From sequence record MW373745.1: DNA of 64,000 nucleotides, one strand, 5' to 3'. How positions within the stretch are numbered: position 1 is the stretch's first letter; the number at the start of each line of letters is the position of its first letter. This document shows positions 1-64,000 of this stretch, piece by piece. The notes under the pieces are model-generated. The model worked only from the letters and a program-made list of their open reading frames with translations, made no database searches and was not told the origin of the DNA. The position numbers and the translations under genes are program-made.

Positions 1-11
1 ACTAAAAACTT

Positions 12-530
12 AAGCATTTTTTATACTTTTTAATATTAGTTTAAGCTTTGCTTTAAGTTTTAAGCATATACTAGGATATAATACTATAGTATATACTACT
101 AAAAACCTTAGCATTTTTTATACTTTTTAATATTGTTTTAAGTTTTAAATCTAAACTAAAAATTTTGGTTTTAAAAACTCGAAAAAACTTTTTTAAAAAG
201 CTTTATATTATAATATATCATATTAAAGAGTAAAAATTTTTTTTAAAAAAATTTCAAGGACTTGGAATCCCACATTAAAATTCAAAACAAAACTTAAAGC
301 AAAGCTTAAACTAATATTAAAAAGTATAAAAAATGCTTGGGTTTTTAATAGTATATAACAATGCTATATATCCTAGCATATGCTTAAAACTCTTAAACTA
401 ATATTAAAAAGTATAAAAAATGCTTGGGTTTTTAATAGTATATAACAATGCTATATATCCTAGCATATGCTTAAAACTTAAAGCAATATTAAAAAGTATA
501 AAAAATGCTTGGCTTTTTAATAGTATATAA
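12..530. repeat. AT-rich repeat array; core AATATTAAAAAGTATAAAAAATGCTT, with copies in both orientations
   Basis: Forward cores start at 313, 400 and 485; reverse-complement cores lie at 12-37 and about 109-134; 12-60 is a perfect 49-bp inverted copy of 290-338. Confidence 0.95.
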
Positions 531-590
531 CAATGACTACATTTCAGTTAAAATTCAGTTATATTTTAATATAATACCGTAAGTATAAAA

Positions 591-598
591 AATAAATA
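591..598 (+). promoter_or_regulatory. Representative late-promoter motif AATAAATA (T4 TATAAATA-like)
   Basis: Also at 3009, 3895, 16756, 24813, 38415, 43524, 48868, 51865, 52662 and 54122 (+), and 24801, 36600, 37525 and 38381 (-), mostly before structural genes. Confidence 0.7.
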
Positions 599-629
599 CT
601 TGAATATAATATAACAAGCAAGGAAATAT

Positions 630-1133
630 ATGACTAGTAATAGCTATTCGCAATCTAGTAATTATAAAATATTTTTACCTTTTCTAGGCGATGAATGGAT
701 ATATGCTCAAAATATAGCATTACCGGGGTTTAGTCTGAACCCAAGTCAAGCCAACTTCGGCGGTAAAACTATTTATGTTGGTGGTGACCACATAGACTAT
801 GACCCAGTAACTGTAGGTTTCCTTGTGGGAGAAGATTTCAAAATATATACAAAATTAATCAAATATATTTTCGATAGAGTTCACCCAAATAATGGTAATA
901 TCGAACCATTAAAAGAATTTACTTGTGGTGTGGAAATAACCGACAATAAAGGAGAATCGTTAGTCAGTATGACTATGTATGGTTGTAAAATCACAAACTT
1001 AGGTGCTTTACAACTAATATCGAATGCTGATGATGCTGAACAAACTTTTGATCTTACCTTTAATTTCGATAATTTCGAATTGATCGATTATTTTGAATCT
1101 ATTAAATTAAAAGAAGCTGTTATAAAATCATAA
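630..1133 (+). CDS. Tail completion/sheath stabiliser, T4 gp3-like (tail-tube fold)
   Basis: Motifs AQNIALPGFS, GDHIDYDPVTVGFLVGEDFKIY and final FDLTFNFDNF; upstream AATAAATA at 591. Confidence 0.7.
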   Translation: MTSNSYSQSSNYKIFLPFLGDEWIYAQNIALPGFSLNPSQANFGGKTIYVGGDHIDYDPVTVGFLVGEDFKIYTKLIKYIFDRVHPNNGNIEPLKEFTCGVEITDNKGESLVSMTMYGCKITNLGALQLISNADDAEQTFDLTFNFDNFELIDYFESIKLKEAVIKS

Positions 1134-1142
1134 AGGGTTCTA

Positions 1143-1562
1143 ATGGAACAAGTAATAGAAGCAGAAATCGTTGAGTTCGATTCTGAGAAAGCTAAAATTA
1201 ATAAAGCTCAATTAAATCCAGATGAAATAATTCAATTGGATTTAGTAGTAGACGATTATAATAAATTAAGACAAATTATTTTAGCTAATGTAGCACAATT
1301 AAAAGTTATGAGTGACAACCTAGTTCAAGAAATGGAAATTGAAGGATATAACCCAGACTTAGTAACTGCTTATAGTAAACTAATTGAAACTTCAAACAAG
1401 TCTTTAAAAATTCTAACGGATTCTTATAAAGGGATATCTGATATTTTAATTAATATTAATAAAATTAATGCATTGCATCCAAGTACAGAAGTTAAAGAAG
1501 ATTTTGAAGTTATTTCAACAGCAGATGTTATTAAAAGAATTCGAGATTCAAAACAGGATTAA
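1143..1562 (+). CDS. Probable terminase small subunit (gp16-like)
   Basis: Helical pattern DYNKLR...PDLVTAYSKLIETSNKSLKIL and C-terminal STADVIKRI resemble T4-family gp16; size fits. Confidence 0.55.
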   Translation: MEQVIEAEIVEFDSEKAKINKAQLNPDEIIQLDLVVDDYNKLRQIILANVAQLKVMSDNLVQEMEIEGYNPDLVTAYSKLIETSNKSLKILTDSYKGISDILININKINALHPSTEVKEDFEVISTADVIKRIRDSKQD

Positions 1563-1599
1563 ATATTGAAAACAAAGTATTTCAGATAGGACAAATCAA

Positions 1600-2955
1600 A
1601 TGCCTTTAAGTGTAAATGAATTTATTAAGAAACCAAAATATTTTAAACCTTTTCTTAAGAAATTAGAAACAAATGATTTTTTATTAGAAGGTGATCTTGG
1701 TGTTTTTAGTTTTGATTTAAAAGATCCTACAAATATTAGATTATTTGAATTAATTAAAAGTATGAATGTCGATGCTGTAGAACTTTTGATATATGACAAA
1801 GATACTAAAAAATATAAAAACTTTAAAGGTTCTATTAATGGAAAGAAAGGTGAAGCACCTTTTAGTAAAATTCATAAATCTAATGTATCTGGTATCACAT
1901 TAAAAGGTCAAAAAAGTGACAACAAAGACGACTTAGCAGAGTGTGGCGTTGTATACTATTTAGATATGTTTTTAAATACTAAATTAACCGATATTAAATT
2001 CTATAATGAAACTCAAGTTAAAAATACTAGGACTAAGACGCCATTAGATTCTGTTAAAACATTTTTATTTGAAAATCCAGATTGGGATAAAGCTTGTAAA
2101 GATGCATCTAAATGTATTCTAAATGAAATTATTTTAAAACAAAACCTTAGAAATTATGAATTTCACCACAAAACTGATGTTTTTAATGATCTTAAAAAGC
2201 AAGGTAAACAATTAACTAAATTAGCAGAGGATAAATGGAATCCTGGAGATTTCTTTTTGGTTAAACCTACATATAAAATCAAATCATACAAAACTTATCA
2301 AGAACTTAACAAAGAAATTAATGATTTTGATAATATAATACCTATAAGTCTTAAGAAATCTGCTAAAGAAGCTTTAGGTGGTTCCTATGCTTTGAATAAT
2401 TTATCAGGTAATTATGGTTTACCAAATTTTAAAAGTATTAAATATAAATCATTCGATAATAATTTTTTTAATTTTTTTAAAGAATGTATGGTTGAATTAA
2501 AGAAGCATAAAAATTCAGATATCATTAGAGTTAGAACTAATAACATTAACTTAGCTGACATTTATGATGAAATTGCCAGCAATGCTAAAGCTGCTAATTT
2601 TTTCGAAGGGTTTCCACCGAGTTTAGCATTTATATCTATGAGTTCAAAATATTTTAATGATATTATATTTGAAGTTGTTTGTAATTGTTTAAGTAGATCT
2701 CTATTAAGTTCTAATTTTTATAAAGTTTCAGGAAATCATTTAGAAGTATTTGATACATTGCCTTCAGATTTAAAAATCGAATACTGTGTTGTCTCCTGTG
2801 ATGGTAATGCTGATATCAAATGGAATATTAAAATAGACGGTAAATTATGGAAATTGCAATTAAGATCTAAAGGTTCTTTACCACAATTTATGTTGGTACC
2901 TCAACCGGTAAGTGCTTCAAGTCAAGACAAAAAAATTCAAGCTATTAATGTTTAA
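1600..2955 (+). CDS. Hypothetical protein, possible PD-(D/E)xK nuclease fold
   Basis: DKWNPGDFFL...IIPISLKK motif pair. Confidence 0.4.
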   Translation: MPLSVNEFIKKPKYFKPFLKKLETNDFLLEGDLGVFSFDLKDPTNIRLFELIKSMNVDAVELLIYDKDTKKYKNFKGSINGKKGEAPFSKIHKSNVSGITLKGQKSDNKDDLAECGVVYYLDMFLNTKLTDIKFYNETQVKNTRTKTPLDSVKTFLFENPDWDKACKDASKCILNEIILKQNLRNYEFHHKTDVFNDLKKQGKQLTKLAEDKWNPGDFFLVKPTYKIKSYKTYQELNKEINDFDNIIPISLKKSAKEALGGSYALNNLSGNYGLPNFKSIKYKSFDNNFFNFFKECMVELKKHKNSDIIRVRTNNINLADIYDEIASNAKAANFFEGFPPSLAFISMSSKYFNDIIFEVVCNCLSRSLLSSNFYKVSGNHLEVFDTLPSDLKIEYCVVSCDGNADIKWNIKIDGKLWKLQLRSKGSLPQFMLVPQPVSASSQDKKIQAINV

Positions 2956-3032
2956 AAATCTACACTCGAGTGTTAGATCTAGCACTATATTTAGTATCCA
3001 AATAAGTGAATAAATACATAAAAAGGATCATA

Positions 3033-3545
3033 ATGGCAAAATTAATCTTACAAAGAATACAAGAATGTACCAATGTTAGAAAACTAAGTAAAGAAAAAAT
3101 CGAAGGATCTACATTATCTGATTTAATATTATATGATGACAATGGTCAAATTCTTTGGAAAGGTGCTGCTTGTGAAAATGCCGGACCAAGCACAGAAGAA
3201 TCAGGAACTGATAAACGTATAACAGCAGGTTCTTATAAATTAGAATGGTGTGCTAGTTCTAAAAATGTTGGATTAGCTAAAAAATACCCACAATGGTATA
3301 ATAAAGATCGATCAACCATAGCAATTTGGGTTAAAAGACCAAACGATGCTAATTTTAACAATAGATTAATCAGAATACATATTGGAAATTACCCACAAGA
3401 TACAGAAGGTTGTATTTTACCTGGTAAAACCAGAGGTGCTGGCATTGTTTCTAGTTCAGCAGATGCTTGCAACGAACTCTATACTAAAATAAAAGAAATT
3501 GGAATTAAAACTGTAGATTTTATTATTAAAGAAATTGAAGCTTAA
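3033..3545 (+). CDS. DUF5675 / L,D-peptidase-like protein, candidate cell-wall hydrolase
   Basis: ITAGSYKL...IRIHIGNYPQDTEGCILPG; ATG at 3033 follows AAGGA, preferred over the GTG at 3006. Confidence 0.6.
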   Translation: MAKLILQRIQECTNVRKLSKEKIEGSTLSDLILYDDNGQILWKGAACENAGPSTEESGTDKRITAGSYKLEWCASSKNVGLAKKYPQWYNKDRSTIAIWVKRPNDANFNNRLIRIHIGNYPQDTEGCILPGKTRGAGIVSSSADACNELYTKIKEIGIKTVDFIIKEIEA

Positions 3546-3553
3546 GGATTAAA

Positions 3554-3895
3554 ATGAGGGGGTTAGTTTATAAATCACCACTTAAAGTTGATTTAGATTT
3601 AGCAGAATCTTATAAAGGTAATATATTCTTATATAACGAACCAATAAAAAATGATCCAGAATATAGCATACAAGATTCTATTAATTTGGTATCTAAACCA
3701 GATCCCGCAACTTTTAGTGAATCAATATCTTTAGATGATACTAACCACTTCAATATTGATTTCAATTTTAACGAAACAGCGATATTAAGAGAATCTGTCT
3801 TTGATATAACTTCTGAGACTATTGATTCTGATTTTAGTAGAGATCCAGAGCCTGTAGATCCTGGATTTAACTCTGATTCAAAACCAAGTGTATAA
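3554..3895 (+). CDS. Hypothetical acidic protein
   Basis: ORF with AAGGA RBS, within a late operon. Confidence 0.5.
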   Translation: MRGLVYKSPLKVDLDLAESYKGNIFLYNEPIKNDPEYSIQDSINLVSKPDPATFSESISLDDTNHFNIDFNFNETAILRESVFDITSETIDSDFSRDPEPVDPGFNSDSKPSV

Positions 3896-3923
3896 ATAAA
3901 TACAAAAAAAACAAGGATTTTAA

Positions 3924-4670
3924 ATGTCAGATAAGTTAAAATTACTTTATGAATATCACGATGCTAATGTACTTATCGAAGAATCAGTTAACGACAAAAA
4001 AGAAAAAGTTAAAAAATATAAAATTGCTGGTATTTTTTCAACAATAGGTGAAAAAAACCGTAACGGTAGAATTTACCCAAAAGAACTCTGGGAAAGTAAT
4101 GTTAAAAAATACCAAGACGTTATAAAAAGCGGTTCTATTAATAGACTTTGTGAGTGGGAACATCCTGAAAGAGGTACAGTTGATCCTATGGAAGCAGTTG
4201 CTGCCATCAATAAACTTGAAATCAACGGCAAGTATGTTATGGGTGAAGCTACATTGTTAGATAATCCAAGAGCTAACCAATTAAAATCCTTAATAGATAA
4301 TGGTATTAAATTGTCTGTATCTAGTAGAGGTTCTGGCAGAGTTAAAAATGGTATTGTCGAATCATTTGATTTAATTACATATGATTTAGTATCTGCACCA
4401 AGCGATTATAATGCTACTATGGAAGGAACATCTATATATGAATCACAAAAAGAATTTGTAATGGTGGATGGTAAATTAGTAGAATCTAAAGATTCTGACA
4501 GTGCTAAAGATTCTGACAGCGATAGCAAAGCTGATACTAAAGATTCGAAAGATTCTGATTCAAACGATTCTAAAGATAATACTGAAGATTCGAAACTAAA
4601 AGAATCTATTCTTAAAGAACATTTCTTAGAGTTTATTGAAATACTTAAGAACAAAAATAAAAACAAATAA
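3924..4670 (+). CDS. Prohead core protease (gp21) with acidic D/S/K tail
   Basis: KNRNGRIYP, EWEHP, VSSRGSG and DLVSAPS motifs. Confidence 0.92.
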   Translation: MSDKLKLLYEYHDANVLIEESVNDKKEKVKKYKIAGIFSTIGEKNRNGRIYPKELWESNVKKYQDVIKSGSINRLCEWEHPERGTVDPMEAVAAINKLEINGKYVMGEATLLDNPRANQLKSLIDNGIKLSVSSRGSGRVKNGIVESFDLITYDLVSAPSDYNATMEGTSIYESQKEFVMVDGKLVESKDSDSAKDSDSDSKADTKDSKDSDSNDSKDNTEDSKLKESILKEHFLEFIEILKNKNKNK

Positions 4671-4690
4671 TCTATAACAGGAGTTAAAAA

Positions 4691-4897
4691 ATGTATGACG
4701 ATATTGTAAAGAATGTAATTCAAAATAAAGGGCTGGCTCAAGCAAGTAATGATTTCAGAGCTATTCTAATTGATAAGTTCGACTATATGCCAGAAATTAG
4801 ATCAAGACTAGCTTCTATTGAAAAATATAGGGATATGAGAGCTTCACAATTTTCTGCAAATAATGCATATAACCCAGATCGAGATTCGATTTCTTAA
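4691..4897 (+). CDS. Small hypothetical protein, possibly a prohead core accessory
   Basis: ORF with AGGAG RBS directly after gp21. Confidence 0.4.
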   Translation: MYDDIVKNVIQNKGLAQASNDFRAILIDKFDYMPEIRSRLASIEKYRDMRASQFSANNAYNPDRDSIS

Positions 4898-5040
4898 ACA
4901 TTTAAAATCCAAATTTTACTCGAGAGCTAACATTTTAAAATACTAAAATATTAGCTCTTCAGCTTCAAATTTCAAACCATAATCAGTTAATTTTAATATA
5001 TAATATAATATAATAAAACAAAATCATAAAAAGATTTATA

Positions 5041-5544
5041 ATGTTAAGCAAAGAAGAAATAAAATATTTTCAAACACATAAAAATGAAATAACAGACGAA
5101 CTCTTAGAAACAATTAGAGCTCAAGGAAAACTAGGAAAAGCACAAGCCTTAGAAATCTTAGATTTACCTAAAGACTCTGATAACTATTACTTAGATGCGT
5201 ATAATACGAGAATTAGTTATAATGGGTCTCGTGGTCTTAAAAAAGCTTACACAAAATTAAACTTAAGTCCGATACATATCAGCGAGCTTGAAAAATGTGC
5301 GAATGATCCACTTTATTTCTTAAGAAATTATGTGCGAATGACTACACCAAAAGGTTTTGATTTCGTAGATTCTAGGCCATACCAGGATGAATTTATACAA
5401 TTGCTGAGCGACGATTCTATCGAAAACGTGATATCAATGCAGCCTCGTCAATGCATTGAAGCAAATACTAAAATAAATGTAAATGGTAATGAAACTACTA
5501 TTATTGAATTATTTGAGGAGTGTAAGCGTGGTAGTGAATCGTAA
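5041..5544 (+). CDS. terL: Terminase large subunit N-terminal fragment fused to 30-aa split-intein IntN
   Basis: ELEKCANDPLYF...RPYQ...QPRQ followed by CIEANTKINV (intein block A, Cys1 at 5452). Confidence 0.9.
   Translation: MLSKEEIKYFQTHKNEITDELLETIRAQGKLGKAQALEILDLPKDSDNYYLDAYNTRISYNGSRGLKKAYTKLNLSPIHISELEKCANDPLYFLRNYVRMTTPKGFDFVDSRPYQDEFIQLLSDDSIENVISMQPRQCIEANTKINVNGNETTIIELFEECKRGSES
5452..5541 (+). other. Split intein N-fragment (IntN, 30 aa)
   Basis: Starts with Cys right after the half Walker A PRQ; ORF stops 30 codons later. Confidence 0.85.
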
Positions 5545-6679
5545 AAAATTTAATTGCACCTATGTTTGTAAAATAGAACGCGCTTATATAATAAATTATA
5601 CAGGTACTATACTCAAACATAATACACAATCAATTTTAATTCCATACGAAGATTTAAGTAAGTTACAAACAAAAATAAACACTAAAGTAACTCCAGAAAA
5701 TATATTAAAATCTCTAGGGCTTAGTGGTGTGAAATTAACACGGAATCAACAAAATAACTTAATGGAGATATACCACACAAGACGTATAAATCGCGAATTT
5801 TTACCTATTAATTTATTAAAAATTTTAATGACTCGTGATGTCACGAACATATTAAAAAGAATAAGACTTTTAAACAACATAAATGGTAGTGGTACGCTTG
5901 CATATTTAATATTACAATTTGGTTTGACTGAAGGTATTTACCGTTATAATAACTCGTTGTTTAAGGTTAATAACCCTGGGTTTAATCACCAAGGTTTGTA
6001 TTCAGCAAATTCTAAGAATTTTATTAAGTATAAGGGATTAACTGAAACTGAAATTGAAAATAAAATTAATGATGTACGTGTGAAATCTCACCAAACGAAA
6101 CAAAAACACCCCGAAAATGAAAATGCGCGTTATGAATATTATGTCAAATTATATGGGGATAATGATATAGCAAAACAAAAGTATTACGAACGCTGTAACA
6201 CAAGGTCTTTAAATATGTTTATATATAGATATGGCGTTGAAGAAGGTACTAAAAGGTTTAATAACACAGTTCAAAAATGGTTAACAACCCTAAATAATAA
6301 GTCTACAGAAGAAAAGATTAGAATAAACAGAGCCAAAGCTTCTAATATTGATTCTAAATATAAACCAGGTGGTGAACTACATAATACTAAGGGCTTATGT
6401 TATTATGTCAAATTTTTTGATAATAATATTACATTTTATAAAATAGGTATTACTAAAAGATCTGTAGATGGTAGATTTGGTAAGTTTTTTATTAAAGGTA
6501 TGCAATATATAATTATAGACATATACGAAGATTTAATATATGAATGCTTTAAAAAAGAACAAAATATTTTAAAATCATTTGATAGCAATAGAATTAATAT
6601 AATAAGAAATAACAGATTATTTACTACCGAAGCGTTCGATATAGATGTATTGAAAGGTGATAAAATTGAAAATTATTGA
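5528..6679 (+). CDS. Free-standing homing endonuclease, GIY-YIG/T5orf172-like, between the terL halves
   Basis: C-terminal CYYVKF...YKIGIT...RF...KKEQNIL; repeated (Y/F)GxxEGxxR(Y/F) motifs; GTG at 5528 with GAGGAG at 5515-5520 (ORF track start 5483). Confidence 0.7.
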   Translation: MVVNRKKFNCTYVCKIERAYIINYTGTILKHNTQSILIPYEDLSKLQTKINTKVTPENILKSLGLSGVKLTRNQQNNLMEIYHTRRINREFLPINLLKILMTRDVTNILKRIRLLNNINGSGTLAYLILQFGLTEGIYRYNNSLFKVNNPGFNHQGLYSANSKNFIKYKGLTETEIENKINDVRVKSHQTKQKHPENENARYEYYVKLYGDNDIAKQKYYERCNTRSLNMFIYRYGVEEGTKRFNNTVQKWLTTLNNKSTEEKIRINRAKASNIDSKYKPGGELHNTKGLCYYVKFFDNNITFYKIGITKRSVDGRFGKFFIKGMQYIIIDIYEDLIYECFKKEQNILKSFDSNRINIIRNNRLFTTEAFDIDVLKGDKIENY

Positions 6680-6998
6680 AAGTTATGAATGTAAAGACAA
6701 ATATGTAGAAACGCCTATAGGTAAAGTCAAAATTCTCGAAGTCCATAAAACTATTAAATACAATATTTTTGAGATAGAAACCGAAAATGGATTCAAGTTA
6801 CAAGCATCTGAATTACACGTATTAATAGACGAAAATGATAACGAATTATATGTTAGAGATTGTTTAAATAAGGTAATTAAAACAAAATCAGGACCTTCTA
6901 AAATAATATCTAAAACATTTATAAAATATGATCATTGTTATGATTTAACTTTAGAGCATTATCACCTTTATTACACCAATGGTGTTTTAAGTCATAAT
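6657..6998 (+). other. Split intein C-fragment (IntC, about 114 aa)
   Basis: Block B-like ASELH; block F/G YDLT...SHN; +1 residue Ser at 6999. Confidence 0.85.
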
Positions 6999-8387
6999 TC
7001 ATCTAAATCAACTACAACAAGTGTAAAACTTGCGCATTTATACTGTTTTAAGAAAGATATCAACATAGGCATAGTTGCTTACAGTGGTAACTCGGCACGA
7101 GAGTTCTTAGACAAAACAAAGAAAATGTTGATAGGCTTACCAATATGGATGCAGCCCGGAACAGTTACTTGGAATAAAGGTTCAATAGAATGTGAAAATA
7201 ATATAAAGATTTTAACGGACGTACCAAGTTCGGACGCATTCCGTGGAACGTCCACAAATATAATCGTTGTAGATGAATGTGCATATTTAGATCCTGCGGG
7301 CTGGATAGATTTCACTGACGGTGTTTTACCATCACAAGCCGGCTTAGCTTTCAAAAAATTAGTCATTTTATCTACACCTAAAGGTAAGAATCATTTTTAC
7401 GATATTTGGCAGGGTGCTGGTGACACTTTAGAAACTTCTATTAATGGATTTGTAAGACATAGGGTAGATTGGAGATTAGTACCAAGGTTTAAATCTGACG
7501 GTACTAAGTATGATCCTGAAGAATTCAAGCAACAACAAATTAAAACCGGTGGTTTAGTTGTTTGGAATTCTGCATACGAATGCAAATTTGAAGGTTCTGC
7601 GATGACATTGATACCTAGTGAAATATTAGATACTTATAAACCACAAGAACCAATAGAAGTTGATAATATTAAGGATTCTAAAATACTAATATACGAAGAA
7701 CCAATACCCGGACATAAATACGTTATGGGTGTTGATACTGCTAAAGAAGGTGCTGATTTTACAGGAGTCCAAATATTTGATACTACAGATTTAAATTTCA
7801 GACAAGTAGCATCAGCAAAACTTAAAATAGATTATATGTTATTACCAGAGTTACTCAATGAGTATGGTTTAAGGTTCAATCAAGCTTTAATAATTGTAGA
7901 AAATAATGAAGGCTCTGGTCAAGTGGTTGCTGATATTCTCAAAAGAGATTATGAATATGAAAACTTATATTATGACGTCAATAAACAAAAACAAAGATTA
8001 AAATATCCTGGGTTCAGAACTACAAAATTATCAAGGGATGTTATTTTACAAACTGTATCAACGTTAGCACAAGCTAATAAATTATTATTAGTGGACAAAG
8101 AAACTATTAAGGAGTTTGGGGTATTTACATTAAATGATAATGGTAAGTACCAAGCAGCTGTGGGATATCACGATGATTTAGTAATGTCTTGTTGTTTATG
8201 TTTTGGTATTTTTACAAATGTTAAGAACTTTGAAGATATGAAAGAAATTGTAGATTCTTTAAAAAGTTCCGAAGGAAAAAGTTTTGAGTATCTAACATTT
8301 GGAGCTTTTGCAGATGGTCTAGGTACAGAGCCAGATTCTAATACTGATAATAAGGATTTGAATCTCAGTAATTTGGAATATTATTAA
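6657..8387 (+). CDS. terL: Split-intein IntC fused to the terminase large subunit C-terminal part (ATPase + nuclease)
   Basis: YDLTL...YYTNGVLSHN|S, then SKSTT completing Walker A; IIVVDE Walker B; GVDTA and HDDLV nuclease motifs. Confidence 0.92.
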   Translation: MIKLKIIESYECKDKYVETPIGKVKILEVHKTIKYNIFEIETENGFKLQASELHVLIDENDNELYVRDCLNKVIKTKSGPSKIISKTFIKYDHCYDLTLEHYHLYYTNGVLSHNSSKSTTTSVKLAHLYCFKKDINIGIVAYSGNSAREFLDKTKKMLIGLPIWMQPGTVTWNKGSIECENNIKILTDVPSSDAFRGTSTNIIVVDECAYLDPAGWIDFTDGVLPSQAGLAFKKLVILSTPKGKNHFYDIWQGAGDTLETSINGFVRHRVDWRLVPRFKSDGTKYDPEEFKQQQIKTGGLVVWNSAYECKFEGSAMTLIPSEILDTYKPQEPIEVDNIKDSKILIYEEPIPGHKYVMGVDTAKEGADFTGVQIFDTTDLNFRQVASAKLKIDYMLLPELLNEYGLRFNQALIIVENNEGSGQVVADILKRDYEYENLYYDVNKQKQRLKYPGFRTTKLSRDVILQTVSTLAQANKLLLVDKETIKEFGVFTLNDNGKYQAAVGYHDDLVMSCCLCFGIFTNVKNFEDMKEIVDSLKSSEGKSFEYLTFGAFADGLGTEPDSNTDNKDLNLSNLEYY

Positions 8388-8402
8388 AATTTTGGATTCT
8401 AA

Positions 8403-9143
8403 ATGAAAGAATATATTAAATACAACGATAGAAAATTTACTTTAACAGCTTACAAAGTTAAAACTGAAAGAGATTTATTATTAACTGCAAGCTCAGATGA
8501 TACTGTATGCAGTAAAGATCTAAATGATTTAAACTTAGACATTTACTTAAGAATCTTAGAACCTTATATAGATTCTAATATAAACATTTATGATTTATAT
8601 CCGGAAGAAAAATTATTTTTACTTTATAGATTAAGAGCAACTTCAGTTTCTGACCAATTATCTTTAAATACTAGGTGTGATTGTGGTTGTACTTTTAAAT
8701 CTAACATAGATTTAGGAAAAATTGGAGATCTCCATAGTATTGATACAAATACATACCCAGATTTGAAAGACGTTTATAGCCCAAATTTAACCGACATATA
8801 CAGTGATTCTTACTTAGAATCTAATATTGTGGATTGTGATTCTGAATTAGATATGTATTTAGAAGCTAATACTACTAAATTTAACTTTATTAAAGTTGTT
8901 AAATGTTATAATTGTAAGAAAGATCTTGAAATTGATTTAACAAACCCAGAAATATATAAAAATATATTTTCAGAGAATCCTATAGGTGAGTTCTACAAAA
9001 GTTTGACAAGATTATCATTTCTAGGTAAGTTTACCATAGATGGTATTTTAAATGATTTATATCCATTTGAAAGAGAAATCTTTATAAGTTTAATAAATGA
9101 TGAAGTAGAAGAACAAAATAAAGCACTTAAAAAACAATCTTAG
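8403..9143 (+). CDS. Baseplate hub protein, gp26-like with a gp51-like C-terminus
   Basis: LFLLYRLRATSV...CDCG; C-terminal LYPFEREIFISLI. Confidence 0.6.
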   Translation: MKEYIKYNDRKFTLTAYKVKTERDLLLTASSDDTVCSKDLNDLNLDIYLRILEPYIDSNINIYDLYPEEKLFLLYRLRATSVSDQLSLNTRCDCGCTFKSNIDLGKIGDLHSIDTNTYPDLKDVYSPNLTDIYSDSYLESNIVDCDSELDMYLEANTTKFNFIKVVKCYNCKKDLEIDLTNPEIYKNIFSENPIGEFYKSLTRLSFLGKFTIDGILNDLYPFEREIFISLINDEVEEQNKALKKQS

Positions 9144-9163
9144 TCTTTAAGTGCTTGTGTGAG

Positions 9164-9595
9164 TTACTTTGTATGGTTTTTATCTAATCTACTCTTAATA
9201 CTTTCATTGATTTCAACAGTTATTTCAGATTTTAAGTCATTCTTGACTTCTGACTTAACTTCAGATTTTACATCATCCTTAATATCATCCTTAATATCAT
9301 TCTTAATATTTTCAGCAAGTTTAGCTAAATCTTTATTTTTTTGTTTTTCTTTGAGCTGATCAATAATAACTTCTGGTTTTTTAGAACAACCAATTAAACT
9401 ACCATTAAGATCTTGTTGTGGTGTTACATAATTTCCCGTCGATAAGTATAAAACACCGTCTACACAAACTTGATTAATTCTGGAATCCGAAGTTCCACGA
9501 ACTTCTTTGCCTGTTTTATCGCTGGAATAATCAGATCCACACCCTATTATAAACAAAGCTAACAAAGCTATAACGAAACATTTTAGATTCTTCAT
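9164..9595 (-). CDS. Lipoprotein with KDDI/KSEV repeat tail
   Basis: Signal peptide plus lipobox IIG-C; 12-bp repeats. Confidence 0.65.
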   Translation of the reverse strand: MKNLKCFVIALLALFIIGCGSDYSSDKTGKEVRGTSDSRINQVCVDGVLYLSTGNYVTPQQDLNGSLIGCSKKPEVIIDQLKEKQKNKDLAKLAENIKNDIKDDIKDDVKSEVKSEVKNDLKSEITVEINESIKSRLDKNHTK

Positions 9596-9665
9596 AGACC
9601 CTCTTTTAATATTATTTATGATTTTATGATTTTTGATTTAAAACTTTAGTTTTGAATTAAGAATG

Positions 9666-9689
9666 TTTTAAGATATTTTATAATATAAT
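9666..9689 (+). promoter_or_regulatory. Representative TTTAAG-N11-TATAAT promoter
   Basis: Same 11-nt spacer with TATAAT at 9684, 9953, 17450, 18937, 19259, 30132, 31033, 42124, 49957, 60989, 62121 and 63517; variants at 570 and 14556. Confidence 0.8.
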
Positions 9690-9707
9690 TACTCAAAGGA
9701 GATTGAA

Positions 9708-9896
9708 ATGAAAGAATTTTTTTATAATTTAATAGCACAAATCAAAGGGCTTAAAATTCATAAAAATGAAAAAGATACTTGGTATTTAAAATGGGATTTA
9801 CACACCGGGTATTATATTGAAGGTTTAAATACTAAACGTAGATTATATTGTAGTGGTTATTCTGATAGTTTAAACAAATTAAAATATTTGTATTGA
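9708..9896 (+). CDS. Small hypothetical protein
   Basis: Own promoter motif (9666-9689) and AAGGAG RBS. Confidence 0.55.
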   Translation: MKEFFYNLIAQIKGLKIHKNEKDTWYLKWDLHTGYYIEGLNTKRRLYCSGYSDSLNKLKYLY

Positions 9897-9975
9897 AGCT
9901 TTGTATTAGTGTGAATAATAAAACGTTAAGATACTTTTAAGATATTTTACAATATAATATCATAAAGGAGATATA

Positions 9976-11487
9976 ATGATTAAGAAACTGACTGATAGAG
10001 AACATATTCTAAAAAGACCTAGTATGTATATAGGTGCTATAGATTCTACAAATACAGAAGATTTTATTATAGAATCAGGTAAAATTAAATACACTACTTT
10101 GAATTATGTACCCGGTTTAATTAAAATAATCAATGAGATTATCGATAATTCAGTAGATGCTGCAATTAGATCTAAATTTAAATCTGGCTTAAATATCAGT
10201 GTTAAAATATCTAATGATACTGTTAGCATTGAAGATGATGGAACTGGTATACCAGTAATAAAATCAGGTGACCACTATATGCCAGAACTAGCTTGGAATC
10301 ACGCTAAAGCAGGTTCTAACTTCGATGATGATGCTAATCGTGTAACAATAGGTACCAACGGAGTTGGAAGTTATTGTACAAATGTTTGGAGTATTAATTT
10401 TAAAGGTATTACAGACGATGGTAAAAATAGATATATTTTTAAATCTAAAAACAATGCTGAAACTTATAGTGAAAATATAGAAGCTTCTAAAAAATCAGGA
10501 ACTTTAGTAGAATTTAAACCAGATTTAGAAAGATTTAATCTTAAAGAAATCGATGAAACTCATAAGAATATAATCTATCAAAGATTATTAAACTTAGCTA
10601 TTTGTTACCCAGAAATTAATTTTAAATTTAATTCTAAGAAAATAGATTTTAAATCTTTTAAGAATTATTTAAATATGTTTAGTTCAGATTTTGAACTATA
10701 TGAAAATCAAAATATTAAAATTGGTATCATCCCAAATGAATTGGATGACTTTAAACAATTTAGTTTTGTTAATGGTTTAAAAATACCAGACGGTGGTGTT
10801 CACATAGATACTATTATGAATAACGTAGTTCAGGGTATAAGAGACAAATTAGTCAAAAAATATAAAAGTATTAAACCTGGCGATATTAAAAATAAATTAA
10901 TGATTGTTTGTTTTATTAATGGAATGCCAAATCTTAAATTTAATTCACAATCTAAAGAAAAAATTACAAACTCAGTAAAAGAATTTAATGAATTCTCTAA
11001 CATAGATTATGGATTCATCAATAAAATTCTTAAAAATAAATCTATTATAGATCCTATTATAGACATATATAAAGTTAAAGAAGCTTTAAATGCAGATAAA
11101 GCTCTTAAGAGTGTAGAAAAATCTAAGAAGTTAAAATCTGAAAAATATTTTAGAGCAACAAAAAGTCAAAAATATCTTTGTATTTGTGAAGGTTTTTCCG
11201 CTTATGGTGGTATATCACAAGTTCTTGGAAATGAACATACGAGCTTCTATGTTCTTAAAGGTAAACCATTAAATTCTTGGGATGTCACTAATCAAAAATT
11301 TGCAGCCAATCGCGAATTATCTGAATTATATCAAATACTTTCTGAGAACGCAGAATTTGAAGATCTACAAGATGGTAAATTCTATGAAGTCACAATAGAT
11401 GGTAAAACATATATTATGAATGAAAATGATACAATTGAAATTAATAATATTAAATATAATTTTGAAGATCTACAAAAAGGATTGTAA
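9976..11487 (+). CDS. DNA topoisomerase II large subunit (gp39: GHKL ATPase plus N-half of TOPRIM)
   Basis: HILKRPSMYIG, EIIDNSVD, GTNGVGS, ICEGFSA and LKGKPLN; the TOPRIM DxD half is absent. Confidence 0.92.
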   Translation: MIKKLTDREHILKRPSMYIGAIDSTNTEDFIIESGKIKYTTLNYVPGLIKIINEIIDNSVDAAIRSKFKSGLNISVKISNDTVSIEDDGTGIPVIKSGDHYMPELAWNHAKAGSNFDDDANRVTIGTNGVGSYCTNVWSINFKGITDDGKNRYIFKSKNNAETYSENIEASKKSGTLVEFKPDLERFNLKEIDETHKNIIYQRLLNLAICYPEINFKFNSKKIDFKSFKNYLNMFSSDFELYENQNIKIGIIPNELDDFKQFSFVNGLKIPDGGVHIDTIMNNVVQGIRDKLVKKYKSIKPGDIKNKLMIVCFINGMPNLKFNSQSKEKITNSVKEFNEFSNIDYGFINKILKNKSIIDPIIDIYKVKEALNADKALKSVEKSKKLKSEKYFRATKSQKYLCICEGFSAYGGISQVLGNEHTSFYVLKGKPLNSWDVTNQKFAANRELSELYQILSENAEFEDLQDGKFYEVTIDGKTYIMNENDTIEINNIKYNFEDLQKGL

Positions 11488-12020
11488 TGAGACCAGTTAG
11501 AATAGCAATTTCAGGAGCTCAATGTTCTGGTAAAACTACATTAATTAATTTAATGAAGAAACATAGTTATTTTAAGAATTTTGATTTCATAGAATCATTT
11601 TCTAATAAAATAGCTAAAACAAACAAGAAACACTCAGAAAATACAAACTTAGCAACACAGTTGCAAATGTTGTATTATAGTGTTAATGCTTTAAAAAATA
11701 TAAATGCACCCACTGTGCACGATAGGTGTATTTTGGATGTTATAGTATATACAGGTATTAACAAAGACATCGATTTAAAATTATTCACAGATTCTTTAAT
11801 AAAATATTATAAACAGTTCGATTTTATTTTTGTTTTAGATTCTGAAAATATACCATTAGAATCAAATGGTGTTAGATCAATAGATCCTGAATTTAGATCT
11901 AAAATAAACAATATTTTTAAGAAAGTAGACTTAGAAAACGTCATTCACTTAGATTCTAAATTAGACCCAGATTCTAGGATATTAAAAATAATCGAAGCTA
12001 TAAAATCTAAAACTAATTAA
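11487..12020 (+). CDS. P-loop nucleotide kinase (AAA_28/NadR-like)
   Basis: IAISGAQCSGKTT, HDRCILD and NGVRS motifs. Confidence 0.7.
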   Translation: MRPVRIAISGAQCSGKTTLINLMKKHSYFKNFDFIESFSNKIAKTNKKHSENTNLATQLQMLYYSVNALKNINAPTVHDRCILDVIVYTGINKDIDLKLFTDSLIKYYKQFDFIFVLDSENIPLESNGVRSIDPEFRSKINNIFKKVDLENVIHLDSKLDPDSRILKIIEAIKSKTN

Positions 12021-12031
12021 TAGGAGAAATA

Positions 12032-12490
12032 ATGGATTTGAATCTTTATATACATAAAACAAATGAAGATGCCGTAATACCAGAAATTGCTTATAATGGA
12101 ACTTCAGCAGCATTTGATATTACTTGCACCGAAACAACTGAAATTAAACCAGGAGAATCAAAAGTTGTTCCAAATGGATTAAGAATTTCAATTGATGAAA
12201 AAGATCCTTTTTATATGACCGTTCATTTAAGAAGTTCTTTAGGTTTTAAAAAAGATCTAATTCCACATATTGGTATTATTGACGCTGGATATACTGGAGA
12301 TTTTGGAGTTAAAATTAATAATATTGGTAAAGAAACTATAGTTATTGAAAAAGGTTCAAGATATGCGCAAGTTTTAATTCATAGAAAATATAGTTTTAAG
12401 TTCGTCGAACTTAATAATTCTGAATTCAAGGATTTTGAAGCTAAGCAAGAAAGAGGGTCTAAAGGATTTGGATCGAGTGGTAAATCTTAA
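12032..12490 (+). CDS. dut: Trimeric dUTPase
   Basis: AAFDI, RSSLG, GIIDAGYTG, AQV and RGSKGFGSSG motifs. Confidence 0.92.
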   Translation: MDLNLYIHKTNEDAVIPEIAYNGTSAAFDITCTETTEIKPGESKVVPNGLRISIDEKDPFYMTVHLRSSLGFKKDLIPHIGIIDAGYTGDFGVKINNIGKETIVIEKGSRYAQVLIHRKYSFKFVELNNSEFKDFEAKQERGSKGFGSSGKS

Positions 12491-12530
12491 AAGATTTGCA
12501 CATTTTAATAATTCTTAATAAGGATTTAAG

Positions 12531-12774
12531 TATGAATACAATAAAATTTTATCATAGACAAAAGGAATATGTAGTTCAATCTCAAAATATTAATCAACAT
12601 ACATTTAATAAGAACTATAATAAAGTTCTAGCATTATTAAATGAAAATGAAATTAAATCTATTAATGAATGTGAATTAATACCAGCGGGTAAAACTGATA
12701 TTTTAAAATTATCTACAATGGGTAGTGATGGGTTAATACAAGAGTTTGAATTAAGATTAGAAAACGTTTACTAA
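12531..12774 (+). CDS. Hypothetical protein
   Basis: ATG after AAGGA; ORF track start 12496. Confidence 0.45.
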
Positions 12775-12786
12775 TAGGAGATATAG

Positions 12787-13863
12787 GTGTTAGACTTTGT
12801 AGATATTAAGTATTTTAAGTTAGCAGTTCCTGGAACTTATAAAGAAAGTTCTTTGGATATTGCTGTTAAATGTCCAATTTGCGGAGACTCAAAATATAAA
12901 AAATCTGTTAAAAGACTACACCTATATGAAAAACAAGGAGTTACTTTAGTTCATTGTTTTAATGGTGATTGTGAATTAAATACTCAAATGAGTTTAAGTA
13001 ATTTCTTAAAGATTTATAAACCAGAATTATTATTGCCGTATAAATCAGAGAATTTTAAATTTAAAATTAATTCAATTGATTCTAGTACCAAATCTAACAT
13101 AGAAAGTAATAATGAAATAGAGACTATGAAGTCTTGTTTTGATTCTAGTGCTAGCAATACTAGCGATTCTAATGAATCTAGCAATACAAGTATTGAAAAC
13201 ATTGCTAGCTCTACTAGCATTGAAAGCTCCAACAATGGGTTCAAATATATTAACTTAACTTCAGTGTTAGACACTAATACAAGTAAACAAATAGAGTTTT
13301 TAAAATCTCGTGGGTTTAACGATGATACTATTAACTTTTTAGATTTCTATAATGGAACTAAATCTTTTAATTTAAATGGTGTTTATTATGGAATCAAAGA
13401 CTATCTTGTAATTCCATTTTCTAAAGACTCTAATTATTATGGGTTCTATGCAAGATCTTTAACTGAAAAAAGATTTATTAATTTTACATTGAATCAAAAT
13501 TATGGAGTTTGGAATCTATTTAATGTTGATTTAAATAAACCAGTTTTTATATTTGAAGCTATTCTCGATGCTTTGTCTTTTAGACAAATATACAGAACTA
13601 ATCAAATAATAGCTTTAAATACTTCCACAATAGCAAAGAATGTTTTAGATTTAATAAAGTGCCCTTTCTTTTGTTTAGATAACGACAAAGTTGGAATTGA
13701 AAAAATGATAAAATATAATTCGATACCAAATAGTCATTTTATATGTTATCCAAATGATTTAACACAAAAAGATTTTAATGAAATGCTTCAAAATAATATT
13801 AAAATAGAACTTGTTTTTAAGAAAGGCTTCGGTGCTTTATTACATTTAAAATCTTTATTATGA
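12787..13863 (+). CDS. DNA primase (gp61-like) with a Ser-rich insert
   Basis: CPICGDS...HCFNGDC zinc finger; TOPRIM FEAILD and LDND. Confidence 0.85.
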   Translation: MLDFVDIKYFKLAVPGTYKESSLDIAVKCPICGDSKYKKSVKRLHLYEKQGVTLVHCFNGDCELNTQMSLSNFLKIYKPELLLPYKSENFKFKINSIDSSTKSNIESNNEIETMKSCFDSSASNTSDSNESSNTSIENIASSTSIESSNNGFKYINLTSVLDTNTSKQIEFLKSRGFNDDTINFLDFYNGTKSFNLNGVYYGIKDYLVIPFSKDSNYYGFYARSLTEKRFINFTLNQNYGVWNLFNVDLNKPVFIFEAILDALSFRQIYRTNQIIALNTSTIAKNVLDLIKCPFFCLDNDKVGIEKMIKYNSIPNSHFICYPNDLTQKDFNEMLQNNIKIELVFKKGFGALLHLKSLL

Positions 13864-14408
13864 TTTTAATTATAAATAAAAAGGATAATAAAATGGTAAA
13901 AAGACAAAAGAGTATCGAAAATATAGTACTTAATTTTCCATCCAAAAATTGTGTATTAAAGGAAGTTCCGTCAAAAGGTGAGAAAAATAATGAGATTTTC
14001 TTTGATAATATTTTAAATAAAAATGAAATAGACACACTTTTCAGTCCAAAAGTTTTAGGGAGTTTTGAATTAATTGGCAACGGTGGTGGAAATTTTGTTT
14101 ATGCTGAACTTATGCCTTTAAATGCAATTTATAAAGAAAAAATACAAAATTTAAATGATGAAAAAGAATTAGATAATATTTATCAAGAGTTAAAAACTAA
14201 AGCTTTTTTAGATTATAGAGTAGATATAAATAAAATTTTAAAAGATAAAGAATTTGAAAATTTAGACTTAGAAAGCAAAAAAGAAATTTTAAAACTTGTT
14301 TTAGATTCTAATATGGATTATGTTTTGTATGGTGATATAAAAGATGAAGATTATGTCATATCTGAAGAAATAATAAAACTTAATAAAATATTTTATGAGG
14401 TGTGCTAA
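13860..14408 (+). pseudogene. Internally deleted N6-adenine DNA methyltransferase (type III Mod-like) remnant
   Basis: N-terminal EIFFDNIL..NEIDTLFSPKVL joined directly to the C-terminal GGGNFVYAEL...LDSNMDYV...LNKIFY; no DPPY or FxGSG motif. Confidence 0.6.
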
Positions 14409-14585
14409 ACATTCTTAAGATATAAAATCTGTAAAAATTTGTATCATTTCATAGATTTGGGTCGTATTTAAATTTAATAATCCACTATGGTGTAAGTTTA
14501 TATTAATGTTATAATTTTAAATTAAATTTTAATTTTGTATCAAGCTAAAATATATTATAATTAAGAAAATATTAAAAGGAGTTCA

Positions 14586-15500
14586 ATGACAGTAGATTTA
14601 AAACACGATATTTGGGTAGAAAAATATCGTCCTCAAAAAATTGATGACTTAATTTTACCAAATGTTTATTTAGATAAATTTAGAAAATATATTGAAAAAC
14701 CGTCAAACATTTTATTAAGTTCAGTAAACCCAGGAACAGGAAAAACAAGCACAGCACAAGCCATTATAAAAGAAGGTAATTTTGAATCTTTATATATTAA
14801 CGCTTCATTAGAATCTGGTATTGATACTATGAGAAGTAAAATATTACAATTTGCTAGTACTGAAAGCTTTGATGGAAAACCTAAAATTGTTTTAGCAGAT
14901 GAATTTGACTACTTTGGCCAAAATGGTCAAGCAGCTGCAAGAGCACTTATTGAAGAAGTTGCTGCTAATTGTAGATTCATATTAACTTGTAATTATGTTT
15001 CTAATATAATGCCTCCTATAGTTAACAGATTTGAAGTATTTGATTTTGATGTTGTTCACGCTTCTAATAAACAAGAACTTGTTCAAAAAGCTTTTAATTT
15101 ACTAAAAGAAATCTTAGATAATGAAAAAGTTTCTTATACAAATGAGGATCTTGTTAATATTATTAAGAACTATTATCCAAGTATAAGAGGTATGATTGCT
15201 TGTTTACAAAAATGTAATTTCAATAATAAATTAGTTCTTGACATTCAAAAAGATTCTGATTTTGAAGGTTTAATTAACTTAATTAGATCTCGCGATTTCG
15301 ATAATTTAATGAAAGTAGTTTATGGTTTAACAAACCCAGATGCTTTTTATGAATATGCATTTAAAAAATTAGATATTCAAAATAATAATAAACCACAAGC
15401 TATCATAATACTAGCTAAATATCAATACCAAAGTGCTTTCTCAAGAGATAGAAACTTAAATTTAGCTGCTTGTATTATGGAATTAGCACCATTATTGTAA
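14586..15500 (+). CDS. Clamp loader large subunit (gp44, AAA+)
   Basis: WVEKYRP, PGTGKT, LADEFD and CRFILTCN motifs. Confidence 0.93.
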   Translation: MTVDLKHDIWVEKYRPQKIDDLILPNVYLDKFRKYIEKPSNILLSSVNPGTGKTSTAQAIIKEGNFESLYINASLESGIDTMRSKILQFASTESFDGKPKIVLADEFDYFGQNGQAAARALIEEVAANCRFILTCNYVSNIMPPIVNRFEVFDFDVVHASNKQELVQKAFNLLKEILDNEKVSYTNEDLVNIIKNYYPSIRGMIACLQKCNFNNKLVLDIQKDSDFEGLINLIRSRDFDNLMKVVYGLTNPDAFYEYAFKKLDIQNNNKPQAIIILAKYQYQSAFSRDRNLNLAACIMELAPLL

Positions 15501-15509
15501 GGATTATAT

Positions 15510-16568
15510 ATGATTTTATATGATTTAAGTTCTTTGATTCACAGAGCTTTACATACTAGTATTAAGCAAATGAATCCACATAAAAAAGACGGTAAATATA
15601 TTACTGAAGAATTCATAAGTGGGACTATTTTTAGAATTATAGAAGAATTATTAGAAAATTATAGACTTTATAGAGGTAAATATAATACTATGGTTATTTG
15701 TATAGATGATCATAGTGTTCCATATTGGAGAAAATCTTTATATCCAGATTATAAAGCTCAAAGAAAAACTCAAAGAGAAGAATCTGAAGTTAATTTTAAA
15801 GAAGTTTATAAACATATTAATATACTAATTAGAATTCTAAATGATTATACACCATTTAAAGCTATTGGTGTCCCAGGAGCTGAAGCTGATGATATCATTG
15901 GTGTATTAACTAGGAAGTTCTGCAAAGCAGAATCTATTTTAATTCTAAGTCCCGATAAAGACTTTAAACAATTGCATAAATTAGGCGATATAAAACAATA
16001 TTCAGCAATAACTAATAAATGGATCATTAATGATGATCCAGAAGGTTGGGAAAGAATACATTGTTGTTTAGGTGATGCTGCTGATAATGTACCACGTGTT
16101 GTGGATTTTTCGGAATTTACACCTGAGTTTAAAGCTTATTATCAAGGAACCGAATTAGATTTCTATAAGTTAGATGAAAACTTAAAACTAGGTATTATTA
16201 ATAATTTTAATGAAATTTATCCTGATGTTGAAGTTTATAAAAAACAAAGATTTGGTGAAGCTGCTTTAAATAAAAAGATTAAAGAGTTTGGTTCTTTAGA
16301 CGCCTTCTTAGATTCTAACGAAATATATAGACTTAATTATAATCGTAATTATAAGTTAGTTATGGATAGTGAAATACCTATTGATATTGAATTAGAAATC
16401 TTAAAGAAATATACAGAATCTAGTACAGATTTTAATATGGAAAATCTTAATAAGTATTTTTCATTTTATAATATAACTACTTGTAGTCAATGGTTTAGTC
16501 AATTATGGAATGAAATGAGTAAACCTATAGAAATGACACCTTGGAATGTGGATTTTAGTAAGATCTAA
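15510..16568 (+). CDS. rnh: RNase H / 5'-3' exonuclease (T4 rnh-like)
   Basis: YWRKSLYPDYKAQR, EADDIIG, SPDKDFKQL and GDAADNVP motifs. Confidence 0.9.
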   Translation: MILYDLSSLIHRALHTSIKQMNPHKKDGKYITEEFISGTIFRIIEELLENYRLYRGKYNTMVICIDDHSVPYWRKSLYPDYKAQRKTQREESEVNFKEVYKHINILIRILNDYTPFKAIGVPGAEADDIIGVLTRKFCKAESILILSPDKDFKQLHKLGDIKQYSAITNKWIINDDPEGWERIHCCLGDAADNVPRVVDFSEFTPEFKAYYQGTELDFYKLDENLKLGIINNFNEIYPDVEVYKKQRFGEAALNKKIKEFGSLDAFLDSNEIYRLNYNRNYKLVMDSEIPIDIELEILKKYTESSTDFNMENLNKYFSFYNITTCSQWFSQLWNEMSKPIEMTPWNVDFSKI

Positions 16569-16781
16569 AATCCCTTCATATCTTAACAAAAACAGGGTTT
16601 AAATCAATTTTAAATTAAAGGAGTGTTATGATATTCTTAACTGGAGGAAATGGTCATTTAGCCAGTTTATTGGGTGCCCTAGCAGCACAAAAGATATAGA
16701 TTTAAACCCAGAGAAGTTAGCTTTGCATTTGTTATAAATTATATTATAGATCGGAAATAAATATCCAAAAAAGGCTCAGCA

Positions 16782-17414
16782 GTGAACGTAAGATTACGTA
16801 TTATTAATAATCAGCAAGTACCAGAATTACCAAGTTTCACAGATTCTAAAGAAGATAACTTAACTACAGATGTTAAATTAGATGTCTTAACACACCAAGA
16901 AGTAGATAGAAACTTTGCTAATATTATTACGTGGTTAAAAACTGTTAGTGATAAAATAATTGAGCAATCTACAGTTCTAAAACAATTAGATCCCGAAAAT
17001 ATGGAGAAACTTTTAAAAGCTGCTGAACAAATACAAACCATTACTGATGATATTAAAAGCTTAGAAACTAAATACAACCAAGTTAATAATGATTTAACAA
17101 ATTATAAAACTTCAAATGATTTAGCTTTATCTAAGAAATTAGATTCTATAAAAACTATAAATGGAACTGATATCACAGGTTCAGGAAATGCTGAAATTAA
17201 TATAACAAGAACTCAATTCACAAATCACTTAACTAATATTGGCATTAATGAAATTGGCAGTATAGCTATATTAGATTCAAAAACAACTTTAGTTTTTAAT
17301 AATTTATATGCAGGATCTGGTTTATCTACAGACACTTATGCATATATGCAAGGTACTTGGAAATGTACTGGTAAAATAAGCGATACTAAAGGCTTATTCA
17401 TCAGAGTATCGTAA
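16782..17414 (+). CDS. Hypothetical virion protein, fibre-associated
   Basis: LTHQEVDRNF N-terminal motif, coiled coil and GTWKCTG tail; AATAAATA at 16756. Confidence 0.4.
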   Translation: MNVRLRIINNQQVPELPSFTDSKEDNLTTDVKLDVLTHQEVDRNFANIITWLKTVSDKIIEQSTVLKQLDPENMEKLLKAAEQIQTITDDIKSLETKYNQVNNDLTNYKTSNDLALSKKLDSIKTINGTDITGSGNAEINITRTQFTNHLTNIGINEIGSIAILDSKTTLVFNNLYAGSGLSTDTYAYMQGTWKCTGKISDTKGLFIRVS

Positions 17415-17473
17415 TCAAAAACTTAAGCAGATTTTAAGCATTTATATAATATAATAACAAATAAGGAGATTTA

Positions 17474-18151
17474 ATGGTATTAGAATATAACCCTATCAAA
17501 TTAGGTAATAGATCTATTAAAGTTCGTAATTGGAAAGTTAAAGATAGAGAACTCTATAAAAGTAAATTAAAAAATACTAGTTCCACAGAAGACGAACTTA
17601 AAGCAAGATATGAATGTTTTGTTACAAATGTTTTAGAAAACCCGACAGCTTTAAATAACGACGAATTAGAATATTTGTTTTTATTGTTAAGAATTATAAA
17701 TCTTGGTGATGATTTAAATTACAGTTGGTGGTGCAGAAGTTGTGAAAAAACTACTGATTCTAAAATTAAATTAAGCAAACTATTTACAACAAAATCAGGT
17801 AAAATCCAAGATATTGATATTGGTGATATCAAAATTGAACTACAAGATGTTCAAAATATCGAACTCTATAATAACAAATTAAGAACTTCAGATTCACCAA
17901 GCACAGATGATTTGATTTTCCATATTAAATCTATCAATGGGGATAACACAAAAGGCTTCCAAGATATTAAGGACTACTTCAATGAGTTAGATATTAATAT
18001 AATGGATAAGATTTCTGAAGCATTTGAAAAAATGATATTTAAAATTGAATCTAGGGAACATACAGTAACTTGTTCACGTTGTGGTGCTAGTTCAACTTTT
18101 AATTTCGATGTAATACCAGATATTATACCCCCAAAATGGTTAAAACGTTAA
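17474..18151 (+). CDS. Second gp26-like baseplate hub protein
   Basis: RNWKVKD...YLFLLLRIINLG...CRSC...CSRCG. Confidence 0.6.
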   Translation: MVLEYNPIKLGNRSIKVRNWKVKDRELYKSKLKNTSSTEDELKARYECFVTNVLENPTALNNDELEYLFLLLRIINLGDDLNYSWWCRSCEKTTDSKIKLSKLFTTKSGKIQDIDIGDIKIELQDVQNIELYNNKLRTSDSPSTDDLIFHIKSINGDNTKGFQDIKDYFNELDINIMDKISEAFEKMIFKIESREHTVTCSRCGASSTFNFDVIPDIIPPKWLKR

Positions 18152-18165
18152 GAAAGGATTAAATT

Positions 18166-18858
18166 ATGAGTATGTATATAACATATATAGATCAAGGTGC
18201 TTATAATATGATTGTTTCCGCGCAAAGAGACAATGCTTTTTTGTTACCGGGGTCTAGCACATTAGAAGTTTTTGATAGTAAATTATTTACAGCAGTTTTG
18301 GAAGCATTAGCAGATAAAAAAACTTGTAAATTCTATAAAGATATTGATGTGTTAACTTTAGAAAACTTGGAAATTGACGAGAGTGCTAACTTAGTTAAGA
18401 ATTCATATATTTTCCAATTAACTTCTGCAATTAGTCAGATTTTTACGAGAATACCACAATATACTTATTTTAGATTCCAATATCTTAATAATATATTTGC
18501 TTCACAAGGTTATTTTATAACTGATGATAATCGTGAAGAGATGTATATTAAAATTCTTGAAACTGATAATGATAAATTAATCGCTAGTCTTGAAGAATAT
18601 CTTAAGATTGTGAATCAATTAAATCAATATGAAAAAATGTATCAAGAATTCTTAAATGGTTTAGATGAAATGGAAATGACAGATGATGAAGCAACTTTAG
18701 ATCAAATCTTACAAGAAGCTTTAAATTATTTTACGAACGCTCAAAAGAATTTCGTAACTATGGATTATAAAGGATGGTTTTCAACAATTAAAGCAGATTA
18801 TGAAAATCGTCAAAATTCAGCTCAGCCTTCAAATCAGACTACAGACACTCAAAAATAA
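18166..18858 (+). CDS. Hypothetical protein
   Basis: Long ORF with RBS. Confidence 0.55.
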   Translation: MSMYITYIDQGAYNMIVSAQRDNAFLLPGSSTLEVFDSKLFTAVLEALADKKTCKFYKDIDVLTLENLEIDESANLVKNSYIFQLTSAISQIFTRIPQYTYFRFQYLNNIFASQGYFITDDNREEMYIKILETDNDKLIASLEEYLKIVNQLNQYEKMYQEFLNGLDEMEMTDDEATLDQILQEALNYFTNAQKNFVTMDYKGWFSTIKADYENRQNSAQPSNQTTDTQK

Positions 18859-18961
18859 AGATCTAAGATAACTTAGATCTTTCTCACTTTAACATTTAAA
18901 TTTCTAAATTCAAAAAAACTTTAAGTTATTTTATTATATAATAAAACAAAAGGAGATATAA

Positions 18962-19180
18962 ATGAATAACCAAAATGCAGAAGTTTTAATGAAAGATATT
19001 TTAGAAGCTGAAGCTAATATCAGTAAGTTTTTAGATTCTTGGACTTTAACAGTTTTTGAACACCAGGTATTAGTAAGATTTTTAACTAATGAGTTTATCG
19101 GTGCTAACTTTAATGATCCTGAAACTCTAAATCATTTAGGAAATAGAGCTAGGTTTTATATTGAAGAATTCATTAAATAA
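18962..19180 (+). CDS. Hypothetical protein
   Basis: Promoter motif plus AAGGAG RBS. Confidence 0.55.
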   Translation: MNNQNAEVLMKDILEAEANISKFLDSWTLTVFEHQVLVRFLTNEFIGANFNDPETLNHLGNRARFYIEEFIK

Positions 19181-19281
19181 TAAGCTATATTTAACACTTT
19201 AGTGTTAATTTAAATATAAAACTAAAACAATTTCAAAAAACTTTAAGTTGTTATATTATATAATATGAAAAAGGAGATTAA

Positions 19282-20076
19282 ATGATTTTCAAAACAAGAA
19301 CTAAAAAAGTTCCATTCTATGAATTTTTTGGTGACACCATTCAAGGTGAAGGGCCAAGATTAAAATCTGCAGTATTTGTTAGAGTTGCTGGTTGTAATAA
19401 TACTTGTAAAGGTTTTGGATGCTCTGCAGTAGCTCCAGATGGTTCGGTAGTAACAGGTTGTGATACTATTCGTGCAGTATCTCCAAAATTTAAATCACAA
19501 TGGAAATACTTTGATAATTTCAAAGATTTAACATCAATTATTGACCCATTAGTCACATTTAAAAACTCTGAAATTAAACATACCAAAGATATTATTTTAA
19601 CTGGCGGTGAACCTTTATTATATTGGGATACTAATGTTATTCAAGATTTCTTAGCTTATTATATTTCAAGAAAACATCAAATAACAATAGAGACTAATGC
19701 AAGTTTGGATATTGAGTTCTTTAAAGAATACCAAAAAGAAATTATGTTCAGTATGTCAGTTAAATTAAGTTGTTCAGGAGAACCTAAAAAGAAAAGAATT
19801 AATATAAAAACAATCAGTAAGATTCTTGAAAATTGTCCTAAATCTTATCTTAAATTTGTAGTTAATCCAGAAACTTGGGATACGGACTACACTGAAATAA
19901 AAGAAATACTTTATGATTTACCTATATATACTGAAGTATATCTAATGCCTATGGGTGAAACTCGTGAATTACAGATTAAGAATACACCATTTGTGTTTGA
20001 AAAATGTGCTGAGCACGGATTTAGTTTTAGTCCAAGAGCACATATTTTAGCTTTTGATACTAAGGAGGGTATATAA
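19282..20076 (+). CDS. queE: 7-carboxy-7-deazaguanine synthase (radical SAM)
   Basis: TIQGEG, FVRVAGCNNTC...CDT, LTGGEP, IETN and RAH motifs. Confidence 0.88.
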   Translation: MIFKTRTKKVPFYEFFGDTIQGEGPRLKSAVFVRVAGCNNTCKGFGCSAVAPDGSVVTGCDTIRAVSPKFKSQWKYFDNFKDLTSIIDPLVTFKNSEIKHTKDIILTGGEPLLYWDTNVIQDFLAYYISRKHQITIETNASLDIEFFKEYQKEIMFSMSVKLSCSGEPKKKRINIKTISKILENCPKSYLKFVVNPETWDTDYTEIKEILYDLPIYTEVYLMPMGETRELQIKNTPFVFEKCAEHGFSFSPRAHILAFDTKEGI

Positions 20077-20336
20077 TGTTAAGTAATTATGCACAATATA
20101 ATATATTAGAAACAACTGGTTTAATTATTATTAAATTTTTGTTATTATTAGTTGAATTAGGCTTCTATGTGTCGGCTTTATTTTTAGCAGTTCTTAGCAT
20201 TATCAGTGTGTTTAAAATACCAGGAGTATTTTATAAGTTATTCGTTTTTATTGTTTTAGGTTTAGCAGCGTTTGCTTGTTTAAGTTTAGGCTATACTATA
20301 GGTTTAACTAATATTGAATTTATATTTAAGATTTAA
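20076..20336 (+). CDS. Small membrane protein
   Basis: Two long hydrophobic segments. Confidence 0.55.
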   Translation: MLSNYAQYNILETTGLIIIKFLLLLVELGFYVSALFLAVLSIISVFKIPGVFYKLFVFIVLGLAAFACLSLGYTIGLTNIEFIFKI

Positions 20337-20345
20337 GGAGTTAAT

Positions 20346-21116
20346 ATGAACTTAATAATTGGTTTTGGTGTAGTCGGACAAAGCTTAGGAAATTATTTTG
20401 ATTCTAAAGGCATTGAATATAATATAATAGATCCAAGATTTAATGATAAAGATCTTAATGAAATTGGTTTAAATTGTTATAGCAAGATTTTTATATGCAT
20501 TAATGTGTTAAATGATAATATTGATTCAAATCAAGACACAAAAACATTATACGAAATTTTAAATACCATAGAATCAAAAGATTTTAGTGGTTTAGTTGTT
20601 ATTAGATCAACATTGTTGCCTAGTAATGTAGATTTTATAGAATCTGAATACAATTTAAAATTTGTAACCTGGCCAGAATTTCTAACAGAAGTTGAATCAT
20701 TGAAACGAGCAAAATATCACGTGATAGGCGCTAATAATATTATGTATGCTAAAGAAATTGCTGAATTAATAGATACGCCTTATGATTTTTGTAGTCTTAG
20801 AGAAGCAATGGAAGTTAAATACGCTAGAAATGCTTTAGGTGCTTTAAAGGTATTATTCTTTCACGAATTAAATGAAGCTGGGTTCAATGTTAGAAAAATA
20901 GAATTATTATTAAATGAGTTCGAAGATTTTGATTCTCAAGGATTAATGGCTAAGTTATGTGTAGATGGTAAAAAAGGTTTTGGTGGTAAATGTTTTCCTA
21001 AAGATGTCCAAGCACTGACGTTTGAGTCTAATAAACAATCTAAACAAGCTGGAGATTTCTTTAGAAATATTTTAGAAGCTAATAATCGACTTAGATATTG
21101 TTATAAAAAATCATAA
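20346..21116 (+). CDS. UDP-glucose/GDP-mannose dehydrogenase family protein (lacks the C-terminal UDP-binding domain)
   Basis: IIGFGVVG, IRSTL, PEFL, KYARN and GFGGKCFPKD motifs. Confidence 0.85.
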   Translation: MNLIIGFGVVGQSLGNYFDSKGIEYNIIDPRFNDKDLNEIGLNCYSKIFICINVLNDNIDSNQDTKTLYEILNTIESKDFSGLVVIRSTLLPSNVDFIESEYNLKFVTWPEFLTEVESLKRAKYHVIGANNIMYAKEIAELIDTPYDFCSLREAMEVKYARNALGALKVLFFHELNEAGFNVRKIELLLNEFEDFDSQGLMAKLCVDGKKGFGGKCFPKDVQALTFESNKQSKQAGDFFRNILEANNRLRYCYKKS

Positions 21117-21140
21117 ATATATTAAATTTAAAGGTGTTAA

Positions 21141-21482
21141 ATGAATATGAATGTACAAAATCCAAAATTTTCTTTTACTGAAGATCAAACAAAACAAGTT
21201 CTTATGACAGCCTATCATCTAAGTCAAGCTTCAGAATATATTCAAGAAACCAATGGTATGATGTCTTTAATGTTTAATTCTATGGCTATTGAATTATTAG
21301 ATCAAGCTGGATTATCCCAAGCATTTTTAGATGAATTAGGATATACTAAAACAACTGAGCCTAAGATTCAACTTAATAAGAAAGAACAAGCAGAAGTAGA
21401 CTCTTTATTTGATGAGATTTTAAATGGATCTAAATCTACACCAAATGTAGAAACTGAAGTTAAAGATTCAAAAGGAATATAA
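21141..21482 (+). CDS. Hypothetical protein
   Basis: ORF in operon. Confidence 0.5.
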   Translation: MNMNVQNPKFSFTEDQTKQVLMTAYHLSQASEYIQETNGMMSLMFNSMAIELLDQAGLSQAFLDELGYTKTTEPKIQLNKKEQAEVDSLFDEILNGSKSTPNVETEVKDSKGI

Positions 21483-22420
21483 TGGTTCAACAAGAATTAA
21501 GAAAAATAATTTTTATATTATTTGATGAACGTTTGCTTTCACAAGTTGTAGAAATGTTCGAAAAATACGAATATATCATAGAAAATAACCCAGAGGGTAT
21601 AGAAACAAGAACTGCGTATTTAATTTCGAAAATATATACAACTGATGATAAATCTAAAGTTTTAGATTATTTAAAACAATTGGGTGAATTAGAAGCTACT
21701 GATATTTTTCCAGATATCAAAATGCTCCAATGTAAATTAGCTATGAATTGTTATGAAAACAATTTAATTGAATATAGTAAATTAATAGCAACATTTGATA
21801 AAAATGATTTGGATTACGCACAAGCAAATAACCCAGTAGTTTACAACACACCAGCGTTGTACAGAGTTTCTATCAATGGTAAAGATTTTGATGATAATAT
21901 TAATAATATCAATAAATGTCTGACTTATTTAGGTGATAAGGTTGTATTTAGACAAACAATTGATAAAGTAGATAGACCAAGTTATAAAAATTATCTTAAG
22001 ATTAGACATTCTTTAGAACTTGGTGATTATGATTATGGGTTTGATGCTGTTAAAGCATTACAAGAATTATTTTATCAAGAAGGTTTAGATGCTAAAATAA
22101 ACTCTGTTAATTATAAAGAACTTTTAAGTGATTATATTATAATAATGGATTTTATGAGTGCTTTCCAATTACTTGGGTATAAGTTTACCGATAAACCAGA
22201 ATATAACAAATTAAAGCAAATGTTTAAAGATATTATTATAGAATTAAGTGTAGATTCTTTATTAATTTTAGAAACTTCTCAAGAAAATGTTCTCAAAATT
22301 ATTGCAGAAACTAAAAAACGTCTTATAAATGATGTAAAATATGATGCTAGTGAAGTTGATGCTTATTTGGGTCCAATTTTACAAAGGATTAAAGACAGTG
22401 GTAAAAGATTTAATAGATAA
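21482..22420 (+). CDS. Hypothetical protein
   Basis: Long ORF, translationally coupled. Confidence 0.55.
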   Translation: MVQQELRKIIFILFDERLLSQVVEMFEKYEYIIENNPEGIETRTAYLISKIYTTDDKSKVLDYLKQLGELEATDIFPDIKMLQCKLAMNCYENNLIEYSKLIATFDKNDLDYAQANNPVVYNTPALYRVSINGKDFDDNINNINKCLTYLGDKVVFRQTIDKVDRPSYKNYLKIRHSLELGDYDYGFDAVKALQELFYQEGLDAKINSVNYKELLSDYIIIMDFMSAFQLLGYKFTDKPEYNKLKQMFKDIIIELSVDSLLILETSQENVLKIIAETKKRLINDVKYDASEVDAYLGPILQRIKDSGKRFNR

Positions 22421-22622
22421 AAATCAAGCCGAAGTTCAGTTAAAAATACAAGATTTGCAAGACATCAGAGTGGGTATAAAATATGCTTTGCGTTGTGCTA
22501 AAAAGATTAGTTTAAATTCTGAATCTAACTCAAGTTTAGATTCGGATTTAAGCCAAGAAGAACTAAACTTTTTAGCTTGTTTAACTTGCTTACCTAAGAC
22601 CAAAACTAAAAACAAAGGTTAA
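22398..22622 (+). CDS. Small protein (74 aa) immediately upstream of the radical SAM gene
   Basis: GTG at 22398 after AAGGA; ends 1 nt before the next ATG. Confidence 0.5.
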   Translation: MVKDLIDKNQAEVQLKIQDLQDIRVGIKYALRCAKKISLNSESNSSLDSDLSQEELNFLACLTCLPKTKTKNKG

Positions 22623-22623
22623 A

Positions 22624-23727
22624 ATGGCAGGTAAACTAATAGTAGAATTTAGCTTAGATACTAAATGTAACTTAGCTTGTAAATATTGTTATAGTGCGCA
22701 TACGCCACCAAACCCTATGTCTATAGACACAGCTATGAAATTCTTTGATAGAATTAATTATATGTTAGATTATTATGATAAAGATAGCTATCATATTTCA
22801 TACTTTGGTGGGGAACCTTTATTAAACTGGGAAGTGATTGAAGCAACTTTACCAAAATTCCAAGAAGATCCAAGATGTACCAGCTATGTTGTGATAACTA
22901 ATGGTGCATTATTAGACCCTAAAAAAGTTCAGTTCTTAAAGGCTCATAATTGTGGAATTTCACTGAGTTTTGATGGTCTATGGCAAAATACTAATCGACC
23001 AGTGGCTGAAGGTACTTTTGAAGGAACTTTAGATTATTTTAAGCAAAATAAAGCATTAATTCATAGCATTACAGATACCTGTAAAGTTATGATACAACCC
23101 AAGAACTTCACAACAATGACTGAAAATTTTGAGTTTTTTGTTAACGATTATGAATTCTTAAGACCCGATTTTTGTTTAGTTCGTGATAACATTTATACTA
23201 AAAGTCAAATAGAAACATTTGCTATAGAAGTTGAAAGATTAGCACATAAAGTACTTGAATATCAACATAAAGGAATACCAGCAAGTGTAGGATTATTTGA
23301 TTTATATGCTTTAGATATTTTAGCAGGTGCTAGATTTGGTAAAAGAGACCACGGTTGTTTCGTAGGAAATAACGGTTGTTTATATGCGGTAGATGGTAAA
23401 TTCTGGCCTTGCGAGCGATACAGATCAACTAATAAAATGGTTCTATATAGTCCAGAATCTGGATTAAATCTAAAGAATCTTAAGTTTATGTCTAAATACG
23501 CTGACCCAAGAAAATTCAAGAAATGTATGAAGTGCGAAATTCGTGAGTATTGTAATGTTGGGTGTACACACCAAGAAATGCGAGAAGCTAAATTCGAAGG
23601 TAGAGAACCAATAGATTCTGTATGTCATTTATTTAAACATTCTTTTAAGTGGGCTATGTTTGTTTTTAAGAACTCTACTAAAGAATACAAAGATTATCTA
23701 TATAGAAGACTTGAAGTTGGATCTTGA
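22624..23727 (+). CDS. Radical SAM/SPASM-domain protein
   Basis: CNLACKYC, FGGEPLL and SFDG; SPASM cysteines CFVG, CERY, CMKC, CNVGC and VC. Confidence 0.9.
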   Translation: MAGKLIVEFSLDTKCNLACKYCYSAHTPPNPMSIDTAMKFFDRINYMLDYYDKDSYHISYFGGEPLLNWEVIEATLPKFQEDPRCTSYVVITNGALLDPKKVQFLKAHNCGISLSFDGLWQNTNRPVAEGTFEGTLDYFKQNKALIHSITDTCKVMIQPKNFTTMTENFEFFVNDYEFLRPDFCLVRDNIYTKSQIETFAIEVERLAHKVLEYQHKGIPASVGLFDLYALDILAGARFGKRDHGCFVGNNGCLYAVDGKFWPCERYRSTNKMVLYSPESGLNLKNLKFMSKYADPRKFKKCMKCEIREYCNVGCTHQEMREAKFEGREPIDSVCHLFKHSFKWAMFVFKNSTKEYKDYLYRRLEVGS

Positions 23728-23809
23728 TACCTTTAGTATATCTAACACTCGAGTGTTATTTTTAAAAGCCTTTAATCAAAATTTAAACAAAATTAGGATA
23801 TAATTAATT

Positions 23810-24142
23810 ATGGCAAATATATTCGAACAATTTACAAACTGTCTCAAAGACAAAGATTATAATGAGAGTTTAGGTTTTAATAGCTTTATGTTTTGTAGAT
23901 TTTTAGGGTCAAGCCCTAGCACTTTACAATTAGCTAATGATATTAATATATTATATAAAAGCTTACCAGATGAAGCACAATATAATTTAGTGAGATACAC
24001 AAAAAATAAACCAAAATTTATAAGATTTGCGAAAGCGTTAGCTGAATCAGAATCTATCAAAGAAATACAATTAAAATATAAGGTAAATAAAGAAGTAGCT
24101 AAATTATATGCAAGTATTTTAGATTCTATGTGTAAATCTTAA
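23810..24142 (+). CDS. Clamp loader small subunit (gp62-like)
   Basis: FNSFMFCRFL...ANDIN...AQY...KFIRFAK. Confidence 0.7.
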   Translation: MANIFEQFTNCLKDKDYNESLGFNSFMFCRFLGSSPSTLQLANDINILYKSLPDEAQYNLVRYTKNKPKFIRFAKALAESESIKEIQLKYKVNKEVAKLYASILDSMCKS

Positions 24143-24169
24143 TCAAAGGAGCTATATTAGCTCCAATAA

Positions 24170-24775
24170 TTAAAACATTACACTCCATTGAATTCTGAAT
24201 GCAACTGTTGATTCTTTTACTTTACCTTTAAAGGTTCTCATAGCAATTAAATTTGTACCACTATACAAACCAGCTTCAGTATAAACTACACCATCATTAG
24301 CACAGTTAAAAGCATCTTGCGCAATATTAATAGTATAAGTTACTACAGGCTCTGCTTGCTCAATACCAGTAACTGTAATATCTACTGTAGAGTTATTATT
24401 AGCACCATCCTGAACGTTTGTAGCAGCAGTGTTAACCATATTACCACTTGGTGTAAAAATTACTTGGTTCCAAGTTCTATTAATATCACCTTGTTCTTGA
24501 CCACTGAAAATATCAGTAACAGACGCAGTAAATCCAGTAGTTTCATCCTTTGGTGTTAAAATATCAGAACCTTGGTGTCCTTTGGTACCCATAACAAATC
24601 TATTAATAGCATTGCTTTCATTGATACCAGCAATCAATTTAGCAAATTCAGCTCTTGCTACATTTGTAATAAGATTTTTCTGTTCGAATTTATCTATAAT
24701 ATTACCATTAGCATCTAAACTTTCAATACAAAAATAACCTCTGGCAGGTGTTTTTTGAACTTCTTTAAAATTCAT
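24170..24775 (-). CDS. Baseplate/tail-fibre attachment (collar-like) protein
   Basis: KNLITNVAR...YTEAGLY...AMRTF pattern; late motif at 24801. Confidence 0.5.
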   Translation of the reverse strand: MNFKEVQKTPARGYFCIESLDANGNIIDKFEQKNLITNVARAEFAKLIAGINESNAINRFVMGTKGHQGSDILTPKDETTGFTASVTDIFSGQEQGDINRTWNQVIFTPSGNMVNTAATNVQDGANNNSTVDITVTGIEQAEPVVTYTINIAQDAFNCANDGVVYTEAGLYSGTNLIAMRTFKGKVKESTVAFRIQWSVMF

Positions 24776-24838
24776 ATTAGACCTTTATGATTTTTTGATA
24801 TATTTATTTAGTAATAAATAAAACAAAAAGTGAATACA

Positions 24839-26350
24839 ATGCAAAAAGATCAAATTGATATATCTATATTAAATGCAAACAAATATTTAACTAGCCAAGC
24901 AAGAAAAGAAGCTTTTATCTATGATAAAGTTAAAGTAGAAGAAAAATATGATGGTATTAAAGTAACTATAGTTCATATAGATAAAACTGGTGATTATAAA
25001 CAAGATTTTATTGTTTCATACAAATCCAATATTATATATCCTGATGAGTTTGAATACGCAGCCAAATCCAAAATAAGACCTGAAAGCATTAATAATTCAC
25101 AATTTACATTTATTTTCGATATTCTTAAAAAATGTGATTCAAAGAGTTTACCTTTAAATTATGAATTCTTTGTAGAATTCTTGATGAAAAAACCTACATT
25201 ACAACATAAGTATAAGAAGATGGGCGCAATTTTATTAGCTTATAGCCCTTGTACTTATGAAGTCAAATTTGGGAGATTATTCACAAAACCAAAAGGTTTC
25301 TATACAGATTCAAGAGAAACTTATGCTAAGAAATTAGGATTTGATTACCCAAGAACTATATTTGAAGGTAATTTCGCTAATTTCGAACGTGGTATCAAAT
25401 CACAAGAACTCAATGATATTTTTAGAACTTATAAAAATATTCTTAAAATAGAAAACATAGATTTATATATACAACAAATATCTGAAATGTTTCTTAAAAT
25501 GGAATCTAAGTATGGTGGTAAACCTGAAGGTTATGTTTTAACTTATCCTGGATTCTTATTAAAAATTCAACAACCTTATCAAGTGGATCCTAAAGCAAGA
25601 GCAGAAACACGTTCACAATATCAAGGAGATCCTGATACTGAAAATGCTTATTGGGCTAACGTTAGATTAGCAGCTTTAAATATTATTGGAGCTAGTAATA
25701 TTAAAGGTTCTTTAAATGAAATACTTCAAAGGTATGGAGAAGCTCTTAAGAAATATAAGTTGAATTTTACACATCCTAAAAAGACACAATTTCAAATAAA
25801 AGATGATATTCAAGGTAATATCAAAATGATCGTTATTAAAAGACTTAAAGGAAATAATAACTTTTTATTCTTAGGCAAGTTTAGAATTTTAACTAAAGCT
25901 CATTATAATATTATTAAAAATGGATTAAAAAAATACGATAATGGTGTAGTCTGTTTGGTAACTTCAAAAGATACTAAAGAATTTGAAGATCTTAGATTAG
26001 AAATGTTAAAATCTTGTTTTCCTGAAATTGAAATTATACAACATAGTACAGGAAATATTATTAGTATTATGAATAAATCTAAAATGAATATAAATGCTGT
26101 TTTATGTGGTAGTGATAGATATAATGACTATGTAAACCAATTAAGAGCTAACCCAGATATTCAAGTTGTCGAAACGCCTAGAGATACTGGCGCTATTTCT
26201 GCAACTGCAGTAATTGAGAATCTAAATTCAGAAATTTTCTTTAAAAGAAATACACCAAGTGAAATACATTCTATGTATAATAAAATATTAAAAAGATTTA
26301 AAAGCTTAGGTTTAGTATCAGATTTGTCTAAAGAACCAGAAAATAAATAA
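24839..26350 (+). CDS. Ligase-like nucleotidyltransferase domain fused to a cytidyltransferase-like domain
   Basis: EEKYDG (motif I), VEF, PEGYV and LKIQ; C-terminal GKFRILTKAH, GSDR and ISAT. Confidence 0.6.
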   Translation: MQKDQIDISILNANKYLTSQARKEAFIYDKVKVEEKYDGIKVTIVHIDKTGDYKQDFIVSYKSNIIYPDEFEYAAKSKIRPESINNSQFTFIFDILKKCDSKSLPLNYEFFVEFLMKKPTLQHKYKKMGAILLAYSPCTYEVKFGRLFTKPKGFYTDSRETYAKKLGFDYPRTIFEGNFANFERGIKSQELNDIFRTYKNILKIENIDLYIQQISEMFLKMESKYGGKPEGYVLTYPGFLLKIQQPYQVDPKARAETRSQYQGDPDTENAYWANVRLAALNIIGASNIKGSLNEILQRYGEALKKYKLNFTHPKKTQFQIKDDIQGNIKMIVIKRLKGNNNFLFLGKFRILTKAHYNIIKNGLKKYDNGVVCLVTSKDTKEFEDLRLEMLKSCFPEIEIIQHSTGNIISIMNKSKMNINAVLCGSDRYNDYVNQLRANPDIQVVETPRDTGAISATAVIENLNSEIFFKRNTPSEIHSMYNKILKRFKSLGLVSDLSKEPENK

Positions 26351-26375
26351 CAAAAAATGACGGGCAAGGTTTAAA

Positions 26376-27563
26376 ATGACTGAGTTAAGATTAAATGTAG
26401 ATTCTAAAGATATCATAGAAGCGGGAGATTATAAATCTACCCAAAGAGGTATGTTAACATTTTCTAAAAATGCCGTGTATTTAGGTGATGGTAACAAAGC
26501 TAATAAAATTATAGATGCAGAAAGCTTAAAAACCGAAATAGAAAAAGTTCAAAATAATGTAAATAACACTATAACTCAGCAAATACAAAATGTAAATAAC
26601 ACTATAACTCAAGTTCAAAACACACCTGCAGTTCAATTTTTAAACATATGTGATAATGCGACTGATTTAGCCACGTTAAAATCAAGTGTTACATTAAAAA
26701 ATGTTTTTGATAATTGGGTAAGACATTCTATTATGAATTCTGCTAGTGGTCCTAAATTAGATGATGATGCTGGTCAAGCAGAAGCTGCTAAATGGTCTTA
26801 CATAGAAGCAGAAGATGCTATAGCAAGTAATATAAATTCAAGTTATTATAATATGTTTTTAAGTAATGGCGTCAAAGATACTTATAGTGTGCAAATATCA
26901 GCTGTGGGCCAAGATAATGATGATGATGTTTTAAGTATTGTTGTAGCAGCTAAAATGATCAATGGTAAATTATATACATTAAGCGCAGTGAGATCTTTAC
27001 AATTAAACGCTTTACCAGGTGGTACTTCGTGGGGTTTATTTTTTAATTATTGTGGCAACAATGAAGAACCTTATACAACTTATAGGTTATTAGCTTCTAA
27101 AGGCAATATTACAGATAATTATCCTAAAACAATTTGGCGAGCAGGTAAACATTTATTAAAAGTGGCTAGAACTAAAAATAGAGTACAATGTTGGACTTCA
27201 GATCTAAACCAAGCATTGGATGACAACTCATTAATTGATTATACATTACCAACAACAAAACCTAGTGTTTTATCCGATAATGAATTTAATATATTGAAAG
27301 AATTATTAAATTCACCTTGTCAAATGGGTTTTGGTAATTGGTCTCAAAATATTAAATTTTATTTTGATTCACAATCAGGTGTGTATGATGATACTATAAT
27401 AGATATATCAAACAATCAAAAATGGACATATAATAGTTCTAATAAAACTTGGGTGTCATCTACGTTAGATAACTCAACAATACCAGAAAATGTTTTAATT
27501 AGTTCTAAGAAAACTAAAAAATTGTTTTATAATAATGGTATTGAAATATCAAGTTTAAACTAG
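26376..27563 (+). CDS. Putative fibre/receptor-binding protein with a lectin-like domain
   Basis: Short repeat and coiled-coil N-terminus; DNDDDVLSIVV...YTLSAVR motif. Confidence 0.4.
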   Translation: MTELRLNVDSKDIIEAGDYKSTQRGMLTFSKNAVYLGDGNKANKIIDAESLKTEIEKVQNNVNNTITQQIQNVNNTITQVQNTPAVQFLNICDNATDLATLKSSVTLKNVFDNWVRHSIMNSASGPKLDDDAGQAEAAKWSYIEAEDAIASNINSSYYNMFLSNGVKDTYSVQISAVGQDNDDDVLSIVVAAKMINGKLYTLSAVRSLQLNALPGGTSWGLFFNYCGNNEEPYTTYRLLASKGNITDNYPKTIWRAGKHLLKVARTKNRVQCWTSDLNQALDDNSLIDYTLPTTKPSVLSDNEFNILKELLNSPCQMGFGNWSQNIKFYFDSQSGVYDDTIIDISNNQKWTYNSSNKTWVSSTLDNSTIPENVLISSKKTKKLFYNNGIEISSLN

Positions 27564-27573
27564 GATTTAACAC

Positions 27574-27777
27574 TTGTCAAACCATTTAATTAAAACTTTC
27601 TTAAATATGGCTATAGCTATATCAGTGGGTATAATTTGTTTTTTAATTGATTTTTATATGCATCATACATTATCCTGGAAAATGTTCTTAATATTTTGTA
27701 TAATAACTATATATTATGATATTAAATTAATTCGTGATGTTGTTAATGAACCGTCAAATACTAATATAAAAACATAA
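27574..27777 (+). CDS. Small membrane protein
   Basis: Two hydrophobic segments. Confidence 0.45.
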   Translation: MSNHLIKTFLNMAIAISVGIICFLIDFYMHHTLSWKMFLIFCIITIYYDIKLIRDVVNEPSNTNIKT

Positions 27778-27793
27778 AATATAAAGACTAAAA

Positions 27794-28324
27794 ATGCAAG
27801 ATTTAAAACCTCGAGAACTAAAAACTTATGAAATAGAAGAACTTATAGTTCTAAATACAAAAACTGCAAAAGAACTCAGAGATTCTATGGTAGAATCAAA
27901 CCCAATTTGTCCTTTATGCGGTTCTAAGATCTTCAATCCTGTACTTGATCACAAACATAGTAAAAAACAAGAAAATTTAGGTGTGCAAGGCGCTGGCTTA
28001 GTCAGAAATGTTATTTGCAGTACTTGTAATATTTTCTTAGGTAAAATGGAAAATAATTATAAAAGATATAGAATTCAAAACTTGGCTGATTTTTTAAGAA
28101 ATGCTGCAAATTATTTGGAAACTGATACAACACCGTATGTATACCCAAGTGAAGCAAAAAAATTAAAAGAAATTTTTCCGAAGTCTTTATATAATAAACT
28201 GATTAAAGCAATTCATTTAGAAACTAAAAAAGATATTAATTATATTAAAAAGAAAATTAAGTATACAAAATATCTTAGTCAAAAAACAAAAGATTTATTA
28301 ATATCTTATAATTTGTATTCTTAA
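27794..28324 (+). CDS. Recombination endonuclease VII (gp49-like)
   Basis: CPLCG...VLDHKH...VRNVICSTCNIFLG. Confidence 0.85.
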   Translation: MQDLKPRELKTYEIEELIVLNTKTAKELRDSMVESNPICPLCGSKIFNPVLDHKHSKKQENLGVQGAGLVRNVICSTCNIFLGKMENNYKRYRIQNLADFLRNAANYLETDTTPYVYPSEAKKLKEIFPKSLYNKLIKAIHLETKKDINYIKKKIKYTKYLSQKTKDLLISYNLYS

Positions 28325-28387
28325 AGTTTAAAGTATAACTAAAGTTTAAAAGTTTAGTACATAAATATTAAAAAAAAAAGGTTAATA

Positions 28388-30091
28388 ATGGGGTTATTAG
28401 AAAGTATAAAAAATAGTATTATAGGTGAAAAAATAGATAGACCATTCTTAGAACAACCTATTAATAAAATAGATACTACAGTTCCATTCGGTAGAGTAAT
28501 AAACACTTTATCTGATGATGAACCTTTAAGATTCCAAACCTTTTTTGATAATGTAAATGACATAACTTATGTTGATAATCTACAAAAAGCATCAGAACAA
28601 GCTCAAAAAATTGATATCTACAGACAAACTGCTAAGATTGCTGAATGTTGGAGTGGTTTAACAGAAATTGTAGACGAAGTCGCATATTGTAGAGATTTCA
28701 AAGATCCTATTAAATTAGAAGTTGATACTTCGAATAAGAAAATAGACATAGCAATATCTAATGCTTTTGAAAAAATAATGAAATTATTTGGAACCCAAAA
28801 ATATCTACATTCTTTTATCAGACAATCTTATATAGACGGCCAAATGAATATATTAATTAAATACCACGATGATAAGAAAAAAGGTATAAAAGAATTATAT
28901 TATTTAGATCCTAGATATCTTTGGTATGATTTAACAGATTCTAAATACAAATACATAGATATAAATTCTTCAGTAGCTCTTAAAAATAATTTCTTAGGAA
29001 ATCAAAGATATATCAATATCAATGGTAAAGCTCCAGTTCGAATAGATCAAGCGGCTTTAGAATACGATATAGAGGAAATAGTTCATCAAAATTTTGGTTT
29101 ATTTTCAGATTCTGGTATTTGTTTAAGTGAATTAGAAGCTTCCGTTAAAACAGCTAATCAATTAAAAACACTTGAAGATTTGTTAATACCTTTAAGATTT
29201 TCAAGATCAATTTCAAGACGTGTATTTAATATAGATTTAAGTGAATTACCGAATTCTAAAGCAGAAGCTTATATGAGGGATTTGACTAATAAGTTCAAAT
29301 ATAAAAAACAATACAACCCAGAAACTGGTGAAGTAACTAATAACCAACATATTGTCACTATGGTCGAAGATTATTGGATTGGTAATAAAGCTGGTGCTAA
29401 AGGTATGCAAGTAGATATCTTGGATGAAACTGGTAATTTAGGAGAACTTGGTGATATTATGTTTTTTTACAAGTTATTATATAGATCTATGGGAATACCA
29501 GTTAATAGAATCTACTTAGATGACCAATCACAACAACCATTATTTGATTTGCAAGCAGATGCTATCACAAACGAGGACATCAAATTCTTCCAAAAAATAA
29601 CTAGGATTCGCCAAGTATACACGGAATTCTTTATGCAAATTCTAAAAAGAGAATTAATTTGTACTAAAGTTTGTACTGAAAAACAATTTCAAGAACTTAA
29701 AGATTCTATTAATATATACTTTAGCGAAGAAAATCAATTTATTGAAAGAATGAATCTAACATTGTTTATGAAACGTATAGATGCATTCTCAACAGCTAAA
29801 GATTTTGGAGGAACAGTTTTACCTGTAGATACATTATATAAAGAAATTTTTAGATTTAATGATGTTGAAATCAAAAAGAATCTTAAAGCTATTCAAAAAG
29901 AATCTAAAAATCCATTGTATAAACAATTTTACAGAGATTTTGAAAGTGGGGATGAATTCAGTTCAGATTCAGATTCTGATTCTGGTGATGAACCTAAATA
30001 CAACGATTCTAATAACAATGCTAATAATACAGATACCGAAGAAGAATATGATAAAACCGGTTTATCTATTAAAAAAGACTCACTGATTTAA
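28388..30091 (+). CDS. Portal protein (gp20)
   Basis: SYIDGQ, LKTLEDLL..R, RRVFNID, MVEDYW and NLGELGDIMFF motifs. Confidence 0.92.
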   Translation: MGLLESIKNSIIGEKIDRPFLEQPINKIDTTVPFGRVINTLSDDEPLRFQTFFDNVNDITYVDNLQKASEQAQKIDIYRQTAKIAECWSGLTEIVDEVAYCRDFKDPIKLEVDTSNKKIDIAISNAFEKIMKLFGTQKYLHSFIRQSYIDGQMNILIKYHDDKKKGIKELYYLDPRYLWYDLTDSKYKYIDINSSVALKNNFLGNQRYININGKAPVRIDQAALEYDIEEIVHQNFGLFSDSGICLSELEASVKTANQLKTLEDLLIPLRFSRSISRRVFNIDLSELPNSKAEAYMRDLTNKFKYKKQYNPETGEVTNNQHIVTMVEDYWIGNKAGAKGMQVDILDETGNLGELGDIMFFYKLLYRSMGIPVNRIYLDDQSQQPLFDLQADAITNEDIKFFQKITRIRQVYTEFFMQILKRELICTKVCTEKQFQELKDSINIYFSEENQFIERMNLTLFMKRIDAFSTAKDFGGTVLPVDTLYKEIFRFNDVEIKKNLKAIQKESKNPLYKQFYRDFESGDEFSSDSDSDSGDEPKYNDSNNNANNTDTEEEYDKTGLSIKKDSLI

Positions 30092-30165
30092 AACTTTAGT
30101 TACATTCAGAAACTTTTAAGTTATTTTATATTATAATTATTTCATTAAAAGATAAAGGAGCCATA

Positions 30166-30459
30166 ATGAATAAAATAGCTAAAGACCCTAACAACTATGC
30201 ACACAATGTTATGAACGATTTAATAGATCGCGTTAGAAATGAAAAATTAATATTTACATTCAACGGTAAAAAATATTTTTTAGATCATGTAGATTCTTAT
30301 CAACACGGTGAAGATTTTGGTCTATTCTTTAGAGGGTTGGATTCAGAATCAGATCGATGTTGTATGGAAGTACTTGGTTGTGAACTTTTTATATTCAATA
30401 AGAAAGATTATATAAATTTAGATTCATTTGAAGTTTATGAAGGCTGGCTATCATTTTAG
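30166..30459 (+). CDS. Hypothetical protein
   Basis: Promoter motif plus AAGGAG RBS. Confidence 0.55.
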   Translation: MNKIAKDPNNYAHNVMNDLIDRVRNEKLIFTFNGKKYFLDHVDSYQHGEDFGLFFRGLDSESDRCCMEVLGCELFIFNKKDYINLDSFEVYEGWLSF

Positions 30460-30489
30460 GTTTTAAATTATAATATTAAAGGAGTTTAA

Positions 30490-31005
30490 ATGAAATTAAT
30501 AGATGGTTATTATGTAGATTCTAACAACAATAAATGGGATGCTGAATTATATTCTGAGGACCAAGCTAAAAAAGCTTCAGAATCTTTAGTAAATTGTAAA
30601 GACTGTGTTAATTGTTTTAACTGCGAAGATTGTTATGATTGTGAAGACTGTGAAAAATGTAGCGAGTGCATAGATTGCAAAAACTGCGAAGATTGCTTTG
30701 GTTGCGAAGACTGTGTCAGATGTAATGGTTGTGCTGAATGTTATGAATGTTTTGTTTGTGAAGGTTGTAAGAACTGCACAAAATGTTGTGACTGCGAAGG
30801 TTGTGATTGTTGTTACAATTGTGTCAGGTGTAAAAAATGTGGAGATTGTGAAGACTGCAAAAAATGCAAAAAATGTGAAAGTTGTGATTATTGCTATAAT
30901 TGTGTAGAATGTGTTGATTGCTATACTTGTGAAGATTGCAAAAATTGTAAAAACTGTGTTAATTGTGTAGAATGTTGTGGATTCTTAGAACGAGAAAATG
31001 CATAA
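30490..31005 (+). CDS. Cysteine-rich (Cxx)n repeat protein
   Basis: 43 consecutive Cxx triplets; AAGGAG RBS. Confidence 0.8.
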   Translation: MKLIDGYYVDSNNNKWDAELYSEDQAKKASESLVNCKDCVNCFNCEDCYDCEDCEKCSECIDCKNCEDCFGCEDCVRCNGCAECYECFVCEGCKNCTKCCDCEGCDCCYNCVRCKKCGDCEDCKKCKKCESCDYCYNCVECVDCYTCEDCKNCKNCVNCVECCGFLERENA

Positions 31006-31056
31006 TTAATAATTTTTTAAGTTCAATTATATTATAATATATCAAAAGGAGATAAA

Positions 31057-32346
31057 ATGCAAATTATAACAGATTTTTTAAATGAATTAAATGCTTCAAA
31101 TAGTTCTAATTATAAATTAGAAGTTCTTAAAAAATATAACAATGAAATCATTAAAGAATTTCTTTCATTGGTTTATGATAAAGTCAAATATTCTTACGGA
31201 ATTAAAAAAGTACCAGAATTTCAAAATAATAATGAAACCATAGATTTCAATACAATTAAAAATACGTTCATAGCGTTGCATAATCGCGATTTTACAGGGA
31301 ATAAGGCGATTAGTGTTGTTCAGTCATTACTTAACAATAAAACACCAGAAATAACCAGGATTATTACTTATATTTTGGATAGAGATATTCATTCAGGTAT
31401 TTCAACTAAACAAATCAACAAAGTTCATAAAAAACTTATAACAGAATTTCCATATATGAGATGTTCATTAATGGATAAATTTAAGAATATTAGATTTCCA
31501 GCAATGATTCAAATAAAAGCGGATGGAACTTATAGAACTTTTATTAAAAAAGGTGATAGTGCCCAAGCATTTTCAAGATCTGGTGAAAGTTATGATCACC
31601 CTAAAGTATATTCAGCATTATTGAATCTGCCAGATGGTGCTTATATTGGTGAATTAATTTGTAATGAAGTTGAAGGTACTAATTCAACTGAAATCAGATA
31701 TAAATCTAATGGTTTACTTAATAGTTTAACACCACCTGAAAATGTAACTTTTTATATGTGGGATTATTTGACTTTAGAAGAATTTGAAAATGGAAATAGT
31801 AAAACACCATATAAAGAAAGATTTGAGTTTGTTTGGAGATTAACTGAATCTTTAGAATCTGATACATTAACTGTTGTTAGAACCAGAGTTATTGACAATA
31901 TAGAAGCTGCTAATGAGTATTTAAATACTTGGTTAAAAGAAGGTGAAGAAGGTGCTATCTTAAAAAATTGTGACGCTGTATTTAAGAATGGTACTAGTAC
32001 AGAACAAATAAAATTAAAACCAGAAATAGAAGTTGAAGTTCGTTGTATTGATTTTACAGAAGGTAATGGTAAGTTTAAGGATACTTTTGGTGCTATTGTT
32101 TTTAAAACAGATGATGAATTAATTCAAGGTAAAGTTTCTGGGATTAGTGATACTGAAAGAGCTGAAATATTTAAAAATAGTTCTAAGTATTTAAATAAAG
32201 TTTTTACAGTTAAAGCAACAGCATTGACAAAATCTGAAGATTCTGAAATATATGCTTTAATGCATCCAAGATTTAATGGATTTAGAGAAGATAAAGATTA
32301 TACAGATACTTTAGATAGAGTCAAAAATATGGGATTAAAATTTTAA
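31057..32346 (+). CDS. lig: ATP-dependent DNA ligase (gp30)
   Basis: QIKADG, GELI, EEGAILK and IKLK motifs; OB-fold with HPRF. Confidence 0.92.
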   Translation: MQIITDFLNELNASNSSNYKLEVLKKYNNEIIKEFLSLVYDKVKYSYGIKKVPEFQNNNETIDFNTIKNTFIALHNRDFTGNKAISVVQSLLNNKTPEITRIITYILDRDIHSGISTKQINKVHKKLITEFPYMRCSLMDKFKNIRFPAMIQIKADGTYRTFIKKGDSAQAFSRSGESYDHPKVYSALLNLPDGAYIGELICNEVEGTNSTEIRYKSNGLLNSLTPPENVTFYMWDYLTLEEFENGNSKTPYKERFEFVWRLTESLESDTLTVVRTRVIDNIEAANEYLNTWLKEGEEGAILKNCDAVFKNGTSTEQIKLKPEIEVEVRCIDFTEGNGKFKDTFGAIVFKTDDELIQGKVSGISDTERAEIFKNSSKYLNKVFTVKATALTKSEDSEIYALMHPRFNGFREDKDYTDTLDRVKNMGLKF

Positions 32347-32362
32347 GAAATCAATTTAGAAT

Positions 32363-33916
32363 TCAACTAGGCAATTCACTAGCTGCTTGAATTCTAAATA
32401 CAACTTCTTCAATTAAATACTTAGGTTTATAATAAACATCTACATAAATGTTATTATCCTGAGTAGGATTATTAGAAATATCACAAACTATTTTAAAATC
32501 TTCTATATTATTATCTGCAACATAACTTCTACAAATTTCTTTTATTTTTGAAGTTAAATCATTTCTTGTATATTCATCATTATTTTCAAATACATAATAT
32601 AATGCAGCATTTTCACATTCTCGAACTAAATTGAAATATATTATTCTATTTGTTAATTTAGATCCTTTTAAGGTATTTTCACTTAAAGCGTATATACCGG
32701 AATATCCTTTTTTAACAATATTAATATTTAAATCATATAAATCTTTTATTTGTGATTCTGTTAAATATATATCCAAATCTATTGTATTTAAGAAACTATA
32801 AATTGTTTTACAGTGAGATACTGATAATTCTTGTGAATTAATTAATCTGGTTCTTAAACCAACAATATCGCCTATACAATTAACATATATATTTTGATTA
32901 TTAAATGGATTTAATTGTAATTTAGAACCATAGTAAACAACAGCATTGTTTGAAATTTGTAATTGTTTAATATATTCTTCAGGTTTGATACCTCTGGGTA
33001 TGCCTACGAAAGCGCAACAATCACCACGAGTATCTGCTAAATTGATAGCAGAATTTGGACTTTGTGTATTAGCGATTATAAAATCAAACACATAATCATT
33101 AGATTCACCGACACTTTTATATGTTTCATCTATTTGGGCTGCACTTGGTAAACTTGCGTACCCGTTACTTAATTTAAGACTATTAGAACCATAAAAAACT
33201 GTTTTATCTGAGTTAGGTTCATTTCCATCAGCTAAGCGATTTAAGCCATCCACATAGTGGATATTACCATCATATAACTTGTATTTTTTAGGATCGAAAA
33301 CAATGAATATATAATTAGAATTTTCATTAATAGTATCTACCATATCCTCAGCTTCTTTTAAGATATATTTTTCCATTAATGTATCTTTTAAGAACACACA
33401 AATACAATATTGATTTGAACTCATTGAATTTTGAATATCTTTTGCTAAATAATTGCTGTGTATTAGCATATTATTAAGAACTTCATATTGTGTAAAAATA
33501 CAAACTGTTAAATCATTTCCCCACTCTCCTGGGTTTCTAGCAAGGATTCTCAAGAAATTATTTTCAGAAATTATACGTTTACTTCTAAAATCATCTAAGT
33601 TATCTATTCTGACGTCAAAGTCATTAAATGGATAGCTAATACTAGCATTAACTGAATTTTCACCAATAGATCTCGAAATAACTATTTCATTATTATCATA
33701 TAAAAAATAATTATAAATTTGAAACCAGTCATTTATATTATTTTTGTTTGGTTTACCAAATTTTGTTTTAAAATCTAATATAGAATAAACGGATGTTAAA
33801 GTATCTGGTGAACCTTTATCGAAATATCCAGCATAGAATACTCTTCTTGGTTGTGAATAATTTGATGTTGAACTGGTATCACTATCAATAAATCTAACAC
33901 TTGGGACTGGCATCAT
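32363..33916 (-). CDS. Tail sheath-like paralog (gp18 family)
   Basis: ARNPGEWGND, RGDCCAFVG, NINIV and YVDVYYKPKYLIEEV motifs. Confidence 0.75.
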   Translation of the reverse strand: MMPVPSVRFIDSDTSSTSNYSQPRRVFYAGYFDKGSPDTLTSVYSILDFKTKFGKPNKNNINDWFQIYNYFLYDNNEIVISRSIGENSVNASISYPFNDFDVRIDNLDDFRSKRIISENNFLRILARNPGEWGNDLTVCIFTQYEVLNNMLIHSNYLAKDIQNSMSSNQYCICVFLKDTLMEKYILKEAEDMVDTINENSNYIFIVFDPKKYKLYDGNIHYVDGLNRLADGNEPNSDKTVFYGSNSLKLSNGYASLPSAAQIDETYKSVGESNDYVFDFIIANTQSPNSAINLADTRGDCCAFVGIPRGIKPEEYIKQLQISNNAVVYYGSKLQLNPFNNQNIYVNCIGDIVGLRTRLINSQELSVSHCKTIYSFLNTIDLDIYLTESQIKDLYDLNINIVKKGYSGIYALSENTLKGSKLTNRIIYFNLVRECENAALYYVFENNDEYTRNDLTSKIKEICRSYVADNNIEDFKIVCDISNNPTQDNNIYVDVYYKPKYLIEEVVFRIQAASELPS

Positions 33917-33945
33917 AATCCTTCATATAAAAATATATGATTTTT

Positions 33946-33973
33946 AAATTCTTATAGAAATCTACAAGAATTT
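33946..33973 (-). other. Hairpin just 3' of tnpB, candidate right-end/omegaRNA element
   Basis: Minus-strand AAAUUCUUGUAG-AUUU-CUAUAAGAAUUU, a 12-bp stem with one G-U pair. Confidence 0.5.
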
Positions 33974-33982
33974 AATCAAATA

Positions 33983-35227
33983 TTACAAAGTAATATTCAT
34001 TTTTTGTATCTTGAGAAGTCTATTCTTCTCAAAGATATGGGATAACCATAAATCCCCACATATTTTGGCTATATTGACAGCTGAATTTATATCTCTATCA
34101 ACTTTGAAACCTGGACTTAATTCTACCTCTCTAATACTAAGATTCGAGTCTAGTTCTCTTTTTCCTGTAAGACAGTTAGTCTGAGAAGTATATGCTTCAT
34201 TCACAAGTAAAAAGTTCAACCCTTTATTCTCTGCTTTATACTTTAAGAAACCCTTAAATCTACTCAATAGTCCTTCATTTTGAGTTGATTTGTTTAAACT
34301 TGTTTTATAGTCTTTCTTTAATTTTTTAGTCTTGATATCTCCACAAATGATGTTATCTATACCATTAAGAATGCAGAGATCTACCATAGTTTTTGAGGTC
34401 TTATGGAGATAGTCTTTTCTTTTATTAGTTAGTTTTGCTTGCTTTCTTCTGATTGTTTTGTTAAGTTTCTTATATGCTCTTGAACCTTTCTTCTTCTTAT
34501 CTCTTTTAGACTTAAGTTCATTTATAGCTCTTTCTAAACCTTTAAATCTCTTAGTTTGTATCTTCAGACAATCAATCTTATTTGAGTAGCAAGATGCTGT
34601 ACTGCTTATTCCTAGATCTATAGAAAGAAAATTTTGATTTAGTGCTTTTTCTTGTTTTTTCTCTGAGAAAACAAAAATACAATCTATTCTCTTATTCTCA
34701 TCAATCTTGATGACTATCTGTTTTAAAGTCTCATAGTTGATAAGTTCTATATCATAGTAAGGGCATTTACTTAAATCTAATTCAAATCCTATTGAAGTAA
34801 AGTTTATTTTCTTACCTTCTAGTTTAAATCCCCCGCCTGGACAATATTTCTTTACAAGAGTTACCTCTCCTGTTTCAGAATTAACAACCTCTACAATCTT
34901 AGAAGAAAGATTTATATCCATAATGATAGGACTATATTCTCTATATAATTTTGGAAATCTAACAGTTTTATCTGTTTTCTTTTTTGCTAGATAAGATTTT
35001 ACAGCATTTATAACCTCTCTAGAGGTATTCTGTATATGTTTTGAATGCAAGCCTGTTGTTTTAGACCTACCTTTTGTGATTTTAGATAAATCTTTAAAAT
35101 TTAAATTTTCTTTGAGCGTATCAAGACATACGTTATAGACAGCAGAAAGGGATTTAGAATATTGAAATATTTCTGATTTTTCTGCATCAGATATAAAACT
35201 ATCAATTCTTATCTTTCTAGATAACAT
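33983..35227 (-). mobile_element. tnpB: IS200/IS605-type TnpB (RNA-guided nuclease); no adjacent TnpA
   Basis: SIDLG (RuvC-I), KKGSR...RKDYLHKTS, NEAYTSQT and DRDINSAVNI (RuvC-III). Confidence 0.88.
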
Positions 35228-35372
35228 TCTAAACTCCTTTCTTTTATTTATAATTTTTTATAATTATTTATATTTCTTCTTTTGCTAAAATGAATGTAAC
35301 TACTAAAAGTAGTATTAATAAATCTACTATTATTAATTGTTCATATTCTTGGCCATTATGTATTAACATATT

Positions 35373-36575
35373 TTATACTTTAGTGTTTACTAAGCCAACT
35401 AGTTCAGATTCTTTAGATTCTAAAGCTATGCCTATAAAATATTTTTCTTCTTTTTTGCTTGGGTTTACACAGGCATAACCGTCATACTCAGCATATAATT
35501 CGTCGCCGGCTTTTACAGAACCTTTAACAATTACTGGTGTTTGACCCTTTAAAGCTATTAACACACCTTTACAATCTTTATTAAGAATAAACCCTGGTTT
35601 ATCTGAAACTACACCTAAAGGTCTATTATGTTTATAGATGTCGAAATATTCAATTTCTGAATTTTCATTAATACCCAGAACAGCACCAACTTCAAACTCT
35701 TTATCGGTTTCGTAGACCTCAGCTAAGTCAGCGTATTTTGCTTTTAAAGCAGTTCCTATAAAATCTTGAGCGTACATAGCTTTAAATTGTTGTGTTGTTG
35801 AGCCAATTGTAGATATTAAGTTTAATCCTGGTAATAATCCAGCTTCTGTGGTTAACCAAGCTTCTTTTTTACTTTTACGAGTTTGTAATTGTTTAGATTT
35901 AGAATCAACAAATACATAATCCGTTAACAAATCATCTATATTAGTAATGCTTTGTTTTACTTCATCTATTAAATTATCTACATATTTTTTAGTTGTTACG
36001 TGAGCGGGTTCAGATACTTCTAAATCTATTTTATTATCTTGTTTAATATAGATACCTGCGAGATAACCATCTAAGAAATCTTTAAATTGTTCTAAAGCCC
36101 ATTTAAGATACTTTAAGTTAATAACATCGTAATCGTCGTTGATGGGCCAATCTTTATCATTATCAGTTTTAGTAGGATAATTATCTACATCTAACCAAGG
36201 GTATAATTCATTTAAAGTAACTTTTTTCCACATATCAGGATTAGTATCTGGATAATACCCTTGATTTTCGATATCACTAGGCAATGCTAAATAATATGAA
36301 TTTTTAATGGTTTCTACATCTGGATTATCTTCTGTTATATAAGAAACTATTTCACCTGCTTCATAAATTATGCTAGCATCCCATCTGATAGATTCTTTTG
36401 AAGTTAATATTTTAAATTGGCCGATTAATTGATTAACCTCTCTTTTGAGTTTATTAACCGACTTGTTTAGTGCGTCTGCACTAGCTCTTTGGTTATCCAT
36501 AATATTGAATTCTTGAACGAACTCTCTAAAACTAGTTAAGTTAAAATTATAGCCTTGGTATCTAAAATCAGACAT
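35373..36575 (-). CDS. Tail-fibre-related protein with a C-terminal intramolecular chaperone-like domain
   Basis: YADLAEVYE...LGVVSDKPGFILN...IALKGQTPV...GIALE. Confidence 0.6.
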   Translation of the reverse strand: MSDFRYQGYNFNLTSFREFVQEFNIMDNQRASADALNKSVNKLKREVNQLIGQFKILTSKESIRWDASIIYEAGEIVSYITEDNPDVETIKNSYYLALPSDIENQGYYPDTNPDMWKKVTLNELYPWLDVDNYPTKTDNDKDWPINDDYDVINLKYLKWALEQFKDFLDGYLAGIYIKQDNKIDLEVSEPAHVTTKKYVDNLIDEVKQSITNIDDLLTDYVFVDSKSKQLQTRKSKKEAWLTTEAGLLPGLNLISTIGSTTQQFKAMYAQDFIGTALKAKYADLAEVYETDKEFEVGAVLGINENSEIEYFDIYKHNRPLGVVSDKPGFILNKDCKGVLIALKGQTPVIVKGSVKAGDELYAEYDGYACVNPSKKEEKYFIGIALESKESELVGLVNTKV

Positions 36576-36638
36576 TAAATCTCCTGCTTATATTTTTAGT
36601 ATTTATTTTTGATCAGAGGCTTAAATAATTTAAATAGA

Positions 36639-37001
36639 TTAATTAGTATTTAAGGTTATTGTATAAGTTTCAAAGCTTGAAGTTTCTACTCCTGTAAAAT
36701 TATAATTAATACTTAATATAACCCTGTTGAATTCTGGTTGTGAATAAATGTCTACACTTTGAACTTTGATTCTAGGTTCGTAAACTTTTAGACATCTTGT
36801 AATTTCGGTTTGCATACTATTAATAGTAATATGGTCAATCATTTCAAACAAATAAGCATATAAATTGCAACCAAATTCTGGTTTACCAGCTAAGGAACCT
36901 TTTCTAGTAGTTAATATATTAAAAATACTTTGTTCTATAGCTCGTTTATCTATAACTACAGCATTCAAAGAATCATTATGAAAATCTTTATAAGTTGTCA
37001 T
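36639..37001 (-). CDS. Baseplate wedge protein gp25
   Basis: SIFNILTTRKG...PEFG...YEPRI. Confidence 0.88.
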   Translation of the reverse strand: MTTYKDFHNDSLNAVVIDKRAIEQSIFNILTTRKGSLAGKPEFGCNLYAYLFEMIDHITINSMQTEITRCLKVYEPRIKVQSVDIYSQPEFNRVILSINYNFTGVETSSFETYTITLNTN

Positions 37002-37076
37002 TTATATACCTATTATATTATTTTAAGGTATAAGCCGATTTAATATCGACTTATTTTTACCTTAATTTTCACTATG

Positions 37077-37493
37077 TTAATCTTCAGACTCAGTTACTTC
37101 AACACTTAATTTAACAACTTTTTCAGAACCACCCTTAGCTGTAGCTTTTACAGTAATTTCAGAAGTTCCTTTAGTTGCAGCAGTTATAGTGAATTTACCT
37201 GAACCTTTTTTAACTGTAGCATTGGCATTGTTAGACTCAACTGTGAAATCACTAGCATTTGTAGTTACATTAATATCTTTAGTCTGACCCTTCTCAATAG
37301 TTTGTTTATCAGCTGGATTTAAAGATAAAGTAGTTTCTACTGACGGTGATTCTGGATCACTTTCTTCATTATCAGCCAAGTTTGCTTCAGTTCTTTCAGC
37401 TATAATAGCTTTAACCTCCGCCTGTGATTTTTCATAGATTGAACCATTTATGTCAACTTTAACTGGATCTGCAGTAATATGTTCTAATGCCAT
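37077..37493 (-). CDS. Ig-like (Big_2-type) virion decoration protein
   Basis: C-terminal beta-rich domain similar to the Ig repeats in 54257-55639. Confidence 0.6.
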   Translation of the reverse strand: MALEHITADPVKVDINGSIYEKSQAEVKAIIAERTEANLADNEESDPESPSVETTLSLNPADKQTIEKGQTKDINVTTNASDFTVESNNANATVKKGSGKFTITAATKGTSEITVKATAKGGSEKVVKLSVEVTESED

Positions 37494-37592
37494 AAAATAC
37501 CTTTCATAATTATTAATTATTAAATATTTATTTTACATTCTAATGTTATATGTTTTAAAACTAACATTAAGTATATTTAAAATATTTGAATG

Positions 37593-37922
37593 TCACAATT
37601 TAGAATCTTTATCTTTGGGAGATATGTTATCTAATAATCTATCAATTATACTTTGTATTTTTTCATACCCAGCAAATGCTATAAAAATCGATACACCTAT
37701 TCTACTCGAATAAGTTAAATCAAAATTATCAGTTATTAAAAAAGAAGATAACGCTAAAATACCAGAGGTTGAAGAGGTTTTTATAAAAAGTTTGAATCTC
37801 GTTAAAAAATTGGTTTTAGATTTAGCAGCTTTATCTATATGCAAGAATTGTACAGCACCTATAACAGCACCTATAAGTAGTATAGGAAGGGAGCTAAACA
37901 GCGCATCATAAATATTCAACAT
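37593..37922 (-). CDS. Putative holin
   Basis: 109 aa, three hydrophobic segments, charged C-terminus. Confidence 0.5.
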   Translation of the reverse strand: MLNIYDALFSSLPILLIGAVIGAVQFLHIDKAAKSKTNFLTRFKLFIKTSSTSGILALSSFLITDNFDLTYSSRIGVSIFIAFAGYEKIQSIIDRLLDNISPKDKDSKL

Positions 37923-37981
37923 TTTACTCCCTTTAAAAAATTTATGTTATTTATTAACATAAAATATTGATAAGCAATGGG

Positions 37982-38194
37982 TTAATCAATATAATTAAAA
38001 AAACTAGCTATTGCATATATTAATGAAAATGTAATGACACCCCATATGGTTCTATTACATATTTTCCAAACAGTTCTTAATGAAATGGTATAATGTTCAC
38101 CACCAGAACAATGATATCTACCTATTAAAAACCATCTGAAAACAAACCAATAATATTTTAGTTTCTTTTTTAAATCTTCTGATTGACCACTCAT
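37982..38194 (-). CDS. Small membrane protein
   Basis: Hydrophobic segments; directly upstream of the holin-like gene. Confidence 0.5.
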   Translation of the reverse strand: MSGQSEDLKKKLKYYWFVFRWFLIGRYHCSGGEHYTISLRTVWKICNRTIWGVITFSLIYAIASFFNYID

Positions 38195-38202
38195 TTTAAA
38201 CC

Positions 38203-38355
38203 TTATTTATTGTCATATTTTTCTTTTAATTCATCGTATTCTTTTTTAAGAGCTTCATAAAGAGCTTCAGCTTTTTTAGAGCCGTTGACGCGAATACAAT
38301 AACCTACAGCAAGACCGACAACGAATATAGCAACGTAAATAGCAATACTTAACAT
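38203..38355 (-). CDS. 50-aa membrane-anchored coiled-coil protein, not in the ORF track
   Basis: Hand translation MLSIAIYVAIFVVGLAVGYCIRVNGSKKAEALYEALKKEYDELKEKYDNK; AAGGA RBS; late motif at 38381. Confidence 0.7.
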   Translation of the reverse strand: MLSIAIYVAIFVVGLAVGYCIRVNGSKKAEALYEALKKEYDELKEKYDNK

Positions 38356-38443
38356 TGATAATCCTTTAATAATTTTTTATTATTTATTAAACAAAAAATT
38401 GGCCGTAAAAATCAAATAAATATTACAAAAATCAGGATTTCAA

Positions 38444-41400
38444 ATGGCTATTATAAAAGAAACATTACCTTTTACATATGATGAAATATATCAAGATATA
38501 GCTAAAAGATTAATTGAAAAAGGCTGGGATGGAGGAGCTTATGAAGGTTCTAATGGAGCAATCTTAGCATCTGTTTTATCTTATATCGTAAGTTCTTTGA
38601 ACTTCAATACAGCAGTAAATGTTAATGAGAATGTTTTAACTTTGGCGACCAAACGTAAAAATGTTATACAAGATGCTAGGGTTTTGTCTTATGAACCTTC
38701 TCATAAAAAATCTACAATACTCGAAATAACATTAAGTTTTACCAGAACTGGTTATTTTAAAATACCAAAATACAGCACATTTATCATAAATGGTTTTACT
38801 TACAATTATTTAGGCGATGATTTAGAATTCAATATAGATAAAATAGGAGCTACAACTACAATACAAGTAAAAGAAGGTACATTAATTAAAAACGAAGAAT
38901 ATCCTGATATTTTAACTTATAAAATAGATGAAAAATTTGAATACATAGATATACCTTGGAATGATGTAGAAGATGATGGTGTGGAATGTTATGTTACTTA
39001 TTATGATACTTTTGGAAATTTATCGGATAATGCAACTTTTGTAAAATCTTCTTTTAATTTAATTGATATTAAGGATAGTACCAATAATAAGTTCTTTAGA
39101 AAAGATGATGTGGATACTGGCAATGCTAGGATATATTTTCAACTAGGGACTGCTGGTACTAAGTTGCCTTCTAATACGAGAGTTTATATTAATGTTTTAA
39201 GAACTTCTGGAATAGACGCATATTATGAGAGATGTGATTCAGCTTCCGTTAACGGTGATCTTGGCTCTTTTTGTAAAATATTGACTTCTGGTAAAGATGT
39301 ACCTGTATTAGTTTCCCAAGCTCAGGATGAAGAAAGTATAGAGTCTATTAAAACAAATGCACCAATGTTTTATAATAGTGCTTCAAGAACAGTAACTATA
39401 CACGATTATAATTCAGTTATAAAAACACACTCTAGTGTTAAAAATGTAGTGACTTGGGGAGGCGAAGATGAATATCCAGTTGCTCCAGGTAATTTGTATT
39501 TTTCAGCTGAACCCCGAAGAAAAGAACCAGAATTTACAATCTTTAAAAAAGTTCAACAAAGTGATGGAACATATACTTACAAAAAAGAAAACTCTACTTT
39601 AGCAAACGGTGAATTATTGAATACTACTGAAATGAGTACCAATCAATACTACATAAAAGAATCTTATAATGATCCTGACACATTATATTTAAATGATGGT
39701 GAAGTTGTTTCTGCAGAAAAAGATGCTAACGGTTATAAAAACCCAGGTATTTTTGACTTAGTAGATACATATAATTTACCAGCACTTAAGAATAATCTTA
39801 AAAATCCAACATATGTTAATATAGATTTACAAGTTCTTATTAAACAATATCCATTTGGTACTCCAAAATCAGATATTCGTAAAAAAATCTATGCAAAGAT
39901 TCGTGAAAAAATGGCAGAAATTGAAAAATTTGAAGGTGAATTTATCCATTCTAACTTAGTTAGGCATTTAGACAATGAATTGGGTCTGGGTAATGGTATA
40001 GAAGTAAATCCATATTTTAGTTTATTACTAAGTGAAGAAAACTGTGTAAAACAATTTAAAGAAAATAAAGACTTTAGTAAAGTAAATTGTTTTTATGCTA
40101 AATCATATGACAAATTATCTAAGAATTTAGTTCTTAGTGTTTATTTTAGTTTATTGGCTAGTGTGGGTGATAAATTAGAAGTTTATTTTAATAAAGAAAG
40201 TTTGCCGTTTATTTTAGACAATACAGATCATTATACTTATGAATTAACGGATACTGATATCAACCAATCTTACAAATCTTTTTATTTTAAGGATGTGGGA
40301 TTTGATGAAGAATCATTAAATGTTAGAATAATATCATACGATGGATTGACCACCTATGGGGGAAACGACATTAATTTATACAACTTAAAAAATAAAACCG
40401 TATTTTTTAATGTTAATATAGGTAATGAATTATCAGTTATTAAAATAGCATTGCCAAGATTTGTTAGTGTAGGTGATAGTTTTAAAGTTTACGGTTTATA
40501 TGGTTCTCGCAAAGCAGAACAATTAATATATGATTTCTATATTACTGAAGAGATACTTTCACAAGGCTATCTACAATGTGATGATTTACAAAGGGGTAAA
40601 TATGCAGGTCTTGTAGGAGCAAGTGATTATAAAGTTGTTTATACTTGTAATAGAGAATCTTTAAAACCAAGTGATAGTGAAGAACCTGATAGCAATGGGT
40701 TAAAATCTAATCAACTATTAGGAACTGCCAGTGGTTCTTGGGAATCTGCAGTTAACCAAACTGAAAGTCAAGATAATGTTTTTGGTGATATAGAAACTTC
40801 TAATTTATATTATAACTGGTATGAAGATTCTGACGGTCAAATAGATATTAGAGTTTGGATACCAAGCTCAGTAAAAGCCAATGATACATTATTAATAGAT
40901 TATGCTCAAAAAACTACAAGTATTGTTATAACAGACGCTATGATAGCTCAAAGGCAGTTTGATACAAAAATAGATGGTATATTATTAGATGTTACAAAAA
41001 TTTCATTTGGTAGTGCTGATGGTTCTATCGGTATATATCCTACTTACGTAGAAAGACAAAATGAATTAACACCTGTAGAAGATGATAGAATTCAATTTGT
41101 TGCTAAACAGTTTGAAAATATAACAGAATATGCGCCCACAACCACATTTGATAGAGAAGTTCAATTAAAATCTAATGAAAAAATTACATTTTATGTTAAT
41201 TATAATAATAAATTCGACGTCAGGAATTTAATTGCAAATCACGATGATGCATTAGATTCATATACAGTCAGTATACCGGAAGGTTCTCCATTAAAATACG
41301 AAGCGCCATACGTAGTATTAAATAATTATAGAAAAACAGGAACTTTTAATTTTAATTTAGACGTTCAAGTAAAACGTGGTGATTTATTATATCAAAATCA

Positions 41401-42088
41401 AATAGTATATGTTAAAGAAGCTGCGGTAGATTTATCAGTGGATGAAGGCCCAGGAGGAGCTTATGTATATTTAGATTTACCAATTGAAGGTATATATGAT
41501 ACCAAGGGTCAAATAATACCAGAAAATATACCCACAATAGAATGGGCTTTATTTGCTAAAGCTAATCCTGCAGAAGGTGAGGATAATGAACCTATTTGTT
41601 TTGAGGAAATACAAGAACCTAGCAAAACACATAAAGTTATCCCAGCAAATTTAACAAATTATGTGGCGGAACAAAAAATAGTTGCTAACTATGTTATAGA
41701 TGAAGAATCTGTTAAGACTATGTTACCATTTTATACAACAGTTGAAGAATATATTAATTTGGATCTATCTAAAGTTGCTTATATAAGAATACCTATTAAA
41801 TTAATGAATAGAAGTGCTGCTACGCCAGAAGAAGGTGAACAAATTGTAGGTTCTTATACAATATTTAATTCAAGGATACCTTATATTAGAGTTAAATTCC
41901 AAACAAAAATTTTTCAACCTGGATATAATTATGAATTTATGTTAAATTATCCATCACATAATTTTAAATTAATAAGAAATTCAATATTTAGACTTAGATC
42001 TGTAGTTTTTGATGATTTATTGGATTATCAAGAAGTTAGAGATAGTTTAAGAGCTGGTGATATTGATATGAGCACTATGAGTGTTTAA
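38444..42088 (+). CDS. Baseplate wedge protein gp6-like, extended
   Basis: YEGSN...LSY...NENVLTLATKRKNV...SYEP; ESIESIKTNAP...RTVTIHDY; WGGED. Confidence 0.85.
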   Translation: MAIIKETLPFTYDEIYQDIAKRLIEKGWDGGAYEGSNGAILASVLSYIVSSLNFNTAVNVNENVLTLATKRKNVIQDARVLSYEPSHKKSTILEITLSFTRTGYFKIPKYSTFIINGFTYNYLGDDLEFNIDKIGATTTIQVKEGTLIKNEEYPDILTYKIDEKFEYIDIPWNDVEDDGVECYVTYYDTFGNLSDNATFVKSSFNLIDIKDSTNNKFFRKDDVDTGNARIYFQLGTAGTKLPSNTRVYINVLRTSGIDAYYERCDSASVNGDLGSFCKILTSGKDVPVLVSQAQDEESIESIKTNAPMFYNSASRTVTIHDYNSVIKTHSSVKNVVTWGGEDEYPVAPGNLYFSAEPRRKEPEFTIFKKVQQSDGTYTYKKENSTLANGELLNTTEMSTNQYYIKESYNDPDTLYLNDGEVVSAEKDANGYKNPGIFDLVDTYNLPALKNNLKNPTYVNIDLQVLIKQYPFGTPKSDIRKKIYAKIREKMAEIEKFEGEFIHSNLVRHLDNELGLGNGIEVNPYFSLLLSEENCVKQFKENKDFSKVNCFYAKSYDKLSKNLVLSVYFSLLASVGDKLEVYFNKESLPFILDNTDHYTYELTDTDINQSYKSFYFKDVGFDEESLNVRIISYDGLTTYGGNDINLYNLKNKTVFFNVNIGNELSVIKIALPRFVSVGDSFKVYGLYGSRKAEQLIYDFYITEEILSQGYLQCDDLQRGKYAGLVGASDYKVVYTCNRESLKPSDSEEPDSNGLKSNQLLGTASGSWESAVNQTESQDNVFGDIETSNLYYNWYEDSDGQIDIRVWIPSSVKANDTLLIDYAQKTTSIVITDAMIAQRQFDTKIDGILLDVTKISFGSADGSIGIYPTYVERQNELTPVEDDRIQFVAKQFENITEYAPTTTFDREVQLKSNEKITFYVNYNNKFDVRNLIANHDDALDSYTVSIPEGSPLKYEAPYVVLNNYRKTGTFNFNLDVQVKRGDLLYQNQIVYVKEAAVDLSVDEGPGGAYVYLDLPIEGIYDTKGQIIPENIPTIEWALFAKANPAEGEDNEPICFEEIQEPSKTHKVIPANLTNYVAEQKIVANYVIDEESVKTMLPFYTTVEEYINLDLSKVAYIRIPIKLMNRSAATPEEGEQIVGSYTIFNSRIPYIRVKFQTKIFQPGYNYEFMLNYPSHNFKLIRNSIFRLRSVVFDDLLDYQEVRDSLRAGDIDMSTMSV

Positions 42089-42153
42089 TTATCTAATTAA
42101 ATATATTTTAAGTTATTTTATGATATAATTATGCAAATTAAAATAACGAGGCT

Positions 42154-42825
42154 ATGATGAAATTTTCAGATTTTTTAGAAGAGCAAGCAATTGCTAAATC
42201 AGGTGATTATGATTTTGGTAACTTGGATTACATAGGCGCTGGAGGTTTGATATCAAAGAAAGTTGTGAAAGTTCTCCATAAGTTCAATTTTGATATAAAT
42301 GGTGATAATACAGAATTATTCATTATTGAATGTAATGCTAACCATCCTAAACAAAAATATTATTGTGTAGCTAAAGAAGAAATAGATAAAAGATTTGAAC
42401 CTTATACAACAAGATTTAAGATATTAGCTGCTATACTTTTGGAATATACAACAAAATACAGAGGTTTAGGTTATGGTCCTCTTAGAATAGTTAAAGGTGT
42501 CGAAACTTTAAGATCATACAGAGGTGGTGGGATAGGTAAAAAATTATATACTATTTTAGTGGATGATTTTAAATGGGTATTGATGGGTGATTCTGAACAA
42601 TATGAAGGTGCAAGAAACTTATGGACTTTCTTGTCTAAATCACCTGGGTTTAACGTTGATATAGTTGAGTTAGCAACAGGTAAAATTATTGCTAAAAATG
42701 TTAAATTAAAAGATGCTTTAGATCCAAGAATTTGGACCGATGAAGATTTATTTTTAACAGGAACTAAAGAAGAAAGAATACGTGGTAGATTTAATAGATT
42801 GGTATTAACTAAAGTTACAAATTAA
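42154..42825 (+). CDS. GNAT-like protein 1 with putative capsid-targeting N-terminus
   Basis: VETLRSYRGGGIGKKLY acetyl-CoA motif A; GDSEQYEGARNLW. Confidence 0.6.
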   Translation: MMKFSDFLEEQAIAKSGDYDFGNLDYIGAGGLISKKVVKVLHKFNFDINGDNTELFIIECNANHPKQKYYCVAKEEIDKRFEPYTTRFKILAAILLEYTTKYRGLGYGPLRIVKGVETLRSYRGGGIGKKLYTILVDDFKWVLMGDSEQYEGARNLWTFLSKSPGFNVDIVELATGKIIAKNVKLKDALDPRIWTDEDLFLTGTKEERIRGRFNRLVLTKVTN

Positions 42826-42835
42826 AGGAGCTAAA

Positions 42836-43501
42836 TTGAAGTTTTCAGATTTTTTAGAAGAGCAAGCAATTGCTAAATCAGGTGATTATGATTTTGGGAA
42901 TTTAAACTATATTAATAAGTATGGTCTGACTTCGATAGAATATACATTTGATAAATCACCTTTTGTATATAAAGTTTATTATAATGGTAAAGAATATTTT
43001 TTTTATCGTAGAGAATCTTACCATATTTTAGCTACTAAAGTACCTGAAGATTACCCGACTAAAGATAACCCTAATGGTACCAAAGATAGATTTAGTCCTA
43101 TAGCTATGATTAGATTATTGCCTACAGATAAAATTAAAAGAATGGATTATAAAAATGTTTATACAGTTAGTGCTGTAGAAGTTGATAGAGACCATAGAGG
43201 TATCAGATTAGGCAAATTATTATATTATCTAGCAACTACCGTTCTTAAATATACTTTATTAGGTGATTCTGAACAATATGAAAATGCTAGGAGAATATAT
43301 TATTCTTTTAGTAATAACCCAGGATTTACAGTGGATATAATTAAATTAGATCAAGGTATCTTAGCAAAGAATGTAAATCTAAATGATCACAACGATGAAA
43401 GAGTTTGGAGTACAACACCCGATAAAGTAGGAACTTTACATAGAGTGGTTCTTAAAAGTGTTCATATGGAATCTAAGGTAGAAGTCAAAAAATTAAAATA
43501 A
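42836..43501 (+). CDS. GNAT-like protein 2 (paralog) with identical N-terminus
   Basis: VEVDRDHRGIRLGKLLY; GDSEQYENARRIY; 56 bp identical to copy 1. Confidence 0.6.
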   Translation: MKFSDFLEEQAIAKSGDYDFGNLNYINKYGLTSIEYTFDKSPFVYKVYYNGKEYFFYRRESYHILATKVPEDYPTKDNPNGTKDRFSPIAMIRLLPTDKIKRMDYKNVYTVSAVEVDRDHRGIRLGKLLYYLATTVLKYTLLGDSEQYENARRIYYSFSNNPGFTVDIIKLDQGILAKNVNLNDHNDERVWSTTPDKVGTLHRVVLKSVHMESKVEVKKLK

Positions 43502-43558
43502 TTTAATTTAAGACTAAGAACCAAATAAATATACTAAAAGCATAATTAAAGGTTTGCT

Positions 43559-46500
43559 GTGTTTAAAAGTATAGCTAAAAACTTAGTACCAGAAAATTAC
43601 AAATCTAATAAATTTATTATGGACGTCCTTGACGTTTTTGTAGATTATATCTATGATAATTCAAGCCTAGCGATTGACATCAATAATTTATATAATTCTA
43701 AAAATGAAGTTCTATATGAAGAAATTATTAAAACATATGCTGCAAACTTTTATAAGACTATAACCGATGGTTCAAAAAATCATAAACTTGCAGAAGCTGT
43801 TAGAAAAGCGCACAAAAAATATGGTTTTGATTTTAGTGAAACGCAATTAGATATAAATGTAATACACTTATTATCACAAGAACAATTAGAATTATTTAAA
43901 AACTTTCAACAATCTAAAGGAACTTTAAGATCTATTGAGTTTATATATCGTATTATAGAACAATTAAATATTGAAAGTTTTGTATTAGAAACCGACGGTC
44001 AATTAACAATAGAGCCCGGTGAAAATATATTTGAATACCGCGTTTACGGATCTATGTTACCAGAAATATTCGAAGCATTTGTTAAGCCTTTAGCACATCC
44101 AGTAGGTTGGACTTACTTATTTACAAGAACTTACGTTCTTAAATTCGAAGATTATTTCTTATGCAAAGAAGTTTACGATGTAAATGTTTTTAGAGTAACT
44201 TGTGAAGATTCTGATTGTGAAGATAATTTTAAAACAAATACCGGATATCTTTTTGAAACTGACATTAATAATAATATAATATATGAAAATAATAAACCAA
44301 AAATGTATAAAGCTGATGGAAATCCAGTATTTAATGTTACAAGATTTGGTGTCAATTACCCAGAATTAACATTAGAATCTGAATTAAAATTAGTTAAAGA
44401 TCCTACTATTAGAACTATTGAAAAATCCAGCATAAAAGGTAATGACAAATTAATTGTATATTTTGAATCTGGTGAAAGATTAGAACAAAATTCAAACCCT
44501 AAGAATTTAATATTATATTATTATAAAGGTATTAATTCATTAAATCAAGAAATTAAAAAAGATTATACTGATTTCTTAAGCAAATGTGCTTTGGAACTTA
44601 ATTATGTTAGAAGAGTTGTAACCACAGTTAAAGACAAATATCAATTTCAAGTAGATTTTGGTTTAGCTAGCACTACTGGTAAATTTGCAGCTATTGGCGC
44701 TGGTAATATGTATCTAGGTTCAGATACTTGGGTTCTTGGTAAAAATAGAATCAATGCAAATACACCAGTAACTTATGGAACTAGAGTTCGTAATAAAGTT
44801 TTACAAACTTCTGACTTTAAAGCATTATATAAGAAAAATGATAATTCTATTAGACAGGTATTTGATAAAGTTTATTCTGGTTTTGATGATCACGTAAAAT
44901 CAAGTACTTGTAATTTTATTTTAGAATCTGACAATTTATATCATTATAGATTATATAATCCAAATGCAATATTTTTTGAATTAATTAATACTTACGGGTA
45001 TAGAGTTCGCGCTAAAATAAAATATAACGAAGATTCATTAGAAGTTATAGCTGAAGATGAACTTAAAAATACACAATTATTATATATAGATAAAACATTA
45101 TTCAGTAAATACAATTCACAAGTTTACAAAGATTTTAAAGAATCTATGAATAAGCCTTTAGGTCAATATTATACAGTCCTTAAAAAAGGTGTTAATTACT
45201 TGAATATTGTAGATTCTAATGGTTATATAGTTAAAGGTAATTATAGGCTTGTAGATTCTGAATATAGGCTTTATTTAAATATAAAAGATCCTGTAACTAT
45301 TCAATTTATTGATGATACTTATGAATACGATTCAAGACCATTTCAAATTATTGATGCCGAATTAAGTTATAATAAAGATTCTAAATTATATGAATATACT
45401 ACACCAGAAAAAGAATACTATTTTGTCAGCGTAGCTAATCGTATTAGCAATGTAGATTTGGACATTATGTATATTGCTGGTTTACAAAAAGGTTTTAAAA
45501 TAACTTCAAGCACTGCTCAAAAAATAAGAGTATATGTTATAGATAATACTTCTAAAAGATTTCCGATAACTATACTGAGTGCAACTAATGAAACTATACA
45601 AGCAAAAGAAAATAGTATATTCTTAGGTTTAATCAATGCTGATAACCAATACGTTGAAGGACAAATAGTTTACGATTCTGAAGGTAAATTAGCAACATTA
45701 GATTGTAATGCAAAAACAAATAATTTAAGTTTATTATACTTAGATTATTCTGCAAGTATTAAAAATCCAATAACTATTAAATCTACAACATTTGATATTG
45801 CTGGAAATTTTTCAGAAGTTAATGATAAAAGAGGTAAATTCCTTTATAATTTTAGAATCGAAAATATTATGATTGTTAATATATTCGATAAAAATAATCA
45901 AAGAATACAATTAGACTATGATATTGAAAATACTGGGGTATCTTTTTATACTGATACAAATGAAGCTATTACAATACAATACTTTGATAATATAGATGAA
46001 GGTATACCAAGAACATATACAATAGATGCTGAATTTAAATTAGATACTAGTTACATTAATTATAACGCAAAAATATTTAAATATAAAGATATATTATTAA
46101 ATATGGATACTAGTACAAACAAATATGTTTATAAGCACAACGAAATGAAAACTTATCCTTTAGTTGTTATGGATACTGATGGAAATGTTTTAGACGTTGA
46201 AATAGGTATTTTAACTACTGGATTTAAAATATCTTATTCTGAAGGTATAAAAGTAAGAATATATTATTTAGATGATACTAAAAATAGGGCTGATGTTACT
46301 TATAATAAAGCTGGAGACCCGGACTCCACAAAATTATTATATGCTGTTAAAAATGGTGTCATAGTTAAACAAGATATCAATACAGTGTCTACTGAAGATT
46401 TTTATTCATTTTCAAGATTAAAAACTCTTAAAATTAAGAAAGCTGATTTAAAAGCTGTGGAAAGTAACGACCCAGATTCAAAACTAGGTAAATATAAATT

Positions 46501-47719
46501 TATTAAAAATATTGAATATGGTTTGCCAGTTATGGCCGGTTTTAACAATGATTTAAAATTCAAAGTTAATGAAGATTCTATAACAATTTACACAGCAACT
46601 AAAAAAGATATTAATATTAGATACGCAGAAAAAGTTAACGAAGAAAGTTTCTTATATACTTATAGTATAAGAAAAGATGATGATTTATTTATAGATGCGC
46701 AAAAAGATTCTATAAAATATTTAATAGATTATCAATATGATTATTTAAATAATAGAATTATTTTTACAAAAGAAGACGATGATATTGTCAAATTGTTTTT
46801 CTTAAAGAATAAACACAATAAGAAAACAATACTTAGTATTAATAACGCAAACTTTGAGGATGTTGATTTTCCAATTAAAATTTATTTAAATGACGACTTT
46901 GTTGAGTTTGAAAATAAGGAATCTATGCAATTAGATGTTAATCCATTAGATCTTAAATTCAATCAAGATATTAAAAATAGAAATTCAACAATTAGAGCTA
47001 TTAATAAAGATCTTGAAGTATTGGAACAAATAGATTTTAATTTGGCACCACAATATACCTTTAAAGCACTTGGTGATTATCTCTATGAGATAGATTTTAA
47101 TAAGATTAAATTCAAAGAAAATAAACTTAATGAAGAATCCTTGTGGTATAGAGAAAGTTCAGTTTATCATAATCATTATGTAGGATATTTTGCAGCTAAT
47201 AATGTTCAGCCAACTCAGGTATTTACTGGTACGTCGAACAAATTAGATTATGAACTCAGAGAAACAAACCCTTGGGGATTAACAGCCATAGATACATTTG
47301 AATTAACAGGAACTGCTACAAATGATGGATTTGATGTTAATTTTGAATTTATTGATTCTTGGCCAAAAATCACAGAAGTCTATAAAAATGATTATACAGG
47401 ATTCTATCAAAATAAATGGGGTTGGCAATCGGGATATGTTGACGTTTATAAAACTACTAGGGATCTTGAAAGATTTAATGAAAAATACGAAAGATTAGAA
47501 CACGCCAGCGTATACCAAATGGATGATTATATTGTTATAGGATCTAATGATATAACAAAAGATTATATGTTTAAATGGTATCCAACTAGTAAGTCAAATG
47601 ATTTTAGTGATAGTTTCTTAAGAAATGGTCAAGTCTCTGAACCAGTGGCACCTAATAAAATATATACTGGAAAATATGATAGAGAACCCGACAATATAAT
47701 TAATAAAACAAATACTTGA
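43559..47719 (+). CDS. Baseplate wedge protein gp7-like, extended
   Basis: SKGTLRSIEFIYR...VKPLAHPVGW; located after gp6. Confidence 0.65.
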   Translation: MFKSIAKNLVPENYKSNKFIMDVLDVFVDYIYDNSSLAIDINNLYNSKNEVLYEEIIKTYAANFYKTITDGSKNHKLAEAVRKAHKKYGFDFSETQLDINVIHLLSQEQLELFKNFQQSKGTLRSIEFIYRIIEQLNIESFVLETDGQLTIEPGENIFEYRVYGSMLPEIFEAFVKPLAHPVGWTYLFTRTYVLKFEDYFLCKEVYDVNVFRVTCEDSDCEDNFKTNTGYLFETDINNNIIYENNKPKMYKADGNPVFNVTRFGVNYPELTLESELKLVKDPTIRTIEKSSIKGNDKLIVYFESGERLEQNSNPKNLILYYYKGINSLNQEIKKDYTDFLSKCALELNYVRRVVTTVKDKYQFQVDFGLASTTGKFAAIGAGNMYLGSDTWVLGKNRINANTPVTYGTRVRNKVLQTSDFKALYKKNDNSIRQVFDKVYSGFDDHVKSSTCNFILESDNLYHYRLYNPNAIFFELINTYGYRVRAKIKYNEDSLEVIAEDELKNTQLLYIDKTLFSKYNSQVYKDFKESMNKPLGQYYTVLKKGVNYLNIVDSNGYIVKGNYRLVDSEYRLYLNIKDPVTIQFIDDTYEYDSRPFQIIDAELSYNKDSKLYEYTTPEKEYYFVSVANRISNVDLDIMYIAGLQKGFKITSSTAQKIRVYVIDNTSKRFPITILSATNETIQAKENSIFLGLINADNQYVEGQIVYDSEGKLATLDCNAKTNNLSLLYLDYSASIKNPITIKSTTFDIAGNFSEVNDKRGKFLYNFRIENIMIVNIFDKNNQRIQLDYDIENTGVSFYTDTNEAITIQYFDNIDEGIPRTYTIDAEFKLDTSYINYNAKIFKYKDILLNMDTSTNKYVYKHNEMKTYPLVVMDTDGNVLDVEIGILTTGFKISYSEGIKVRIYYLDDTKNRADVTYNKAGDPDSTKLLYAVKNGVIVKQDINTVSTEDFYSFSRLKTLKIKKADLKAVESNDPDSKLGKYKFIKNIEYGLPVMAGFNNDLKFKVNEDSITIYTATKKDINIRYAEKVNEESFLYTYSIRKDDDLFIDAQKDSIKYLIDYQYDYLNNRIIFTKEDDDIVKLFFLKNKHNKKTILSINNANFEDVDFPIKIYLNDDFVEFENKESMQLDVNPLDLKFNQDIKNRNSTIRAINKDLEVLEQIDFNLAPQYTFKALGDYLYEIDFNKIKFKENKLNEESLWYRESSVYHNHYVGYFAANNVQPTQVFTGTSNKLDYELRETNPWGLTAIDTFELTGTATNDGFDVNFEFIDSWPKITEVYKNDYTGFYQNKWGWQSGYVDVYKTTRDLERFNEKYERLEHASVYQMDDYIVIGSNDITKDYMFKWYPTSKSNDFSDSFLRNGQVSEPVAPNKIYTGKYDREPDNIINKTNT

Positions 47720-47734
47720 TTATAAAGGATTTAG

Positions 47735-48493
47735 ATGGCTGATATTATTCAAAATAAAATGAATCAAGTGATGGGTGATTTAGCTCGCCCCACTAAGTTT
47801 AAATGTCAAATATTTCCACCTAAAGAAATTAAGTGTGAATTAAGTATTTTAAATGAAGGAGCTTCTGCAACATCCAGTACTTCTGAAATAGGACAATATT
47901 TAGACTATTTTTGTCACGCTACAAGTTTTCCGGGATTGACTGTAGAAACAATAGATTTTAAATATAGAGGTAGAACCCTACCAGTCAAATCAGTACAAAC
48001 TTATCAACAAAAATGGACAGCAACTTTTTATAATGATGAAAAACACGCAGTTAGAAAGTTATTTTTAGATTGGATGACTTATGATCAAGCTCACCAATTT
48101 GAGGATAAAACTAAAGGTAATTTTGAAGGTATATTACCAAGCATTTCTATATATCAATTAGATTTTGAAATGTCTAAAGATTGTGTTGTGTATACTATGA
48201 TGAATGTATTTCCAACAAATGTAGGAGAAATTTCAGTTCAATACGACGGGTTAAATCAAATTGAAACTTTTACAGTTGAGTTTGCATATACTCATTTTGA
48301 AATTAATACAATTTCTAGGGAAGGGTTAACTAGTTCTGAAGTCACGAGTTTGATCAAGAATACTATACAGAATACTATTAATAGTGTTACCAATACTTTA
48401 AAGGATGCTGTTTTTGGCGCTTTGGACGACCTAGTTTCACCTGTATTGGATTCTGTTTCAGATTCATTTGAAAATTTTATAAGTACAAAATAA
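47735..48493 (+). CDS. Tail tube family protein (gp54/gp19-like)
   Basis: DLARPTKF, FPG..., W.ATFYND and FPTNVGE...FTVEFAY motifs. Confidence 0.75.
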   Translation: MADIIQNKMNQVMGDLARPTKFKCQIFPPKEIKCELSILNEGASATSSTSEIGQYLDYFCHATSFPGLTVETIDFKYRGRTLPVKSVQTYQQKWTATFYNDEKHAVRKLFLDWMTYDQAHQFEDKTKGNFEGILPSISIYQLDFEMSKDCVVYTMMNVFPTNVGEISVQYDGLNQIETFTVEFAYTHFEINTISREGLTSSEVTSLIKNTIQNTINSVTNTLKDAVFGALDDLVSPVLDSVSDSFENFISTK

Positions 48494-48595
48494 GGTTTTT
48501 TATTATATAATATATTTTTGATCTTTTTAAATTGTGTTGTTACGAACTTTTTTTGAGTTTTTACAGTTTATACTATAGTATTAAATCTAAAACTT

Positions 48596-48695
48596 NNNNN
48601 NNNNNNNNNNNNNNNNNNNNNNNNNNNNNNNNNNNNNNNNNNNNNNNNNNNNNNNNNNNNNNNNNNNNNNNNNNNNNNNNNNNNNNNNNNNNNNN
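48596..48695. other. Assembly gap (100 N) within a repeat region
   Basis: Run of N. Confidence 0.99.
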
Positions 48696-48805
48696 AAAGC
48701 AATATTAAAAAGTATAAAAAATGCTTGAGTTTTTACAGTTTATACTATAGTATTAAAGCTTAAAGCAATATTAAAAAGTATAAAAAATGCTTGGGTTTTT
48801 TTTAA
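48696..48805 (+). repeat. Repeat array, same core as 12-530
   Basis: Cores at 48701 and 48777. Confidence 0.9.
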
Positions 48806-48882
48806 TTTTCACCATAATATATGTAATTTAAGTTTACTTTAAGTTTAAATATGCAAGACTAAAGCTTAATAAATACTTAAAA

Positions 48883-49308
48883 ATGAAGTTCAAACAAGGC
48901 ATTTATATACCAAAAAACCCAGAGAAATATATACATAGTTATACAAAAATGAATGAACACACTGAATATCCTGTTTATAGGAGTTCTTGGGAGCTTAGTT
49001 TCTTCAAATTTTGTGATTATTCACCCTCTATTACTAAATGGTCTTCTGAGCCAGTCGGTATAAAGTACTTTAATCCCGTCAAAAAACGACAATCCACATA
49101 TTATCCCGATGCTATGATTATTCGTAACGATATAACATTTTTAATAGAGATTAAGCCTAAATCTCAATTACCAGGTTCTAACTCAAAATCCAGTTATGAT
49201 AAACTTTCAGCGGCAGTTAACGAAGCCAAGTATAATGCCGCAAAATCTTATTGTGAAGCAAACAATATGCAATTCATAATCTTAAGTGATTCTTTCTTTA
49301 AATCTTGA
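48883..49308 (+). CDS. Head completion protein gp4 (TnsA-like endonuclease fold)
   Basis: PKNPEKY, YRSSWE, WSSEP, YYPD and IEIKP motifs. Confidence 0.9.
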   Translation: MKFKQGIYIPKNPEKYIHSYTKMNEHTEYPVYRSSWELSFFKFCDYSPSITKWSSEPVGIKYFNPVKKRQSTYYPDAMIIRNDITFLIEIKPKSQLPGSNSKSSYDKLSAAVNEAKYNAAKSYCEANNMQFIILSDSFFKS

Positions 49309-49489
49309 TTTTAAAGTTTTAAGCTTTTTTTGGTTTTAAAACTTAAGTTTAGTATTCAAAAATTTTTGACCTTTTTAATATAATATATTATAATATATTA
49401 TAATATAAAAACTTTTTTCAAAAATTTTAGTAGTTTTACAGTTGTTTAGAATTTGTTTTAAAATCTAAACTAAAGTTTCAGTTTAAAAC

Positions 49490-49775
49490 TTAAAGCAATA
49501 TTAAAAAGTATAAAAAATGCTTGGCTTTTTAGTAGTATATACTATAGTATAATGCTTAAAGCTTAAAGCAATATTAAAAAGTATAAAAAATGCTTGGCTT
49601 TTTAGTAGTATATACTATAGTATATGCTTAAAGCTTAAAGCTTAAAGCAATATTAAAAAGTATAAAAAATGCTTGGCTTTTTAGTAGTATATACTATAGT
49701 ATAATGCTTAAATCTTAAACTAATATTAAAAAGTATAAAAAATGCTTGGCTTTTTAGTAGTATATACTATAGTAT
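49490..49775 (+). repeat. Tandem repeat array (73-79 bp units)
   Basis: Cores at 49497, 49570, 49649 and 49722; each unit holds palindrome TAGTATATACTA and a variable number of CTTAAAG. Confidence 0.95.
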
Positions 49776-49875
49776 NNNNNNNNNNNNNNNNNNNNNNNNN
49801 NNNNNNNNNNNNNNNNNNNNNNNNNNNNNNNNNNNNNNNNNNNNNNNNNNNNNNNNNNNNNNNNNNNNNNNNNNN
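49776..49875. other. Assembly gap (100 N)
   Basis: Run of N. Confidence 0.99.
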
Positions 49876-49983
49876 CTTTTTGTTAGATCAACACAGAAGA
49901 CTGCAAATATTTAAACCATTCTAATAAATTTAAGAATTTTTTAAGCTTATATATTATATAATATACCAATTGAAAGGAAAATA

Positions 49984-50643
49984 ATGAAACTGACTTACAA
50001 ACACAAATTGTATACCAAACATCAAGATATTATTAACACATATCTGCGTTTAAAAGTAGAGTTTAATTTATTCAAGCTGGATTACAAACGACTTAGATAT
50101 TCAAGTTTATTCACACAAAATACAAGACTTAAAACTCAAAAACAAATAGAAGAGCTTGAAACGAAACTAACCAAAAAAGGTCTCAATACACAAAAATTAC
50201 GCAAGTTATACACTAAAATTGTTAACAAAAAACCTTTCAATGATTTTGAACAAATCATCATTAATAATTTTGTAGAAAATGGCAAAAAAGCACCACAATT
50301 ATTCAAACACGAACGTAAATTCGATAATAGATTTACAAGCCTACTATTAGAACGTAAAAAACGTCGCGCTAAAGCAGCTAAAGAAGTATACACAAGAAGA
50401 CCATTATCTCCAGAAAAACAAAAAGCTCAGCAATTAGTTCCATATATTTTTCAATTCATTAAACTCAGAACTATGGAAAAATTTGGATATAATGAAGATT
50501 TAGCAGTTGAAATAACTGGCAGAATTTTTGGACCTGGGTGTGAAGAAGCTCTTGATATGTATTTAAAAGAATTCAGAGATTTGTATGGTAATACAGACCA
50601 AGCTTTAGAGCATTTCAAAAAAGCTGAACTATTAGCTAATTAA
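49984..50643 (+). CDS. Hypothetical basic protein
   Basis: Promoter motif plus AAGGA RBS. Confidence 0.55.
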   Translation: MKLTYKHKLYTKHQDIINTYLRLKVEFNLFKLDYKRLRYSSLFTQNTRLKTQKQIEELETKLTKKGLNTQKLRKLYTKIVNKKPFNDFEQIIINNFVENGKKAPQLFKHERKFDNRFTSLLLERKKRRAKAAKEVYTRRPLSPEKQKAQQLVPYIFQFIKLRTMEKFGYNEDLAVEITGRIFGPGCEEALDMYLKEFRDLYGNTDQALEHFKKAELLAN

Positions 50644-50709
50644 AAATATATTTAATTTATATTTAATATTTAAATTTAAAACTAAAGTTTAAAATCTAAA
50701 GGTGGTAAA

Positions 50710-51477
50710 ATGAGTGAAACTCGTATGAAACACGATTATACTAACGAACTTGAACTAAAATCGCTAGCTATTCGTGAAAAAAACTTCAAATTAAATCTAG
50801 GCTCTGAAGATCCTGATGGTTCTATAAATGAAGACTTAGACATTAAGATAAAAGAATATATTAAAACAAAAGATCCAGATCTTAAAGACTATATTATTAG
50901 TATATCCGAGGGTGTAAAAATATCACCAAAATCTCACGAATATTTTGGTAACATTGTTATTCTAATGATTAAAAAAATATTAACTAAACCTAATTTTTCC
51001 GGGTATACTTGGCAAGATGATTTTTATAGTGATGCTTGCTATCGTGTATTTAAATATATTCATAACTTCGATCATACATTAAAATCTAAAATTACAAACC
51101 AATCAGTATCTTGTTTTAGTTATATTTCACAAATAATTCATAATAGTATTTTAGCTATTATCAATGAGAAAAACAAAAAAGATAAAGAACTTGAAAACTT
51201 AGCTTGTATGTATAATTCTGAATATGATATACATAATGAATCTAGGAATGCTTCAACTATAGATATTGTTAATGAATTATATGTAGATTACACAATACCC
51301 AATTTTAATTTAAAAATGATTGAAAATATTTTAGATACCACTGAAATCAAATACAAAAATATTAATATTAGATACAATGAAGGTTTTATATCATTTGATG
51401 ATTACGCTGAACTTAAAAACGTTCTAAGTAATTATAAACATTTTAATGTAAATCTAACTAAAGGTGATTCAAAATGA
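50710..51477 (+). CDS. Late-transcription sigma factor (gp55)
   Basis: KPNFSGYTW.DD..SDA...YIHNFD...FSYISQI. Confidence 0.88.
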   Translation: MSETRMKHDYTNELELKSLAIREKNFKLNLGSEDPDGSINEDLDIKIKEYIKTKDPDLKDYIISISEGVKISPKSHEYFGNIVILMIKKILTKPNFSGYTWQDDFYSDACYRVFKYIHNFDHTLKSKITNQSVSCFSYISQIIHNSILAIINEKNKKDKELENLACMYNSEYDIHNESRNASTIDIVNELYVDYTIPNFNLKMIENILDTTEIKYKNINIRYNEGFISFDDYAELKNVLSNYKHFNVNLTKGDSK

Positions 51478-51728
51478 ATATTAGCCAAGATTTAATAGCA
51501 AAGGAAATTAAAACATTAAATAAATTCTACAAGTTTTTAAGAGAGCATAAAAATGAATGTGTTATGGAAATAATGCAAGATTTTTGTGATTTAAATGATA
51601 TCCCTTTAGAAGAACTTGGTTTTTTGATATCAGAGGATGCATACTTAAAAGATTATATAGAAGCAAATCTTATTAAATATAAATTCTATAAAAGTCCTAA
51701 AAAAACTGTTTTTAGTGATGATTTTTAA
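51474..51728 (+). CDS. Late-transcription coactivator (gp33-like)
   Basis: IMQDFCDLNDIPLEEL...LKDYIEA; adjacent to gp55. Confidence 0.6.
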   Translation: MNISQDLIAKEIKTLNKFYKFLREHKNECVMEIMQDFCDLNDIPLEELGFLISEDAYLKDYIEANLIKYKFYKSPKKTVFSDDF

Positions 51729-51899
51729 TTTTATGTATATAAGCAATATCATAAATTACACGAAGTGTTAAAATTGATATTTGCTTCGATTCTGCCAATA
51801 CTAAATACTACTAACACTACTAACACTACAAAAAATAAGCTTAAAACAAAATTAAACCGATTTTAATAAATATAAAAAAATTCAAAGAAAGGTACCTAA

Positions 51900-52625
51900 A
51901 TGTTAGACAAAGTTTTAAGCAACGATAGCTTTAAAGATGTTCTAACAGAATCAGTTAAATCAGAAATTGAATCTGTGTTTAATGAAGCTGTTGAAATTAA
52001 AGCTGTTGAAATAGCTAATGAACAAATCGAACTCGAAAAAATCAAGTTAGTAGAAGAGTTCAAAGAAGCTAAAAAAGAACTTGAATCTAAAATTACTGAA
52101 AATATAGATTCATTCATTAATGAAGAACTTTATAAATTTAAAGACGAAGTTCTTGAAAAATTAGACGCTGTTGTTGAGAATGAAAAGGCTGCTACTCTAG
52201 TAAGTATATTTGATAACTTAGTAGATGTTGCTGGATCAAACATACTCGAAAATTATGCAAACAAAGATTCTGAATTAAGTGATCAATTTGATAAATTAGT
52301 TGTTGAAAATAGAGAACTTAAAGCTGAACTTGCGATTCTTCAAGAATCTAAAAAAATTGATGAATTAGCTGCTAATTTAAATCTTGTAGAAAGTGAAAAA
52401 TTTAAAAAATTAGCTAGCTTGGTAGAACGAGGTGAAGGTTTTGAATCTAAATTAGAAGCGTTATTTGAAGCTTGTAAAAAAACAAACGAAGATGATTCTG
52501 ATGATTCTGATGATTCTGATGATTCAAAGGATTCAAAGGATTCAAAGGATTCAAAGGATTCAAAGGATATCAAAGAAAGTTTTAAAAACAAAGCAGGCGC
52601 TGACATTAACTGGGCTAACTACTAA
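51900..52625 (+). CDS. Prohead scaffold protein (gp22)
   Basis: Acidic coiled coil, FNEAV motif, directly upstream of gp23. Confidence 0.8.
   Translation: MLDKVLSNDSFKDVLTESVKSEIESVFNEAVEIKAVEIANEQIELEKIKLVEEFKEAKKELESKITENIDSFINEELYKFKDEVLEKLDAVVENEKAATLVSIFDNLVDVAGSNILENYANKDSELSDQFDKLVVENRELKAELAILQESKKIDELAANLNLVESEKFKKLASLVERGEGFESKLEALFEACKKTNEDDSDDSDDSDDSKDSKDSKDSKDSKDIKESFKNKAGADINWANY
52491..52568 (+). repeat. In-frame 9-bp tandem repeats (GATGATTCT, then AAGGATTCA)
   Basis: Encode DDS/KDS repeats. Confidence 0.9.
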
Positions 52626-52695
52626 GTTCAACTAACAAGCTCAGTTAAAATTCAGTTAAAAAATAAATATATAAAAAATTAAAAGGTTAAAAACA

Positions 52696-54030
52696 ATGGA
52701 TAAAAATGTAAGTCTTAATGAAAAAGTAGAGTCTTATATTAAAGATTCAAAATACGCTGCTTTAAATGAAAGTGAAGCTGTATTGATGAGTACATTGCTC
52801 AGCAACACTGCTTTAGCATCTCAAGGTGCACTTGTAGGTGAAAGTGTTATCTCTAGTGATATCGCTCAATTTACACCAATCTTAATGCCAATTGTAAGAA
52901 GGGTTTACCCAGCATTAGTTGCTAATCAACTTTTAGGTATTCAACCTTTAACAATGCCTACAGGTTACATTTATGCATTAGTCAATAGATATACAGGTAA
53001 TAAAAAAGACGGTGCTATATCTCCAGTTTCTAAAGCTCAAATTCTTGTGTTTGAAGCTAATGTGACTAAAGGTGATACTGTTACAGGTACAACTTCAAGT
53101 GCGACAGGTAAAATTATACACGTTGAAAAAGATGGTAAAACTGCTTTAGTTCAGTTAACTAGCGATAAAAAATTCCAAAACGAAGCTGCTAATAAAGGAA
53201 CTAAAATCGTTAACGTTTATTCTAACGAAGCTACTTTCCATAAAATCTTAGAAACTTATTCAGGACCATATAGTACAGCTGACGGTGAAAAACTTGCTGA
53301 AGATATGAACACTGTAGGTTTTGGAATTGAAAAAGATACTGTTGAGGCAAAAACAAGAAAACTTAAAGCTGAATATACTTTAGAAATGTATGAAGATTTA
53401 AAAAATCAACACGGTGTGCTTGCAGATGGACATTTAGCTAATCTTATTGCTGCTGAAATGCAAACTGAAATAGATCGTGAGATTATCAATTTCGTAAACA
53501 ATACAGCTACCGTTGTCGCTGATACTTTAAGTCCAGGTGCTGAACACAAAGAAGCTGGTAGATGGGAAATTGAAAGATATAGATGTAATGCTATCAAAAT
53601 AGATTTAGAAGCAAGAAACATCGGGTTAATGACAAGACGCGGTTCAGGTAATACATTGCTTGTATCTCCAAAAGTTGCTACTATGTTAGATCAAATCGGT
53701 ACATTTAAATTTGCTTCTAGTTCAAGCAATATAGCTACTGATGTATTTACTGGTGATGTAGGGACTTATGATGGTAGATATAATGTAATTGTTGATCAAT
53801 ATGCTAAATCTGATTATATCACTGTTCTTTATAAGGGTACAACCGCTCAAGATAGTCTCGGATTCTTCTGTCCATATGTACCATTAAGCTTCCAAAAAGT
53901 AATGAATCAAGAATCAGGACAACCAGGTATGATTGCAAGAACAAGATATGGCTTAGCTACTAATCCACTTGAACCAGAAAATTACGCAAGAACATTCGGT
54001 GTAGATTTAACAGGAACTATTTTAGCTTAA
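52696..54030 (+). CDS. Major capsid protein (gp23)
   Basis: VRRVYP.L.A...GIQPL..P.G, AKTRKLKAEYT.E..DLK..HG, EIDREI, FFCPYVPL and TRYG motifs. Confidence 0.96.
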   Translation: MDKNVSLNEKVESYIKDSKYAALNESEAVLMSTLLSNTALASQGALVGESVISSDIAQFTPILMPIVRRVYPALVANQLLGIQPLTMPTGYIYALVNRYTGNKKDGAISPVSKAQILVFEANVTKGDTVTGTTSSATGKIIHVEKDGKTALVQLTSDKKFQNEAANKGTKIVNVYSNEATFHKILETYSGPYSTADGEKLAEDMNTVGFGIEKDTVEAKTRKLKAEYTLEMYEDLKNQHGVLADGHLANLIAAEMQTEIDREIINFVNNTATVVADTLSPGAEHKEAGRWEIERYRCNAIKIDLEARNIGLMTRRGSGNTLLVSPKVATMLDQIGTFKFASSSSNIATDVFTGDVGTYDGRYNVIVDQYAKSDYITVLYKGTTAQDSLGFFCPYVPLSFQKVMNQESGQPGMIARTRYGLATNPLEPENYARTFGVDLTGTILA

Positions 54031-54043
54031 TTGCTTCAATAAT

Positions 54044-54070
54044 TTGGGGATGTTAAATCCCCAATCTAAT
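54044..54070 (+). terminator. Rho-independent terminator after gp23
   Basis: TTGGGGAT-GTTAA-ATCCCCAA stem followed by a T-rich tail. Confidence 0.75.
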
Positions 54071-54256
54071 TTTTAATACATAAACTGAAAAAACTCTTAA
54101 AATTCAATTTTTAAATCCTTAAATAAATAATAAGATTCCAATATACTTTAGTCGTTTTAGCCTAAAGGCATCGAAATTGGTTTAAGAGCTCAACAACGAA
54201 GCTTGATGCAGTTCGAGAGACTTTTTGTAATATCAAATCATATTAAAAGGATTAAA

Positions 54257-55639
54257 ATGGCAAATTTACTTAGCCCTGGTATCCAGGTTTCTGAAGTAGA
54301 TCAATCTCAAATTACGCCTGTTGAAGGTGACTCTGCTGCCGTTTTTGGTGGTGATTTTGAGAAAGGACCAGTTGGTGTACATACTTTAATCTCAAGTGTT
54401 CAAGAACTCAGAGATAATTACGGTATGCCTAATACAAAGAATTATAATGATTATTATCAAGTTCAAAATTTCTTAGCTTACAGTGGTGCAATTTATGTTT
54501 CTCGTGCAGCAGACATCAATGGTACACCCACACAATTAGATGGCTTACAATTTGAAGAAAATGCATATAAAACAAATGTTAACGCTAGTAAAATCGAAGG
54601 TGTTAAAGTTATCGAAGCTGACTCTGTAGACGTTAAATTCGAAAAAACTGATAAATTCGAAGTTGGACAAGTTCTTAAATTCAACGATTCTAATAAAGAA
54701 TATAAAATTAAATATGTTAGAAATGAAGTTAAGCAAATACCAAATCCAGATTATCAACCATTAACTCAATTAGTAGTGGACCCAAGTCAAGTAAGTGCTT
54801 ATGTTGATGAAGTTGTTAGCTACGTAATAACAACCGATGCAGAATCTTATACTGTAGAAACAGATAGACCTGATGTGGTTCTTGTTAACAAATCTAATAA
54901 ATCTTTGACTGCATTAAAAGTAGGGACTGCTATTGTAACTTTTAAAGCTACCAAAGAAGGTTCGAGAACTAATTCATTTGAATTAAAATTCGACGTTCAA
55001 GAAAAAGAACAAACAAAATTGATTGTTTCTCCAGAACAATTAAATATAATTCAAGGCGAGCAAGGTGTGTTAAATATCGACACTGATGCTAGTGATTATA
55101 CAATTGTTTCTAAAAACTTAGGTATTGCAAGTATTGAAAGTGATAAGAAAACTGTAAATGGTGTAAGAGTGGGTTCCACTACAATTGAAATCACAGCTCA
55201 AGCTCAAGGAAAAACTGAAGTTACTAAAACTATAACCGTAACCGTTACTGAAGCAGTTGACTTACCAGAAATTACTGGAGTATCTTTTAGCCCAGAATCA
55301 GTTACAGCTAAAATTAATCAAGGTGTTCAAACAGTAACTGCTACATTACCAGAATCTGCTACACTTAAAGCTACTATACAAGATAGTGAAGTTGCAACTT
55401 TGGAAGTTAGTGACAATATTTTAAAAATTACTCCAGTAGCTGCGGGAAACACTACAGTTAATGTAACAGTTTCAAAAGAAGGTCATAAAGATTTTTCAAG
55501 TCAAATATCAGTAACAATTGAAGATTTGCCTGAAATTTCCGACATAATTATCAACAAAGAATCTCTCAGTTTTGATAAAGCCGAAGATGCAGATCCAAGT
55601 GGTAGAGCTAACCAAAAATCTAAAGCTAAGAAAGGATAA
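54257..55639 (+). CDS. Tail sheath N-terminal part fused to three Ig-like domains
   Basis: MANLLSPGIQVSEVD, FEKGPV and FLAYSG.IYVSRA, then three Big_2-like repeats; stops at TAA TAA. Confidence 0.85.
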   Translation: MANLLSPGIQVSEVDQSQITPVEGDSAAVFGGDFEKGPVGVHTLISSVQELRDNYGMPNTKNYNDYYQVQNFLAYSGAIYVSRAADINGTPTQLDGLQFEENAYKTNVNASKIEGVKVIEADSVDVKFEKTDKFEVGQVLKFNDSNKEYKIKYVRNEVKQIPNPDYQPLTQLVVDPSQVSAYVDEVVSYVITTDAESYTVETDRPDVVLVNKSNKSLTALKVGTAIVTFKATKEGSRTNSFELKFDVQEKEQTKLIVSPEQLNIIQGEQGVLNIDTDASDYTIVSKNLGIASIESDKKTVNGVRVGSTTIEITAQAQGKTEVTKTITVTVTEAVDLPEITGVSFSPESVTAKINQGVQTVTATLPESATLKATIQDSEVATLEVSDNILKITPVAAGNTTVNVTVSKEGHKDFSSQISVTIEDLPEISDIIINKESLSFDKAEDADPSGRANQKSKAKKG

Positions 55640-55642
55640 TAA

Positions 55643-56956
55643 ATGGCAGATATCTACGATATACCAGAGTTTATAACTCAAGAAGTAACTATTGTTACTT
55701 TAGACAAAGAACCAGGTGAACTAAATGCAGACACTTCAGTATACTTAATGGAAGGTGAATCTCAACCAGATTCTAATTATATTTTAAGTCTTAGAGGTGC
55801 TAACACTGAATTAAAACGCGGAGATATTATAGCATTTTCTGATGTTTTAACTGATCCAAGATTCAGAATCTTAGCAATCTCTGACAGTATAGTCAATGGT
55901 GAAGCTTTCACAAATATTACTTATGAAGGAACTGAGGATTCTGAAGCTATTGTTGAAGCAACTAAAGGTTTTCCAGTTTATTTAGTTAAGGCTACTAAAT
56001 CGTCTTGTGTTGAAGTTCCTGTAGAAGGTTCTGAAACCAAATACGATGCGTCAGAATATGAACTTTATGATCATACCATTAGTAACTTCAATACATTTGA
56101 TGAAGATAAATTATCTAAACCATTTGTTTATAAAGATGCAAAATTAAAAATATTTGCTAAAACACCGGGAGAGTGGGGCAATAAAATTGATGTCGCAATC
56201 GCACACCCTGATGATTTCAACAAAGGAAAATATATCACTGATGGTATACCATTAGATTCTCAATTTGATTATATTCCTTATGGTGATCAATTTGCTGTTA
56301 TTGTTATCTACGCAAACGAAATTCAAGAATCATTTATTGTAAGCTTAGGCTTAACTGATAAAAATGAGAAAAATGAATTTACTTATATAGAAACAATGAT
56401 TAATGGCAAGTCAAGCTATATCTTAGTTTCTGTAAATGAAGCAGTTCAAGGTAAACCAAAAACTTGTTTAGGTGAAGATTTACTTAAACTTGAAAATGGT
56501 ATGGATTCAGCTCCAGGTATTGGCGATATTATAGACGCTTATACAATTTTTGACAACAAAGAAGAAATCGATGTTGATATCTTAATTTGTAACGAAACTT
56601 ATCCAAAAGCAGCTACTGATATTGCGATTACTCGTGGTGACTGTATAGCATTTATGGGTGCACCAAAAAGTTGTTCAGTGGGTTATAAATCTACAATTGC
56701 TAATCAAAAAACACTTGATTTTAGAAAATCTTTAAATATAGATTCTAAATATGTAACTTTGTGTAGCAATTACAAATATCAATACTGTGCTGAGCTTGGT
56801 GGTTACAGATGGCTGAACTTAGCTGCAGATATTGCAGGTCTTAAAGCTCAAACAAATTATAATCAAGCTAACTGGTATGCAGCTGCTGGTCTTAACAGAG
56901 GTCTCATTAAAAACTGCGAGGCGTTGGCATATAGCCCAACTGGTGCGATGCGTGAT
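55643..56956 (+). CDS. Tail sheath second part, exon 1
   Basis: TPGEWGN, RGDCIAF and WYAAAGLNRG motifs; ends ...AMRD at the 5' splice site. Confidence 0.88.
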
Positions 56957-57073
56957 AGCAACAAAATGCTTTTAATATAATAAAAGTATGTATGTCACCG
57001 GTTACGGAAACGTAACTTGAAAAAAGCCTTTAATTGCTGGAAGGCTAAGTTGTAATATTTCCAAAGGAATAAA

Positions 57074-57946
57074 ATGCAAAAATTAACTTTAAATGAGGAA
57101 AGGTCGGAGCTTCCTCATTTGATCATATTTGTAGAAACACCTAAATTAAAATGTTCTACTAAATTAAATTTAAATTATTCTTATGATATATCTATTAGAT
57201 ATAAATTATTAAAAGAAATTAAAAAATTTAAAGAAAAATATCCAAACTGTGAAAATTTTACTCGTAATAGTAAATTTATCAAAGAATTAAAAGAAGAAAT
57301 ATATAAAAATACTGAATTCTTAGACGATTATAACGCTTGCATATTAGAACGAGTTTATTATATAATAGAAGATTTAAAGCCTATTGATTTAGTTTGTCCT
57401 ACTTGCGGAAATAAGAAAAGATTTAGAAATCTCAGAGAAGGGTTTTCTAATGGATGTTCAAGCAGACACGCGAACTCAACGATGTCCAATGTATTAGCAA
57501 AATCACAGAGTGAAAAAGTTAAAGAAACTTTTAAAAATAAATCACCAGAAGAAAAACAGCAAGCTATAAACAAAGCCAAAGAAACCAAGCGTAAAAAATA
57601 TACACACGAAGATCTAAGCAATATAGCTAAGAAAGCATATCAGGAACATAAAGAAGTCTTTAAATTAGCTATTATTAAAAGAAATGAAACTTATAAGAAT
57701 AATCCAGAAATTATTAAAAATGCCGCTATCAAAGCTGCAAAAACTATGAAAAATAAAAAGATTGAATATAACGGTGAAATTATAGATCATTATCAATTTG
57801 TACATTTAAAAAAATTAGAAAAAGATGAAAATGGTTTAAATTTCTATGATAGGATGCAAATACAAAATCTCGAAAAAGATGAAAATGGTTTAAATTTCTA
57901 TGATAGACACAGAATTAAAAATGCAAGAAAGTGGTGTTTGGCCTAA
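57074..57946 (+). CDS. Intron-encoded homing endonuclease, N-terminal (zinc finger plus repeat) part
   Basis: CPTCG...GCS; basic repeats; 35-bp direct repeat at 57818 and 57872. Confidence 0.65.
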   Translation: MQKLTLNEERSELPHLIIFVETPKLKCSTKLNLNYSYDISIRYKLLKEIKKFKEKYPNCENFTRNSKFIKELKEEIYKNTEFLDDYNACILERVYYIIEDLKPIDLVCPTCGNKKRFRNLREGFSNGCSSRHANSTMSNVLAKSQSEKVKETFKNKSPEEKQQAINKAKETKRKKYTHEDLSNIAKKAYQEHKEVFKLAIIKRNETYKNNPEIIKNAAIKAAKTMKNKKIEYNGEIIDHYQFVHLKKLEKDENGLNFYDRMQIQNLEKDENGLNFYDRHRIKNARKWCLA

Positions 57947-58241
57947 ACCCGAAGATTTACCTGATTTCGAGTACTATAGACGCGTTGTTTGGCGATATAC
58001 TAATAAAAACGATTTAAAAACTTTAGAAAATTATGATAAAAGAGGAACTCTGAAAAACAATGGGTATCATTTAGATCATATATACTCTATAAAAATGGGA
58101 TTTATCAATAATATACCCGCTTATTTAATAGGTAACATATCAAATTTAAGATTTATACCAGCAGTTGAAAATATAAGTAAAAATAGAAGGTGCGATATCG
58201 AAATAGATGATATCTATAATTATATAATACAAAATAAATAA
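57900..58241 (+). CDS. Intron-encoded HNH nuclease domain in the +1 frame
   Basis: YHLDHIYS...NLRFI...ENISK. Confidence 0.75.
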   Translation: MIDTELKMQESGVWPKPEDLPDFEYYRRVVWRYTNKNDLKTLENYDKRGTLKNNGYHLDHIYSIKMGFINNIPAYLIGNISNLRFIPAVENISKNRRCDIEIDDIYNYIIQNK

Positions 58242-58589
58242 ATTGAATTTGTTTAAAAGATTCAATTTTATGTAGAACAAATAAATAAATTGAATCTATT
58301 TAAAAAAGATTCTACTTTGCATTTTGTGATTAAAACTCCGAAACTTTTAATCACTTTACAATATGCTAATCAGCAGCGAAGCTCTTTTTTAAAAGAGAAC
58401 GTTCAACGACTATCGAAAGGGTCTTATAGACACCAAGTAGAGTAGAATTCAAGCGAATTCGAAATGGGGCGCTCTAAGTCATTATGATATGAGCAAGATA
58501 TAGTCTGATCTTTAACGAAAGTTAAAGCAGTTCGTTGTTTACCATTACTTCGAACGGACATCGCGTAGCGAACGATGTTGAACACAATG

Positions 58590-59012
58590 ATACTTTACAA
58601 GAATGGTATAAATCCAGTAGTTATGTTTCCAAACACTGGTGCAGTTCTTTGGGGTCAAAAAACATTACAAACTAAAGCTTCAAGCTTCGATCGTGTAAAC
58701 GTTGTTAGCTTGTTTAACCATTTGGAAAGATCTTTAGGGCGTATGTCGAAGTATAGTCTATTTGAGTTCAATGATAGTTTTACAAGAAATTACCTTGTAA
58801 GTATTATCAAACCTTTCTTGGCGCAAGTAAAAGCTGGCCGCGGGATCCAAGACTACCTTGTGATATGTGACGCATCAAACAATCCAGCAAGTGTAGTTGC
58901 AGCGAACCAACTCGTCATAGACGTATATATTAAGCCGACTTATGTTGCAGAGTTCATTCATCTCAGATTCACGAATGTCGGTTCAAACGACTTCAGCATT
59001 GTTGTAAGCTAA
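58590..59012 (+). CDS. Tail sheath, exon 2 (C-terminal domain)
   Basis: LYKNGINPV, LWGQKT, RVNV..LF and IKPTYVAEFI motifs. Confidence 0.92.
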   Translation: MLYKNGINPVVMFPNTGAVLWGQKTLQTKASSFDRVNVVSLFNHLERSLGRMSKYSLFEFNDSFTRNYLVSIIKPFLAQVKAGRGIQDYLVICDASNNPASVVAANQLVIDVYIKPTYVAEFIHLRFTNVGSNDFSIVVS

Positions 59013-59038
59013 ACCCAAGGTTCAATTTACAAAAGATT

Positions 59039-59058
59039 CAAGGATTTTACGATCCTTG
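59039..59058. terminator. Hairpin between convergent genes
   Basis: CAAGGAT-N6-ATCCTTG. Confidence 0.45.
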
Positions 59059-60879
59059 GATCCACTGAAACTTCATATTTCCACAATCGTATATTATTCT
59101 ATAACCATTTAGCATCATATTAGCACTTTCTGAAAGACTAGGATCGAAAATCTCTAACTTTTCTTTTAGCTTATGTTTTTGAAATTGATGTCTAGCCAGC
59201 AATTTTAAATCTTTGAAATAAAAATAATTAGGCTCAGTATTCTCTACGAACTTAAAACCTAAGGTTTTATATATTGACCCTTTACTAAATCTTCTATTAG
59301 CATAACTTACTATACTTTTTGGTTTATAATTGTCTAAGAAATACTTAAATAATTTAGAAGCTCCTCCTATAACCGAACAATATTTTAAAGTGCATAATCT
59401 TATTAATTCATATTCATAGTTTTTATTAAATCTAGGCTTACCAAATGTCATAACTTCTACTAATTCGTTATTATAAAATAAACCTAAATTAATTTTTGAA
59501 ACTGTCGATTTCTGTAAATGATTCTCATTTAAAAAGTCAACTACTTCATTATAACTTAATTCTTTTATAATACATTTTCTAGCATAAATTTTTTTATTTA
59601 AACCTAGTTTGTTATTAATCATAGAAAACCATATATCTAAATCATCAGATTCAAAAATATGAAATAATTGTATCTCCAAAGCTTCACACATTTCTGTCTT
59701 TTTTAAATGATATTTTTTATCATAATCAGGTGTATTAAACATTCTATGTTTATGTAAACCTCTACTGTGAAAAAATAAACCATCGTATTCAATTGCTAAG
59801 TTATAATCAGGCAAAAATATATCTAATTCACCCTTTATAATATTTTTAACATTGTATTTTTTTATATCAGTTTTAATAAAATCAAATATTTTTTGTTGTG
59901 TTTTAGCTATACTAGTAACATTAGGTTCTTCTACGTTAAATTTTTTCTTATATTTTAGAACACCTGTCGGGCTTAAGTTATAAAAATTTGAACAGGCGTC
60001 TGCATCAAATCTTTCATTTTTTATGAAAGTCTTAAAATAATCCTCGTGCAGTAAATCATTATTTTTTAAATGTCTTTGAGTTGGGCTAGCGACTCCATAA
60101 AGTTCCAAATTTGTTTGTTTTCGCTTTTCGTTTATTTCTATGATTTCTTCCTCAGATTTTGAATTCCAAGATTCTATAATTAAATCTTTATTACCACACT
60201 CATAACCATAACGTTCCAAATTAGTTTGTTTTCTTTGATCAGCGATTCTTTGTATTTCTTCATCGGATTTAGAATCCCAGGTTTTACGAACGGATTCTTT
60301 AAATTCCTTTGTTTGAGAATTACAGATAACTCCAAACTTTTTTAGATTTGTTTCAATTGTTTTATTTTTAACAACTTCACTTTGTGTCGCATATTCAGTA
60401 TTATATTTACTTAAATTGGTTTCTTTTCTTTTATTGTTTATTTCGGTATAATCTGTATTGGCTTTGGTGTTTCTAATTTTATCATTTACTTCTGGTATCT
60501 GTGATACGTTTTCTACATTGTATTTTTCTTTTATTGTTTCTTTATGTTTATCTATATTATTGTAGTTAGCATCACCATATCTTTCTAATTTTGTAGATTT
60601 GATTTTAGCTATGCGTATTTTGTTAAAATCTGGTGATTTTAGACATTCTTTACAATATTGTGTCCTTGTCTTAGTTCCACAAATTACACAAAAATTAGGA
60701 TTGTTTTGTAAATCCTTGTAGTCTTTGTATATTGAATGAAATTCCCCATTATATTTAGGGTCTTTTAATAGAATATCAATAATTTGTTTTCTATAAAGTG
60801 GATACTGTTTTAATTCAATGAGTATTTCTTTGAAAGTTTTGTTTAGATCTATCGTTATATTTTTATAAGTTACTTTCAT
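59047..60879 (-). CDS. Free-standing Hef-like homing endonuclease (Vsr/PD-(D/E)xK type)
   Basis: KxTNLxxYG repeats; ELDIFLPDYNLAIEYDGLFFH; GGASKLFKYF...SYANRR...YDCG. Confidence 0.8.
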   Translation of the reverse strand: MKVTYKNITIDLNKTFKEILIELKQYPLYRKQIIDILLKDPKYNGEFHSIYKDYKDLQNNPNFCVICGTKTRTQYCKECLKSPDFNKIRIAKIKSTKLERYGDANYNNIDKHKETIKEKYNVENVSQIPEVNDKIRNTKANTDYTEINNKRKETNLSKYNTEYATQSEVVKNKTIETNLKKFGVICNSQTKEFKESVRKTWDSKSDEEIQRIADQRKQTNLERYGYECGNKDLIIESWNSKSEEEIIEINEKRKQTNLELYGVASPTQRHLKNNDLLHEDYFKTFIKNERFDADACSNFYNLSPTGVLKYKKKFNVEEPNVTSIAKTQQKIFDFIKTDIKKYNVKNIIKGELDIFLPDYNLAIEYDGLFFHSRGLHKHRMFNTPDYDKKYHLKKTEMCEALEIQLFHIFESDDLDIWFSMINNKLGLNKKIYARKCIIKELSYNEVVDFLNENHLQKSTVSKINLGLFYNNELVEVMTFGKPRFNKNYEYELIRLCTLKYCSVIGGASKLFKYFLDNYKPKSIVSYANRRFSKGSIYKTLGFKFVENTEPNYFYFKDLKLLARHQFQKHKLKEKLEIFDPSLSESANMMLNGYRIIYDCGNMKFQWIQGS

Positions 60880-61012
60880 TTAAATCCTATTTTTAAATAA
60901 TATTATTATATAATATTAAAACTTAAAAATATATTAAAATTTTTAGATATATTTTAAAATATTAAGTAAGTTTTAAGCTTTAATATATTATAATTACAAA
61001 AAGGAGATAACA

Positions 61013-62035
61013 ATGTTGAACTTAAAAGATTTAAATCACAAATATATTGATGCTTTATATCGATGTTTGAATGGCACTGAAAATACACCAAACAAATACC
61101 ACTTAGAACCGAACGTTGGTATACACACCGAAATGGTTATGGCCAAAGTCAACGAATTATATAAAGATGATCCTGATTATAAAGTATTAATATTAGGAGC
61201 AGCTTTACACGATATTGGTAAAATAATAACTAGAACACCATCTAAAAATAACCCAGAAAAAATACATTTTTTAAATCACGAAAATGCTGGTGTGTTCTTT
61301 GCATTAGATGTTTTACACGATTTGGATTTAAATCTAACCAAACAAGAAATAATAGATATAATTAAAATAGTAGCCCATCACGACATTTATAAATTCGATT
61401 TAGAAACACTTAAAAAACGTTATGTTTATAGAGATTTAAAATTATTATCCAAGTTTTCAGTTGCTGATGCTTTAGGTAGAATCACTGAAGTTCCAAAAGA
61501 ACTTCCCGATTTAAATATTGAAGCTTATGATAGATCTAATGTTGCCAATGAACCAGTTTTAGAAGTATTAGTAGGATTACCAGGTTCTGGTAAATCAACT
61601 TATGTTTATATGAATGATAAAGCAGCTATATCAAGAGACGATATTTTAATGAGATACGGTTTTAAAAAATACAATCAAGTTGAATATTCAGATATTTGGA
61701 GAAACTTAACAGATTCTGATCAAAAAGAAATCGATTCTTTATTTAATGATAAGTTTTTAAGAGCACTTCAAAAGAATCAAAATATTTTAATAGATAAAAC
61801 GAATACTTCGATTAAATCGAGGCGTAGATTATTTGCTACTTCGAGCTTGGTTAGAAATTATCATAAGAAAGCAGTAGTATTTTTAACACCATATACAATG
61901 ATATTAAATAGACTTGAAAAAAGAAATGCTACAGGTAAAATAATTAATAAAAGTGTTGTGGATGCTATGATGAAATCTTTTGTAATACCTACTTATGAAG
62001 AGTTCGATTCAATAGAGTTTAGACTTTGGTTCTAA
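61013..62035 (+). CDS. HD-domain phosphohydrolase fused to polynucleotide kinase
   Basis: HTEMV, LHDIGK, HH and AD motifs; VGLPGSGKST, ISRD and IDKTN. Confidence 0.82.
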   Translation: MLNLKDLNHKYIDALYRCLNGTENTPNKYHLEPNVGIHTEMVMAKVNELYKDDPDYKVLILGAALHDIGKIITRTPSKNNPEKIHFLNHENAGVFFALDVLHDLDLNLTKQEIIDIIKIVAHHDIYKFDLETLKKRYVYRDLKLLSKFSVADALGRITEVPKELPDLNIEAYDRSNVANEPVLEVLVGLPGSGKSTYVYMNDKAAISRDDILMRYGFKKYNQVEYSDIWRNLTDSDQKEIDSLFNDKFLRALQKNQNILIDKTNTSIKSRRRLFATSSLVRNYHKKAVVFLTPYTMILNRLEKRNATGKIINKSVVDAMMKSFVIPTYEEFDSIEFRLWF

Positions 62036-62143
62036 ACTTAAAAGCTTAAATTTTAAAATAATTTAAACTAGAGTTTTAGTTTTTAACATAAGATTCATAG
62101 AACTTTAAGTTCAATTATAATATAATAAACAAAAAGGAGTTAT

Positions 62144-62920
62144 ATGCTTGTTTCTCACGAAGTTCCGTTAAGTCTTTTAGAAAAATCAAGAACGTTTAAT
62201 GATTATGATTATGCTTTAGTTCATTTATTTGAAATCTACCCAGAATACAAACAATTTTACATAGATTCATTAAAAAAGCGTAGAACAGTTTATTTAGATA
62301 ATTCTTTATTTGAATTAGGAACATTATACGATCACGATAAGTTTGCTAAAGAAGCAAATGAATTAGGTTCTATCAATCCTAGTAATTTCTATTATATAGT
62401 CCCTGATGCTTTAGGCAATGCTAGTGCAACAATACAATCTTTTAGAGACTTTTCTAAGTTTAGTATACCTGGTAAGAAAATAGGCGTTGTTCAAGGTAAT
62501 ACTTTAGAAGAATTAACAGATTGCTTTAAGTTTATGAAAGAAAATGCAGATATGGTAGCTATTTGTTTTTCAGGAGACTACTTCTATGAATACGAAGGTG
62601 ATACTAAAGAAGCTAAATTAACACAAGCAAGGATAGATTTTATAAAACATTTAGATAAATTAAATCTATTAAAAGATTCTAAAATACATTTATTGGGTTG
62701 TCAAGTTCCTCAAGAATTTAAAAATTATAAGAACATTCCAGAGATTGTATCTTTAGATACTTCTAACCCAATTGTTCACGGTATATATAATGTAAGATAT
62801 TCTAAAGATGGTTTAAGAACTAAAATAAGTACTAAATTAGTAGATCTTATAGATTATAAAGGTTCCGCCAATACTATTTTATTAAATATTATGGATTTTA
62901 GAACTATTAATGGCCTTTGA
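62144..62920 (+). CDS. TGT/DpdA-like TIM-barrel protein (candidate 7-deazaguanine transglycosylase)
   Basis: LDNSLFE, VPDALG, GVVQG, IHLLG and SLDTS motifs. Confidence 0.6.
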   Translation: MLVSHEVPLSLLEKSRTFNDYDYALVHLFEIYPEYKQFYIDSLKKRRTVYLDNSLFELGTLYDHDKFAKEANELGSINPSNFYYIVPDALGNASATIQSFRDFSKFSIPGKKIGVVQGNTLEELTDCFKFMKENADMVAICFSGDYFYEYEGDTKEAKLTQARIDFIKHLDKLNLLKDSKIHLLGCQVPQEFKNYKNIPEIVSLDTSNPIVHGIYNVRYSKDGLRTKISTKLVDLIDYKGSANTILLNIMDFRTINGL

Positions 62921-62961
62921 TATGGTTTAAATAGCCAAAATTAGGTTTTAAAGGGGTTTAA

Positions 62962-63504
62962 ATGAAAATAGGATTTACAGGAGTTTCAGGTTCTGGAAAG
63001 ACGACTATAGCCAAATTATTAAAAGAACGATATAATTTGGATATTATTCCAGGGCCTGGAAGAAAATTAAAAGAATTGGGTTTTAATATAAATGAAGATG
63101 GTGATATGGAAACTCAAAAAGCAGCTTTGCAAATTCATATAGAAGATCTTAACAAAGATGGTATATACGAAAGAACAATATTAGATGCTGTAGTTTATAC
63201 TAAGTATTTAGTAGAGATTAAAAAATCAATACCTGATGTATTTTTAGATTTAGCTGAAATAGTTTCTATTGAATTAATGAAAAAATATGATATAGTTTTT
63301 TATATTAAACCAGAATTTGATTTAGTTCCGGATGGTGTCAGATCTACTGATTTAGAATTTAGAAATATTTGTAGTAATTACTACGATTACTATATAGATA
63401 CCTACGGTATTAATGTAGTTAATTTAAGTGGTTCTGTAGACGAAAGATTTAAAGCAGCTGTCAAAATTATCGACAAAAGATTTGAAAATTTAAGGAACTT
63501 TTAA
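62962..63504 (+). CDS. P-loop nucleotide kinase (AAA_28-like), paralog of 11487-12020
   Basis: IGFTGVSGSGKTT, ERTILD and DGVRS motifs. Confidence 0.72.
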   Translation: MKIGFTGVSGSGKTTIAKLLKERYNLDIIPGPGRKLKELGFNINEDGDMETQKAALQIHIEDLNKDGIYERTILDAVVYTKYLVEIKKSIPDVFLDLAEIVSIELMKKYDIVFYIKPEFDLVPDGVRSTDLEFRNICSNYYDYYIDTYGINVVNLSGSVDERFKAAVKIIDKRFENLRNF

Positions 63505-63522
63505 GGATACTTAGTATATAAT
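63499..63522 (+). promoter_or_regulatory. TTTAAG-N11-TATAAT promoter not followed by an ORF
   Basis: TTTTAAG GATACTTAGTA TATAAT. Confidence 0.65.
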
Positions 63523-63529
63523 TATAAAT

Positions 63530-64000
63530 ATAAATAAATTAGATCTTTTAAATATCATTGTTAAACAGATTTAGAATATAACCAAAATTGTGAGCATTTC
63601 GGATTTCCTGACAGAGAAAATCATCATAGTGTGCTCCTTTTTCTTTAGATTGCAATGTAACTTAATTGAAAGATTAAAAAATTTAAAAAGTTTAAAAATC
63701 TGAACAGAGAGATGCTCACAATTTTGGTTATATTTTAGTTTTAAATTCTAAACTTAGAATGTTAGAACTATAAAGACTTTTATGTGCAGAACATCATACA
63801 TACTTCTTATTTAATCGGGAATTTGTTAGTATAAACTTAGCACACCGGAAGTCTTTATAGTTCTAATCAATGTTCAGAATAGTCTCTACCTTGCTAAGAC
63901 ATATGTCGATAAGCGAACTGTGGATACTTCTATAATATTTTTATGAAGGACTGGGAGGTAGAACACTACCACAAACTCAAGACATTCTTTAGAACTCGTA
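63530..64000 (+). ncRNA. Candidate structured non-coding RNA (may extend past the window)
   Basis: 29-bp stem 63572-63600/63709-63737 (2 G-U); 18-bp perfect stem 63762-63779/63849-63866; further helices to the window end; upstream promoter. Confidence 0.55.

What the first reader, a model, noticed from the sequence alone, without database searches (positions are those of the whole stretch)
63499..64000. Promoter-driven, ORF-free, multi-stem RNA candidate at the right end
Seen: a full TTTAAG-N11-TATAAT promoter (63499-63522), the motif that precedes protein genes elsewhere, is followed by about 470 nt with no plus-strand ORF. The region holds consecutive long helices: a 29-bp stem 63572-63600/63709-63737 whose two non-Watson-Crick positions are G-U on the plus strand (A-C on the minus); an 18-bp perfect stem 63762-63779/63849-63866 extended by GUGC/GCAC; and a third domain in which UCUACCU (63885) can pair with AGGUAGA (63956), while GGUAG can instead pair with CUACC (63966). 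Inference: a phage-encoded structured ncRNA, possibly with a conformational switch. I do not recognise it as a known family.
Basis: partly seen in the sequence, partly recalled or inferred. Interest (0 to 1): 0.8.

Follow-up and report, generated by a model that had tools for sequence, protein, structure and literature searches.

The report
Conserved structured early RNA in Campylobacter phages
A gene-free stretch just upstream of the tail tube gene of Campylobacter phage CJLB-13 and all its close relatives starts with a normal early promoter and keeps a set of RNA helices intact through compensating mutations, so it most likely encodes a previously undescribed structured non-coding RNA whose job is still unknown.

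Summary
The window is Campylobacter phage CJLB-13 (Firehammervirus). The finding lies in a 678-nt gene-free region between an early P-loop kinase gene and the late tail tube gene, and it runs about 100-180 nt past the window end.

The promoter motif TTTAAG-N11-TATAAT precedes an RBS and ATG within 17-28 nt at 12 other places in the window. Only the copy at 63500 has no ORF behind it.

I collected 23 distinct versions of the region. The core helices P0, P1, P2 and a multi-helix domain D3 stay 98-100% paired. Five of their base pairs changed on both sides, and a sixth such pair lies in the 3' palindrome hairpin. Paired columns vary less than half as often as unpaired ones. Non-Watson-Crick states are G·U on the plus strand 22 times against 3 A·C, which points to a plus-strand RNA.

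Rfam gives no match, there is no second copy, and no homologue exists outside the genus.

New context: in 9 of the 23 versions, IS200/IS605-type 3' ends (the TnpB guide-RNA region) sit in the P1 loop or ahead of P0, never inside a helix. The core itself has no IS similarity.

No transcript was seen, so function is unknown. The proposed conformational switch and the 3' terminator are not well supported.

The parts
63500..63522 (+). Host sigma-70-type early promoter, TTTAAG-N11-TATAAT. Its -35 element overlaps the stop codon of the upstream AAA_28 kinase gene.
   Evidence: Exact motif match. The same motif lies 17-28 nt before RBS+ATG of 12 ORFs in the window. It is conserved in 22 of 23 versions; CC_R7 has a different promoter-like sequence at the same place. 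No such motif points into the region from the minus strand.
63523..63538 (+). AT-rich leader of (TATAAA)/(TAAAAA) repeats, variable in length. In 5 of the 23 distinct versions (L096, L099, L103, L106, plus a different, tandem-repeat-derived upstream sequence in CC_R7) extra DNA lies here.
   Evidence: Length varies among relatives. An IS-derived module ending in GTTTAGTTGG is inserted just before TAAATTAGATC.
63540..63573 (+). P0 hairpin: UAGAUCU 63540-63546 pairs with AGAUUUA 63567-63573.
   Evidence: 7 pairs, 100% paired in 23 sequences. Two pairs vary only to G·U or U·G.
63574..63600 (+). P1 5' arm of the 27-29 bp helix.
   Evidence: Inverted repeat I1. 27 pairs, 99.5% paired. 63581-63728 changes A-U > G·U > G-C, and four further pairs vary only to G·U.
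63601..63708 (+). P1 apical region. It holds the hairpin GAUUU 63602-63606 / AAAUC 63618-63622 with the invariant loop motif ACAGAGA (63611), a variable AT-rich middle, and a second invariant ACAGAGA (63704). The insertion hotspot lies at about 63657/63658.
   Evidence: P1i is 100% paired. WX1, L098, IBB35 and CC_R7 carry 130-290 nt of ISCaje1/ISCaje3 3' ends here.
63709..63735 (+). P1 3' arm.
63736..63760 (+). Linker with the conserved AAAUUCUAA. The long-range pairing I first proposed with UUAGAACU 63989-63996 is not conserved.
   Evidence: Helix 4 is broken in 3 sequences. The local hairpin is lost in CPt10-type sequences.
63761..63867 (+). P2 domain. It comprises a 20-bp helix 63761-63780 / 63848-63867, then UGUGC/GCACA 63783-63787 / 63840-63844, then the apical stems 63796-63799 / 63829-63832 and 63802-63803 / 63825-63826 around a variable loop.
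   Evidence: Inverted repeat I2. All four helices are 100% paired in 23 sequences. 63771-63857 changes U-A > C-G, and 63798-63830 changes A-U > G·U > G-C. Fold z = -6.8.
63876..63988 (+). D3 multi-helix domain.
- Closing helix: AGAAU.GUCU / AGACAUUCU.
- Arm UUGCU/AGCGA (63891-95 / 63912-16), with a variable-length GAC...GUC tip.
- Helix UGUGG/CCACA (63919-23 / 63969-73).
- Hairpin 63927-63948.
- Possible pseudoknot CUACC 63886-90 with GGUAG 63957-61.
   Evidence: 63921-63971 (U-A > C-G) and 63922-63970 (G-C > U-A) change together in 7 of 23 sequences. The pseudoknot pairs vary only to G·U. The plus strand folds better than the minus, -28.9 against -25.9 kcal/mol.
63989..64000 (+). Start of the 3' part, which runs off the window. 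Beyond the window, in record coordinates: a variable spacer; a hairpin at about 64021-64052; two ACACTATAGTGT palindromes at 64059-64090 that together form a 12-bp terminator-like hairpin with a U-rich tail; a late-promoter-like ATAAATA at 64146-64152; and the tail tube ATG at 64183.
   Evidence: These 3' helices are not well conserved: 8 G·U against 8 A·C states, and one palindrome copy is missing in 3 versions.

Best explanation
The region encodes a structured non-coding RNA of roughly 460-570 nt that is specific to the genus Firehammervirus.

Proposed course of events:
- Host RNA polymerase transcribes it early in infection from a consensus sigma-70-type promoter at 63500-63522.
- The transcript folds into a 5' hairpin (P0), a 27-bp helix (P1), a 20+5-bp helix with a structured tip (P2), and a multi-helix and possibly pseudoknotted domain (D3).
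- The P1 loop carries two invariant ACAGAGA motifs and tolerates large insertions.
- The RNA is made as a product in its own right. The tail tube gene downstream has its own late-type ATAAATA promoter.

Inferred, not shown:
- It acts in trans as a stable protein-binding or scaffold RNA during early infection.
- Its long perfect helices are substrates for host RNase III, or protect the RNA from decay.

What is shown: conservation of the pairing, the strand bias, the promoter context, and the absence of coding potential.

What is inferred: transcription itself, the 3' end, and the mode of action.
For: 1. Promoter. The motif is identical to the one in front of 12 early-type genes, and here alone it has no ORF behind it. 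CC_R7 has a different upstream context but still a promoter-like sequence at the same spot.

2. Pairing in 23 distinct versions.
- Across the whole model (134 pairs), 98.4% of cells are paired, against 40-45% when the partners are slid.
- 6 pairs and 21 cells changed on both sides, against 3.0 and 5.4 in shuffles and 0-2 pairs when slid. Five of the six lie in P1, P2 and D3, and the sixth lies in the 3' palindrome hairpin.
- The covariation score is 0.054 against 0.042, reached by 0 of 500 shuffles.

3. Selection on the helices.
- In 63539-63996, 15% of paired columns vary (32/207) against 39% of unpaired columns (91/235); Fisher 4e-8.
- In the D2-D4 alignment, unpaired columns diverge about as fast as third codon positions of the flanking genes.

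4. Strand. The core helices show 22 G·U states against 3 A·C states, binomial p = 1.6e-4. D3 folds better on the plus strand. No minus-strand promoter points into the region.

5. Indels and insertions of up to 290 nt occur only in loops or ahead of P0, never inside a helix. Hairpin tips are replaced by different sequences that still pair.

6. Not coding. Small ORFs are not conserved.

7. The tail tube gene shares an ATAAATA motif, about 25-37 nt before the ATG, with other structural genes. It therefore does not need this promoter.
Against: - No RNA data of any kind were available. Transcription is inferred from a motif.
- All 23 sequences come from one genus with about 10% neutral divergence. 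Most pairs never vary, and several of the 'events' may be single ancestral changes spread by recombination.
- Template-switch mutation or gene conversion between inverted repeats can also produce complementary double changes at the DNA level.
- Perfect helices of 27 and 20 bp are unusual for folded functional RNAs and typical of DNA inverted repeats.
- The structure was partly chosen by RNAalifold on the plus strand, which favours G·U. However, P1 and P2 were defined by strand-neutral repeat finding, and P0/P1/P2 alone show about 15 G·U against 1 A·C.
- The 3' hairpins (D4, terminator) and the long-range helix are not conserved, so the 3' end is undefined.
- In four distinct versions (five loci) an IS remnant separates the promoter from the RNA by 200-280 nt.
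Confidence: 0.6

Rival explanations
1. It is a cis-acting leader or insulator of the tail tube gene. The structured transcript from the early promoter serves only to stop, pause or condition read-through into the late tail tube gene, or to set that mRNA's stability and translation. It would have no trans function. The alternative pairings in D3 would act as the switch.
For: - It lies directly upstream of and co-oriented with the tail tube gene.
- A 12-bp hairpin with a U-rich tail lies 90 nt before the ATG (-16 kcal/mol).
- The whole-region fold pairs UUAAACCAU with AUGGUUUAA beside the Shine-Dalgarno sequence. The upstream arm lies before the late promoter motif, so the hairpin could form only in read-through transcripts.
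- The competing pairings UCUACCU/AGGUAGA, GGUAG/CUACC and UGUGG/CCACA all exist.
Against: - The terminator hairpin is the least conserved part. One palindrome copy is deleted in CP220, CJLB-14 and L106, there are A·C mismatches in 4-5 others, and G·U and A·C states are equal at 8:8.
- The gene has its own late-type promoter motif.
- Relatives outside the genus, and Fletchervirus, have only 12-150 nt before the tail tube gene, so no such leader is needed.
- A pure insulator would not need a consensus promoter feeding into it.
Confidence: 0.15
2. It is a DNA-level element. The inverted repeats would work as DNA, for example as cruciforms or single-strand hairpins for a replication origin, a recombination site, or binding sites for a phage protein. 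Alternatively P1 and P2 are fixed remnants of miniature inverted-repeat transposable elements.
For: - The long, perfect, almost invariant arms resemble MITE terminal repeats: P1 is a 26-29 bp repeat around 108 bp.
- A TTAG direct repeat flanks the 26-bp version of P1 (read).
- The genomes are full of IS200/IS605 elements that move as single-stranded DNA. Their remnants accumulate in exactly this region.
- A promoter next to an AT-rich stretch recalls the T4 R-loop origins oriF and oriG (my own knowledge).
- The palindromes ACACTATAGTGT share their core with ATACTATAGTAT of the genome's large repeat regions, which occurs 7 times against 0.09 expected.
Against: - The core is single-copy in every genome. 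There is 1 place per record and no second hit in the window or in other loci.
- It has no similarity to ISCaje ends, and no version with an empty site is known.
- The strand bias of G·U over A·C, 22:3, is not expected for duplex DNA or for protein sites.
- The best covariation is in a short 5-bp helix 45 nt apart inside a multi-helix domain, which is not a typical DNA repeat.
- There is no GC-skew turn at the locus within record positions 1-72000.
- A scan of 185,579 bacterial genomes with the P1 arm found only two chance hits.
Confidence: 0.13
3. It is a non-functional relic. The region would be decaying leftover DNA, such as old mobile-element debris or a dead gene, in the largest dispensable gap of this genome module. 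The apparent conservation would only reflect how closely related the phages are.
For: - All the genomes are closely related; the tail tube protein is 99.5-100% identical.
- The region tolerates many indels and IS-derived insertions.
Against: - Unpaired columns evolve at about the synonymous rate while paired columns are several-fold slower.
- Compensatory and wobble-only changes occur in helices.
- Insertions avoid helices.
- The promoter is retained in all versions.
Confidence: 0.07

Closest known systems
Large structured non-coding RNAs of phages and prophages with unknown function (GOLLD, ROOL)
   Same: Several hundred nucleotides long, multi-domain, phage-borne, promoter-driven, ORF-free, with peripheral loops that vary in length.
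   Different: No covariance-model match even at E up to 5-10. This RNA is restricted to one genus of virulent Campylobacter phages. It has unusually long perfect helices and is not next to tRNA genes.
TnpB omega-RNA (reRNA) and the right end of IS200/IS605 elements (ISCaje1, ISCaje3)
   Same: Structured RNA-coding DNA in the same genomes. In 8 of the 23 distinct versions such modules sit inside this transcription unit, in the sense orientation: in the P1 loop (WX1, L098, IBB35, CC_R7) or ahead of P0 (L096, L099, L103, L106). They share the exact right boundary ...GTTTAGTTGG with native ISCaje3 copies.
   Different: The core in this window has no sequence similarity to any ISCaje end. It has no adjacent tnpB and is single-copy.
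MITE / palindrome-associated transposable elements
   Same: P1 looks like a 166-bp unit with 26-29 bp terminal inverted repeats and a possible TTAG flank duplication.
   Different: It is single-copy, fixed in all genomes, and no empty site is known. Its changes keep RNA-type wobble pairing on one strand.
RNase III processing hairpins of phage early transcripts (T7 R1-R5, lambda N leader)
   Same: Long double-stranded helices in early transcripts made by host polymerase. Campylobacter has RNase III (my own knowledge).
   Different: Those sites lie between genes of a polycistronic mRNA and usually contain internal loops. Here there are no flanking cistrons on the transcript, and cleavage is untested.
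phi29 pRNA and HK022 put RNA (phage RNAs that act as RNA)
   Same: Promoter-proximal structured RNAs that work without being translated.
   Different: They are much smaller (about 120-174 nt and about 70 nt), with known partners (portal/ATPase, RNA polymerase). There is no sequence or structural match here, and T4-like packaging needs no RNA.

Membership tests
Any Rfam 15 family (including GOLLD, ROOL, OLE, HEARO, IS605-orfB-type motifs, group I/II introns, 6S, tmRNA, RNase P) | Covariance-model score at or above the family's gathering threshold | tested here: not met
   0 hits at gathering threshold over the window. At E up to 10 and 5 there were only noise hits, 10-25 bits against thresholds of 40-113, on 63300-64000 and on the complete region of F379, WX1 and CC_R7. 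ARAGORN found no tRNA or tmRNA.
MITE / IS200-IS605-derived miniature element | Multiple copies per genome | tested here: not met
   blastn finds one place per phage record. nhmmer finds no second copy in the window or in any of the loci then held.
MITE / IS200-IS605-derived miniature element | Sequence similarity to the ends of a resident IS | tested here: not met
   The core against the ISCaje1 and ISCaje3 loci gives only 12-21 nt AT-rich word hits, E >= 0.13. A profile of the ISCaje3 right end scores 4.7 bits. The feature is met only by the extra inserts of relatives.
MITE / IS200-IS605-derived miniature element | Terminal inverted repeats with a target-site duplication | tested here: inconclusive
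   The inverted repeats are present. A 4-nt TTAG lies on both flanks of the 26-bp version of P1 (read). A 4-mer match in 27% GC DNA is weak evidence, and the same bases can be read as a G·U pair. P2 has no flank repeat.
TnpB omega-RNA | Encoded across the 3' end of tnpB and the transposon right end, followed by a guide | tested here: not met
   No tnpB is adjacent; the flanking genes are an AAA_28 kinase and the tail tube gene. There is no similarity to the right ends.
Sigma-70-type promoter of Campylobacter/phage early genes | TTTAAG-N11-TATAAT placed as in front of known genes | tested here: met
   Exact match at 63500-63522. 12 of 15 exact matches in the window precede RBS+ATG by 17-28 nt. 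Promoter activity itself is not testable here.
Intrinsic terminator | Stable hairpin followed by a U tract, conserved among relatives | tested here: inconclusive
   Present in this phage: 12 bp, -16 kcal/mol, tail CGUAUUUUAAUUUU. One arm is deleted in 3 of 23 versions and mismatched in 4-5 others. There is one compensatory pair, in WX1.
Structured RNA under selection (generic test) | Compensatory base changes above controls, and strand-specific wobble pairs | tested here: met
   for covariation against shuffles and slid partners. for G·U 22 against A·C 3 in core helices. Power is limited by the low divergence.
Riboswitch-like conformational switch | Two mutually exclusive conserved pairings, both supported by covariation | tested here: inconclusive
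   UGUGG/CCACA has two compensatory pairs. GGUAG/CUACC and UCUACCU/AGGUAGA vary only to wobble pairs, and the former loses a pair in the 7 sequences carrying CAGCA. No ligand or partner is known.
T4-type R-loop replication origin | Promoter plus downstream unwinding element at a site of replication initiation | not testable with these tools
   Only indirect evidence: there is no GC-skew inflection at the locus within record positions 1-72000.

The most novel reading that the evidence does not exclude
This is a new class of large, ornate early phage RNA. Its P1 loop and 5' leader would serve as a built-in expression platform for stand-alone TnpB guide-RNA (omega-RNA) modules. Some Firehammerviruses would then use the host-driven early promoter to arm transposon-derived RNA-guided nucleases encoded elsewhere in the genome, for example against competing phages. 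The conserved core would have its own trans-acting role in host takeover.
Probability: 0.1. Interest if true: 0.85.

Novelty: new variant of a known kind. Interest (0 to 1): 0.6.

Why it matters
Firehammerviruses (the CP220/CP21 group) are leading candidates for biocontrol of Campylobacter in poultry. About half of their genes, and all of their regulation, remain uncharacterised.

This would be their first non-coding RNA: a conserved, early, highly structured RNA found in every genome of the genus. Only a few large phage RNAs have evidence of selection on structure, and this would be one of them.

It gives a concrete, mutable target. Helix-breaking mutations can be compared with compensating ones to ask what large structured RNAs do for a virulent phage.

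The repeated capture of TnpB guide-RNA modules inside the same transcription unit is a separate lead. It bears on how RNA-guided transposon nucleases behave in phage genomes.

Tried and rejected
- Known RNA family: rejected. Rfam at gathering and permissive thresholds, on the window and on full-length relatives, gave nothing. No tRNA or tmRNA.
- Hidden small gene: rejected. The 37-aa and 21-aa ORFs are not conserved and lack an RBS.
- Homologues outside the genus: none found.
  - Tail-tube-anchored searches of IMG/VR and metagenomes gave 39 and 31 loci.
  - Upstream gaps there are mostly 12-150 nt, with no profile hit.
  - The closest outsider, with 81% tail tube identity, has tRNA genes upstream instead.
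  - Fletchervirus has a second tail tube gene there.
- Repeated element or paralogue: rejected.
- IS or MITE origin of the core: no similarity. A bacterial genome scan with the P1 arm gave 2 chance hits.
- The large CP21-type repeat regions (core AAACTTAAAGCAA): these lie elsewhere in the window, at 1-600 and 48.5-49.8 kb, not here.
- Long-range helix 63737-44 / 63989-96 and the RNAalifold helix CUAC/GUGG: dropped, because both are broken in divergent sequences.
- Single-column covariation listing: uninformative with so few lineages, since it gave many spurious pairs.
- Replication origin by GC skew: no signal.
- Literature: the CP220/CPt10 and CP21 genome papers do not mention promoters, intergenic regions or non-coding RNA. 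Searches found no description of this region.
- A covariance model was not built. The sequences are too similar for it to reach beyond what the profile HMM already searched.
Full report
WHERE WE ARE

The window is bases 1-64000 of Campylobacter phage CJLB-13 (MW373745.1, genus Firehammervirus, a T4-like 'group II' Campylobacter phage; 100% match).

The finding lies in a gene-free region of 678 nt. Upstream is a 180-aa P-loop protein at 62962-63504 (Pfam AAA_28). Downstream is the gp19-like tail tube gene, whose ATG is at record position 64183, 183 nt beyond the window end. I read the rest of the region from the public record (locus L001).

The same gap of 660-963 nt exists in all 11 sequenced Firehammerviruses and is unannotated there, or carries only doubtful small ORFs.

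CHECK OF THE OBSERVATION

- The 29-nt inverted repeat 63572-63600 / 63709-63737 is 27/29 complementary. Its two exceptions are G·U and U·G on the plus strand.
- The 18-nt repeat 63762-63779 / 63849-63866 is perfect, and a GUGC/GCAC extension follows.
- The three short complementary words of the third domain are in place.
- None of this is chance. The arm sequences occur nowhere else in the window, against 0.02 expected. The region folds 7.8 standard deviations better than shuffles.
- The promoter claim holds up well. TTTAAG-N11-TATAAT has 15 exact matches in the window. Twelve are followed within 17-28 nt by an AAGGAG-type ribosome binding site and the ATG of a real ORF, including the two genes just upstream at 61013 and 62144. 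Two lie inside genes on the opposite strand. The one at 63500 is the only gene-type copy with nothing to translate behind it.
- The motif equals the published Campylobacter sigma-70 consensus as I recall it (-35 TTTAAG, -10 TATAAT). That recollection is from my own knowledge and was not checked here.
- The small plus-strand ORFs (37 and 21 aa) lack ribosome binding sites and are not conserved.

MORE SEQUENCES

Searches anchored on the tail tube protein found no relative outside the genus with this region.

- In IMG/VR and in metagenomes the upstream gap is usually 12-150 nt, and profile searches found nothing.
- The nearest outsider has tRNA genes there.
- Fletchervirus has a second tail tube gene there.
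- Exact-protein look-ups found the locus on many further contigs. Most are phage contigs inside NCBI assemblies of Campylobacter isolates, and one comes from a Logan run.
- Together this gave 23 distinct versions of the region, 87.5-100% identical to CJLB-13, aligned as A5.

STRUCTURE AND SELECTION

I projected one structure onto A5. It came from the two inverted repeats, from RNAalifold on the first ten sequences, and from inspecting changes in divergent sequences.

Core helices:
- P0: 63540-46 / 63567-73.
- P1: 63574-63600 / 63709-63735.
- A hairpin inside the P1 loop: 63602-06 / 63618-22.
- P2: 63761-80 / 63848-67, followed by three shorter stems towards its tip.
- D3: a closing helix at 63876-85 / 63980-88, an arm at 63891-95 / 63912-16, a 5-bp helix at 63919-23 / 63969-73, a hairpin at 63927-48, and a possible pseudoknot at 63886-90 / 63957-61.

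Counts over all 134 pairs of the model:
- 98.4% of cells are standard pairs, against 40-45% when the partners are slid by 1-3 columns.
- Six pairs (21 cells) changed on both sides, against 3.0 pairs (5.4 cells) in shuffles and 0-2 pairs when slid.
- No shuffle of 500 reached the observed covariation score.

The double changes:
- P1 63581-63728: A-U to G-C, with a G·U intermediate in one sequence.
- P2 63771-63857: U-A to C-G.
- P2 tip 63798-63830: A-U, G·U, G-C.
- D3 63921-63971 (U-A to C-G) and 63922-63970 (G-C to U-A), always together, in 7 sequences.
- One pair in the 3' palindrome hairpin.

The tool's own caution applies. Related sequences can beat shuffles without any structure, and one inherited change counts many times.

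Three further observations do not depend on that statistic.

1. Variation avoids helices.
- In 63539-63996, 32 of 207 paired columns vary against 91 of 235 unpaired ones (Fisher 4e-8). The ten-sequence set gave the same result.
- Against CJLB-13, unpaired columns of the D2-D4 alignment differ by 5-18% in the divergent phages. That is similar to third codon positions of the flanking genes, at 6-12%. Paired columns differ by 0-7%.

2. Strand bias.
- In the core helices the non-Watson-Crick states are G·U or U·G 22 times and A·C or C·A 3 times (binomial p = 1.6e-4).
- A duplex-DNA or protein-site constraint has no reason to prefer one over the other. An RNA read from the plus strand does.
- P1 and P2 were defined by a strand-neutral repeat finder, so this is not only a by-product of how I chose the structure.

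3. Length changes respect the structure.
- Indels of 1-40 nt sit in loops or hairpin tips. The D3 arm tip varies from absent, to GAC-NNNN-GUC, to duplicated versions.
- Where the 5' arm of the downstream hairpin changes in IBB35, an inserted GAGCA restores pairing with UGCUC.
- Insertions of 130-290 nt occur only in the P1 loop or ahead of P0.

WHAT IS NOT SUPPORTED

- The long-range helix I first drew (63737-44 with 63989-96) is broken in three sequences.
- The hairpin at record positions 64021-64052 and the terminator-like hairpin made by the two ACACTATAGTGT palindromes (64059-64090) show as many A·C as G·U states, 8:8.
- One palindrome copy is missing in three versions.
- In CJLB-13 itself that hairpin is a good intrinsic terminator on paper: 12 bp, -16 kcal/mol, U-rich tail. 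Its poor conservation means the 3' end of the RNA is open.
UGUGG/CCACA overlaps GGUAG/CUACC by two bases, and UCUACCU/AGGUAGA would form a pseudoknot with UGUGG/CCACA. Only UGUGG/CCACA has compensatory support.

TRANSCRIPTION UNITS

Upstream of the tail tube ATG lies ATAAATA, at record positions 64146-64152. The same word sits about 25-37 nt before the start codons of the major capsid-size ORF, a 241-aa ORF, the gp2-like gene and PhoH. It resembles the T4 late promoter TATAAATA (my own knowledge).

The picture is therefore: early promoter, then structured RNA, then a variable hairpin, then late promoter, then tail tube gene. The only phage-type promoter that faces the region is on the plus strand.

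AN UNEXPECTED NEIGHBOUR: IS ENDS

The extra 130-290 nt in the P1 loop of WX1, IBB35, CC_R7 and L098 is not related to the core.

- It matches the last 127 nt of ISCaje1 and the last ~170 nt of ISCaje3, at 85-92% identity. These are TnpB-only IS200/IS605 elements of these phages: the 3' end of tnpB plus the right end (the elements were described in PMC2853527).
- By what is known of TnpB systems, that stretch encodes the guide-RNA (omega-RNA) scaffold. This is my own knowledge and was not tested here.
- All copies share the right boundary ...GTTTAGTTGG with the native elements.
- The helices I had seen covarying inside the insert belong to that scaffold.
- In L096/L100, L099, L103 and L106 the same right-end module is preceded by a decayed left end. 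That left end includes the start of an IS607-type tnpA, as judged by comparison with a solo copy at about 84.3 kb of CJLB-13. In these versions the module sits between the promoter and P0.
- So there are at least two insertion sites and several events, all in the sense orientation, all outside helices.
- The core of the window's own sequence has no similarity to these elements and is single-copy.
- I read this mainly as evidence that the P1 loop and the leader are free to vary while the helices are not. Whether the modules are expressed from the early promoter and used by TnpB is an open and more exciting possibility.

INTERPRETATION

Best explanation (0.6): a genus-specific, early-transcribed, structured non-coding RNA, acting as RNA.
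- The invariant loop motifs (two ACAGAGA words flanking the variable P1 apex) and the conserved single-stranded stretch CAAACUCAAGAC make a protein-binding or scaffold role the most natural guess.
- The 27-bp and 20-bp perfect helices would be RNase III substrates, or stabilisers.
- These mechanistic steps are inference.

Rivals:
- A cis-acting leader or insulator of the tail tube gene (0.15).
- A DNA-level inverted-repeat element, such as an origin, a recombination or binding site, or a fixed MITE (0.13).
- Functionless debris (0.07).

The evidence for and against each is given in the Rival explanations section.

NOVELTY AND LIMITS

- No Rfam family matches.
- The genome papers on CP220/CPt10 and CP21 do not mention the region.
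- It is a new family within a known kind, phage-encoded structured RNA.
- All evidence is comparative and comes from one shallow clade.
- The single decisive experiment is strand-specific transcript mapping in infected cells.

Noticed in passing
L007 (WX1) 515-808; L010 (IBB35) 521-691; L011 (CC_R7), same place; L098 about 800-1000; aligned at A5 columns 118-418: The loop of helix P1 carries the 3' ends of ISCaje1 (WX1 only) and ISCaje3. This is the tnpB 3' end plus the right end, i.e. the presumed TnpB guide-RNA scaffold. No tnpB gene is attached. The right boundary GTTTAGTTGG is the same as in native copies.
   Followed up: yes
L096/L100, L099, L103, L106: about 190-280 nt between the promoter and TTAGATC (locus positions about 650-856): This is a second insertion site. 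A decayed IS left end (IS607-like tnpA start) is fused to the same ISCaje3-type right end. It sits in the sense orientation and separates the early promoter from the conserved RNA. The module contains its own TATAAT about 25 nt before its right end.
   Followed up: partly
L111 (CJLB-13 record 83632-85201, reverse strand), locus 520-865: CJLB-13 itself has a solo copy of that miniature element outside the window: a left end, a broken MerR-like tnpA start, and an ISCaje3-type right end, with no tnpB. CC_R7 has 16 places matching the module.
   Followed up: partly
window 1-600 and 48480-49900: These are the large repeat regions of the CP21 type. Units are about 73-79 bp with the AAACTTAAAGCAA core and the palindrome ATACTATAGTAT, which occurs 7 times against 0.09 expected. 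N-runs (assembly gaps) lie at 48597-48715 and 49777-49876. The palindrome core ACTATAGT is shared with the two ACACTATAGTGT copies before the tail tube gene.
   Followed up: partly
window 51860-51899, 52650-52695; L001 4147-4153, 4800-4826, 5460-5500: An ATAAATA word lies about 25-37 nt before the ATG of structural or late-looking genes: a 241-aa ORF, the 444-aa capsid-size ORF, tail tube, gp2-like and PhoH. It is a candidate T4-like late promoter for this genus.
   Followed up: partly
L011 (CC_R7) 220-605: In CC_R7 the kinase gene is not upstream. Instead there are 4.2 tandem copies of a 92-nt unit directly before the RNA, each carrying a promoter-like TTTTTAAGG-N-TATATAAT.
   Followed up: no
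window 63611-63617 and 63704-63710: Two copies of ACAGAGA, within CUGA(A)CAGAGA, are invariant in all 23 versions. They flank the variable apex of P1. AGAGA could also pair with UCUCU at 63883-63887.
   Followed up: no
L001 4122-4130 and 4169-4177 (record 64121-64129 / 64168-64176): A perfect 9-bp pairing, UUAAACCAU/AUGGUUUAA, brackets the late-promoter motif and ends just after the tail tube Shine-Dalgarno sequence. It could form only in transcripts that start upstream of the late promoter.
   Followed up: no
L092, L096, L098-L106, L108, L109 (NCBI GCA_ assemblies): Firehammervirus contigs of 20-81 kb occur inside many public assemblies labelled as Campylobacter isolates. This is consistent with carrier-state cultures. 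They are an untapped source of phage diversity.
   Followed up: no
L055 1-1100: The closest tail tube relative outside the genus (81% identity, metagenome contig NFYZ01004825.1) has several tRNA-like genes on the opposite strand. It also has two copies of a TCGCAC...GTGCGA hairpin upstream of its tail tube gene.
   Followed up: no
window 61013-62035: The early gene two genes upstream (340 aa; the 258-aa ORF and the AAA_28 kinase gene lie between it and the RNA region) combines an HD domain with an AAA_33 kinase domain. This architecture recalls polynucleotide kinase/phosphatase-type RNA repair enzymes. It is annotated as 'poly A polymerase' in CP21.
   Followed up: no
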